Origin: Guillardia theta CCMP2712
Lineage: Eukaryota > Protista > Cryptophyta
NCBI RefSeq assembly: GCF_000315625.1
Contig: NW_005434662.1
Coordinates: 278,307 to 342,306, forward strand
Direction of reading: 5' to 3'
Length of the DNA: 64,000 nt
Each line of letters opens with the position of its first letter. Positions within the stretch are counted from its first letter, which is position 1. Positions 1-64,000 of the stretch are shown here, piece by piece. The translations under genes were made by a program, and so were the position numbers. The notes under the pieces are model-generated. The model saw only the letters and a program-made list of their open reading frames with translations, was not told the origin of the DNA and ran no database searches.

Positions 1-677
1 GAATGATCACAGGAAAGCTGGAATATGATAGATACCGTGAAGGCAGAAACGTTCTCCAGGGCAAGGGACCCAGATGATGAGGGGATGAGAGAGCGAGAAA
101 TGGAAGGAGGGAGGGGACCGAGTTTGAGAGGAAGAGAGACAGAGAGGGAGGGAGGAAGCGATCACGAGATCTGCTACAAGTTGACTTCACTTCGCAAACG
201 CTGCATGCAGTTGGCTCTCCTTGCGGTTCATACCTCCATGGCAGGGGCTGAAGTCAATCCTCGGCCAGGTTTCAGGGGCCAACTCAATCGAGGGAACAAT
301 CATTTCATTTATATTTCAAATTAAAAACAATAATATTGAAACACTGATGAAATTTGTCCTTTTCCGTTATAGTCAATTTCGTGGGGACATTCGATCACCC
401 CTGCTAATTGTACTCAAATCAGGTCAAATTAGGGGGTTGGGGTGGTCGCCTCAGTTTGAGCCCTTTCATTGACTATAAGGATTTTAAATTGACTATAAGA
501 CCAAGACAGCCCCGGCCGGGCCTGGGCGAGTACTTCGGAAGGGCCAGGATTCACGTACTGAGGCCTGAACTATAAACTCAAAATCAAATTTTACTTTCAT
601 TTTTCAAACAATGATATTGAATTTTCACGACAGAAACCGAAAAGGATATCCGCATACGGGGGGTTGGGGGGGTGAAT

Positions 678-686
678 GGCGGGAAA
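678..686 (-). promoter_or_regulatory. Candidate E2F/DP site (TTTCCCGCC) ~380 bp upstream of the Treslin ATG
   Basis: GGCGGGAAA on + reads TTTCCCGCC on -, the canonical E2F consensus. Replication-initiation genes are typical E2F targets. The same 9-mer occurs at 27370-27378 before the mTERF gene, so specificity is uncertain. Confidence 0.45.
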
Positions 687-1058
687 TTCCGTCGCACATG
701 GCGAACGAGGGGCACGATAAGAACGAGTACATGGCACATGGGGAGGAACATAAACCAATGAGGGCAGCAGAACTCTTGTGTGCTGTTGTGTTGAGCAGGA
801 GATGAAGATTCTGTGATGATGATGAAGAGGAGCTGAATGGGAAGAACCAGGATAAGGGGATTGTTGACCTAGGACGAGGAAGTAGTTGAGAACAAGGAGG
901 TTCTGTTTTGTGGCAGAGAGCAAACGAGGAGGGGATTTGACTGTCACGATAGGAAAGGAGTCGCCTTCTCCACTTACATCGCACACTGCCGAATCATGGG
1001 GCGGAGGATAGGTAAAATGGCAACAACCCGCTAGTACACGTGGGCCGGTCGACGACAG

Positions 1059-4000
1059 ATGGACTCTGGCCTGCAGACTGTGTTTGTGATAGATTCCGAT
1101 TGCTTTCAAGAGAGAACTTTGAGCGAGAAGTAAGGGCAGACTTCGCTGCTGTTTCCTCTGTTATGCATCTGGATTGATTGCGTGACCTTGTTAGGTCTAT
1201 TGTGCTCTCCCTCCTTCGGATCCTGCGATATTACAGAACCCATGGAAATCACGTTAGGTGAGAGCTCTGATTCTTCCTTTATGTTACAATCTCAATCGAG
1301 ACATGCTGCGTTTCTCCCGGTCAAGGATCGTCTTCGTTCATGACCAGGTTTCTGTCAGGTGGGGCTACTCCTTGTTCTCGTCGACAAGACACTGTTCGCC
1401 AAGCGAGTTCCTTCCCGGGCGGAAGCCGCAGAAGCTTAACCTTGACTCGACTGAAGTCGCGAGCGTAAAAGCACAGATCGAGGATGCGCTCAAGTCTGTC
1501 AAGAGATGCTATGAGGACACATCAGTGGCTCTCAACACGTCGGCCCACTCGAGCGACAGTTTGCGGGAGGTTTTCACTACGTTGAAGGTAGTCCTCGGCG
1601 ATTTCGAGTGGAGCTCGTCTGTGGAGAACAAGAATGACAGGTATCGCGTTATTGCAGTCGGCAGAGTATCACTGTTTTGCGCAGGAGGTACAAGTTTTCC
1701 AACAAACAAGAAGCTGTGCTATCGCAACAACCGATCCGCTCCAAGGCGAATAAGCTGCACAACGTGTTCTTGTTCACGACACGCCGATTCTCTCATTCGG
1801 AATCGGAGATGGAAAGTCTGCTGAATGACCTGAACTCTTCTGCCGTCAGGAAAGCATACAGGTCCAAGAACATTGCGTTGCATTGGGTAGATACGTGTTA
1901 CGGTCGTGAGGCTGAATCTCGGAAATGCGATGCTATCTGCAGTTTCTTGCGCTATACAGGTGGGGCAACATACCATATTGGCCAACTCTTGCAATCTTCG
2001 AGAGTTCTACCCTTCGATCTTGTCTTCGAATCTCTCTGTGATGGCAAGATTCAACAAGACTGCTCCCAGTCCAGTACAACACTGATCTACAACGGTCTGG
2101 CCGATGATGTCAAGCGCATTGTTGATGGAGGGATCATGGTGGACATCAAGGAGGGTTTCGGGACTGCGAGCTCCGATGGTTCAGCAGAGAGCAGTCATGA
2201 TGAGTCTTCATCGCCGGCCCTGACTTTGAACCGATTTTTTGGGCGCTCGGTGGAATGTAGACTGGTGGTGGAAAAGGCGATCGATCGCTTGAAGTTTCCG
2301 TACGAGCTTCTGGAGAGCGAAATGTACATAGTCAGAGAATGTAACACTACACTTGATCCGGCTTCGTCAAATTCTGAACCTAGCCATATGAATTCCAAGT
2401 TCTTGCAGGTATGCCGGCAGATTTTCTCATCGGCGGGTTGACAGCTTGTTCCAGCTGATGGTCAACTTGCAAATAACGAATAGAATCTTGCTTGCACAGC
2501 TCTTCAGCGGCACTGAAACGATGCACTGTTTGCTGTACCCGATCAAGATGAATCTTGGTGGGTTTCAGCAAGTCAACATGAAAGATCCGACGGTAGCTTA
2601 CACCATCTATACTTTTGTGAGCGATGAACCTTAGTCCAGATTCTCGATCAATTCACAGAAGATTGTGTGACTGTTGGCAACGCTCTTCAACGAAATACAA
2701 GTGAGCAAGCTGTTTTTAAGTTCGACCTCCTAGTTTCCCTTTTGTTTCGATTTTGTGTCTTGTTTTTCGTCAATCGAATGGTTGACATCCGGTTGCAGCG
2801 GCGACTTTGAACGAACAAGTCAACACTGTCTTTCGTCTCAATCAGGCAGAATTTCTAGAATACCAGAGCTGCCGGTGAAGCGAGATGAGATTTAAGGCCG
2901 TCGCTGACCCAGCTTGCCTATTGCCATCCAGTGCTGCTGAAGATAGTCGAAGGCAACGAATCGAAATGTTGAAAGAGAAAGTTTCCAAGTCTCCAATGAA
3001 AGAACATGGAAACACAGGTCACAGGCTGACATATATTCAAGGCCAGTGCTTACTCAATCATGCAGGGACTGTACAGATTGCACAACAAAAGGAGGATATG
3101 AGTGCTGAAATGATCTTCGACGAACTGGACAAAGTCTTTAAGATGCAAGTTGAAGATTTTAGCAGCCGGAAGCCAAACTGCCTCCTTCGAGAGGTGCCTC
3201 ATTAATTTCCGTTCAACTTACCTTGCGTTTTGTCCTCTACTTACACTTTCCTTCCATCCTCCTGCCTCCTTGTTCTTCCTGAAATGTTGGAAACGCGCCT
3301 GAAATGCAATTTCCAGATCCTTCCAAGCGCTATCGAGCAGTTAGTCAAGAGCTCCTTGACAGACATCGAGGCAAAGACGCAAGTCTTGAAGCACGTCTGC
3401 ACCAAGTGGATCGTGAAACCGAAGGAATGGAACACCCTCAAGGTTGCAAACAATCAGGAGGCAGAGAAGAGAAGGTTCGAACTGCAGGCCCTTCTTCGCC
3501 TAGAGGTCCCTCTCTTGCGCGCTGGCCTTGGGGAGGCTGCAGAGTTCGATCCCATCCCAGACTCACAGCTAGACAACGTCAAGGCCCTGATGAGCAAGAT
3601 CTTTGTACATATGAACGATGAGATGCGACGTAGATACTGCCGAGAGGTTTCCTCGCAAACTCTCTTCCTCTGTTTCTAATAGGCTCCCTCCAGGTTCTCT
3701 GCGAACTGTTCGGTCAGTCTCTGCCCATCACCTTGGAGAAGCTCTGTAGCTCGTTTGACATCGAGTTGTCCAGTCTGACGGCCGGAGAGGGTACGAATGG
3801 TGTCCAAGCTGAACCCGCTGCCCTGACTGCATCTGAGACGCTGACTCTTGGGGAACAAGCAGAGGAAATAGACTGTTCTAAAATCGTCCGTGGGTTGAAC
3901 AGCAGACATCCTGTTTCATCGAGCGATGGAAGGAAGCAGCAACTTAGCGTCAGGTTGGGTTCTAAACAGTTCAAAGCGAAGACGATAAAACCATCCAAGA

Positions 4001-5241
4001 GCAATGTCTTGGAACCGAGCAACGTGCGGGACAGCAGCAGGTTGACGAGGAGGAGCAACAGTGTCTCGGCCGCTACCTCGCTAGACTCGACAAGCTCACT
4101 GCTCGAGCAGCCTCGGAGGGTGAGTGTCAGTCTCGTTGAGAGGTATGCTCGGGAAGAGGACGGGGCTCAGCCCAAGATTCTCGACATGGTGACACAGCAA
4201 TCCTCGCATGCTGCCGTTCAGGCGAAGGATAACTGTAAGAGCCCCATTGCCCCCGCAGCTTCTCGCGTGCTCGTTCCGGAAACTCCTTGCAAGAAGGAAA
4301 CATTCAGCAGCCCTCAAGCTGTCCGAATGCCGCAACCTCCAGCAAGCGAGGCGACTCCCAAGCAAGACAAGAAGTGTGACGAGTCCTCTGTGCGCGTCCT
4401 AGTCCCCGAGACCCCCGTTACCAAGCAGTGCCAATATCGCAAGACTTTGACGTCAGGGAAGAAGCCAGTCAGCATCGCCAGCCTGGTGAGTGCTCCTTCT
4501 CTTCCATGCGACCTGTGATCATCTCCTCAGATGCAAATTGAGGAGAATGCGGGTGAGCCTGACTCTGGCTGTTCCTCAAGCTTGTCCCGCCCAACCCCTG
4601 ACGCTTCTGCTGCTGCTGATCCGCAGCTCGATCAGCTCAACCCCAGAATCATTGACTTTGCCGAGAAGAGCGATGAGGTTGTCGAGAACAAGAAGGGTGA
4701 GCAGGAAGAAACATGCAAGACGTCGAAGCGACCAGGCGGCGAGGGAGGCCGACGCAAGAGCAAGCGAACCAAGTGCAACCCTGCTAACATCTCAGAGGAT
4801 TCGATCAACGTGAATGATCTCGTTCTTGTTGCCTCTGAAAAAGTCTTGAGCAGACCCTCCAAGAGGGGTGCGAAGGCCGTGGCCTACTCCAAACACTCTC
4901 TCGCCAGGTGGCTCGGCCCCTTCCGTGTCCTCTCTGTGTCTCCCCAAGCTCAGAAGGTGGAGCTGGAACTGCCTGAGCTACTCCCCTTGTCGAGCAGCTG
5001 GGCCCCGCTGTCTGCCCTCGTCAAGTTTGACGCGGGAGTGTCGTTGAGGAACAGGCTGCAGGAGGGAGCAGCCAGGCAGGTGCTGGACAAGAAGAAGCAG
5101 AAACAGCGGGCTTGCGAGAGCTACCTGGTGCTGCGAGGAGAGGACGTGAAGACAGGATGCAGGTGGACAACGAGGGAGGAGCTCGAAGAAGAAGCCCCGA
5201 GGTTGCTTTTAATGTTCGAAAGAAGGCAAGAAAAGTTGTAA
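1059..5241 (+). CDS. TICRR: Treslin/TICRR (Sld3-like) replication initiation factor, multi-exon, with C-terminal retroelement-like SH3+chromo module
   Basis: Spliced N-terminus MDSGLQTVFVIDSD..SLLRILRYY..HVRWGYSLFSS resembles the Treslin vWA-like start (LLLDT..LRLLTYL..VHWAFKFFDS). NVFLFTT and IALHWVDT are Treslin-N-like. KRRFELQALLRLEV matches the Sld3/Treslin-domain motif (RECQLQVFLRLE). There are two VPETP CDK sites. Phase-0 intron 4486-4530 joins the last exon, which ends in TAA at 5241. Confidence 0.75.
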
Positions 5242-5371
5242 TTACAGACAGATCAAACAAGGCGAAGCATCAGGGCTATCTACTAGAAGTTTGGTGGTGG
5301 GTTCAGTTGTGCACAATAGTGACGACGGAGATGGTTATCGGCGAGCGCTCAGTATCGAGTCATAATGTGCC

Positions 5372-6100
5372 TCATTGCCATATGAAGTCTGCATCGTCGA
5401 ATTCAACCTCGCCAGGCTGCTCGTCCGCAAAGAACTGAGCATCGTCGAAAACGCACACGATCGGATCGTTGCTCTTGAGCTTCTTGCTCTGGTTGAACAG
5501 ATCTTCATCCCTGTTCTCCTCCACCTGTAGGCGCTTGTTGCCAGCAGCAGGAATGTCTTCGGACGAGCTCTCCAAGCTCGAGTTGAGCTTATCATACTCC
5601 ATCCACAGGAAGCGCCGGGCCTCCCGCCATTCCGCTGCCGTCACGGCTCGCCCCTTGTTCGCTCGCTGGAAGCAGTTCCAGGTGTCGTTGACTCCCCTCA
5701 GGAGCTCCAACGGATCTTTCGGCCATGGTTGGATCACACATTTCATGCTCTCACCGGTCATGCTGTTCTTGCGAACCATTGGATCGGCACCTTCAGTTCA
5801 AGGAGACGAGGAAGGGAGGGATTTGAAGCGACCAGCTCAATCTTGGGAGTGTGCCAACGGTACCAACCAACTACGTCGAGAGAGCCTCAAGATAATCCGC
5901 GTCTTCCCTGCAGAAGCGACGTCAGAGCAGACCATGGGGCACGTCACGAGAAGCGTTGGGGACGACATCAATGCGCACGAGCGCTTTCTCCGTCCCTCCT
6001 GTCCATTTACCCCCTTGCCTTGAGGGCAATCACACGCCTTGGGCAATCTTTTCACTTCCAGCCATCACTATCAGCCACCATCCAGCACCGTATATCTATC
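5372..6100 (-). CDS. Hypothetical protein (spliced; 5' end uncertain)
   Basis: The 135-aa last exon (ORF 5372-5779) has coding-like composition and an acidic tail; GT-AG signals lie upstream. No recognisable domain. Confidence 0.45.
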
Positions 6101-6379
6101 GCCTGCTCCTCTCACCACTTCGAATGGTCTCTTAGGATCTGACGCCACCTCAGCACCCTTCCCACTTCTTCTCTTCTCTACCTGCTCTTCCAAGCTCCCA
6201 TCTTCTCTGCTAGTCTCATCTGTCCCATCCCAACCTATCGTCTAGCCACCTTTCCTCACCTGATCTGGCGCGATCTAACTTTCAATCACCCGATCTAGCC
6301 CCTCCTCTCGCTTTTTTCTTTCAATCTCGTCTGATCTGATCCCAAAACCCATCACATCATACAATAAAGGTCAGATTAC

Positions 6380-6389
6380 GCCACGTGGC
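6380..6389. promoter_or_regulatory. Perfect G-box palindrome GCCACGTGGC in a divergent intergenic region
   Basis: 10-bp palindrome. CACGTG cores also occur upstream of genes at 1037-1042, 18417-18422, 24208-24213 and 27365-27370. Confidence 0.3.
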
Positions 6390-7191
6390 CTCTCCTCTCC
6401 TCTCCTCTCCTCTCCTCTCCTCTCCTCTCTCTTCTCCTTTTGTCTTTCCTCTGCCCCGCCATCTCTTGTTTTGTGAGAAATTTCCTTCATTTCCTCTTCC
6501 GATCTCCATGTTTGAAAAAATAATTTCTTTTTTCCTTCAAAAAAGAAATTTCTTCGCTCATTTATTGGAGGTGGGGGTAGAAAAAGTACCCACCATTTCA
6601 ACTACATATTTACTTTTTTTATGGGGGTGATAGTACTGATTGGTGTTTTGATGGTAGGGTAGTGTGTCGGATTCCAGGAGATTCAGATTATAAAAACACA
6701 TTTGGCTCGAAAAAATGCAAAAATGCATCGCTCAAGGGTATATCCACAAAAATGATATTTAAGAATTTAAAAACTCGCCTTTTTGATTTTAAAAGGTTTT
6801 CCCTGTCCCCCCAGGGCAGCTTAGAGTCACCTCTCCAAGAAGTCCGCCTCAGATAGAACTTATCAGAAGCGCCCGGATCTATCATCACGGATATCACTGA
6901 GACCCGGCCCGGCGGCCCGGCGGCCTCCGGGTTACAGTTTTAGTTAACTTTGAGTGGACTGTTGTGCCCGATGGCAACAGAGCCAGGGGAGTCGCGAGAG
7001 ATCATGGGCAGGAGCATGAGCAGGAGACGAGGAGGAGGTAGCAGATGCTTCATCCGAGACCAGCGACTGACTGCAGCTGCTGTCTTTGGTTGCTTCTCTC
7101 GTTCTCTCTACCAGGACTGAAATTGGCTCCATCCGCCGCAACCTTGCATCGGCAGGAAATCGTTTGCTGCTGAAGCAGGCTCTCGCTCGCA

Positions 7192-8874
7192 ATGATCATT
7201 TCTTGCCTTGCTCTCGGAAGCAGAGGTGATGTCGAGCCACTGCTGGCTCTGGCGGAGGGACTGCTTCTCAAGGAAAGTCTCCAGGACTTGAGCGTCAGGA
7301 TTGCTTGCAGGAACGAAATCTGGAACGACCTTGCAAGCTGCTCCCCTCCCCTGCCGCAAGTGTCTCACTTCCCCATCAGAAGCTGCTCGGTCGACATGGC
7401 GGTTGCGCTGCATGCAGAAAGACGAAGTCAAGAGCCTCCCAGCAAGGCGGTGGGCAGGGAGGATGTGAAGCGATTCGAAGAGGAGGAACGAGCGGAACTG
7501 CTTCAGGCCTGTCACGGGGCAGACGTGATTGTCTGCAATCTCTTCACATTGGAAGGATTTCACATCAGTGAGAAGATGCGCATCCCTTGTGTCATTGTCT
7601 CCCCGTGCCTGCCACCGAATCGAATGCCTGCCACGTTCGAGCGGCAGTTCATGGATGAATTCCCCCTCCTGTACAGGAAGCTCAAGGCGTCTGCGAGAGG
7701 CTTGGAGGATGAGGATGCGCTTTCACGGCCCGTCTGCTGGTCGGACGTGACCGCATGGATGTGGAGGGTGTTTCTCGATGACCATGGCACATGGCGCGAA
7801 CAATGCCTTGGGTTGCCGGCAATTCCGCTAGACAAGTTCGAGGAGGAGGGAGGAGAGCCGCTGCCGCAAGCTCCGCTCCTCCTGCTCACTGTCTCCCAGC
7901 GGCTGCTAGCTCTTGACGAGAGTGATCAGTTCCTTGCATGGAAGTCTTGCGCTCGATTTGTGGGGAATCAAGTGAGGGAAAGTTCAAAGTCCGTGGAGCT
8001 TGACAAGGAGCTGATGTCATTCCTGTCTTCAAGTCATTCATTGCAAGCGGGTGACAGGGTAGAGACGTCCGCCCCCTCAAGGACGGTGTGCGTGTGCTTC
8101 GGTTCCATGCCGAGCCTGGGGTTTCTTGAGAGTGCTGAAGAAAAAGATGTCGACAGTGCAGAAGCGTTTCTTGTCACGATCATGAGAGGCCTCAAGAGTT
8201 TGAATCTCAGATGCGTCTGGATGCTTCAAGGGTTCCATCCGACCATCAAGAGTAAGGTAAGCTACATCCCTTCCTGCTTTACACTGAAGTTGCCATGTGT
8301 GTGGCAGCTTGAACGAGCGGCAGGAGCTTGTGTTCACCACCACTTCTTCACTTTTGTTGCTCATCCCCATGCTCTCATCTTGCCACACTGTTTCGCCATG
8401 ATTCATCACGGGGGTGCTGGATCAGTTGCGGCTGCCATTCGGCATGGCTGTATGCACGTGAGGGACTGGCTGTTCGCTTCCTCTCCTCACACTTCTGCAG
8501 ATTGTCTTCCCCCTGACTTTCGACCAAATATACTGGGCAGTATTACTGGAAAGAGCAGGACTAGCGTGCAGAGCTCAACCGTGGCGTAGCGTTACTGATG
8601 AAAGCATAAAGTCTTCCTTGCAGTTTGCGATGGATCATTACGACATTCGTCTCGCCATGAAAGGAGGCCAAAGTTGACTCGTTCTTAGTACGCTGTCTGA
8701 CTGACTTCGTTGTTGTTAGCTGATGAGAAGGATTCTCCGCTTCTGCAATGGAAGATGGTGATAACTGACGATGCAAGGCTGCATTCTAAAACAGTCCGAA
8801 GGAGCTGCAGAAGGAAGAGGAATGTGGCCGAGAAAAGAGCACTGAATGGATGGAGCGAGTTTGTCGTCAAGTAG
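7192..8874 (+). CDS. Sterol 3-beta-glucosyltransferase-like glycosyltransferase (GT-B fold, UGT80/GT28-like); 3' end approximate
   Basis: N-terminal ALGSRGDVEPLLALA, central VCFGSM, and C-terminal PHALILPHCFAMIHHGGAGSVAAAIRHG followed after an intron by IVFPLTFDQIYWA (UDP-sugar-binding signature). Confidence 0.85.
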
Positions 8875-9885
8875 CAGCATCCAGCGAGTGAAGAAATCGG
8901 AGTACACGGCACCTGAAACCGTCAACAAAAACAATCCAGGAAAAAGGGAGGTACCAGTACCCGAGGTAAGACAACGGACAGAACGTTCTTGTTTTATTTT
9001 ACAGCAGATTGAATAGCTACAGGTGTTGGTATGAGTCGGTGACATTTGTGCATGTGGATGGACGTTCAGCTCGATGGAAGAGGCGAGAGAAGAGCGTTCG
9101 ATCGTCAACTCTGCCACCAAGATGCAACCAACCATCAGCATGTCTGTAACAATCATTCGACACACAGTCTGACAAACATAAGTTCTTTCATCATGGTCTC
9201 AATGACTGCTGCAGCAGAATCGCTGGAATCACATCAAGATCACATCGAGGTTTTAAAAAAGTCCAGCTAAAGACCTTGCCATTGACATTTAAAGACCTGT
9301 TCCCACTTGCTCCCTTTCTCACTTAATACCTCCTCATAGTCTGAGTCTGCAACCCCCCTCGATCACTCCTTGTCTATTGTGACATCGTCTCCTGCTCTAC
9401 TCTGCATGCTCCTCCCATCCCCCGTTGCTCCTTCCTCTCGTTGTTTCATTCCTGTAACACCGGCGACCTTCCTGTCTTATCTCCATATCCTTTTCTCAAA
9501 AAGAAACACCTTACCACCCCTACCTCTCCCGGAATTTCACCGGTCATTGTACTTCCTCGACCGTTGTTAGGCCCCATGGCTGCAGGTAGCAGCATGCCAG
9601 CCTTCAAGGCATGCTTCTACACCCCTCCTACCTCCTCCTCCTCTTCCTCCTCTTCCTCCTCCTCCCTCCCTCCTTCCTGCCTGTCGGCCACCTAAACTTC
9701 TACCACGACGTTGACCGGTATCTCCTTGACAGCTGCAACCAGAGCAGCAACAGCACAGGTCACAGTCAAACAGCCTCCCCTGCTCTCTTGCCCCCCAATC
9801 ACCAGCTCGTTCTTGGTCTTGCCAGCATGTCTGACTGAGTCTACGGCGATAAATCCTTCCTGCCGCTTCTCCTCTTGTCTCTGCG

Positions 9886-12846
9886 ATGAACTCTCGTACC
9901 TCGGCCTCGCTCCTCCTCTTGCTGATGGTGCCGTCTGCAAGGGCCGATGGATGGTGCCAGGGGAACAAGGCCACCATGAGCTGCTGCAATCCAGCCAACG
10001 GGGGAGAAGCAGGGGTCTACTTCCTCCCTATCTTCCCCATGGAGTATGAGTGGGACCGAGGGTTTCGCGCCTTCTTGTACCTGGTGGGTCTGCTGTGGAG
10101 CTTTTTGGGTGTTTCTGTGCTCAGCGATGTGTTCATGACCGGCATCGAGAGGGTGACGAACTCGACGAGGAAGGTGAGACGGCCGAAGCTCGACTCCAAC
10201 GGCAGAGCGATCCTGGTGGACGGTCAAGAGCAGTACGAGGAGGTGCAAGTCTTGATTTGGAACCCAGCGGTAGCCAACCTCACGCTCATGGCCCTGGGGT
10301 CGTCGACCCCGGAGATCCTCCTCTCAGTCATTGAGATCTGCTTCTCAGGCTTCTACTCGGGCGAGTTGGGGCCAGGGACGGTCGTTGGGTCGGCCGCGTT
10401 CAACCTGTTTGTGATAACTGCACTCTGCATGCTCTCGATCCCTAAGTCGGAGACGAGGAAGATAGACGGGTTCCTCTCCTTCTGCATCACCACCGTCTTC
10501 TCAGTCTTCGCCTACCTGTGGGTTTACATCTCTGTGATGGACAACGTGGTGACAGTGGCGGAAGCTGTCATCACCTTCTGCATGTTCCCACTGCTGACGT
10601 TGATGGTGTACATGGCGGACAACGGGCTCTACTCGAAGATGTTCTACACCATAGCAAGAATCCGACCGGACGAGCTCGACGATGAGACCCCGCCGCCTGC
10701 ACCCATGACATCTACCCCACTAGAGTCCTTCCGCTCCTTCTCGGCGCTTCAGACCAGTCGCTCGATCATCGAGGACGGAGGGAAACTCTTCCTGCGGCAG
10801 AACCAGTCTCGCGTCAAGTATCGTCACCTTGCTCTTCAGAGCCTCATGGGAGGCAAGAAGATCACGCCCGAAGACCTGCAGGCCCCGGAGCTCTACATAG
10901 AGAAGAACCTGATGGAGGCAGAGGCCGAGTCGCTTCTCCCTGTGATCCAGTTTGAGAGCCCGAACTTCTCTTTCCTCGAGACTGTCGGGATTGCCAAACT
11001 GGTTGTGACGCGTCAGGGGAACTTGTCGGTGGAGGCAGATGTTGAGTACCAAACCAGAGATGGCACAGCAAAGAACTCGGTGCACTACGAGCAAACCAGC
11101 GGCGTCCTCCACTTCGATCCCTTCGAGACTGAGCAGACCATCTTGATTCGTATCCTGCATGACTTGGAATGGAACGAAGATTTGGAGTTCACGACGGAGC
11201 TTTCGGTCGTGGATTCTCAGCTCGTGAAACTTGGGGGGATGTATCAGGCCGTCGTGACCATCATCGACATGGACGGGCCGGGGGTCTTCGAGTGGGTGGA
11301 GAAGGAGCCTCAGTTCTTTCTCAGCTCGGACAGCGCGGCATACCTCCAGCTGCAGAGGATGAAGGGATGCACTGGCGATGTCAAGATCAGGGTGAGGACA
11401 GTCGACGACAGCGCGCAGGTCAAGTTGCTGGCTGGTCGTATCATCTGCTCACGCGGTATCCCTTGCAGGCAGGACAGCACTTCGTCGGCATGGATGAGTT
11501 GGTGTCCTTCAAGGACTGTCAGGCCTCCAAGACTGTCAAGGTGTCTGACTTACTCCTTCCTCCTTTCAAGCGCTCTGACATCTCCTCAGATTCGCCTCCA
11601 GAACTTTGACAAGCCTGAGGACGCGGGGGAAGACTACATGGTAGGCTGTGCTGCCGGTGGCCGTGGCTGACCTTGTTGTGCAGGTTCGATTTTTTGTTAA
11701 GATACAAGACATGGACGACGGTTCAGGCATTGTGATCAGCGAGTACGACACGATAGAAGTGCGAGTTGAGCACAGGGAGCAAGCCGACGAGGACGAGGAG
11801 ATCACCTGGACGCAGCAGTTCAAGCAGGCGCTGAGTGTCAACGGAGGTCAAGACATGGCTGACGCCAGCGCTACTGGGCTTGTGCTGCACTACATCTCCA
11901 TCACCTGGAAGCTCGTCGCTGCCTTCATCCCTCCTCCGTCCATCTGGGACGGCTGGGCGACCTTTTGCGTCGCCCTGGGGATGATCGGGGTGGTGACCAC
12001 ACTGATCAACGACCTTGCCTCCATCTTCGGCTGCATCATCGGGCTCGAGGACCCCGTCACTGCCATCACCATCGTCGCTCTCGGCACCTCCCTCCCCGAC
12101 ACGTTCGCCTCCGTCCTCTCCATCCGGGCGGATGACAACGCTGACAACGCCGTCGGGAACGTGACGGGCAGCAACTCCATCAACGTCTTCCTCGGTCTTG
12201 GGCTGCCCTGGACGATTGCGGCGATTTACTGGCACTACACACCTCCGACTGCGAGGTTGGGAGAGGAAGAGCTGAGGGAAACCTGCTGCGAAGATGGCGT
12301 GGAAGAGGCAAAGGAGATGAGGGGAAGAGGGAGGGAGAGAGAGAGGGAGCGAACATACAAGATAAGGCGGGAGCGAGGGAAATGGCGGAGGAGGGAGTTG
12401 AAGAGAACATGATTGATTTCGAGTTTCAGGTGGTTGGAAACTTATCAAGGGACACCCGGCAACCGTCCAAGAATGTATCCAAGCGTGCAGAACAACAATG
12501 CTTTCCTGCCGGAGAACGGGGGCAACGGCGGGTTTGTGGTAGCAGGAGGGAACTTGGGGTTCAACACTATCTACTTCACGATCCTCACCGTCATAGCCAT
12601 CTCCACTTTGCTGCTCAGGCGCTTCGTCTATGGACACGAACTTGGAGGAGAAGGAATGATTAACAAAGTTTCGGTAAGCGAGGAGGATACAAAGATGTCG
12701 CCTCATGGTCGGTGCAGGCTGCTCTGTTCCTGCTGTTGTGGTTCGCCTATATCATAGTCGCAAGCTTACAGGTCAGCCTCCATCTGCTGTTCGCTCACAC
12801 TCACAAGAAGCAGACTTACTATCCAAGCTCCTTCCCCGCCTTCTAG
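9886..12846 (+). CDS. NCX: Na+/Ca2+ exchanger (SLC8/NCX family) with signal peptide and Calx-beta domains
   Basis: Alpha-1 repeat ANLTLMALGSSTPEILLS / GTVVGSAAFNLF; Calx-beta (VEYQTRDGTAK..YEQTSGVLHF); alpha-2 repeat ALGTSLPDTFAS / GNVTGSNSINVFLGLGLPW; ELGG C-terminal motif. Spliced last exons end in TAG at 12846. Confidence 0.95.
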
Positions 12847-14285
12847 CTAACGCTGTTAATTTCCAAGCCCTCGACTTTTCACGATTTTTTTCCGTCTTGT
12901 TATACATTGATTCTCAACCATTTACTTCAAGGAATTCAAATCAAGTCGCACTTCTCGATGAACAGCCCACAACAGCTGCACTGTGTTAAGCCCTATGATC
13001 TGCTTCTCCCGATACTAAGCTTGCGAAAGTAGCGAGTCATACCAGCACATATTCCAATAACACCTAGACTCCATACTGCTTCAAGAACGCAAGTTTGCTG
13101 GTCTGATTCGCGTGATCATATTTCTTCATGCACAAGCTGGCGTCGGACTGGTTTGGACCGAGCGAGCTTCTGAACAACTTCACAGCACATGCCTCCAAAA
13201 TCCTACCAGATCAAATCAGAGATGAAAACGTTTTCTACAACTCTCTCGACTTAAATTTCTCCCGCATGACAGATCTAAGCACACAGCTTGAAGGGAATGC
13301 TAAAATCTACTTTGTTCTCAATCTTGCTTCCACAAAATCACCGAGAAAAGTACTCTGTTGCATCGAGTATCCGCTAGGCACAACTCTATGACGCGCATGG
13401 AAATGCAGTGGATCTATTGTTTTCCTGCTAGCCCAGAGACTTTCCTGCAGCGATTCTGACCTAGAGAAACATGTTCGCTATCTTGACCTTCTCATACCGA
13501 CCAAGCATAAACCAACAAACATCAGAGGAGACGAGGCAAGGTACTCCTTCATTGCACCGTTCAGCCCTCAGTGCGTAGGCTCACTCTATCGTTCTACTTC
13601 TCTTCCACCTGTTAACTACAGTGGACATAGATTCTTCCTCTCCTCACCTTGTCGACATCTTGGTATGCTTCGGCATCGCGAACGGCGTTGGCGCCTGCTT
13701 TCCGTGCATGGTTGAATCGGCGCTCTCAAGAGTCATCCAACACTACCCCCTCTAAATCCCTCTGAATCACCCCTCCAATAGCATTACCCCCTACCCCTTC
13801 AATAATACTAAAAATAACCCCAGATTCCCCTTACACCACCCCACCCTATTTTAAACGATATCAAATACACCCGTAGGACAACATTTTGGGTACCCCATGA
13901 GGGATTCTATTGTACCCCTCTTTGAGATTAATTTAGAACCCGTAGCATAGTACCCCCACCCCTCTTCTTCTAGCTCAAGAAGAGAGAAAGGAGTTTTTAA
14001 CTTAACTTTTGAGTAAAAGATGTAGAGGGCAGCAAGAAATGACGGGGAGGGGAGAAGGGGGGGGGGTAAGAAGAAGCAGAGGAAAGCAAGTAGCGATGCA
14101 TAGAGGTAGATAGTGAAGACGAAGCGACAGTGAAGCGATGCCAGGCTGAAGGAGGAGGGAAAGTCATACAAGGCAAGGACTTGACGATCAACTTTATGTT
14201 TGTGACTCATTGTTCCACCCACTCTGAAATCCTTTGGTTGAAGGTGCAATAGTCAGTCAAAGTCGTAATTGAGAACAGCATAAGG

Positions 14286-15715
14286 ATGTGCAGACTCGTT
14301 TCTTGCTGCCTTCTTCTTGTTTGCTTGCCACACGCCTTCCCATTTGCAGCAATCCCTTCTGTCAAGGTGCCTGAGACCTTCGGGGCCTTGAGAAAGTTTT
14401 TGGACTTGCAAAAGCATGATTCATCCAAGTTGCTGGCTGGCCTGAGGCAACATGTGAGCAGGAGAAGGCCAACAGCTCACAGTCTATCAAGGATGTCTGG
14501 TGGATCGAGCGGTGAGATAATTCGGCGGGAAGTGCTCACTGAATCTCGCTGGCAGAGACTAGCATGGGGATTCTTGTGTTCATTACGTGTGTTCCGGGAA
14601 CCGAAGAGGCTTTCAAGGAAGCCTCCCTCAACAATGCCAAGAACAGTGTGCAAGAAGCTGGTATTGCTCGCTTCGACTGCATTCAGGTTTGGGATGCAAA
14701 GTAGCTTCGTGGGGGGCAACACTGACAGTAGCCTCCTGACAGAGCATCACCGATCCTACCAAGTTCGTGCTCGTGGAGGTGGCTCTAGTCTCGTCACCCC
14801 CTCGTGCGTTGACGGCTTCCTTGCGATCAGGTGTACAAGACGGGAGCGGACGGGCAGGCAAAACATCGGGAAACCGCACATTACTTGAAATGGAGGGACA
14901 CCGTCGCCGACATGATGGCGGAGCCCAGGACGGCGGTCAAGTACAACACGATCTTTCCTGAATCCTTCAAAGGATGGGATGTGCCCCAGGAACTCAGCAG
15001 CGGGGGAGCAGGTGCGCTCTGGGGAGGAGGGAGGTGAGGTGCTGATCGGGGGGCAGAGGACGGAAAGGACAACCTACTGGCCGTACACGTCTCGGTGCAG
15101 TGCAAGCCCGGCACTGAGAATGACTTCATTCAAGCTTCCGTTGAGAACGCCAAGAACAGTGTGAGGGAGCCGGGCATCGCAAGGTTTGATGTCCTTCAGG
15201 TGAAGTAGCTCCCGATGAGCGTTCGTGTCTGCATCCGAACCCTCCGAGGCTGGACTCACACGTGGAGTAGAATCAGGAGGATGCGACCAAGTTCCTCCTC
15301 ATCGAGGTCTACCGCAGTGAGGCTGCTACCCTCGAGCACAAGGAGACCGCGCACTACAAGGTGAGAAGCATGGCCTTGCTTGCTCGTGGGGTGAGACTGA
15401 CCCTCTGGTTCCAAGAAATGGAGAGACACCGTCCAGGATATGATGGCGCAACCTCGATCGGCCTTGTGAGCTGCCTCCTATCTTCAATTCTTACTCTCCC
15501 TCCCTCTCCCTCCCTCCCTCCCTCTCCCTCCCTCTCCCTTCCTCCCTCTCTCTCCCTCCCTCTGCCTCTCTTCCTTCCTCCCCCAACACACAAATCCCCC
15601 TCTGTCCCTTCATTTTCCTTTCCCGTCTCCCTTTTGCCGTTGTTTAGACCTTGCCAACAGGAAATACACGTCTTGCTTCCCCTTTCTCGATCAGAACTGG
15701 AAGTATCCCCTCTGA
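14286..15715 (+). CDS. Tandem ABM/LsrG-like (putative quinol monooxygenase) domain protein with probable bipartite plastid-targeting presequence
   Basis: Two spliced repeats of C[V/K]PGTE..F..AS..NAKNSV.E.GIARFD..Q....TKF.L.EVY.......H.ETAHY.KWRDTV.DMMA.PR. The N-terminus is a hydrophobic signal followed by AF/PF and a Ser/Arg-rich transit-like stretch. TGA at 15713-15715. Confidence 0.85.
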
Positions 15716-15859
15716 CTAGGTGATTCCTGTGCGGTAAACGCTCCTTGTGCTTGACCGGCGACTGCCTTGCAGGACGAAGCAAGCTCTAGAAACGACAGGA
15801 CACGCGCGTGTGTAGATGCGAGTTACATTACAGTATCCTCTATCGCTTCTTCTGGTGAT

Positions 15860-17782
15860 CTAATCCCTCGTCATGAAGTCGCCTCCGTTGTGCATGTCCC
15901 AGCCCTGCAGGTCCGTCATCAAACCCCTTCTCCATTCCCACCGCTGGCTCACATTGACAAAGGTGTCGGTGATGGGCTCGCCAGAACGATGAAGAGTCCG
16001 GGCCACCAACTGCCATTCAAAGCTCAACCCCCCCGCCAACAGACGCTCACTCCCGCTCTCCTCGGTACCCACCTCCTCCGGCAGCTCCTCGTCTTCAAGC
16101 TCCCCTTGGAAGCCGAACGGATCAGCCTTCCCGTTGAGAGATCCCCTGGCGATCTGACCCCTCACATCAGTCTACCCCTCCCTTGCGCCTCCTCCCCCCT
16201 CCCCCCACCTGCTTCGTCAACGGGTCGTCGCTCTTGGAGCACTTGCCTGGCCTGCAGTCTGGTGCCTTGCAAGCTGTGTGCCTCCGCTCGAGCACCTGCC
16301 ACGCCCACGGCTCAGCCCTCCGACGCTCCTCCTCTTGTCCTCCTACCTCCTTCAACGGACATCGGCTGCACGTCCGCCTGCATCGCTCGACAAGCGGCGT
16401 GACCCTGGGAAACCCTTTCTTGCGGTCGTATCGAGCTTCCAGCACGCTTTTCGTCACCGTGTTCATCAGCTGCTTCTTCATCTGCCTCGTAGACGGGAAC
16501 GAGTCCGAGGGATACCCGTACGAGTCCTGCATGTACTGTGCGGCGTCTCCCCACACCATCTTGAGCAGCTCAGGATCCAGCGGAGACTTGTGGTCCGACC
16601 CGTACTCCGAGTGCGCGAACTGCAGCAGCCGCTGGTCTTGCAGCCTGAGCACCAGCGTGCAGCCGTCAGGTTGCCGGGCCCGCCTCTCACACCCTCCCTG
16701 ACTACCTCTCCTTGTCCGCCTCGGACAGTCGGGCGTCCTTGCTGTAGAGCGGGTCTGTCCTGTCTCGGTCCGCCTGGCCGAAGAACGCTCCTGCCTCCGA
16801 GAAAGGCGACGCGCTCCTCGGGTCCCTACATCCTGCTGTCAGCAGCGACCTCCCCGCCCCAGCCCCAGAGTCAAGGCATCGTACCTGGGAGATCTGAACC
16901 TGTCCCCAGTCCCGTCTTTGTGCTGCTGGTCGAAGCCCGAGATCCAGTTGTCTCCGAGGTCGGCTCCGTCGCTATGAGGGTAACGCTGCGGGACAGTGTT
17001 GTGCATGTTGGGCTCGATTCCGGATCTCCTGTCGCGCTCTTCTCGCTCATAGCTGTAGTCGCTTGACTCGCGAAGGTACTTCTCGTAATCCTCGATGTCT
17101 CGCGCAACCTGTTTCTTCCAGCGGTCGCACTCATCTGGATCAGGCTTGGTGGTACAAGCAGGGGGAGGGTTGTCGTAGGTAGGACGTTGTCTTGCAACAT
17201 GATTGTGATCTTGATTCACGTGACCTTCATGTTGTTCATGACTGCCATGATGTTCGTTATTCCCATGACTCTCTTGTCCCTGATGATGTTCTGAATGATG
17301 CTCCTGATGACTGGTTGAATGTTCAGAAGCTCCTCCGCCGGCATTGAACAAGGCTGTGCTCCTGTGTCTCTGCCGCCCCTCTGCATCAGCTCTACTCCTC
17401 CCCCTTCCCTCCCCCTTACCTGCTTCAACCCTGCTCCAAAGGTCCCTCGCCTAATCTATCGTTCNNNNNNNNNNNNNNNNNNNNNNNNNNNNNNNNNNNN
17501 NNNNNNNNNNNNNNNNNNNNNNNNNNNNNNNNNNNNNNNNNNNNNNNNNNNNNNNNNNNNNNNNGAGCAACAGAGACAAAGAGAGACAGAGAGACAGACA
17601 GAGGCAGACAGCGAGAGATAGGGAGGGAGGGAGGGAGGGAGGGAGAGAGGGAGGGAGGGAGGGAGACTCACCGCGTGTTGCCATCCGAGGATACAGAGCA
17701 CAGCGAGCGAGCAGGCGAGCAAGCTGAGCGCTACGTGATGACGGGAAGCTCGGAGGATGCTGGGATGGAATCGGTATGCCAT
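15860..17782 (-). CDS. His-rich signal-anchored protein of unknown function, paralogue A
   Basis: Exon 1 MAYRFHPSILRASRHHVALSLLACSLAVLCILGWQHA then gtgagt; His/Glu-rich linker; Cys-containing C-terminal part. GT-AG splicing keeps the frame (..DPLYSKDARLSEADKER/LQDQRLLQF..). Intron 1 contains an N-gap. Confidence 0.7.
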
Positions 17783-20565
17783 GAATGCAGTAGGAGCGGA
17801 AGGTCTGTGAAGGGCTGGAAGGATCAAGGGCTTGACGCCAAGAGTGGATTGTGCCTATCACCATGTTCAGAAATGTTTTCGGCCAGCAACATATCCCCTT
17901 GTGCTCACTTCTACCCTTTTCTTCTCTGTCGCTAGCTTTTCTCTTCCCTTGCTTGCCTTGTCCTCACGCACAAACTCCCTCGTTCCCTTCCTTCAGATTC
18001 GTCGCTGCATTTCCTCTGCCCTTCCTCAACATCCCTGTGTCGCCTTGTCTCTTCAGGTTCAGCACAAACCTTTTCGAAACTTTCCTCTTTGTTTTCAAAG
18101 CTTTGAAATGATATTGAGTCAAATCAAATTTTTTCGGAATAAAGATTTATAAAGTTGTATGATGACACGGAAATTTCTTTTTTTTTTCGTCGGTTCCGGT
18201 TAAAATGCAACATGGGGCGAGTGTGGGCGAAGAGAAGAAACAAGCGATGCAGAGAGGGGGGGGGAGGCTGGAGAGGGAGACACGCACACAGGGAGGGAGG
18301 GAGGGTGGAAGTATAGCAAGTCGGAGAGGGAGTATGACAGTGCAGGGGTAAAATCAAAGGGGAGATGATGTGGTGGGCCATGAAGAAGAGGAGATGATTT
18401 TAGAAAGAGAGGAGGACACGTGGAGAAAGGATGGCACAGAAGGAATCAACGTCAAAGCGCAGGGGAACATGCAAAGGCAGATATAATGAGATAGGAATGG
18501 GAATGGAGAAAGAAACGAAGGCAGGTGTAAGAAGATTACAACGAAGCGAGGAGGAAGGAGAAACTGTCAAGTAAAACAGGAGGTCTATCTATTTGCGTTT
18601 CCTACATGTTGTGTGCTGGTTCCACGTAAAGGATATCAAATTGCTCTTTCTTGGAGTGGTTACCCTGTTCCCCTTGCAATGAAAGTGCTGCCTCACAACT
18701 CGTTAAGAAACATAACATCATAACATCCGTATTGCATTGAACTTGCTGTATGCCTGTACTGACATGACAAACACGACGTCGGTTTCAAACAGAGAGAAAC
18801 AAGTAGATCTTGAATGATCTAAATATGCAAAAAATGTGGAGGTAAACGAAGTATAGTTTCGAAATCACAGTTGAACCCCACCGCCTCCCTCGTCCTGAAG
18901 ACTTACAGCAGATAAATATTCCATCACAGAACTACTCCACTCCACTTCTTCATGTCATCTGGTCAGCCTTCATGAAGTCTACACCGTTGTGCATGTCCCA
19001 GCCCTGCAGGTCCGTCATCAACCCCCTTCTCCATTCCCACCGCTGGCTAACCCGAATAATAGCGTCGGTGATGGGCTCGCCATAGCGGCTGAACGTGCTC
19101 ACAAGATTGCGTTGCGAGGCAACAACCTGCCATTCAAGACTCAACCCCCCCGCCAACAGACGCTCACTCCCGCTCTCCTCGGTACCCACCTCCTCCGGCA
19201 GCTCCTCGTCTTCAAGCTCCCCTTGGAAGCCGAACGGATCAGCCTTCCCGTTGAGAGATCCCCTGGCGATCTGACCCCTCACATCAGCCTACCCTTCCCT
19301 TGCGCCTCCTCCCCCCTCCCATGCGCCTCCTCCCCCCTCCCCCCACCTGCTTCGTCAGCGGGTCGTCGCTCTTGGAGCACTTGCCTGGCCTGCAGTCTGG
19401 TGCCTTGCAAGCTGTGTGCCTCCGCTCGAGCACCTGCCACGCCCACGGCTCAGCCCTCCGACGCTCCTCCTCTTGTCCTCCTACCTCCTTCAACGGACAT
19501 CGGCTGCACGTCCGCCTGCATCGCTCGACAAGCGGCGTGACCCTGGGAAACCCTTTCTTGCGGTCGTATCGAGCTTCCAGCACGCCTTTCGTCACCGTGT
19601 TCATCAGCTGCTTCTTCATCTGCCTCGTAGACGGGAACGAGTCTGAGGGATACCCGTACGAGTCCTGCATGTACTGTGCGGCATCTCCCCACACCATCTT
19701 GCGCAGCTCAGGATCCAGCGGAGACTTGTGGTCCGACCCGTACTCCGAGTGCGCGAACTGCAGCAGCCGCTGGTCTTGCAGCCTGAGCACCAGCGTGCAG
19801 CCGTCAGGTTGCCGGGCCCGCCTCTCACACCCTCCCTGACTACCTCTCCTTGTCCGCCTCGGACAGTCGGGCGTCCTTGCTGAATGCGGGTCTGTCCTGT
19901 CTCGGTCCGCCTGGCCGAAGAACGCTCCTGCCTCCGAGAAAGGCGACGCGCTCCTCGGGTCCCTACATCCTGCTGTCAGCAGCGACCTCCCCGCCCCCAG
20001 CCCCAGAGTCAAGGCATCGTACCTGGGAGATCTGAACCTGTCCCCAGTCCCGTCTTTGTGCTGCTGGTCGAAGCCCGAGATCCAGTTGTCTCCGAGGTCG
20101 GCTCCGTCGCTATGAGGGTAACGCTGCGGGACAGTGTTGTGCATGTTGGGCTCGATTCCGGATCTCCTGTCGCGCTCTTCTCGCTCATAGCTGTAGTCGC
20201 TTGACTCGCGAAGGTACTTCTCGTAATCCTCGATGTCTCGCGCAACCTGTTTCTTCCAGCGGTCGCACTCATCTGGATCAGGCTTGGTGGTACAAGCAGG
20301 GGGAGGGTTGTCGTAGGTAGGACGTTGTCTTGCAACATGATTGTGATCTTGATTCACGTGACCTTCATGTTGTTCATGACTGCCATGATGTTCGTTATTC
20401 CCATGACTCTCTTGTCCCTGATGATGTTCTGAATGATGCTCCTGATGACTGGTTGAATGTTCAGAAGCTCCTCCGCCGGCATTGAACAAGGCTGTGCTCC
20501 TGTGTCTCTGCCGCCCCTCTGCATCAGCTCTACTCCTCCCCCTTCCCTCCCCCTTACCTGCTTCA
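15874..20565. repeat. Tandem duplication: ~15874-17427 vs ~18972-20565 (offset ~3138 over most of its length); second block 17665-17837 vs 22024-22196
   Basis: Near letter-for-letter identity including introns; identical ORFs are reported at 16871/20009 and 17319/20457. Confidence 0.95.
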
Positions 20566-21913
20566 TCTCCTCCCCTAGCAGCTTCATGGTCTCCCACTCC
20601 ATCTTCGCCATGGCAGACATCATCTCCATCTCTCGATCCACGCGCCTCGCCCCGGCCCTCCTCTTCTCGCCGGTCCCCTGGCCCCCTCCCCGGTCAGCTC
20701 CCTTGCCTGCCTCTTGCACAGCCCGACGTCGGGCGACGCCTCCTACCTCGTGGGCCTTCTGGACCAGCTTCTGCGCTCGGCGCATCTCTGCTCTCAGTGC
20801 TGGAGGCTCCCCGTAAGTCTCCTTCCTCCTCCCCCCCCCTCGGTCTTACCGTCCATGTCTGCCTGCCGCTGGGACCGCTCGCCCTCAACCTTGGCCCTGA
20901 GCGTCTGCCCCTCCCGTCAGCCCCTTGCATCACCCGCATCCCTCCCGCTCGTCCTACCGACGCGACGAGATCTGCCTTCCTCATCTTCTCGACATCCGAC
21001 CTCTCCTGCGACCTGACGCGGTCGATCCTCCCTCGGATCTCTCGCAGCTTCTCGTCCTCGCTCCGAAGCCTCGTGCTCGCTTCTCCCACATCAGCTCCGC
21101 TCTGCACATACGCCAGCCTCACGTCACCAGCCCCCGAAGCCCCCGAGGCTCCTCCTCTGTCTCACCCTTCGCCTCGACGACCTACGGTCCTCTCGCGTCA
21201 GCAGCTTGTCCGCAGACGTCACGTCCGCCTCAAGCCCCGCCATCTCCGACTGCTCCCCCGTCAGGCTTCCTCGCCCTCTCTCCTGCGCCCCACCTCCGCA
21301 TCGAGACGCGCGAGCGACACTCGCCGGCTCCCCTGCTGCTTGAAACACTAGCGAAGAAGTGCCAGATGGGCTTTGAGTTAGAGCATGTCGATCTCTGGAA
21401 TTGTAACATTGAAGCTGATGTAAACCGGGTCTCTGGTCTCTTTACCAAGCAAGTAAGATAAGCTACAACACGGATTATCAGCTTCTTTTGCCCCTCCCCC
21501 ATCTCCCAAGTCTCAAAATCCTCCGCGACATTGCAACCCACAAGCCCAAGCCAACGAGCTTGATCGTTTCTTCAGAGGCAACTGCCAAGAGTCTCACTCG
21601 AAAAGCTCACATACAACTTGTTGACGAACCAGAGTGTAGGCGTCGCCCATGTTGTCCTGTGATGCTGCCAGAGATCTGAGAGCAGAGTAAGTAGTGAAAG
21701 ACATACTTGAAACAGGTACATCAGCGCCTCTTGCTGCTCTGTCTCGTACTTCTTCTTCTCAAGGTCCGCATGCAGCAAATCCCACAACCTGCTAGATCGA
21801 CCGCCAGGNNNNNNNNNNNNNNNNNNNNNNNNNNNNNNNNNNNNNNNNNNNNNNNNNNNNNNNNNNNNNNNNNNNNNNNNNNNNNNNNNNNNNNNNNNNN
21901 NNNNNNNNGACTG

Positions 21914-21974
<61 letters not shown>

Positions 21975-22141
21975 CAGACAGAGAGAGAGACACACACAGA
22001 GAGAGAGGGGTGGGGGGTGGGGGGACTCACCGCGTGTTGCCATCCGAGGATACAGAGCACAGCGAGCGAGCAGGCGAGCAAGCTGAGCGCTACGTGATGA
22101 CGGGAAGCTCGAAGGATGCTGGGAGGGAATCGGTATGCCAT
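18950..22141 (-). CDS. His-rich signal-anchored protein, paralogue B (extra coiled-coil exons; apparent 1-nt frameshift near 19884)
   Basis: Near-identical exon 1 and body to paralogue A. Additional exons at ~20560-21340 (QGSRRVSLARLDAE/SEMAGLEADV..RSEDEKLREIRGRIDRV). The terminal exon has diverged. Confidence 0.6.
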
Positions 22142-22739
22142 GAATGCAGTAGGAACGGAAGGTTGGTGAAGGGCTGGAAGGATCAAGGGCTTGACACCAT
22201 GGCGCGATCACTCCTGCGTCCACAGGCTGCTAAGTAACATACAATAGCTTTTTTTCGCAATGGCTCACAGATATATACTTTGACTTCGGAGCAAACTAAT
22301 TACTTTGCTGTCAATGGTTATCTCTGTGGACTTCGCTCTCGTACAGGGCATGGAAACATGTATCTTAAGCTATAATCATCACCTGCTCAGCCTCCCTCGA
22401 ATCTTTCGAATGTATTGCTAAGTCATAGAGTCCCATAACAGACAGCATTTGAAATCTTTCGCGGCAAAGAATCTTGTCAAACTTCGACTCTCCAAGATCG
22501 TCCTGTCTACCGCTGAAAGCCCAGGAAGCTCTGTTTCTGTTCACCTCTCTGGAATAGTTTCAACGTTGCTGCTTGAAGAATCAGCTACTTCTGCTCTTCG
22601 CTCCTTCCCTTCTCTGGTTTACATCGGACATGGACAAAGATGAAGAGTCAAACCAAGTTCGACACTGTCATGCTCCCCCACCCCCCTTTCACCCACTAAA
22701 CCACCCCCCTTTTGTATACTTCCCGTTCAATATAGGAGT

Positions 22740-23560
22740 CGGGTCTCGGAGGCGAGTTGCCGTGGGCGAGCGGCAGGATCAACTTGACGCCGGGCCGCGC
22801 ACCGTGAACGGTCCACCGTCTGACTTGTATCAGTCTCAGACACTGACTGACTCAGTGATGAGTCGGAGCGGCCCGCGGCGCGCCGGGCCGGCCCGGGGGC
22901 GGTAGACGCAGCCCCGGCATGATGGCGCGGCGGGAGCCTGTCACGGGGCCACTGGGCCACTGGCCCGGAACGTCCGAAGTTGGACGGTGCTGCCATCGGA
23001 GGACGGACGGCCGGGCCGGCGGGGTCACGGGCCGACCGGCCAGCCCGGGGAGTCCGGCCGCCGGGCCGGGGCGCGGCCGGCGGGGCCTCGGTGGGGCCGG
23101 CACGGTATCGGATCCATGATCCGAGGCGCCCCCGGGCGCAAGCCTCAGTGCCAGCCCGGGCCCGTCGGGCGGCCCGGCAGCTCAGCTACCGTTAGACGGT
23201 GACTTTTCCGACAAGTTTACTGAGCGACCCGGCGATGCGCGGCACTGCGGCACTCAGGGCCCGGCCGCCGGGGGCAGGGCGCGGAGGCCCGGACTCGGAG
23301 GCCGCCGCGGCCGCACCGATCGGACGGTCATGCCGCCCCGGGCCGGGCCCCGGGCCGCCGGCGCTCAACGCCGGTGCCCGGTCCGACCGGGTCCGACTCA
23401 GAGCCTAGCGCTACTCAGATGATGGCCCGGCGGCCCGGTGGCGGCCCGACCAGGCCACCGCCCGGTGACGGTGTCCGAGCCGGCGGCCCCGGCGGCGGAC
23501 ATCGAGTCACTGCGTTGCTGCGGGCGTCAGGTGCCGCCACACATGATCAGTCGGAAGCTG
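22740..23560. promoter_or_regulatory. Non-coding GC-rich island built from CCGG/GGCC/GAGTC/TCGGA words
   Basis: Very high GC; only Pro/Gly/Arg/Ala low-complexity ORFs. The same vocabulary recurs at ~510-570, 6860-6935, 38410-38760, 48130-48880 and 61150-61400. Confidence 0.45.
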
Positions 23561-23569
23561 ACAGACCCC

Positions 23570-24860
23570 ACCCCCTCATTTCATAGCCGATGACTCTTGG
23601 AGGTCAGCAGCACCCGTCATGGTTACTTCTCGCCCACATAAAGGTTAGATGACCCCTACCTCTCCATGAACACACCAACCCCCGTGGACTACCACCCCAC
23701 CCTTGAATTCCAAGACTCCACCACTCTAAAACACTTATTAGCTGGATCACCCGTCCAGGGAAATTCAAACAACCTCCTCCTCTACCTCTACGCCTTGCTC
23801 CACTACCCCTCCATATTCTCATCCATTTACCGTTAAAGTTGAGTGATCTGTTTCAATTTATGCAAAGTACCCTCATTTTAACAGGAGTCGGTACCGGTAT
23901 CATGTTTTTATGATTTTCACTACCCCTTCAGTCGAAGTAAAATGGTACACCCCACCCTGTGAATACCCTACCCCATGAGATACGACTACTCTAACATAAC
24001 CCCCAGGCTTTTCCTCTCCCCATACTACCCTCCGCTACAGCAAAACTGCCGCCAACTACCAAAAAAAACATTTGAAAATCTCAATCATGGGACCCCCACC
24101 ACCTACCCATCCCCATACCCTGTATATGATCTTGGGACCCTACCTCCACCATTGCTGCAGCCAGCCTCGATAATTTAACTCAACCAAATATGGTACCAAA
24201 CCTCTCACACGTGAACAGCCGCCCCCCACCTCGCACATTCAACCTACCCCTCCTGATAATGAACCCACCCCCTTGGATAGGGTTGTACCATGCCTACCGT
24301 GGACTTGTAGACGTTTGTACCCACCCTTGAGACGGAACTCAGTCTCGTTGATAGTCACCCCCTTTGATACCAGCATTTAGTACCCTACCCATAGGAATAG
24401 AGTAGCTCTCTCGTACCGAACTACCCCCTCTCTCCTATTTCCACCACCCAACCTAACCTGGTGCCCAGGCTTTCAAGTCGAAGGTCGGGCTATTAAACGT
24501 TCTGATAGGAATTTGCTTCAAGGGTCCCTGTGATTTTTTTAATTACATAGTAAAGTTCAATTTTATCATCAATGTGCCAAATATACGTAGATAATTTCAT
24601 TTTGAAAGAAAGAAACATTCAACTTGTAGGAAATATTATTTTCGAAATCTAGAAATATTTCTTCTGGGGATCAAATTTCGGAGAGCAAATACCTCTAATG
24701 AAAAAACGTATCTCCAAGTTTGAAATCTCACATACCCCACTCGTTCTCGACCAACTACCCCACGTCGATAAACCCCTGTCTCCCTAGTTTACCACCCCTA
24801 TCATTGATAGCGATATCCCTACCCCCACCCCCTTTTTTCCACCTGCCTTCTTAACCGCAC
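23570..24860. promoter_or_regulatory. TACCCC/ACCCC-dense upstream tract
   Basis: Dozens of ACCC(C)/TACC words on one strand. Similar tracts occur upstream of many gene starts in the window. Confidence 0.45.
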
Positions 24861-24961
24861 CATCCCTTCCCGCCTGCAGACGCGGTATGGCCGCAGGAAG
24901 CGCATCTGCATCTGCCGACATCTCCTCACCATCATCCACCCAGAAGGGACAGAGAAACCAC

Positions 24962-26754
24962 ATGCCCAATCCTAAGAACCAGCAGAATCCCACAGCTAAC
25001 GGTGCTGACCACTCCATGGTCGAGGAGGAGGTTGCCGATCTCCAACCTCCCTCTCCTGTGCCAGAGCCCGACGAGGCTGAGCATCTGGAAGCAGTCAAGG
25101 CATTTCGTGAGTCGAATGAGGCCAAAGAGAAGATCCTTGTAAGTGAAATATAATGCGATGTGTTTTGAACCTTGATGTGACACGATTTTTCGCCAGCTTC
25201 AACTTGACGAAGAAATCGAGCAGTACAAAGCCAAGAGGGGAGCCTTCAATGCTGAAATTAATGAGGTTCGTAATGAGTTAAAATCCCACCGCGAAGTCCT
25301 TCGCGAAGTCGCCAAGGAGCGTGAAAAACTCATGGAAGAGGTCAAGAAGCTTCAGGACAGGAACAAGTTGAATGAAGCTCGTGTCCAAAAAATGAGGAAA
25401 GAACTACGATCAGTAGATGTCATGGAAATCGACCAAATGATTGCAGATTTGAATACCAAGCTTGAGACAAACACAAATGATCTCAAGACAGAGAAAGAGA
25501 TCATTCGTGAAATCAAAAAGCTCACTGGTGACAAGGAGAGAATCAAGGAATGGAAGACTGAGCGTGACGCGGTTGCCGAGAAGAAGAAGGAGATCGACGA
25601 TCTTTACAGCCTTCGCAAGTCGAAGACCGAAAACTTCAACGCTCTCCGTGAGAAGGAAAAGGAACTTGTTTCTCGTTTGGAGTCACTTCGTAGTGGAGAT
25701 GGGGTTCCTGACGGAGTCAATCCCAGTCAAAAGGTTACCGACTTGCTGGGAGAAAAAGCTAAGGTGATCGAAGAGATTAAAGCAAACCGGCAGTCAATCA
25801 ACAATGCACATGTTGCCTACAAGATAAAAATGGCGGAGTATAGGTAATCCACTTTTCAAAGGATTTTGCAACAGTATGATTGTTTCTTGCAGGGAATACA
25901 AGCGTGCGCTTGCAAGCTACGAGAGAAAGGTTGAAAAAGTTGAATACCGAAAGAGGCAGGCCGAAAGAGCTGCAAAAGCTGAAAAACTTAAGGAAGAGCG
26001 CAAGCAACGAGCTCAGCAGAAGCAAGAAGAGAGGAAGTTGATGGATAAGCGAATGGCGGCAATCGCTGCTGGCTGTCAACTCTTTGTGGGTGGTCTGGCT
26101 ATTCGGTGCACCGAAGAGGACCTGAGCTCATACTTCAAGGACTTCGGTACTATCACAGATGTTTATTTGGTTCGAGACAACGATACGAAGCTCTCCCGAG
26201 GCTTTGGTTTCGTGACTTTCAGCGACAAGGATTCTGCACATGCGACTTTGAAGTCTTTGAATGGGAAGGAGAATAAGTCACTCTGCCCTCTGCATGGCAA
26301 GCTCTCGATTCGTTTCGCAGAGAAATCCAAGACGCAGATTGAATGGGAGAAACAGCGGGCTGGTCAATCCAAGAAGGCATCCGCAGCAAAGCAATCCCCG
26401 GCAGCTTCGTCCGATGCTGTCGAAGGTGATCAAGATGATGAGAAGGACGTGGAAGAAGCGCAACCAGCTTCAAATGACCTTGACGAGGAGACTGGAACTG
26501 ACGATCAGAATGGCTACTCTGAAGATACTGCTTCTCCAGGTGCTTGTGATGCGATGTGTTGCTATTGAAACTGAGAATGTGTGCAGAGTCCAATCACTCT
26601 GGTGGGAAAGCAAGGAAGGAATGGAAGGCAACGCGCACTGAGTGGACGGTGAATTTGACATCTTAATTCTTGTTGTTATCTCACTTTGTTGGGGTTACAG
26701 AACGGCACCCAGGACAATACTTGTACAGATCAGGTCGTAACCCCATGCTCGTAG
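24962..26754 (+). CDS. Coiled-coil (Bfr1/proton-pump-interactor-like) protein with C-terminal RRM
   Basis: PEPDEAEH.. and EIDQMIADLNTKLETNTNDLKTEKEIIREIKKL coiled-coil; RRM with RNP2 LFVGGL and RNP1 RGFGFVTF; spliced end TAG at 26752-26754. Confidence 0.8.
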
Positions 26755-27233
26755 CCTTGAGTCGGCTCTCACCACATCTTCTTATTCACTTTTTGATCGT
26801 AGTCTGGTATTCTATTAAATAGTTATGCTGTCGAAAACTACAAACCTTAACATCGTCGTCACTGTTACAAGTAGTAGTCTCGCAGGCGGAACCTTAACAT
26901 GACAGTCTAGCTTCACAGCAAGTCTCAGTTCTGGTGAGATGAGCGAGTAAAACGATGACGACAAGGCTCGTGAGTGTGTGGATGACAAACAGCAGCAGCA
27001 ACAATACGAAGATGCCGCTGCTTCGTTTGCACAGCTGTGTAACAAGTATGGACGATTCGCAGACTGTTCCTTGTTTGTTCAGACAGGTGGGGTAGTTTTG
27101 ATACCCATCAATAGTCCACATATCTTGATGGAAAATAAGGGGTACAGAAAGATATGTGTGGGGTGCTGCTGTACTGGGGGTAGGGTATAAAGGGAAGGAT
27201 CCATCTGCAGGGAGGCAGGGAAGTACTGCAGTA

Positions 27234-27293
27234 GGAAGCATCGAGGAGGGAAGAAGAAGCATCAAGGAGGGAAGAAGAAGCATCAAGGAGGAA
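27234..27293. repeat. 21-nt minisatellite (GAAGCATCAAGGAGGGAAGAA) x~3
   Basis: Directly visible tandem copies. Confidence 0.8.
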
Positions 27294-27421
27294 GGGTCTG
27301 ACAAGGAGATGTCATGGAGTGCCGTCAGATGCCCCATGATGAAGGAGGAGACCTGGGTGTAAGGCACGTGGCGGGAAAGTTGTAAAACCGTGGTTGAGAT
27401 CTGAACAACAAGGTTGTGAGG

Positions 27422-29506
27422 ATGCGAAACTTCGTCATCAAGACCATTGTCCTACTGGTTCTGTGTGATGTCTTGACGTGTATGACTGAAAGCCATCCAT
27501 CCCTGGCCTTCGTGAACCACCTGCACTTGCTCTCACGTTTCTGGTCGAACTCGAAGCTCCAGAGTTGTTTGCGGCCAAGCCATGCTGCATGCAAGACAAG
27601 AACAGCAGTGACGTGTCAAGGGTATGCGATGGATGCGTCTTTCAGAGACAAACGCCTTGACTTCATCAACTCTCGTCCTCTCAGTGAGCAGCGAGCAGAG
27701 CTGAACAAAAAGCATATGGACCGAGAAGCGATCTATCAGACCATGAAGCGCAGGATCCGAGCCTCTTCGTACGAGCTGGGGCTGCAGGACCTACGAAAGT
27801 TCTTCTCGCAGTTTGACATCGACAAGGACGGCGTGATCGACTGGAGCGAGTTCCAGTCGCTGCTGGAGAGGATGGGCCTGCGCCCATTCATGCTCTCTGA
27901 AGCCGAGAAGAGGATGATCTTCAAGGAGATGGGAGCCAGCCAACGCAACCTCTATGTGCAGGCGAGAGAATTCTTCAAGTGGATGAAAGGAGCGAAGCAG
28001 GAGGAGATCGAGCTTGAGAGGACTGAACCCGATCTCGAGCGCAAGGTCGCTGTGCCAGGCAAGTTACCCCCACCTCCTACCCTCGAGCAGCGCAGCAAGC
28101 TTGTCTCGGGATGGACGTATGGCGCGAGCTCTGCTTTTTCTCCGGTATGATCACTTCTGTTCTGACGATGCTCTGTGACTTGTCGCTTGCAGGACGAGCA
28201 GAAGGCAGAGCCGATGGAACTTGTGGACGCCAACGAGCAGCCAGGGGTTGGGAACTTTGGAGTTGACAAGTACATGCGAGACATTCTTCGTTGGACAAGC
28301 ACTCCGGAGAAGCAAGTGAGGGAAGTAGTCTACTTCCTCGCCAACGAAGTCAGCGTCCCCCCAGCAAGCTGGAGCCGCTGGCCATCGCACACCCCGAAGT
28401 CTTCGAGTCCTCAGTTGACTTCACCCTGCGCAAGAATGTTGAGTTCCTCCTGGAGATGGGCGTCCCCAAGTCCAAGATCCCCGTGCTCGTTCTCAAGGCC
28501 CCAGATCTCCTCCTCACCGGCAGGTTCCTCGTACAGGACTTGGTTGCGTTCCTCATCGAGATCGGGGTGCGGGAGGAGAGGGTCGGACGGTGCCTGTCGA
28601 GAAACCCGCAGATGCTAATGAGCGGCCTGCAGTCGAGCATGATCAGCACGCTGGAGTTCCTGATCATCGAGGGAGGCATCCCAAGGAGCAAGGTCGGCGA
28701 GGTGATCGAGATGTTCCCCTTGCTCATGAGCTACAACGTGGAGTTCAACCTGCGTCAGAAGATCAACTTCCTCAAGCTGGAGTTCGAGCTGGAGCCGGAG
28801 GCCATAGGGAGCATCCTCTACAAGTTCCCGCAGCTGCTCGGGCTGAGCCTGGAGGCGAACATCAAGCCGACGACCCAGTTCCTTATGGACACCCTGAGGA
28901 TGACGAAGGAGGACTTGACGCGGCTCATCCTCCAGACCCCTCAAATCCTCGGCCTCAACGTGCACAAGAACTTGGAGCCCAAGATCGACTTCTTCCTCCA
29001 GGAGCTCGGAGTCCCGTTGGACAAGTAAACGCCGCCGCTCCTCCTCCCCTCGTGCATTGCTTATCACTTTCACAGGCTGGTTGCTGCTGTTCGCACGGCC
29101 CCGTCTCTCCTCACCCTCAGCGTCTCGTCCAACTTGCGACCAAAGGTGAAGGAGTGAAGACATATGAGGTGGCGGGGAGTAAAGCAGATCCTGCAGATGA
29201 TCTACCTCACCACCGATGGCGGATACTGTGTAGAGGACATCATCAAGTCGCCCACTGTCTTCCTTTACAGCATGAACAGGATGAAATCGCGAGTGGAGGT
29301 GAGGAGTTGGAAAGGGGGGTGTAGAGGGATTATGACGTTGAGCTGCAGACGATGAAGAGGATGAAGAGAAGCATAGGACTATCATCGCTCCTCTCCTTCT
29401 CTGAGAAAGGTATGAACAGCCACTCCCTCCCTCCCTCCCTCCCTCCCTCCCTCCCTCCCTCTCTATTGACTGCCCCGCAGATTTCGAGATGCGCTTCCTC
29501 AACTAA
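27422..29506 (+). CDS. mTERF-family protein with N-terminal EF-hand and probable plastid presequence (frameshift in C-run 28357-28362)
   Basis: Signal-like MRNFVIKTIVLLVLCDVLTC..SLAF; EF-hand FDIDKDGVIDWSEF; multiple mTERF repeats (..KFPQLLGLSLEANIKPTTQFL.., ..QTPQILGLNVHKNLEPKIDFF..); TAA at 29504-29506. Confidence 0.85.
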
Positions 29507-29619
29507 AGTCTCTCGAAGTTGTAGAGGGTCGAACACAAATACCAAGCCAACAACTCAAGCTCCTTGTCTTCCCACTTTCAGTTTCCTTCACTCAGCAAAA
29601 CCACCGTCCCCCATGTACA

Positions 29620-30633
29620 TCATACATACTCCTTCTCCACCGTATACGCAGGCTCGGCCGACTCGTACGGGGAGACGTTGACGACCACGAACGAGAACAC
29701 GGCCTTCACGCAAGTCAGGGGGCAAGCAATGAATGAGAACGTATCTCTACCTTGGAAGTCACATCGAGGAAGCAGTACAAGATCGCTTCCACACTCACTC
29801 CCACTGCTCCGATGCCCGGGCCCAGGATCCACACCAAGGGGTACAAGCTCCAGGTCACGATAGTCAGGAGCGCCGCCTTGTCGAAGAGCTGTTGCTTGTC
29901 GGGGTTCTCCTTATCTGTGGAGGCAGGTCACCACGACATGGCGGAGAGGACAAGTCCTACTACCGAGCAGCGTCTGACGGAACTCTCGTAGGATGATGTA
30001 CACGACCATGACGAAGAGAACAAGGCCGAAAAAGAACCACAACCACTTGGCCAAAGGCACCAGGCCGATGGCAGCCAGATATCCCGAGTATATCATCCCG
30101 ACTGCTCACAGATCAGCGTCCCTGCAAGCCGGCACGCGACTGGACGAACCTGAAAACCCCATGCTAGCGAATATTGTTGCAACATCCTGCTCGGCCAAAA
30201 TCCCGAGGCTGAAGAGGATGAGGCTGCAAGTGAGGGCCCACTCCAAGTGTCTGAACTCTCGTCACAGGACCAAAGGATGGACATCGCCTCACGCACCTTA
30301 TGTAGAAATATTGCCTGCATCCCTCGACCGTCTCCCAACCCATTCCACTGAACATTGCAAAATAGGAGAACACCGAAATCCCGCAAATGAAGGCATTCAA
30401 GTAGTAATGCTTCTGGATGGAAACATCTGCTTGAACGGCCTTGAATGCCATGAACAGAGCTGTTACTGTAAGAATAAACCAAGCTAACACCATGAAAACG
30501 CCGGCTGCAACATCCGTTAGTCGTGACGAGGAGCTAGGCTCTAGTGCTCACCAGCGGTTCCAATCTCTTGAATGGAGAGACAGTCAGAAGGAAGCATGCT
30601 CTCCATTCGCGCTGTTTCATCTTGGACCGCCAT
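29620..30633 (-). CDS. Type-1 (microbial) rhodopsin, 7TM, ~258 aa, 6 exons
   Basis: Exons 30552-30633, 30297-30504, 30150-30250 and three more. Helix C YIRHLEWALTCSLILFSL; helix F TWSLYPLVWILG; helix G LYCFLDVTSK/AVF with the retinal Lys and the D212 equivalent. Confidence 0.95.
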
Positions 30634-31307
30634 GATCCTGCCACCTCCATCACCGCCCGAATGAGAGAGGAGAGCATGACCAGACCCACCTGCGGCCCTC
30701 TCCCTCTTGCGAGGATGAGCAGGATTATCTATTCCACTGTGGAATAAACAACACTGTAAGGGTCAGCTGCAGCAAGTCGATCAGATACAACCAACACCCC
30801 TGGTGAGTTTGAACATGTACATGTCTCAGCTGTATATGTTCACATGGAATCCTTTCGGCTGCCCTCCCTTCAACCAATCGTCCCTTGTTTTCTGTTCCTT
30901 CTCCAATTCTCTCCTGTCTCATCTCGTCTCGTCTTCTCTCCTCTCCTCTCCTCTCATCTCATCTCCTCTCCTCTCATCTCATCTCATCTGCTCTCCTCTC
31001 CCCTCTTCTTTCTCCTTCGCATCGCGTCTCTTCGTAGTGACGGTTTTGTTTCCGTTACAATGGGATTACTTCAATAACCGAATCGTAACCCCTTATCCTT
31101 CACCCCACCCCATCATGATCACCTCGAAGTTGAGTACTCACCCCCAAATTTTTGTACCCCACCCACTACATAGGTCTGAAATACCCCCCATCACAGTATA
31201 AAATTCTCTACTTACATCACCCCACCCCTCTTCATGACTACCCCTGAAGCTTTACACCCTGTTGTTCATCCCCACCACGTCTCTGCTGGCGTCCATGCAG
31301 TGAGTTC

Positions 31308-31544
31308 AGCACCACCAGCACCACCAGCACCACCAGCACCACCAGCACCACCACCTCGTCCTCCTCGTCCTCCTCGTCCTCCTCGTCCTCGTCCTCCTCG
31401 TCCTCGTCCTCCTCGTCCTCCTCGTCCTCGTCCTCCTCGTCCTCCTCCTCCTCCTCCTCCTCTTTCTACTCGTCCTCGTCCTCCTCGTCCTCGTCCTCCT
31501 CGTCCTCCTCGTCCTCGTCCTCCTCGTCCTCCTCCTCCTCCTCC
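31308..31544. repeat. (CACCAGCAC)n and (CCTCGT/CCT)n microsatellite running into an N-gap (31545-31681)
   Basis: Directly visible. Confidence 0.9.
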
Positions 31545-32614
31545 NNNNNNNNNNNNNNNNNNNNNNNNNNNNNNNNNNNNNNNNNNNNNNNNNNNNNNNN
31601 NNNNNNNNNNNNNNNNNNNNNNNNNNNNNNNNNNNNNNNNNNNNNNNNNNNNNNNNNNNNNNNNNNNNNNNNNNNNNNNNNGTACTCGTCGTCCTCATAG
31701 TCTCGTCCTGCTCGTCCTCGACATCGTAGTCATCCTCGTGCTCGTCATCCTAGTCGCATCCTGGTCCTGATCATGGTCGCAAGCCTCGTCATCATCGTCA
31801 TCCTGATCCTCCTCCTCGTCGTGATGCTCATCATCGTCCTGATAGTGGTCGTGGTCTTTCTCCTCCTCGTCTTTCTCCTCCTCGTGGTCTTTCTCCACCA
31901 CAACCAACACCACTTCATCGTCCTCTTCTTTCTCCACCTCATTCTCCTCCTCCTCTTTCTCCTCCTCCTCCCATCCGCCTCCGCCTTCCGCTCCTCCTCG
32001 CTACCACCACTAATAACTAATATCATCACCATTGCCATCACTATCAACATCATGCTCATCATCGGCATTGCCATCACGACCACAATCATCATGATCATTT
32101 CATTACTGCCCTCCTCTGTCGTCTTCTTTCTATCTTGCAGTCTTGTGGTTCATGTTCACCCTCTGTCCGCATTCCCTCCCTATCCAGTCACAACCTTCAT
32201 CCTCTCCCTCCTCGTCCTCGTCCGCATTACTGACTTCTCCTTCCCCCCCTCATTGTCATTCTCTACCCTGCTCTCAAATAACTTTTCTTTCCACTCTCTT
32301 TTGCTTCCTCCTTCATCTCCTCCTCCGTCTTCATGTCTCCTTCAGCTCCCATAGCGACACCAGAAGTACACAGTGATCGCTTGCCTCTCTCTCTATTCTA
32401 CTGTTTCTGTTCTGCACCATGTTGGCATTCGTTTTGTTTTCAGACCCCCTCCTTCACCACCGGCCCTCCATGCCTCCTGTGCCTTCACATCTCCCTCAGA
32501 CGACCTTTCCACAACTCACTTAAACGTTCATCAGGTTCTGATCCAAGAATGCTGTGTTGAGTTGTCTTGGTTTCACTTCCCGCCGTGGTCATCTATCCAG
32601 CACACAACCCGGAG

Positions 32615-35600
32615 ATGCCGAGTGAAGACAGCAAGGACGTCATGGTGAACGACAACGTTGACGGCAACGGGGGTGCGGGACAAGCGGCGAACGGGGAATC
32701 GGGCGCTCATACCCCGCTCAACGAAGAGAGCAGGAAGAACAATCGGAACCTAAGCATCCAGACTTCATGGAAGAGTGACGACTCGGGAGTGAAGTCTTCC
32801 GGGTCAGCACAGAGGACGGGACACTTCCAGGATCGAACTCCCAGCACTGTGTCCAGCTCCTCCGGTGCCAGGGTGGTGCAGCTGCAGAGCTCGACGGTGG
32901 CGGACGCGCGCCACCTCCTGCGGAAGACGAAGAAGGATGCCATCGGCAAACAGGAGGAGCTGCGAGAGCTTGTGAGTGTCCGATATCGCGACTTCATCGA
33001 GGCCGCAGACACTATCTCGGCGATGGGAACGAGGGCGAGGTAGCCGTGCACGGCGCTGCTTGCCGACCTGACTCGTGATGTTCAGGGAGATCATCCAGGT
33101 TGCTGGTTCGCTGGCTGACACGTGCGGGGAGCTGATGATCGGTTCGTGGAAGGCTGGGCGGGGGCAGGATGTAAGCGAGGCTTCTTGCTTGTCTGCTCTG
33201 ATGTTGGGGCAGGACGACTCGAGGGCTGCCAGCGCCAAGGACCTGCTCATCATCCTGCAGGCACCAGAGCGCGTTGCGACGGCGATTGAGCAGAGCAAGG
33301 TGAGACGGGACTAGCTGCTGCCCTGAAGATGGGCAAGGATTGAAATCAGACTAACGGTTTGCTCAGTACTTGTACGCTTCCGTCCAGCTACTGACAGCCC
33401 GGGACTCGTATCGGTACTCTTCGCCATGGTGCCGCTCCTGCCCCCGGCAGCTGATCGCCGGCCCTGTAGGTTGCTGAAGCGGAGCCAAGAGAAGAGCATC
33501 AAGTCATGGCTTGCGATCCCATACGTCAGACTGCGAATCCAAAGCCTGACATGCAAGTCTCAGGTACATGTTCTCTTCCTTGGATGGTTTGTCACTCACC
33601 ATTGTTGTCTCGTTCCACTCAGGCGGAAATGGTGGTCAAGGCGGCTGAAACTGCTCTGACGAGTGCGCATCCCTCCGCGAACATTGTGAGTGAAGTCCTG
33701 CTGAGGCCTTTGACTCCTCTGAGCATGCAGACATCCTGCGCCGGTTGCCGCCTGCTCGCTGACTTGAGCGCGCAGAACAAATCGGCGAGTCTGATGGGAA
33801 ACGCAGTGGCGGCGATCGCGCTTGTCAACCAACTCTCTCTGCGAGACTCACTGGACGCCTACCTGGAGGCTCGGACAAGCGCAGTCAAGGGGCTCTGTCG
33901 GGGGATCTCGAGGGAGAGGGCTGGACGAGACCAGGGAGGAGACGAGGAGCTCATCGAGGAGCTGTCGTCCCTCATGGGCTACGCTTGCGATGCCATCGCA
34001 CGGACAGTCTGCGACTCTCTCCTGCTCTACTGCACCCTTGAGATTCCCACCGGAGGGGAGGGAGGAGAGGAGGAGGAGGCTGGGAAGGAAAGGAAGAAGC
34101 TCAAGGAGCCTATCATGCTCAGCTACCTCAAGCCCATCGCCAACGCCAGCCTTCACCTCCGCTCGGACATGCTGACTGAGCTGGAGTTGCCGCACTGCCG
34201 CACCTCAGCGCTGTCCTGGCTCCGGTCCATGTGCGCCACTGTGCGAGCAGCCGTGAGCTCTGCCCTGCTCTGCATCTCGTCCGGATCCTCTCTGGCATCA
34301 CTAGAAGCCGCCGTGCAGGACAGGGCCAACGCAGCAATTGAGAGCGGGGAGGACGCGATATGCTGGAAGATGGTGACTGAGGAGTCGCTGTGGAGCATGC
34401 TGTACCGCAGCCCCTTCACCACTCGCAGCAACCAGCTCGTGGCCGCCAGGTTCTCCTCCATCCAGGTCGCTCACTTCCTCGCAGAGGAGCTGCAGGCGAT
34501 CTCGGAAGAAGACATGGAGCTGGTCGGGGCGCACAGCTCCACTGCAGACCTCTTCCAGTGTCGCCGTCCGTTTCTCGATCACCCTCCACGAGGGAAGGCA
34601 GAGAGGAGAGAAGATCGCGGCCGGATCTGGGAGAACAGGTGCAACGCGTGCTCGGCTCGCTTCCTCACGCAGCTTCACTCGGCCGTCATGGACTGCAAGC
34701 TGCTCGTGGGGCATCAGCAGGATGAAGGAGCTCAGAACGCTTCCAAGGACTCATCAGCTGAGGACGAGAGGATGCACCTGCTCCTGAAGAGCTCGAGCGA
34801 GGTCTCTTCCGCCGGGCTGTTCAACCTAACTGACTCGCTGCGTCACAGGCGGTGGATGCTTTTGCTGAGCTCCTCCTGACACAGGCAAGTCTTGCCCCCC
34901 TCCTCATTTTCTCGTCCTCCTGTCTCCTCCTCCTCCTCTGTTGCTCCTCCACTCAGTCCTCTCCTTACACCTTCACACGTGGGATTCTTGTCTCGCAGCT
35001 CACGTGCACCGCAGGTCAAGTCCCTCAAGGAGCTCGCAGAGCCTCGGCTGGAGCAGCAGAGGAAGGAGGTGCTGAGACAAGAGCGAAGCGGCACCATGAT
35101 GAGCCTGGGAGGGAGCCGGGCAGCAAGAGACACTCGAGTGGAGCAGGTGAGCTTGCGGGCTCGTGGAGAAGGAGGGAGGAAGGAGATGGAGGGGAGGGAG
35201 AGGGACGGGGAGCGAGGGTCGTGACTGCGTGAACTCAGAGCCTCTACATTGCACAATGTGCAACTGGGGTGGAGGCGCATCTTAGCAGCATCCTGAAGCT
35301 GCTCCCTGCTCGCAACAAATCCTCGGAGCAAGAGAAGATGGCGGAGAGGGAGCAGGAGGAGAGGACGTCCAAACTTCTCTCGGCCGCCTCCCTCGGCCAC
35401 GGGCTGTGGATCGAGTGGATTGTCGCCAACGCCTGCACCAAGTTCGGACTAGCGCTGCAGGAGGTGTGCGGTGGGGACTTGGACTCTGTCGGAGCAGGGG
35501 ACGCCGTTCTCCAGGCTCCGCGCAGCAAAATTCCTGGGCTGCCTCTGCTCAGAGATCTCAAGAGGATGTGGGAGGAGGTTGAGATCTCGGTGGAGACAGA

Positions 35601-36989
35601 GGGCGGAGAGACCAAGACTGAGAAGGTGCGGGAGTTCATCCGTCGTCCTCCTCGTTGAGCTGCTGCAGGTGGCGGTCCCTTCCTCCGTCCTCCCTCACAC
35701 GTTCGCTCTCCTCATGGACGTGAGCGTTGCAGTCCAGGAGGTTCAGTCCCCTCCTCTCAGCATGACGACGCTGCGATCGCTGGTGTCGAGCGTCCTCAAG
35801 GAGTTCGTCGCTGCTTACGAGAGCAGCACCAAGAAGGCACGTTGTCTCCACCATCACCCTCCTCTCTCCCTGCCCACTGCTAGTTCCCCTCCCTCCTCTC
35901 CGGGCTCTACTTGCTAGTCCTGAACAAGTTTCCACTTCCTCCTCCTTCTCACCCTCCTCCTCTTTCCTCGCCCGTTGCTAACTGCGCTCTATTATCTCAG
36001 CTCTCCCTCGAGCTCGAGTCTTTGAATGTTCAAATGCTCTTCGACTTCCTTGTCGCCAAGGATCTTCTTGCCGGCCATTCGTGAGCCTTCACTACCCTCC
36101 TCCTCCTCCTCCCCCTAACGCTCCGCTTTCAGTCTCCCGAGGGACTTCGAGTTGAGAATTCAGAGGGTGGAGGAGGCGCTTGAGGATCGTCTGGATCCGA
36201 TCGACTGGAATTTTCAGAAGAGTTTGTTTCAAACCAACAGGATAAGAGCCTACCAGGTATGCCTCCTCCTCCTCTCTCTTCTACTCCTCCTCTCCCTATC
36301 TTCCCTTCTCTCGTTTCTTTCTCCTCCTCCTCCTCCTCTTTCTGTCCCCCAACATCTCCTTATCTCCCTTTCCCTTCCCTCCCTTCTTCTCTCTCTCCCC
36401 GCTCTCCCCGTCCTTCCCACTCTTGTGTCTCCACTCTTGCTGTTCGTTTGCCTCCTGGACCTTCTCACTTTCCTCTCAGCGTTACTCCGTCATCTTCGGT
36501 GCCATCGTTCAGCTCAAGCGCGTGCATGTCAGAGAGTCTTCGCTGCAGAGCGGATCTTTGCCGAAGCCTATCAATCTCCTCCCCCTTGCCCAGCAGCAGA
36601 ATCGCTTTGGCTACCTTCCCGCGGTTGACTCGTGGAACCTGGTGGAGGCAGAGGAGGAGGAGGAGGAGGAGGCCAAGGTCAAGCCTGCAGAGCCCCTTTC
36701 AGGAGGAAAGGCGTCCAACGCTGGTGTGGGGATTGCGGGCATGGATTCCTTGCATAAGGACGTGCAGGTGAGGACAGAGAATCACTTGATTTTGCTCTTC
36801 TTCCTGCTGCTCGCTCTCCTCTTGACCTGCCTTCCTTCGCTCCCTCCTCTCCGCTTGCTGCTTGCCGCTCCTCTTCCTCTTACTGTTCTGCAGGCTTCTC
36901 TTGGCAGGTTCAGCTCGCTCATGGCGAAGGGCTGGACCAACGCGGCTGACACGTTGGTGGGAGGCATCGAGAGACGAGTCGTGAAGTAG
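32615..36989 (+). CDS. COG1: Conserved oligomeric Golgi complex subunit 1
   Basis: Vps51/Vps67 N-domain KQEELRELVSVRYRDFIEAADTISAM; C-terminal COG1 motifs LDPIDW..RAYQRYSVIFG and NLLPLAQQQNRFGYLP; many GT-AG introns; TAG at 36989. Confidence 0.85.
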
Positions 36990-37130
36990 AAGAGCTGCGG
37001 GATAGAAGATGCCCAAGTTTTCATGCCGTTTATCCTTCATTCATCTGTGTGTGTGGGAGGGAGGGAGAGGGAGAGGCGTAGGGTGGAAAGAGAGGGAGGG
37101 GAAAGAGGGAGGCGGCGGTTGAAGGTGGTA

Positions 37131-38048
37131 TCATGATTTCTGGTCTTTTTCTTCGTCCTTGGAAGGAGGGTCCAACTTGTCGGCTATTGTGCTCAACCCG
37201 CTCACAAACGCCTTGGAGAGCTTGCTCGTGATCTGCAGGCAGCGCGCATGAGCGGAGACGCCAGCGCTCCCTCCTCTCATCCCACCTGATGCTTCTCATT
37301 GAACTTGTTGGCGGCGGCAATAGTCCCTGCGAGCGGCAAGGCAGGCATGTCAGACCCCTCAGCACTACAAGTCTGCTGCACACCTGAAGCCGCTGCCTTG
37401 GTCTTGTCAACTACCTTGTACTTGTCATCGATCTCAACCGCCTGCAAACATTCAGCATCATCACGATCGTCCTTCCCACCCCCTCAGACCCTCCATCCCT
37501 CCTCCCTTACCTTCTGGTACGCTCCGACCGCAGCTCGTTTGACTTTGTCGGTCACCTGATGCTTCTCGTTGTACTCGCTCGCCTTCTTGTAGGCCCCGAC
37601 TGCCATTCCCTCGCATCACTAGCACTGTGATACCACTCCTCCTCCTCCTCCTCCTCCTCCTCCTCCTCCTCCTCCTCCTCCTCCTCCTCCTCCTCCTCCT
37701 CACTTGTCGAGTGTCCTGCCGCTCTTGCAAAGTCGCCGATCTTGTCGTCCTTGGACGTGGCATACGCTGCGCCAGCTGCAAGGGCAACAGGCGCAATGAC
37801 TCCACCCATTGTCACCGCTCCCACCACTCCTCCGGCAGCAGCTGCCATGACGTCATCATGCAGAGCGAGCCAAGAGATGCCCTTCAATCACCTGCTGCTC
37901 CCATGACCTTGACACCTCCAGCTCGCTGCGCTCCTTGCTCGAAGTTGTCGATCTGATTTACTGCTTGCTTGATAGCAACTTGCCTGTCCATGCTGGCCCA
38001 TCGCATGTCAGTGGAAACGATGATGGCACGAGACTCTCGATAGTGCAT
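37131..38048 (-). CDS. Hypothetical protein with Gly/Ala hydrophobic stretch and repeated NEKHQV..K motif
   Basis: Spliced exons AAAAGGVVGAVTMGGVIAPVALAAGAAYATSKDDKIGDFARAAG, YKKASEYNEKHQVTDKVK, EIDDKYKVVDKTK, NKFNEKHQ; TGA at 37131. Start approximate. Confidence 0.65.
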
Positions 38049-39241
38049 GTCTAGCTTGCTCTAGCCCTCCGCATCAGATGACCGTTTACTCTTACTTCCT
38101 TTTCTTCTCATCTATCCTCTTCCCCTCTGTCTCTCCTTCCCCCTCTCCTTCCCCTACCCTCCCCTCCTCCCCTCCCCCTCCTCCTCCTCCTCCTCTCCCC
38201 CTCTCCCTCTCCCCTCCCCTCATTATTTCCTAATGTTTGTAGCTCGGACTTTTACCAAACAAGTGCACCCAAATAAGGAGGTACCCCCTCACTACGGGTG
38301 TATACAGATACCCTCATTTTGAGCCTCGAAATATGGGGTACTCAATGAGTCGTGGCACCACCGAGCAGCGACCTACAGCAAAACTAGGTAGATGTCCCGG
38401 ATGTGCCTCGTGCACCCGGCGTCCGGGGGCACCCGGGCCCGCGCCTGGCCCCGCCAGTGGCATCGGGACTAGCGGCCCCGGAAGGGCCACCCGGGGCAGT
38501 TCACTCTGCAGTTCACTCAGCAGGTTCACTAGCTCAGGGGCTCAGGGGCTGGCCCGCTCCGGGCCGGCGAAACTTTGACATGCGCGCCGCGCGGGGGCTG
38601 TGCGGCGTGACCACTGGTGCGTGACGCTGAGTTAAAATTGTTTTTTAAAAGATCAGTGAGACTACCGGTACTAGAGAAGCGATCCACGGCCACTACTGCT
38701 TTCCGCCGCCTAGTTGGACCCGGTAGTCAAAGTCTGAGAGAACCCCCGGGGCGCCCGAAGTTGATTTTATAGGGGAGGCAAGTCCTTCTGCGGAGATTTC
38801 TGTACCCGGGTAATGCTACCGGTACAGTACTACTGTACTACAGATAATAATGATTTACAGTTATTAATTATATGTCATCGGTACTGTGAGGATAATAATG
38901 AGCTGCGGAATACTTCTAAAAAATATCTTTTCGATACGACAGGGCCTGGGCAATGGCGCCGGCCGAAGGTAGATGGCGGCGGAACGGCAGGTAGGGCGAC
39001 GAGCGATGCTGAACATGGTATCCAAGGGATCGATCAGCTCATGGCGAAGTTGATCAGTGCCCGAGAGCATCTCTCCTCATTGAGAGCGCTGGCTCAAGCT
39101 GCAAGTGGCAATAAGGATTTAAGGGGAGGAGAGTATGCAAGGGGCTCGTCGCTGAGCGCTGGGGAGCGGGGATAGAGGGCCCTTGCTGAGAGGCAGAGAG
39201 AAAACGAGATCATGATTGAAGATTCAGACTGACTCTCAGCC

Positions 39242-41578
39242 ATGAAGGCCGACCATCCTCAGTACTCGAAGCGCGCGGTAGGGGAGGGGAAGGAAGTTGG
39301 GACTTTGAACCCCGATGAGCTTTTCTCCGGGTCAGAGAGCCTCTTCGTCAAAGACAGCTCGATCTTGCATCCTTTCTCCAGCATTCACCTGACGTGGGAC
39401 CTCTGGATGGTCCTGCTGCTGATCATCACCATTATCATCGTCCCGTATGAGCTGGCCTTCCAGGAGTTCACTTGCACAGCGTCCATTGACATTGCTCAGC
39501 TCGTCTTGCTGTGGGCGATCGACGCCTCCTTCTGGCTGGACATTCTCCTCAACTTCCGCACTGCTCTGGTGGTTCTGAACCCCGTGACGGGCAAGAGCGA
39601 GGTGATCATCGATCAGCGAACCATCGCCGTCACCTACGTCAAGTTCTGGTTTTGGTTCGATGCCATCGGCTCTCTCCCCATCCAGGCCATTGAGAGCAGC
39701 TACCTCAACACCAGCTGCTCCTTCTCAGCCATCAAGGCTCTCCGGTTCAACCGCCTGGTGCTCGATGCCTCTTCATGCTGATGACTCTGACGCCACGTCT
39801 GAGTGCAGGCGAGGCTCGTGAGGCTGTTCCGTATCATCAAGCTCATGCGGTTTAGTCGATGGACGTTCATGCTCACGAGGCTGCAGGTGATGCTGTGGCG
39901 TCATGCGGGAGGGGAGCTGACGGCTGTGCAGGATCGCCTCTCCATCAACCCGGCCCTGTTGCGATTCCTGGAACTGTCGGTGGCGGTGGTGATGCTCGCC
40001 CACTTCATGGCCTGCTTCGTGTACGGCATGCTCCCCTTCGAGACCGACTACGAGCAGAACTGGGGGTCTGTCTCTGTCATCACTGTGCCCTGGGCAGGAG
40101 AGTTTGTCCTGTTCTGCCCTCCTCCTTCCTTCACGGTCGACAACGAGGTCTTGCCCCCCTGCGTGCACCTGCAGGATGCCAACTGCTCAAGGACGGTGTT
40201 TGTTGAGGTCAACAACAGGACGGAGATTTCGAGGAGAAAATGCTTGCAGCGGGATGGCAAGTGGCTGGAAGAGGCGTCAAGCAGCAACAAGTACCTCATC
40301 TCCCTCTACTACACGTTCGTCACAATGTCCACGGTATGTTGGAGGAGGACGAAGAGGAGGACGAAGAGGAGGAGGACGAGGATCAACTTGGGAGGAGAGT
40401 GACGGGGATGGCAGGTAGGCTATGGCGACATCGTGTCACAGAATATCTTTGGGATCATGATCTGCACTCTCAACATGATGATGGGAACGATGCTGTTTGC
40501 GATCTTCATCGGCAACATCACGGAGCTGATGACGAACCTCGACCTCCGCTCCAAGAACTACCGCAAGAAGATGGACAGCATGGAGCACTTCATGCACTCC
40601 GAGAACCTGCCGCTGCGCCTCCGCAACAGGGTCAGGTACTTCTTCGAGCACGGGTACAACCACGCTCGGGGCCTGCCCTCCTTCATCGACGAGCTGCCGG
40701 AGAACCTCAAGATTTCAGTTGTGCTGCACCTCTACAACGACGTCGTCCGTTCCGTTCCCTTCTTCGCTCAGGGGAGCAAGCAGTTCATCACGATGATCAT
40801 CCTCAAACTGAAGTCCAAGGTACTCGCCCCGCACGACGCCGTCTTCCATGCCGGCGACCATGGCGACACCATGTACTTCCTCAACGACGGGGCAGTGTGC
40901 ATCATGCTCGACCAGCAGCTGGACATCTTTGCGACCATGTCCGAGGGAGGCTTCTTCGGGGAGGAGTGCGTGACAGGGCAGAGCGACGTGCGGGAGGTGT
41001 CGGTCTTCGCGCTCTCCTGGTGCAATCTCCTTTCTCTCTCCTCCCAGGACCTCGAGCAGTGCATCGCCGGCGAGCCCGAGTCGCGCGAGCTCTTCAGGAA
41101 CCTTGTCACCTCCTCCAACCTCCAGCGCTGCATCGAGCGGATCCAAGGAGCGATCCCTGGGAGGGAGGTCGAGACTGAGACCCCACGGGAGGAGCAAGAG
41201 AAAGGGGAGAAGCGACAGTTCCCTCCCGTGGTCCTGCGAGCTCTAGAGCTGCAGGAGGACTCGTCCGAGCTCAAGGAGCAGCGGCCGCTCTCGTCCGCGC
41301 GCATGTCGAGAAACTCTGTTGACCTCGTAAAGCAGCTGCAGGAGCAGATGGGCATGGAGGAAGTCATGCAGCGAATCAGCTCGGTGAGCAACCCCCCCCC
41401 CCTTCCCCTTCTCTTTCTCTTCCCCCCCCCCACTCCCTTCCTCCCTTGTCCCTCCCTTCCTCTACTTCTCTCCCTCATCGCTCTGCAGGACTACGAAGCT
41501 TCGAGGAAGAGGCGAGCAAACGTTCGCAAGAGCATCGCAAGGCTGGAGAAGATCTTAACCACAGCGGGAAGGAGATAG
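39242..41578 (+). CDS. Cyclic-nucleotide-binding-domain voltage-gated K+ channel (KCNH/HCN/CNG superfamily); 5' end may extend upstream
   Basis: S1 HPFS..WDLWM..IVPYELAF; S2 DILLNFRTA; S3 YVKFWFWFDAIGSLP; S4 rich in R/K; pore TMST/VGYGDI; C-linker LPLRLRNRVRYFF..LPENLK; CNBD GDTMYFL..GGFFGEE..R. Confidence 0.93.
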
Positions 41579-41599
41579 TAGTTGACGAGCCCGGAAGAG

Positions 41600-44500
41600 G
41601 CTCACAGAGGATAAAGATCTGCGTCCTTGATGCGAACCCCCTCCTTTTCCACGGCGTGGAGGTACCTGGAGCTAGTCGGCAGTCAGGGCAAGATGACAAG
41701 AAGGGAAGGGGGCAGGGGGCAGAAGGGAGGGAGGAAGGAGGAGATACGTTGGGCAGCTGGACGCGCTTGCTGGGATGCCCTGTAGAGCTCCAACCTGACA
41801 GAAAGATCAGACGAGGAGAGAGGATGGAGAGGGCAAGGAAAGGCGGAGGAGGATGGGGAGGAGGAGGAGCGAGTGTGGTACCTGGAGTTGCGGTCTGCTA
41901 GGTGTGGCGAGAGAGGAGCGAAGAGATCCTGTCGCCGCTTCCTCCTTGGGCTCGAGCGAGCAAGTGAAGGAAGAGGAAGAGTCTCTGTCTTGTAGCTGGC
42001 AGCTGCTTCCTGCCGGAGGGATCAGGGAGATGCCGTGCTCCGCTGCTCTGGCGGACGGACGCTGCTGGGGCTGAGAGCTAGCAAGAGGAAGGGAGAAGAC
42101 ACTGGATATGGAGGAGGAGGAGGAGGAGGAGGGGACAAGAGCGGCGGGCTGCCGTGGCTGCAACTGCTCTGTCTCGTGTTTGTCCTCCTGCATGCTAGGG
42201 TCTTCTCGGGTGGACTCCTTGCTGGGCATCTCCTTGGCGGCAGCTTCGCCTTTCTGCAGCATCTGGAGGAAGAGCTCGCGCTTCTTCTTTGCCCTCTCTC
42301 GCTTCTCTGATGCAGAAAAATCAGCAGAAGGAGATGATGGAGGAGGAGGAGGAGGTGGTGGTGGTGGTTGTGGAGGAGGAGGAGGAGGTGGAGGTGGTGG
42401 TGTTGGTGGTGGAGGGCCCACCTTCGAGATGCAGCTGACCTTTGGCCCACACCGCCTGCTTTCGTACGGCATCTGCAGAAGGATGAGACGGCGGTGAGGA
42501 GGATAAGAGTCAATTCACTTGGATCGAAGTAGGGAGAAGAAGCATTCTGCGGTAGCAGAAGTGAGAACGAGATCCGAAGAAAACGAGCAAAACGAGGAGG
42601 AAGTGAAGAGAGAAGGAGAGAAGAGAGAAGAAGAAAAGAGAGAAGAAGAAAGAAGAGAGAGGGAGGAGAGAAGGAGAGAAGAAGAGAAGAGAGGGAGGAG
42701 GAGGAGTTCATCTACAGGGTCGCGGTCAAGCTTGGCTCTCTCTTTCTCCTCTCGCTCCTTCTGCTCGTTTTTCAGCTGCTCCTTCGCCCAGCGAGCCTGA
42801 CGGGCCACTGCAACCACGTCCATATCCTGAGCACTGCGCTTGACCTGGAGATTGCATGAGAGAGCTGACGGGTAGAGGAGGAGGAAGCAGAAGGACGAGG
42901 GACGAGCGATTGAGAGAGGACCATCGGGAGCAAGCACCGTCTTGCATGAGGGGGGGACGGATAGAGGAGGAGGGAGCAGTGCAAGGAGGAAGAGAGGAGG
43001 AGGAGGAGGAGAGAGTAGGAAAGGGAGTCAGCTGTGCACGGCAAGAGACAGACGAGGGTCAGATGCTTTACCACTGGCTGCTGATGTGGAACGAGAGCCT
43101 CCCACTCCCCTCCTCTTCGGACCTGCCGCGTTTCGTCAGCCCTCCTGCTCTCCTCGCAGCTTCTTCCCTAACCTTGGACGGTGTTATCCAGCTGCTGACC
43201 TCCTCCACCGAGCAGGGGACCGCCTCCTGGTTCTTTGCTCTGCTCCTGCTGGATCAGCAAAGGTCGGGGAGGTGAGAAACAACCTGTCCTCCTCTTCCTT
43301 GACGGAGAACTTGCCGTCCTGTGATGTATTGAGCACCAGCAATTGCCTACAGAGGAGGAGGGAGGAGGTGGAAGAGGAGGAGGGAGGAGGGAAAGGAGAG
43401 GAGAAAAGAAGGGGTAAGGAAGAGGCGGAACCTTAAGGAGATGGAAGGGATGAAGCTCTCCGGACTGGCCGCTGGTCTGTCTCCTTGCTTTCATGTCTTC
43501 CTCAGACCTGTTCCCTGTAACGTCTTGCTCCTCAAGCAGCACAGGAGCTGTTTCTGCTTCTCCTGCCTCCTTTTCGCGTGCAATCATGCCGTTCAACTTC
43601 ATCGACGAACGTCAGGGGAGAAGGAGAAGCAGAAAGACTCTGACCTTCACGACATCTGCTTTGACGAAAAGAGAGTTCTGCGGGAGCAAAAAGAGAACAT
43701 CACAATTGGTATGTTGATGATGATGATGATGATGGCGGTGGTGATGATGTTGATGAACTTGCCAGGGAATACTCACATCGTGAAGGTAATTGTAATGCTA
43801 CACATACCGTCAGCCAACATCTTTGCATCAGGCAGGGCAAGCACTACCTCTTGAGCGTTGCTCGACCGAGCCGAGTCAAGACGGTCGCCGAAGATGACCT
43901 CGCTCCAGTTCTCTATCAGCAAGTCAACCACGGCAAGTACAAGACTCGCAAATTAGATGCTCCTCCTCACCTCTACACTTCTCGATCTTCTCCAGTTCAT
44001 CTTCCCTGGACACGACGAGGAAACCGCACTGATCGCTCGACTCTGCATCGCATGCGTCATTCACAGGTTTGATGTACTGGGCAACCCTCAAGGAACAGGT
44101 ACCGTTGTATCTTGCTGACAGCGAAGACAGCTTCTCCTCCATCATCGGAGACTGGCAGACCAACGACAAGTCACAAGTCTCTCTGAAAGCAGATGAGGCG
44201 CTTATTTCACCTTCACTCTGATCGCTCCATCGCTGTCTGCTATTTTGCTTCTTTTGGGTGAGAATGCCTGGTAAAACCCCATCATCTCTCCCTCCAGCTC
44301 TCCGAGTTTCGATCTTGTACCTGCGCGATCTTCCATTCACTCAACTTCGTTGCCTTCGTCTCCAGCAATGCTGGAGGAGTGGACTTCTCGTTGTTGAGCT
44401 TGTTCCCGGACAAGTTTTTGCCGAACAAATTTTCTTTTTCATTGCTCGCATGAAAGCTTTCCCTGACCTTGTTCTGTCTGTTAAGAAGAGATCAGTACAA

Positions 44501-44740
44501 GACATCCGCATCTCAGGGCCTTCACCTGGATCCCTGGGACTTGTAAACATCAGGATTTAGGTCTCTTTGCTCACAAGTTGACCAAAGTCTGAAGAAAAAG
44601 TCAAATTCTGTCGCTCAAGCACATTTTGAGGTGTTATTACCTTTCTGCAGGATGGGTTGGAAATGATAAGTAAGAAGTGTCTTCAGACAAATCAGTCAGC
44701 AGATGTCTATGCAAACAACTTCGTGGCAGGAAAATGCTCA
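41600..44740 (-). CDS. Hypothetical low-complexity, Pro-rich multi-exon protein (boundaries approximate)
   Basis: Chain of GT-AG-bounded coding-like segments (QNKVRESFHASNEKENLFGK.., VKRSAQDMDVVAVARQARWAKEQLK.., poly-Pro). No domain recognised. Confidence 0.45.
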
Positions 44741-44751
44741 TCCAATTAGTT

Positions 44752-44878
44752 GTCAGTCAGTCAGTCAGTCAGTCAGTCAGTCAGTCAGTCAGTCAGTCAG
44801 TCACTAGAACTATATCACGTCTGAGTCAGACTCGACCGGCCGCGTGAAAGTACACGCTGCCAACGAGTGGGAGGTGAT

Positions 44879-44966
<88 letters not shown>

Positions 44967-44967
44967 G
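44752..44967. repeat. (GTCA)n at 44752-44803 and (GAGCAG)n at 44880-44967
   Basis: Directly visible. Confidence 0.95.
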
Positions 44968-45400
44968 GTATGGCACACTGTACAGATTCCTACTTACATG
45001 ACGTTCGCTTCATTGTGCGACTTGTCAAGCTTGCAGGAGGCACAGGGTAGGGTTATAACCATAACCCCAGAAAAGAATATCAAAAGAAGGGGTACAAAGA
45101 TGATAATAGACAAAAAAGGTGGGTGGTGGGGTAGCTGTCACCCTATTTGCTTTCGTTTTTTGCCTTGTGCAACGGAAGATTCGGGCTGTGTAAAACTGTC
45201 TTTTTTGTTTTTTTAATGTCTTTTTAAGTTTTTTTCCTCGCACCATATCAAGGACGGTCGGAAAGCCCGAAGGCACCGGTACTATAAAACTAGCTGCTGT
45301 CAGGGGTGGGGTACTAAATTTCCGAGAAAAGGTAGGGTAGTATTCAGATGATATGGGGGGTGGGGGTGACACTTGCCCACCTGCTCCTATTCTTGGCACA

Positions 45401-46888
45401 ATGGCTGGAGAGGGCATGGCGGCGAGAGGAGCGGCGGCGATGGGGCTGATGTGAGTTTTATCATACGATGCATGCCTTTGGATATTGAATATCTTGACAA
45501 GAGTCTCGGTTTTCTGACTTACTGTTTGTACCCAAGCCACATTTTTTCCATGCGCGTTTTGTGATATGTATGGTTCCCCAGCCATCTGTGTTTCAGTTGA
45601 ATCTTGACTCTTGCTCATTGTGGCTACATGCAATTTGGTCTGTCATTGTTTATGAAGGAAATTTCAATGCATATCTTCCAGCTTTGTCAAGTGATCTTTT
45701 CGTGGTCACGAAAGTGGCTTGCATTTGTGTATTTCCGTTTTGCCTTGATACTCATGGTACATATTTTTTTCTTTTGTTTTGATTGGATGAAATGTTGGAA
45801 TTGTTGGAATCGAGTGTCGATTATCTTCCTTGAAAGCCTCATCGAGTGAGATGTTCGCATTCTCAAAGTGGCTTTGTCTTGCCCTATTGCTGCTCGTGGA
45901 TGCGCATGAATGTCGCAGCATTGGAGAGAAATAACACCTTGCTTCAGGTTCGTCGCCTCCATCGCGATTGTCATCTTTGTCGTCACTGCTGAGTCGTCGG
46001 GAAAGGACACGACAGTGCTGAGCACTGACTGCTCTGTCGATCCCTGGGCACCCGAGTGCCATCATGCTTCAATGATGGACATGATCAACAACATCCGTCA
46101 CCGCGCCAGGGTGAGTCTTCATTATGCATGTGAAAGATTCAGTGATGGGATTGCAGAGCAATGCAATCGCGCAGAAGAAGTTGAAAATGCAGCTCCTGGC
46201 CGAGGAGAAAGCTGTCATCAAGAAGCAGGAGGAGAAGCAGGCGAAGAAGCATGGTGTGAACAACCTTCTCCTCACTGTTCATTTTCTGAGGCTTGTTTGA
46301 TTCTCAGCGTCTGCCAAGTCGGCCGCGCCTGACTTGAAGAGCACTGTCTACAATGGTGTAGACATTGCTTCCAAGAAAGCAATTGACTCTAGTTTGACCA
46401 AGTGATCTTCCATTCCTCATCCTTCTTCCCGGCTGCTCTTGCTCTCCCTCTCTGTGCTGTCCCTTCGCTTCTCATCCATGTGTTTCTCACTTTGTCTGTC
46501 CCTCCTCTTTCGCCCCCACCCCCTCTCCCCTCCCTTCGCCTCCTTTGGCGCTCTCGCTGTTCGCTTCGCTCCCCAATCTTAGTTGCAACTCTCTCTTGTA
46601 CATCGGCACAGCACATGACGCATGTTTTCGTAGGCTGTTGAAAAAGGGTGGAAAGGGGGCTGTCATGAAGAAGGTTGAAGAAATTCGGGAACAGGTCTGT
46701 GACGTGTACATCTATGGAGTCAACCTAATGGTTAATGACAGATTCTTGCTGATTCTGGGAAAATGTTTGGTTATGGAAAGAAGGTGGGTGCCCAGGATTG
46801 TATTGACTTGCCCCGCGTCTGATTCTGTTTGCAGGCTGGTTATCTGCCGCCCCCTCCGCATAAACTGATGAAGCAGCTCGGAGGTTAG
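45401..46888 (+). CDS. Small signal-anchored hypothetical protein
   Basis: MAGEGMAARGAAAMGLM / FVASIAIVIFVVTAESSGKDTTVLSTDCSVDPWAPECH.. joined across a ~500-nt AT-rich GT-AG intron; later Lys-rich exons; ends AGYLPPPPHKLMKQLGG-TAG. Confidence 0.6.
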
Positions 46889-49379
46889 AGGAGCCTTTTG
46901 TACATTAATCTAGGGAAACTGTTAAAATGAAGCTTGTCGAATGGATCCAACCTATCTTAGCCGGCTTCACGACGAAATGAAGCCCGAGCACATGGCATTT
47001 CATCACCACGATATGTGAGATGTGTGCGATACATTCTAGGTAGTTTGACCACGCGATCGATCCCGGTACCTCGCGGGTTTTCACAAGGACAGGTTAAGCT
47101 TCACTAGTGAAAGTTTTTCACTCCCTGACATAATCAGCGCGATCGGTTATGCCGGAGCGGCACCGGATACATCAGATCAGTCATATGATACACGAGTACA
47201 ACACATAGGTTAATTCAGTGGCTCGGATGTATTGAGATCATAAGACTACGTGTCCTACAGAAAGCAAGACGGCCTCTGCAAAACGGGATCCCAACCAGTC
47301 TAAGATTTAGAACCACTCGCCGAAGTAGAGGGGGCGCTGCTCGTGGTGGAGGTACTCCATGCGCCACATCCAGAGCTGGGAGGTCTGCTGCTTGGTCTGG
47401 GAGAACATTTCTGCAGAATGATATCAGCGACTGCTGGTGCAATACATTGAGAAACAGAAACATTCAACAAGTTCACAGCCTTTTCTCCTTTTCTCCAAGA
47501 AATCACCCGCAACCAACAAGAAACATGAAGGTGTCCCTTCACATACTGAGCTGGTATTTCATCTTATGAATTAGCCAACCGAGCATTCAACACAGTGGAC
47601 AGAGCGCAAGTTCCAAATATCATGTGTGCACATCCATGCCTTTCCACAAAGTCTGCTATCATCACAAGCAAGGGCAGAGCACATTGCACGCTTCCTCGAT
47701 CAAAGCGTGCCATGTCATACCTGCGTCTAGGCCGTGAAGAGACACCACCAGCAGCGAGTTTAAATACTATTCTCTCTACCCCTGCTACCCCCCATTTACC
47801 CCTAGCTGAACCCCCTCATTGCCTCTCCCTGCCCCTTGGCGCACCCCCTACCTTACCGAAAAGCCAGCGAGGAGAAAAAAAGAATTCGAACTCGAGGGTG
47901 GGGGTACTTTAAAGGGTATCAGGGGGTGTCTCAACACCTTGTTCCTTCAATTGGGTGGGTCATGTACCCCACCCTGCCTCTTCAAGACCACCATGAATGA
48001 CTCAACACCCCTATTCAAAGACTGTGATAACCCGGACATTTCCCACCACCTTCACACCCCCACCCTTGTTATATTCCTTCACTACCCCCAACGGACCATC
48101 TCTGGATGCCTTGTGATGGTCCTCGTCACCAGGCCCGACCGTGACCCGGTGACCAAGCGGCACCCGGAGGGTTCCGAACTAATAAGAAGTTCGCCGTTCC
48201 GATCACTGGCTGTGGCGCCGGGCCGGGCCCGGCGCGCTCGCCGGGACTCCCCGGCGAGCCTGGGCACTGGCGGCAGGCTCAGTGAGACGGCGCACCGGCT
48301 CGGGGTCGTGGAGTGGTGCCAGCAGCGTAGTACGCCGGGCAACTTTCACGGCGTCATGACCGTCAGTAACTACTTAATTTTAACTAAGTTGAAGTCAAGT
48401 TAAAATTACAACGGTCAGGCCCGAAGTTTTAAAGTCAAGCCTTAAAATCACAAGTCAGGCCCGGAAATACGGTAGATACTGTTTGTTTCTTGAAGGAACT
48501 GCTGCGCCGGCACGGTCACCTCTTTACTCAAAGTTAAGCTAAAGATCAGTACGAGGACAATAAGGAGAGTCGAGGCCGCCCTGAGGCTTGACCCTGACAC
48601 CGTCTGTCGCACTGGCCAAACGGCGAGAAGCCTGAGCCTCCGAGAAAACTTAGGACAGCGAGAACCAAACTTTGAAACATATCTACCGGGGCCGTAATAC
48701 GGCCGGGGCATCCGTAATGCGGCCCACGGATCTTCCGCTACTGGTACCGTCTTGACCGGGCCGGGCGTCCGAACTTCAAGTGGCTCGCCGGGGGCCGGGC
48801 TCGGCCGCCCGGCGGGCCGGGCCGCTCGGAGGTTCCAGGCCGCATCATCATCGGCGGTTCCGCCGGCCCGGGTACTGAAACTGGTTCCAGGAATAGACTT
48901 ATTATTACATATCTGGTTCTGTACGACATCAGCACATAATTTTCAAAACATATATTGGCAATTGAAATTTGCTAGAGTAATTCTGTGACAGAATGTACAA
49001 ATGAAAGCTTGTCATTCCAGATCAATTCACTGTTTTGAGACGGAGTGCGATGGATGGCACGGAGATGGGGGAGGATCAGGGGAGAGAGAGAGGGTCGAGG
49101 GAGGAACTGACTACTAGGCTAGGATGGACACTGTTGATGGAGATCTGAAGATCCACTTCGAGGAAGAGAGGATCGCGCCTGAGAGGGTTGATGACTGCAT
49201 GTTTGTAACATCCTTTTGGTTGTTGACGTCGAGGACCCTGTAGTGAAGGGTTCGAACATGAATGTTGCGTGCTTCACATGTGCAGACTGTTGACACAGCA
49301 TTGGTTTTTCTGTCTAGGATGAGCCAAAGGTATTTGGTGCGGGAGATTCGGACGCTGCATGATCGAACCGTGTCATTCT

Positions 49380-50627
49380 TCGAGACAACATGAGCAGTAA
49401 CAGAGAAGATGTTTCTTGAGCGTGGTATCCCTCATCATCACGTGCAGGCAAAGGGAAGAACAAATTCGACAAGTGGGTCAGCAGAATACAGCAGAGCTCT
49501 AGTTCTCCTTCCAGCCCAAGGAGCCCCCGAACCCCACGCCGCAACTCATCTCCTGACTGTGAGAAGCCTCTAGATTCAACCTTGGAGGTTTTTCTCATCA
49601 ACAACGATGCTTGGAGCTGTCTGACTGTCATGTGACAGACCAACAGGGCTACAACTGAGGCGTCGAGCTCAACGAGGAACACGACAGTGAGTCTCTTGCA
49701 GGACTTGCTTGCTTCCAAGGTGCTCATGGCAAGCAACAGCATCCCCCGGCTGAAGAAATGAGGAGAGCAGAACCATCGCCTGCACCAGCGGCGGCAACTG
49801 CTGTGCAGGTAGAGATACAGAGCAGTCAGGTCGTGCCTGAGTCATGCTGTCAGATGGGATCGAAGCTAGAGCGATGGGTGAGCAGAGTGCGAAGGAGTCA
49901 ACAAGCGGCACAAGCGCCAAGCTCCAAGCAAACTATTCCGAAGGATCAAGAGAAGCAAGATGGAAGCAATGCGGCGACATCGAAGACTGTGGGGAAGCAG
50001 TCAAGGAAGCTCGTGCCTGAGTCATGCTGCTAGGGATCGAAGCTAGAGCGATGGGTGATGAGAACGAGAAGAAGTAGGCCAGCGGCACAGACAGGAAGCG
50101 AAGTACAGCCTCAGCCGGACGATGCGAATGATCAGGAGAAGCCTGGGGGAGGAAATGTGAGACACTTCGATCAAACCTGCTTACCCCAACCCTCTTGCGA
50201 ACCGTTTTTTCTCATCCTTGCCCCTGCACACACGCCTGTATCGGTCCTTTCTCCTCATTGCTCTCGTGCAGTCTTTAGTGTTTTCTTGTTTCTCTTCCTC
50301 TCTCTGCGTCTCCTTCTGATCCACGAAAAAGGTTACATCTCCTCCCGCTGGCCACTTCGCCAACCCTCCCCCTCGCGGGTCGATCATGGAGGAATGGATG
50401 CGCAAGGCGAGAGCTCGAGACTTCGCGGTGAGGGAGCGGCGAGAGCTCAGTATGTGATGATGTTCCTGCAGTGGGTAAGGAACGTGCAAGCCCAGCAGCG
50501 TCGAGCAGGAGGTAGCTGGGCCTGTGCTTGCGCAGGATCAGATCTGAACGCTCCTGTCAGCTACTCCGCAGCCACCCAACGTTGCAGCGCAGCAGCAGGT
50601 GACATGGGAGTCAAAGGATTGACTTGA
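49380..50627 (+). CDS. Hypothetical protein with repeated K[FL][DE][KR]WV.R amphipathic motif (boundaries approximate)
   Basis: Segments KFDKWVSRIQ, KLERWVSRVRR, KLERWVMRTRR and FLQWVRNVQ separated by intron-like gaps. Confidence 0.45.
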
Positions 50628-50974
50628 TGAGTGACGTGGATGAAGAAGGAGAGAAGTGTGGGAGGGGGAATGCCTGGGGCGATTCCAGGACGAAACAAGG
50701 TTGAACCCTTCCTCCGAAGACGATCTGTTCCTTCCTCTCCTGCCTTCCGAAGATAATCTGTTCCTTCCTTTTCTGCTCCTGTTCGGTTTCCTCGGAATCC
50801 TCTGACTCTCTTTGCCGCGGCAGCTGGAAAGATGGTTGATCAGAACTCGTAGCAGCGTCTCTATTCCGTCGGTCAAGCAAGGTTCCTTGCTCTTAAGTTG
50901 TTTTACTATCTTATCTCGTGCGTCAGATTCCAACGGCACAAGCAGCGAACTGGTGGGTGCAAGCTCATAGATGC

Positions 50975-51034
<60 letters not shown>

Positions 51035-51151
51035 CGATGACGACAATGATGATGATGAATATTGTATGGTGGTGGTGCTGATGAAAATGATGATGCTGAG
51101 GCGCGAGGATTCGTCAGATTGGGGGTGTGATCATATTTTTGCAACTAGGTG

Positions 51152-52302
51152 ATGGATGAAAACAATGGATATCATCGCATCGACAAGGATGGAATCATGT
51201 TTGCTGGTTTCCTAGTCGACGGAAAGAAGCACGGNNNNNNNNNNNNNNNNNNNNNNNNNNNNNNNNNNNNNNNNNNNNNNNNNNNNNNNNNNNNNNNNNN
51301 NNNNNNNNNNNNNNNNNNNNNNNNNNNNNNNNNNATACCTGTCCTCCTCTCCTCCTCTCCTCCTCCTCTCCTCCTCTCCTCCTCCTCTCCTCCCCTCCTC
51401 TCCTCTCCTCCTCTCCTCCTCCTTTCCTCCTCTCCTCCCCTCCTCTCCTCTTCTCCTCCTCTCCTCTCCTCTCCTCCTCTCCTCCTCTCCTCCTCTCCTC
51501 CTCTCCTCCTCTCCTCCTTTGTTCCCGCACCGCTATGAGCTTCATTCACAACGCATCCACCGATACCGCAATTTCTTCCTCTTCTCCTTTCCCCCTCCTC
51601 TCGTCTCCTCCTGTCGTGGCCATTGTCAATCCTGCAACTCATTCTCCTTCCTTCTTCCCCTCTCAACCTGGTCTTGCAGTCCTTCATTCCCTCCAGAACG
51701 CATTGCATCGGTCTCAGTGTACGAGATCTGGACATCCAGGAGGAAGAAGGTACATAGGAGAGAAGGGGATGAGCAGGAGGGGGAGAGGACAAGGAGCAAA
51801 GAGAGAGGAGAGCGGAGTTGAAGAACGAATGAAGGAGACGGAGATGATGGGAACGAGCAGCAGGAGCAGGAGCAAGAGCAGAGGAATTTGGTGTAGGTGC
51901 AGCAGGAGCAGGAGCAGATGCAGGACCATAGGGACTAGGTGTAAGTCCCGGTGGCAGCGACGTAGGCATCGCGAGCAGCCTTGTAGGGGCCAGTGGCAAG
52001 GGGTGGGAAGGAGGAGGACATCAGCAGGAGCAGGAGGAGGAGGACATCAGCAGGAGCAGGAGGAGGAGTGGCAAGAATGTTTGAAAGAGGAGGAAGGGGA
52101 GGAGTAGGAGGAGGTAGAGGTTGTCAAGAAGGAGGTAGACACAGGGGAATGGAGAGGGATAAATGAAGGAGGACGGTAACGATTCAAGTGCAGGTAGCCC
52201 GCAGAAATATCCCACAGCAAAGGATGTCAAGGTATGCTTCTGCTCCTGCTTCTACTTCTGCTCCTACTCCTGCTCCTACTCCTGCTCCTACTCCTACTCC
52301 TA

Positions 52303-52341
<39 letters not shown>

Positions 52342-54139
52342 ATTGCCTGATCGATTCTTCCAAGGCGCGTGTTGTCTTCGCTTGCCCTCCCAACGCGGAC
52401 ATCCCCCTTTGGAATGCATCGGAAGTGAGAAAGGGAGGGAGAGAGGGAGGGAGGGAGGGAGGGAGGGAGGGGGGGAGGGAGGGGAAGAGTAAGCAAAGCT
52501 TGCGGAGGAGGAGACGATTGTTCAACTTTGGATTACCAGGTGAGAGGAAAGATAGTTGTGATCAATCGAGGCCCCCCCCGCCCAGCTGCTCTCATCACCT
52601 ACGGGCTCAAGCTCTACCATGCACAGGTTGCTGTCAGCACCAACTCCTTGCTCCTTGTCACTCTTCCTCTTCCCGCGCTCCCGTGCTCCCGTGCTGCTTC
52701 TGCTGCTGCTGCTTTTCTTCTTCTGCTGCTGCTGATAATTTCTGCTTTTTCACTGACATTCTCCACATGCTCCTCCTGCATGATCCATTCCCTGCTCCTC
52801 ACGCTCCTCACGCTCCTTCTCCTCCTTTACCGACTACTTCACATCCACTTCTTCCTGCTTCTACTTCCACGGACCTGCACCAATCGGCCTCCTGCTCCCT
52901 GCTCCCTGCTCCCTGCTCCCTGCTCCCTGCTCCCTGCTCCCTGCTCCCTGCTCCCTGCTCCCTGCTCCTACACTCCTTTCTTCCCTCCGCTCTCCTTCTG
53001 GCCTTACTTTCATGCTCTTGACATGTCTCACTCGCATGCAGCAAGCGGGAGCTGTCGGAGTTATCTTCATCGACCTGGAGGGGATCGATGCGTTCACTTT
53101 GTGAGTGAAACAATGAGAGGAGAAAAACACGATAGCAGGAGCAAAGCTGAGGGCAGGGCAGGGCAGGGCAGGGCAGGGCAGGGCAGGGCAGGGCAGGGCA
53201 GGGCAGGGCAGAGCAGGGCAGAACGGAGAGCTTGTAGAGCTTGTGTTGGTCTCAACCTTATCATCTATATCTCACAGGATCCCACGCGTAGACGAGGGGG
53301 AGCTCGCCTATCCTCCGGATCTGTAAGTTTGTAAGTTGCTTCCCTCCCTGTTCATGCGCGCGGCAGGCAAGGGAAGTATCCTCCTGCCAGGCTCAGAGCG
53401 AAAATTCCCTGCTGCCTGATGTTGAAGGTACAGAGCTGTTCGACAGATGGCCAGAAACGACAACATTCGTTGGTGTTGAACCATGGCGAGATGTTGATAC
53501 GAGAGCGGCGGGTTCTTGTTATGACATGTGATGTGAGCTTCTCATGAGAGAGAAAGACGGGGTTGAGTTGTAACGTCAAGTATGCGTAGTCGTCTTGTGT
53601 CCTCATATGATGACGTTGTTTTCACATGTGAGGCCTTGTGGCTCAGAGTATGATCAACCTGTCAAGACTCTCTTATACAGAGTCACCACCATCTGTCTCA
53701 TCACAACATGAACACTTGCACAACCTTCTTCTCACTGATGGTTCAGAGGGACTCTGGTATCATCCAAGAAGGGGCCGTACACGTCATCACCTTTGCCCCG
53801 CCTGGGTTCGCTGTGGACCCGAGGTAGGTCATGGCATTGGCAGCGAGTTGAAGGTGAAGTGGAGCTGCAGGTTCAAGAATTACAAGATCGGGTTTGTCAT
53901 TGTGCCGAAGCAAGAGAACAAGTGAGGGAAATCATTGCTGTCTCGTCCTGTCAGTGTCTTTTGTTTGTTAACCTGTTCTTCAATCTCTCTTAACTTCGAC
54001 TTTCTTCTCGTCTTTCTTTATCTTCTCGTCGACTGTCTTCTCATCTTTGTCTGCTTCTTTTCAAGGGCTGGGTTGTCAAAGTCCAAGGCGACAGCTTTGA
54101 TGTCAGAGTTCTTCGAGGTCAGTTCAACCAGACAAACAC

Positions 54140-54177
<38 letters not shown>

Positions 54178-55728
54178 GACTTCCTGAAGTAGGCGAGGAA
54201 GAAAGAAAGGATCGAGGAAGAGAAGCTCCTACTGAATGAGAAGAGCGACAAGAAAGGTGCCCCCTCCTCCTCCTTCTCTTGCTTCCCTTCCTCCTCCTCC
54301 TCCTCCTCCTCCTCCTCCTCCTCCTCCTTCCCCAGCTGCTGGTTCACCTTTTGTCAGAGGATCAGCTGCTGCAGAAGGAGTGGGGTAACAGCAACTTCCT
54401 GGACTCCCTCAACCCCCTCAAACAAGTAAGAGAAGGGTGGCTCTTCCCCTCCCGAGGCCATCCTGCTCCTGCTCCTGCTCCCTGCTCCCTGCTCCCTGCT
54501 CCCTGCTCCCTGCTCCTGTTTCTGCTCCCTGCTCCTGTTCCTGCTCCCTGCTCCCTGCTCCCTGCTCCCTGCTCCCTGCTCCCTGCTCCCTGCTCCCTGC
54601 TCCCTGCTCCCTGCTCCCTGCTCCCTGCTCCCTGCTCCCTGCTCCCTGCTCCCTGCTCCTGCTCCTTGTCCTTGTTCTCCTTATCCTTCTTCTTCTTGTC
54701 CTCCTTGAGGCGTTTCATTAGGTTCAGGCAACTTCCAAGACGGACGAAGCAGGTTTGCTTGACTTCCCGGGGCTGTGGATGGAACCGTGAAGTTGTCTCG
54801 CAGTTGCCGCATCGATCTTGAAGAAACTTGTTTCGTTCGCGGTGAGGAGGAGGGGAGGGGAGGAGGACACAAGAAGAGGGAGGGGAGAGAAGAGAGAGGG
54901 GAAGGGAGAAGGGAGAGCACGAAGTGGAAAGGGAACAGTGGGAGAGAAGCAGCAAAGAGAAAGTTTGAACCTTTCTTATCATCTGGAGCAGGGAGAAGAC
55001 AATGTGAAGAAGATGAAGGAATATGCCAGCACCTACCTGTCGTCCAACCTTCAAGCAGGTGAATGCTCTGCATTGCTGTCAAGCTTCTTGTCAACCAAGT
55101 CTGGCAGGAGGGAACAAGGGAGAGATGAAGATTGTAAGTTCAATTCTTGTTACACCATCTACCTGCTCGTCCTCCGGCTGCTCCATTTGCTCCCTCTTCG
55201 CTCTCGCTCACTTGCTCGTTTTCTTCCTCTCAGGAGCTCCAATGGGAAGTGAATCAGTTCGTTCGAGCTCAGCGTAAAGATGGGAGGTGGCACACAGCAT
55301 CGATCGTGAAGGTAAACCAAGTGGACGAGAAGATGAGATGAAGGGAGAAGAGAAGGAAGGAAAGGAGAGTGGAGCAGAGGGGAGCGAACACGACAGGAGA
55401 GAGGAGAGGAGAGGAGAGGAGAGGGGAGGGGATGGGATGGGAGGGGAGTCAAGAAACGGCGAGCGGAAGGAGGCAGACAAGGGGAGAGGAGAGGAATAAG
55501 ATGAGGATACCAAGTGTGAATGAGAAGCGTGAAGCACAGAAGAGAAGAGGAGGAAGAGGAGGAGGAGGAGGAGGAAGAGGTTGTGGTGGTGGTCTGAGCC
55601 ATGTCCCTGCAGATCGACGGTGCGACGGTGGAGATCGACTGGTGCGATGGGTATGACAAGGAGAAGATGCATAAGGTCGAAAACATCAGATATTCTATCG
55701 GTCAGTCTCGTCCTCGTCCTCGTCCTCA

Positions 55729-55775
<47 letters not shown>

Positions 55776-55776
55776 A

Positions 55777-55840
<64 letters not shown>

Positions 55841-58800
55841 TGCCTTCATGCTCTCGCTTCTTGCCTTCTTCCTCCCTCCTACTGACTGTTATGTGCTGGT
55901 AGCCATGCCGAACAGCAGGAGCTGCGCGCGAGGCTGCGGATATGCGACCACGTGGCATGCGACACATTGCTGTGAAGCTTGCAAGGATGGGGGTGCAGAA
56001 GACTTTCATGGTCCCAAGTGCGACAGGCTGCAGGTGATGGAAGAAGAGGAGGAAGAGAAGGAGGAAGAGGAAGAGGAAGAGGGAGCGGAGGAGGAAAAGG
56101 GAGCGGAGGAGGAGGAAGATTTTGATGGATTTTGATGGAGATGACGGAGATGATGGAGATGATGATGAAAACTTTGATGGCTCCTTGACAACAATTTGCG
56201 TATTCCAGTATTTTCCAACTGGCACTACCGTCCACATGAAAACAGACAAGGAGTGGAAGCCTTGCATTGTCGCTCAGTATCAGATGACGGTAAGGATGTT
56301 TTACTTCTCCTTCATCGTTCTCTCACTCAATTCATCCTACAACTCCAACCCTTTTCGACGTCTCATCTCTTCCCCCTCCCCCGCGCTCCTCGCTCCTCGC
56401 TCCTCGCTCCTCGCTCGTCCCTCCTGATCACTTTTTACCTTCTTCATTCCTCTTGCCATCATCGACCCGCCTGTGCTTGCAGGGCAGCATGTTCCAAGGT
56501 TATCTAGTCAGAATTCATGGAGTCCCCGAGTTGTCCTTCAAATGTCCCCATCATGTTCGGATGCCGATAGGTCATTACTCGCTGACACACTTGCTGTTCT
56601 TGCCTTACTCGCTCTCCTCGCTCTCCTCGTCCTCCTCCTTCCTTCTGGCAGCCTTCGTCTCCCCTCTCTGACACTTTACTCTGTTTCTTCTGTCTCCTCT
56701 CCCGTCTCGCTGCCCGCTGCTCCCTGTCCCCTCCATCTCCTCACTTGTTCCCAGCGGCTAAAGGAGCAACGCCTTGCTCGGGTCAGTGCGGCTACGCGGT
56801 GACGTGGCACACCGACTACTGCTGCTTCGTCTGCAAGGCTTCAGCTGGGCAGGGCAATCACGGCCCGAGATGCGACAAGCTGCGAATACTCGGTGAGGGG
56901 GAGGAGATGTGGAAGGGGGAGGAGGGGGAGGAGAACGTACAGCAGGAGCAGGAGGAGAAAGAGGATGAGAGGAGGAGGGGGAGGAGTGGGAGGAGGAGTA
57001 CGAGATGGAGGAAGGAGAGGACGAGCAGCAGGAGTAGATGTTATTCACATCGCCTGCATGACGACAGCCGCAGGGTCCCGCGTTACTGACGTGAAGTTGA
57101 ATACGGGCGAGACCAGCCTGCAGCCTCTTGAACAAAATGAGATCAACGGGTGAAAAAAGATCCCTGCTCCTCCTTGCCTCTCCCCTCTCCTGCTCCATCC
57201 TTTCACTCTCTTCCTCCTGCCCTCTCTGCCTCGCCTCTTTTCTTCTTCACATCTCCTTGCGTCTTCTCGCTTGCTGCTTGCTGCTCCTCCTGTTCTTCCA
57301 TCTCCTCTCTCTCCTCCTTCTCCTCTCTCTCCTCCTTCTCCTCACCCTCCTCCTTCTCCTCACCCTCTCCCTTTTACTCTCCCTCCTCCTTCTCTTCTCC
57401 CTCCTCATCCTTTGCCCCTCTTTGTCTCACTCCCCTGGTTTCCCATCGCTGCCGTCTCCTCCTCCGTCTTCTCCTTTCCTCATCCTCACAACTTCGTCAG
57501 CTATCACAGCTTCGAGCTGGATGACTGTGTCTACACGGGCACCTGGATGAATGCGCTGCCTGACAGTTCCAGTGGAGATGTGAGTCATCACTTCCGCAGC
57601 TCTTCTACCCTGCTCTCTGCTCTCTGCTCTCTGCTCTCTGCTCTCTGCTCTCTGCTCTCTGCTCTCTGCTCTCCACTGTCCTCCTCTGTCCTCTCCTCTT
57701 TCCTCCCTCCTCCTTTCCTCCTCTCCCCTCCACTCTTCTCCTCCTCTCCTCCTCTCTCCTCCTCACTCCTTTCTCCTCCTCACTCCTTTCTCCTCTCCTT
57801 TCCTCTCTTCTCCTCACTTTCTCTTCAGTGCATCGGTCTCAAATGTTCCTTGCGCTGGCCGGACGGATCTCAGTATCACGGCCAGTTCAAGCAAGGAGAC
57901 CTTACAGGCATCGGCCTTTACGTCTTTCCCGACGGGTATCCTTCTCCTCTCCTATCCTTCTCCTCTCTTCCCATCCTTGTCCTCCTTCTCCTCGCTCCTT
58001 TCGCCATTCTCCTCCTCCCTCCTCCCTCGTTTTCCTCCCTCCCTCCCTCCCTCCCTCCCTCCCTCCCTCCCCCTCCCTCCTCCTCCTCAGTCCTTTCCCT
58101 TTCTCCCCCTTCCTCTCACCATGTCTTCCACAGCTCCGAATTCTTCGGTCAGTTTCGCGAGGGTCGTCCAGGCAACGGTCACCTCATTGACAAGGATGGC
58201 ACTCGCTACAAGGCACGGCTACCCCCCACCCATCCCCTCTGACCACCACCGCCACTACCTTCTCCTCCTCCTCCATCTCCATCTCCATCTCCATCTCCAT
58301 CTCCATCTCCACCTTCTCCCCCTCTCCCCGCCCCCCCCCCTCCCACTCAACCCCAAGAACAACCTCAATTTTATTTTCGTCCTTCAATGATCCTCCCCGA
58401 ACTTCTCCTGTCTCTCCCACTTTTCGTCCTTATCCTCGTCTTCGTCTCGTCCTGGTCCTGGTCCTGGTCCTGGTCCTGGTCCTGGTCCTTTCATCACGTC
58501 CTCCTACAACTGTGTGTGACTCTTCTTTCCTCGTCGTCTTTTCTTCCCCTTGGCAGGTCTCCTACGACTTTCGGGGCTTCTTGTGGGATCAACTGCAGCC
58601 CTCTAGCATGGAGGAGGAGCCGCCAGAGGGCTACAAGTGGGGCAAGGCAGACTGTGCTGCCCTTCCCATCGTTACCTACAATCCGGATCCGAATGTGATG
58701 CTGAGGAGAGGGAGGAGAGGAGGGAAATGTGAAGGCAGAGGAGAGGAGAGGAGAGGAGAGGCGAGGCGAGGAGAGGAGAGGAGAGCGGAGGGGAGCGGAG

Positions 58801-61116
58801 GGGAGCGGAGGGGAGAGGAGAGGAGGAGACATAATTGATTGTTGCTGATCGCATTGTAGAATGATGGCAAACCAAAAGCCAATTTTGACTATAGTCACAT
58901 CCGCAAGGTTTCAGCACGACTAGGTGTGATACGAAATGCTCCTGCTCCTGCTCCTCCACCTCCTGCTCCTCCTGCTCCTCCTGCTCCTCCTGCTCCTCCT
59001 GCTCCTCCTGCTCCTCCTGCTCTACCTTTCCCTCGTCTTTTTCTCCTTCGAGTCGTCTTCACTTCCCCTCCCTTCCTGCGGTTCCCGATTGTTGTTGGTT
59101 TTCCATCCTAGCCTTCTTCTCTTTACCCTCTCCTGCTCGACATCTTTAGTCTCCTCCCTGTTTGAATTTTTCCCGCCAGTCTGGGCGAGACCTCAGCATG
59201 CAGAAATGCCCTTGTGGAATGCAGACGAGGTGGATCCTCTCCTCTCCTCCTCTCCTCCTTCCCTTCTGTCCTGCTCTTCTCCCCTACCCTCCTCCTCTTC
59301 TGCACACTCCTAACGTCTCCACTCCTACTCCCACCCACTCCCACCCTCTCCTCCCCTTTTGCGCATTTCCTAATCCGCTCCCTCCGTTTCCTCCTCCTCC
59401 CTCCTCCCCCCCCCCCCCCCCATCCCCCCCTCCTTACCGTTTCCCAGGTCCGAGGGAAGATCGTGGCCGTCATGCGGGGGCCCCGAGCGAACGCTCCTGC
59501 CTGCAACTTCTCCCTCAAGCTCTTCTACTGCCAGCAGGCAGGGGCTGCCGCTGTTGTCTTCGTCGAGTTCGATCCACAGGCCCGCTTCCGCGTCATCCCG
59601 CGACTGGTGGAGGGACCCCTCTTCCCTCCTTCCCCCTCCCCCTCCCTCACCACCCGCCTCCCCTGCTGCCTCATTATGCACAAGGAGGCCGCCGTCCTAC
59701 AGGAAGGAGCCATCCACGTGATGGAATTCTTCCCTCCCGGCATCGCCAACATCCCTGCGGGCTGGATGGTTGGGGTCGTGGTGTGCGTCAGGCAGGAGAG
59801 CAAGGTTGGGCTCTCCAAGGACAAGGCAACGGAGCTCATGTCTGAGTTCTTCCAAGCCCGCAAGAAGGAGAGGACGCAGGAGGGGCAGATGCTCAAGGAG
59901 AAGAGGGAGAGAGGTGCTGCCATGTACCCTTGCGTCTTGATCCTATTCTCTTCCTGCTCTCCTGCTCTCCTGCTCTCCTGCTCTCTTGCTCAGCATTTCC
60001 ATGACCAGTATGGGCTTTCTGATCAGTCTCAGGTGATGACGTCACTATATCCGACAAGGAATTTTTGGATGGCAACGTTTTAGACTCCCTCAATCCCCTC
60101 GTGCAGGAATGTTTCTTCTTGACCCCCTCCCCTCATCGCTGCCTCCGTTTCCCCCTCCCTCCCCCACCACCTTCTCTCCCTTTCCTCCTCTGCCCTCGCT
60201 TCCCTCCACCACTTTCCCTCCTTTGTCCTCCCTTTCCTCCATCCTTTCCCTCCCCTTCCCTCTCCTCTCTACTTACATCGTAACCCACACAAAGCACAAA
60301 GTCTCTCTGACTCGAACTACAGGACGCACGGGCTGCTCCACCTCGGTCAAGCAGTGAGGCAATAGCACAGGCAGGAAGCGACAAGCGACTGGCTGCTGCT
60401 GACTCAAAGTGCAGGCGATGCTGAGCAAGATCACAGACAAGAAGAGGTGAAACTTCCGAAGCTCCTCGTCCTCCTCGTCCTCCTCGTCCTCCTCCTCTTG
60501 CCCCCCCTTCTCCTTCCCCAATGACGGCCACTTCCCACTTGTCGCCTTCATACCCTCCTCATCACAATCTTGATTCTCTCCGTCTTTGGCCTGCTGTCTC
60601 TCAACTCTGTGCAGGGCCCAGGAGCTGGCGGCGAAAGCGGATGAGGTACGAGGACCTGAGAGAGAGAGGAGGAGACGGCTGGCCGACCTGCCGCAGGCTG
60701 CCTCGATCTTCGAGAGCATCGTGCATGGAGCTCTGGCGAGTCTTGGTCCCACCTGGGCAACAGGAGCCAGCGAACCTGAGAGCCCGTCGACAGCTGGACA
60801 TGTAAGTGCCCCGGGGAATGAGGGGAGGGGAGAGGAAGAGGAGGGAGACAGGGAGGACGGTGGGGCAAGGCAGGTGTTTGAAACATGTTCCTGCAGATTC
60901 AGATCATCAACGAATGCCCTAATGGCGGTAAAGGCTTCAACTCTCTCTCTCTCCTCCTTGACTGACCTCGTTGTAGGGAGGAAGCAGGATGGGGAGAAGG
61001 AGGGCGGGAGCCGGGACTCCGGGGAGGGGCAGCAGCCCAAGACCCGAGACATTGGAATTCAGTGCAACGAGCCGCCGCGGACTTTCAGCTTTGGCCTCCT
61101 CCCCTCCTTCACCTGA
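51152..61116 (+). CDS. Large intron-rich protein: [MORN-like + PA domain + helical] x2 separated by [Tudor/SH3-like + Cys/His finger] x2
   Basis: PA motifs ACPPNADIPLWNASE/VRGKIVVINRG..KLYHAQQAGAVGVIFID and ARPQHAEMPLWNADE/VRGKIVAVMRG..KLFYCQQAGAAAVVFVE. MORN-like WPDGSQYHGQFKQGDLTGIGLYVFPDG. Tudor-like VRAQRKDGRWHTASIVK/IDGATVEIDW. Exons appear to splice in frame. N-gap 51235-51334 probably hides exons; start uncertain. Confidence 0.7.
52891..59020. repeat. Intronic microsatellite cluster: (CTGCTCC)n 52891-52966 and 54481-54657; (GGGCA)n 53151-53220; (TGCT)n 54142-54176; (CCTCGT)n 55707-55840; (CTCTGCT)n 57611-57672; (CCTGCTCCT)n 58941-59020
   Basis: Directly visible; all lie inside predicted introns. 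Confidence 0.9.
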
Positions 61117-62273
61117 GGGACGAAGTATCGTGATGAGACGGCAAATGAACTTAGTCGGACCGTGACTGTCTCGGACCGGACGGTGACTCGCCTCGAAGTC
61201 ACCGCCGTGGCCGCTGAGTCCACGGTCAAGTTGTCCGTTCCTGTACTCTCTTCCACCATCCCCGATCTCATTCTGAGTTCATCATCGAGTAGTCGAGCTT
61301 GTCATCAACGGTCAACAGCTCGGGCCGGGGGGCCGGGCCCGACCTCGGACTCACTGCCGCGGGCCGCCCGGCGGTGTAAGAAAAATCCGAAATTCTCCGG
61401 CGAAACTCATTAATCAACAGAATTTGAAAGATATTCATTGCACCGGTGGTTTTTGGGGTGATAGGAACGGGTGGTTATAACAGGGGATTCCTCTGTTATT
61501 ACCACCGGTTTATCGATATTAGAAAGTACCGGTGGTATCAATCGTGCTAGAAATGTACTCCGACCCCCCTACCCCCTCATTCTCCCTCTTTGGACCCCCG
61601 TAATAATGTCGTTTTGACATCCTTGATTACTCCACCCTACCACCCTTTACTATGTTGTATTGACTGAGAGGACGGGGTACTCCCCAGGGCTGCCTGACTT
61701 CTCCACTACGTACACATGTTCGATTAAAGTCATCAAGGCCCCACCCCTACTAGCAACCACTTCCCAAGACACCCTACCCCCTGGAAACTGTTTCCTTTCC
61801 CTGACCCACCCCATCCACTTTTCCATAAGTCAGTTTTCTTCTGAAATCACCCCTCCTTCGACTGAAAAAACACTGACCCCTCATCTTTCCACCTACGTCC
61901 ATTATCATCCCCACCCCGAACTCGTTGAGCTGCAAGGCCACCCCACCCCCAAGGAATCACTATGCTCTCACCACCCTACCCTCACGAAGCGTCCCAGAAC
62001 ATCAATGGGCGTGCAGTGACAAGAGCAGGAGCAGGTGCAGCAGGAGCAGCAGGAGCAGGAGAGAGGGGAAGAGAAGACAGAGGGCAGTGAATATTTGGGA
62101 GATACTCTCCGAAAGCAGAAGAGAGATGCTACGTACTGTTCCTGGTTGCTGTGAAATGGAAGCAGCACCGTTTTGACCTGTCATCAGAAACAATCAAGTT
62201 GCTGGTTGAGCCGGGGTCTCAAGACGAGCTGTGAAAAAGCAGTGAGATTTCAGTGAAACACTCGAAAGATAAG

Positions 62274-64000
62274 ATGGCGGAAGGCAGAAGCATCATGGAG
62301 CGTCTGAGGAAGAGCACCAAAGTGGGGTCCATTCGTCGCGACGATGCTATGATCCGCGAAGCCCTGAACAAGCTCAAGGATGACGGGGATCTCATTGACA
62401 TTCCTCCTCCTCTCAAGTCAGAAATCGTGCACGAGAGCCCGGTGCAGATGACTGATTTCCTCAGGAACTATGTGCCCAAGTACGTGTTCTTGACCGAGGA
62501 CGACCTGATGATTGGGAACTCCGACGGCACTGTGGTCAACCATATCATAAGCCTGAATGACATCACCAGGATCCGTCACTCCAACGTCGACGAGTTCTTG
62601 GAGAGGAGGGCAGAGTACAGCAACACGTTCGAGGAGGAGTGCCTCAGCGACTTTGACGATGCAGTCCTGGAGGTCGTGACAGCGATGTTCAGTAACAGCT
62701 TCGGGAGGTCCTTCTCGTTCAAGTTCCAGGACAAGTCGGAATGCAAGACTTGGATCAAGGAGATGCAGAGCCTGAGGAAGAAGGCTCTGATCAAGGCGCA
62801 CGTGAAGGGGACATCAAGGATACGCACGCTGCAGTACCACCTCAAGCTCTTCTACGACTCCGACTTCCTGCAGTACCTCGTCGCGCTGTTCATCTTCCTC
62901 AATTTCCTCACCAACGTCCTACAGTCCGAAATCTCCCCGACGACCGACAACAGCAAGACGGCCGCGCTCTTTGACAACCTTGACCTGTGCTTCACCGTTA
63001 TCTTCACGGTCGAGCTGGTTGTCAACATGACCGCTAACTGGTTCAAACCGTTCTTCGAGAGCGGTTGGAATTTCTTCGACCTTACAGTCGTGGGCGTCTC
63101 CCTGGTCGCGCTTTTCCTCAACGATGTGCCCGGCCTTTCCCACCTGAGGCTCATGCGAGCTTTCCGTGTCGTGCGCCTCTTCGGCAGGCTCGCCTCCCTC
63201 CGTCAGATTATCAACGCCCTGACGGCCTCGATCCTGCCCGTCTTCAACGCCTACATCATCATGCTGCTCGTCACCAGCATCTACGCCATTGTCGGCGTCA
63301 CCTTCTTCTCCCAGACGAGCCCTGAAAAGTTCGGCACCTTCTCCCTCGCCCTCTTCACGATGTTCCAGGTGGCGACGGGAGATGGGTGGGCGTCGGATAT
63401 CAGCCGGCCCTTGATCTTCCAAGACAACCCGAACTCGATCCTTCCAGATGTCAACATCGCGTCCTCCTTCTTCTTCGTCTCCTTCGTCGTCATCGTCGGC
63501 TGGTCGCTCCTGCAAGTTGTCGTTGCCGTCATGCTCGACAACTTCACTGCCGCTGCCGACAAGGAAAAGAAGAAGATTTTCCAGGAGCAGGAGTACAAGC
63601 ATGGAGAGCCATTCTCCCTTCACGCTCTCGATCCTGTCCTCGAGTCCCTCTCGGCCCACAGCTCGACCGAGCAGTTGACCAGCCGCATCGCTTCCCTTTT
63701 CGCTGCCATCGATGACAACGGCAACGGGACTCTGAGCTTTCCCGAGCTGCGGCAGGGCTTCCAGAAGTTCCCGCTGCTCCCCAAGATCACGCTGAGCAGG
63801 GACGACTTTGACGAGATCACCTGCAACGGGATGATGTGCAACGAGGACGGGGAGGTGACAGAGGACGGCTTCCAAGGGATCATGCGCATGCAGCTAGCGC
63901 TGTACCTGCAGCGGCAGCTCGCCAACGCGATCCACCTGGCGGAGGTGAACGACTCGGAGAACCTGATGATCATGAAGACCCTCAAGATCATGTCGCTCAT
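62274..64000 (+). CDS. Single-domain voltage-gated Na+/Ca2+-type channel (EukCat/CatSper/BacNav-like) with N-terminal PH-like domain and C-terminal EF-hands; truncated by window end
   Basis: Open intronless frame from ATG 62274 (absent from the ORF track because no stop falls in the window). PH-like ..YVFLTEDDLMI..ISLNDI..GRSFSFKFQDKSECKTWIKEMQ; S2 FTVIFTVEL; S3 GWNFFDLTVV; S4 LRLMRAFRVVRLFGRL; pore FTMFQVATGDGWAS; S6 VVVAVMLDNF; EF loop DDNGNGTLSFPE. Confidence 0.92.
   Translation, partial: MAEGRSIMERLRKSTKVGSIRRDDAMIREALNKLKDDGDLIDIPPPLKSEIVHESPVQMTDFLRNYVPKYVFLTEDDLMIGNSDGTVVNHIISLNDITRIRHSNVDEFLERRAEYSNTFEEECLSDFDDAVLEVVTAMFSNSFGRSFSFKFQDKSECKTWIKEMQSLRKKALIKAHVKGTSRIRTLQYHLKLFYDSDFLQYLVALFIFLNFLTNVLQSEISPTTDNSKTAALFDNLDLCFTVIFTVELVVNMTANWFKPFFESGWNFFDLTVVGVSLVALFLNDVPGLSHLRLMRAFRVVRLFGRLASLRQIINALTASILPVFNAYIIMLLVTSIYAIVGVTFFSQTSPEKFGTFSLALFTMFQVATGDGWASDISRPLIFQDNPNSILPDVNIASSFFFVSFVVIVGWSLLQVVVAVMLDNFTAAADKEKKKIFQEQEYKHGEPFSLHALDPVLESLSAHSSTEQLTSRIASLFAAIDDNGNGTLSFPELRQGFQKFPLLPKITLSRDDFDEITCNGMMCNEDGEVTEDGFQGIMRMQLALYLQRQLANAIHLAEVNDSENLMIMKTLKIMSL

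Follow-up and report, generated by a model that had tools for sequence, protein, structure and literature searches.

A conserved C-terminal exon of a candidate Treslin/Sld3-like gene in the cryptophyte Guillardia theta

An unannotated gene of five exons

The window, which is the whole stretch of 64,000 nucleotides analyzed in this study, is nuclear DNA of the cryptophyte alga Guillardia theta CCMP2712 and is 100% identical to scaffold JH992976.1 (GCA_000315625.1) apart from the runs of N; a position in the window equals the position in the retrieved locus of JH992976.1 minus 25. At positions 1303–5241 of the + strand, we identified a putative gene of approximately 964 codons in five exons, which we describe as Treslin/Sld3-like and regard as unannotated, because the gene calls of GCA_000315625.1 contain no entry over positions 1–5371 of the window. 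The gene model was built on the splice signals and on a tblastn search with a protein of Hanusia phi, a member of the sister genus of Guillardia. The latter protein (P0001; EukProt EP00960) was derived from a transcriptome and comprises 961 amino acid residues. It matched the window in four collinear pieces, namely 1360–1653, 1683–2450, 3296–3649, and 3691–5229. Hereafter, we term the product of exons 1–4 the body and that of exon 5 the tail. All of the parts of the gene described below are on the + strand.

Exon 1 (1303–1640) starts from the first in-frame ATG, shares 63% identity with residues 10–107 of the Hanusia protein, and shows a GC3 of 0.71. Exon 2 (1685–2408) is 59% identical to residues 103–354, and exon 3 (3317–3646), which encodes the bulk of a region resembling the STD of Treslin (see below for the details), is 71% identical to residues 337–454. 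Exon 4 (3694–4485) covers the end of the STD-like region, a low-complexity linker, and a candidate TDIN, and falls within the tblastn piece of 3691–5229, of which identity is 56%. Exon 5 (4531–5241) comprises 236 codons plus the stop codon at 5239–5241. The lengths of the five exons add up to a multiple of three, and the introns that separate them (44, 908, 47, and 45 nt in this order) all start with GT and end with AG.

Intron 1 (1641–1684; 44 nt, GT..AG) shifts the reading from frame 1 to frame 3, and intron 3 (3647–3693; 47 nt, GT..AG) from frame 2 to frame 1. Both are supported, because the Hanusia protein is continuous across the two positions and skips the corresponding nucleotides. Intron 2 (2409–3316; 908 nt) has no counterpart in the Hanusia protein, and additional or alternative exons may be concealed in it. 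An open segment at 2455–2616, inside the same intron, displays coding-like GC contents by codon position, and the Pfam search with this segment yielded nothing credible. The proposed intron 4 (4486–4530) is 45 nt in length and of phase 0, is bounded by GTGAGT and CAG, and contains one in-frame stop codon.

The tail exon and its counterpart in Hanusia

All of the peptides quoted in an earlier note on this DNA, which had assigned the exon to a fusion protein, were found in the translation of 4531–5241. We subjected the 236 amino acid residues encoded by exon 5 to an exhaustive phmmer search against 1.84 billion representative sequences, and P0001 was the sole match at E ≤ 0.001. Exon 5 aligns with residues 728–959 of P0001 with an E-value of 4.6e-63, an identity of 56%, and four gap columns. 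The tail is therefore a genuine, conserved sequence that is linked to the body in at least one related species, since the Hanusia protein carries the two parts in one and the same reading frame. The earlier note had treated the body and the tail as a single product and had proposed to seek the same fusion in related species; the former was borne out at least in the sister genus, where P0001 is collinear with positions 1360–5229 and carries the body joined to the tail.

Word searches with the tail of P0001 (spanning the proteins of 528–1680 amino acid residues) and with the entire P0001 recovered P0001 itself alone and no other relative. Likewise, two scans of metagenomes and one scan of viral contigs with the tail found no relative, and exact look-ups of the 236-residue ORF, a neighboring ORF, and P0001 returned no record. 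Altogether, the searches of sequence data indicate that the tail module is confined to the lineage of Guillardia and Hanusia.

The GC contents of exon 5 at the first, second, and third codon positions are 0.58, 0.45, and 0.68, respectively, and follow the pattern seen in exons 1–4. An insert of foreign composition was ruled out, as exon 5 agrees with the other exons in both GC and GC3. The first 89 residues are poorly conserved between Guillardia and Hanusia, except for a short block at 4639–4662 (residues 33–46 are 71% identical, vs. 35–47% in the surrounding residues). A cluster rich in Lys and Arg, which resembles a nuclear localization signal (NLS), was read from the translation of 4717–4773. 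The remaining part of the tail contains two conserved subdomains. The first one at 4810–5040, the candidate for being “SH3-like,” is 63% identical to the Hanusia sequence with no indel, and the second, chromo-like one at 5077–5226 (with a sub-threshold match to Pfam Chromo) is 58% identical with one gap column near its C-terminal end, whereas the linker preceding the two subdomains is 35% identical. The higher identity and the few gaps in the subdomains relative to the linker are typical of domains that are folded and evolve under constraint. The structures of the tail predicted by AlphaFold2 showed a pLDDT of 42 with the single sequence and 40 with the two-sequence alignment, both of which are too low to use. 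Foldseek with the latter model found no match in PDB at E ≤ 0.001, the model being too poor to inform on the fold.

Origin of the tail

The tripeptide GPF occurs at residues 129–131 of exon 5 (4915–4923), downstream of the cluster rich in Lys and Arg. When the window was translated in all six frames, the motif W-x-GP[FY] was found only once, at the GPF in question, and GP[FY] was found 13 times, so that GPF alone is a weak indication. The Pfam Chromo family, the sole family reported for the tail, matched 5077–5226 with an E-value of 0.15 and 12.4 bits when a piece of 147 amino acid residues was used as the query, and with an E-value of 0.056 and 13.8 bits when a piece of 70 amino acid residues was used, against the cut-off of 25.1. 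The match covers positions 5–53 of the 53 positions in the profile; 51 residues lie between GPF and its start, and 4 residues between its end and the stop codon. In the tail of the Hanusia protein, no match to Pfam Chromo was detected at E ≤ 10. Among roughly 25 queries of exons and ORFs, about a third received unrelated sub-threshold Pfam matches with E-values of 0.008–0.2; as similar unrelated matches are this frequent, sub-threshold E-values prove nothing alone.

Two readings of the origin of the tail can be weighed with these data. The tail may be a module that came from the host or evolved de novo, with no tie to transposable elements, the GPF and the order of the motifs then being due to chance; we regard this as a genuine possibility on the lower side of even. 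Such a module could be a diverged reader of the cellular chromo/royal family or could have an orphan fold. The noise in the Pfam searches is in line with this reading, as matches as strong as that of Chromo are common here, and so are the 13 occurrences of GP[FY] and the lineage-specific nature of the C-terminal regions of Treslins (PMC8807876). The failure of all the tests of homology to retroelements (see below) also argues for it, but the cellular families were left undetected as well, and chance needs to have brought W-x-GPF, the spacing, and the chromo-like C-terminus together in the order known from chromoviruses.

Alternatively, the last ~145 residues may be a domesticated fragment of the integrase of a Ty3/Gypsy chromovirus, made up of a GPY/F SH3-like module and a chromodomain. 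This reading, which we hold to be tentative and rather unlikely as a whole, supposes that the fragment was captured before the split of Guillardia and Hanusia and now tethers a replication firing factor to chromatin. It implies a C-terminal remnant, free of the HHCC zinc finger and the D,D35E catalytic core, of which the retained part carries neither stop codons nor frameshifts. Chromoviruses are the only clade of Metaviridae distributed throughout eukaryotes (PMC3670739), and integrases of retroelements fused to reverse transcriptase (RT) occur in cryptophyte genomes (PMC12220804). In the integrases of plant chromoviruses, GPF/GPY follows the catalytic core on its C-terminal side and is located at columns 311–313 of the alignment and the chromodomain starts from column 377, and Weber et al. 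noted the enrichment of basic residues upstream of GPF/GPY (PMC3605345). The 51 residues between GPF and the chromo-like region in exon 5, the single W-x-GP[FY] in the window, and the match to the Chromo profile up to its very end, close to the end of the protein, are comparable to this organization. The Lys/Arg cluster bears only a resemblance to the basic region of the chromovirus integrases.

On the other hand, the searches for the homology itself were negative. No Pfam family, of SH3-like, integrase, or any other domains, matched the region around GPF (4798–5040) at E ≤ 10, and Chromo alone matched 4798–5238, in a search in which the model of the Tf2-1-type SH3 had no positive control, and the SH3 homology to integrases claimed in the earlier note thus found no backing. 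The degenerate chromodomain of the same note survives as the weak match in Guillardia, of which score is about half of the cut-off, and has no match in Hanusia. No polyprotein of a retroelement was recovered with exon 5 among the 1.84 billion representatives at E ≤ 0.001 or by the word search of the proteins of 528–1680 residues, and neither the exon nor the two-sequence profile matched a sequence in PDB at E ≤ 10; hence the descent from a retroelement, as proposed earlier, gained support from none of the tests. As for the remainder of an element, no family of rve or zinc finger was detected in the exon, P0001, or the open segments of at least 130 amino acid residues in the window. In the 146 segments of this size, no family of RT, RNase H, integrase core, gag, or chromo was found at E ≤ 0.001, and no repeat of at least 25 bp was found in 1–9000. 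The statement that RT, RNase H, integrase core, and LTR are missing from the vicinity therefore held, and the GC content is not unusual, all of which count against the integrase fragment. The blank search is compatible with an old capture, because ~145 residues at ~30% identity are near or below the limit of significance in a database of 1.8 billion sequences.

Owing to the order of a basic cluster, GPF, approximately 50 residues, and a chromo-like end, we retain the C-terminus of a chromovirus integrase as the leading candidate for the origin of the tail, although we take it to be an unlikely one on the sequence data at hand. In its full form, the idea that a Treslin/Sld3 factor captured the end of a chromovirus integrase (GPY/F plus a chromodomain devoid of the aromatic cage) before the split of the two genera, and that this device for choosing integration sites has been under selection and now directs replication initiation to particular chromatin, appears improbable. 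The evidence as it stands, so far as sequences can tell, is that of a conserved orphan tail only.

Probable affinity of the body to Treslin/Sld3

The Pfam family Treslin_STD (PF21855) matched P0001 with an E-value of 0.0025 and 18.2 bits, which is below the cut-off of 24.2. The match extends over positions 32–153 of the 154 positions in the profile and over residues 349–473 of P0001, corresponding approximately to 3326–3747 in the window, and falls on exon 3, the best-conserved exon (71% identity). When the exons of Guillardia were scanned singly, no match to Treslin_STD was obtained; the STD-like region spans intron 3. The N-terminal domains of Treslins, namely CIT (vWA) and M (Ku70-like barrel) (PMC8807876), found no Pfam match in exons 1–2 or P0001 (E ≤ 1 to 10), and the profile search against PDB recovered no chain of Sld3 or Treslin.

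In Treslin/Sld3, a TDIN with two sites for CDK, T969 and S1001 in human Treslin, is located downstream of the STD (PMC8807876). Downstream of the STD-like region in exon 4, we found two VPETP motifs, both of which are candidate CDK sites kept in Hanusia; the first is encoded at 4273–4287 and the second, 43 residues past the first, at 4402–4416. At the level of sequence, two conserved Thr-Pro motifs are thus present C-terminal to the STD-like region, as in a TDIN. Based on the sequence features above, we consider that the body probably belongs to the Treslin/Sld3 family. The name Treslin/Sld3 given to the body in the earlier note is consistent with the nearly full-length match to the STD and the two VPETP motifs in the expected order, with the reservation that the STD match stays below the cut-off.

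A body unrelated to Treslin/Sld3, being some nuclear protein that evolves rapidly in the lineage of Guillardia and Hanusia, is less likely in our view and is to be held as a doubtful option. The evidence for the family is one sub-threshold match, and a match of comparable strength (E-value of 0.008) to the Pfam family Gene66, which came from the intronic sequence of this very gene, is spurious. Moreover, neither the word search with P0001 nor the PDB profile search brought a further relative or a chain of Sld3 or Treslin. Nevertheless, a chance match would have to cover 122 of the 154 positions in the STD profile, to sit on the exon with the highest identity to Hanusia, and to be followed by two conserved Thr-Pro motifs at the place of the TDIN in the family.

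Proposed junction between exons 4 and 5

Exon 5 shares the reading frame with the upstream open segment at 3634–4515, and the 45-nt stretch at 4486–4530, of which length is a multiple of three, contains the sole in-frame stop codon between the upstream and downstream open segments. The stretch starts with GTGAGT, ends with CAG, and belongs to the size class of the other short introns of the gene (44 and 47 nt). At the equivalent place, the Hanusia protein possesses exactly 15 residues. Across these 15 codons, 6 of 15 residues are identical between Guillardia and Hanusia, compared with 25 of 30 in the preceding 30 residues. Four of the six identities are at the positions of the splice signals, i.e., residues 1–3 and 15 of the stretch, as would be expected if conserved GT.AG.. 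and CAG signals were translated. These sequences would be explained most simply by a minimal intron, which the Hanusia transcript keeps in frame and which would have to be removed in Guillardia. The stretch had previously been described as a clean intron of phase 0; its length, the GT..AG boundaries, and the in-frame stop codon agree with this description, and the claim of splicing is weakened by Hanusia, which reads through the 15 equivalent codons.

If the 45-nt stretch is instead kept in the mRNA of Guillardia, the Treslin-like protein ends at the stop codon in the stretch and the tail lies outside of the protein. Positions 4531–5241 would then escape translation, yield a separate product starting from their own ATG, or be included in a minor isoform only. 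Retention occurs at least in Hanusia, of which transcript-derived protein has the 15 residues, and the tail begins at an ATG in Guillardia and at a Met residue in Hanusia. We nonetheless judge this scenario to be very unlikely. Exon 5 provides 236 open codons with a coding-like GC3, and its 56% identity to Hanusia is interrupted by four gap columns only. The boundaries GTGAGT and CAG are strong signals around an intron of a usual size for this gene, and the fall in identity from 25/30 to 6/15 within the stretch is expected of an intron. The gap between the stop codon and the ATG is only 12 nt and leaves no room for a promoter. An independent gene starting from the ATG at 4531 was ruled out by the lack of intergenic space and by the contiguous frame in Hanusia.

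Possible function and comparison with known systems

Altogether, we favor, as the likelier course of events, that 4531–5241 is the last coding exon of a Treslin/Sld3-like gene and that the tail is a lineage-specific docking module. In this proposal, the body would provide the STD-like region followed by two Thr-Pro motifs, which would serve, when phosphorylated by CDK, as the docking sites for a partner of the TopBP1/Dpb11 type. Exon 5 would contribute the poorly conserved charged linker, the basic NLS-like cluster, and the conserved module of ~145 residues, which may consist of two small and probably beta-rich subdomains. The tail would anchor this factor to chromatin or to a partner in the nucleus, in parallel with the lineage-specific C-terminal regions of animal Treslins. 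The removal of the 45-nt stretch, the Treslin identity, the fold of the tail, and above all its docking role are inferences.

The order of an STD-like region, two conserved Ser/Thr-Pro sites, and a lineage-specific C-terminus is shared with Treslin/TICRR of animals and plants and Sld3 of fungi (PMC8807876). The gene of Guillardia differs from them in the STD match below the Pfam cut-off and in the lack of matches to the CIT and M domains. The C-terminal region of animal Treslin also displays docking related to chromatin (BRD2/4 and Chk1). This region has been described as largely unstructured in animals, and the region C-terminal to the TDIN has been reported to be absent from yeast and plants (PMC8807876); by contrast, the putative protein of Guillardia ends in a conserved module of ~145 residues. 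If the body is indeed a cryptophyte Treslin/Sld3, an unannotated core replication gene is present in a reference algal genome, and the family would gain structured, lineage-specific C-terminal modules outside animals.

With respect to chromodomain readers such as HP1/CBX, the likeness of the tail amounts to a weak end-to-end match to Chromo, of which 12–14 bits are to be read against the cut-off of 25.1, with none in Hanusia. The tail shares GPF, the upstream basic cluster, the spacing of approximately 50 residues, and the chromo-like extreme C-terminus with chromovirus integrases, but it differs from the latter in having no significant integrase match, zinc finger, DDE core, RT, or LTR.

The integrase-derived genes of vertebrates retain a recognizable catalytic core. 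GIN1/2, KRBA2, SCAND3, and NYNRIN are single-copy host genes that originated from the integrases of Metaviridae or ERVs, and their diagrams are labeled with an integrase (INT) domain (PMC3670739). The event in Guillardia would be of the same kind if the tail did come from a retroelement; the difference is that, at most, a possible C-terminal targeting fragment would remain in the tail, that it would be fused to a factor of replication, and that the host is a cryptophyte alga. A chromoviral tail would represent a domestication that preserved nothing of the integrase but its targeting end and attached this end to the origin-firing machinery, and its acquisition on its own by a replication factor would add a novel variant to the known cases. 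It would also offer a handle on the coupling between origin firing and chromatin in a lineage without defined origins. Our literature searches found no paper connecting Treslin with chromodomains in such a way, nor any in which both Treslin and Guillardia are mentioned.

Neighboring sequence

The Rfam and tRNA scans across the window gave no match. Apart from the gene described above, an ORF at 9886–11667 encodes a Na/Ca exchanger, of which the best match is G. theta GUITHDRAFT_103027, followed by a sequence of H. phi.

An unannotated Treslin-like gene and its short conserved motifs

No gene was listed at window positions 1303-5241 (1328-5266 of locus L001) among the GenBank calls for the G. 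theta scaffold JH992976.1, but a transcript product of Hanusia phi (961 aa) was found to align collinearly over the whole of this interval. The interval, which encodes the Treslin-like protein, looks like an unannotated gene. This gene is probably essential.

The VPETP motif occurs twice in the Treslin-like protein (4273-4287 and 4402-4416), and both copies are conserved in Hanusia. The two copies are separated by 43 residues and bear similar flanks. We regard them as candidates for the CDK site pair of a TopBP1/Dpb11-interaction region. In the last coding exon (exon 5), a short block at 4639-4662 was 71% conserved amid poorly conserved surroundings. The stretch around this block is probably disordered, and the block itself might represent a short linear motif used in docking.

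An unusually long second intron

The second intron of the gene model (2409-3316) is 908 nt, approximately 20 times the length of the other introns of the gene. Open segments with coding-like GC contents by codon position were found within it, for instance at 2455-2616, before which lies a possible GT..AG intron of 46 nt. The Hanusia protein had no counterpart to any of the open segments. These segments could be extra exons, alternative exons, or inserted DNA.

Among the short exon/ORF queries against Pfam, approximately one-third returned unrelated sub-threshold matches with E values of 0.008-0.2, a rate exceeding the nominal expectation. Lone sub-threshold Pfam matches on G. theta sequences should be read with caution.

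Neighboring regions

An annotated gene of 135 aa on the minus strand (5372-5779), for which no Pfam family was found, is convergent with the Treslin-like gene. Their stop codons are only 130 bp apart, and the 3' UTRs must therefore be very short or overlapping. Upstream of the Treslin-like gene, positions 300-640 comprise AT-rich stretches resembling one another in wording, the rest of the region being approximately 48% GC; no repeats of at least 25 bp were reported. Further downstream, a direct duplication of approximately 1.6 kb with 95.7% identity (15871-17427 and 18970-20565) is adjoined by two 100-N assembly gaps (17465-17564 and 21809-21908), and a second duplicated pair of approximately 270 bp with 88% identity was found at 17572-17840 and 21930-22199.
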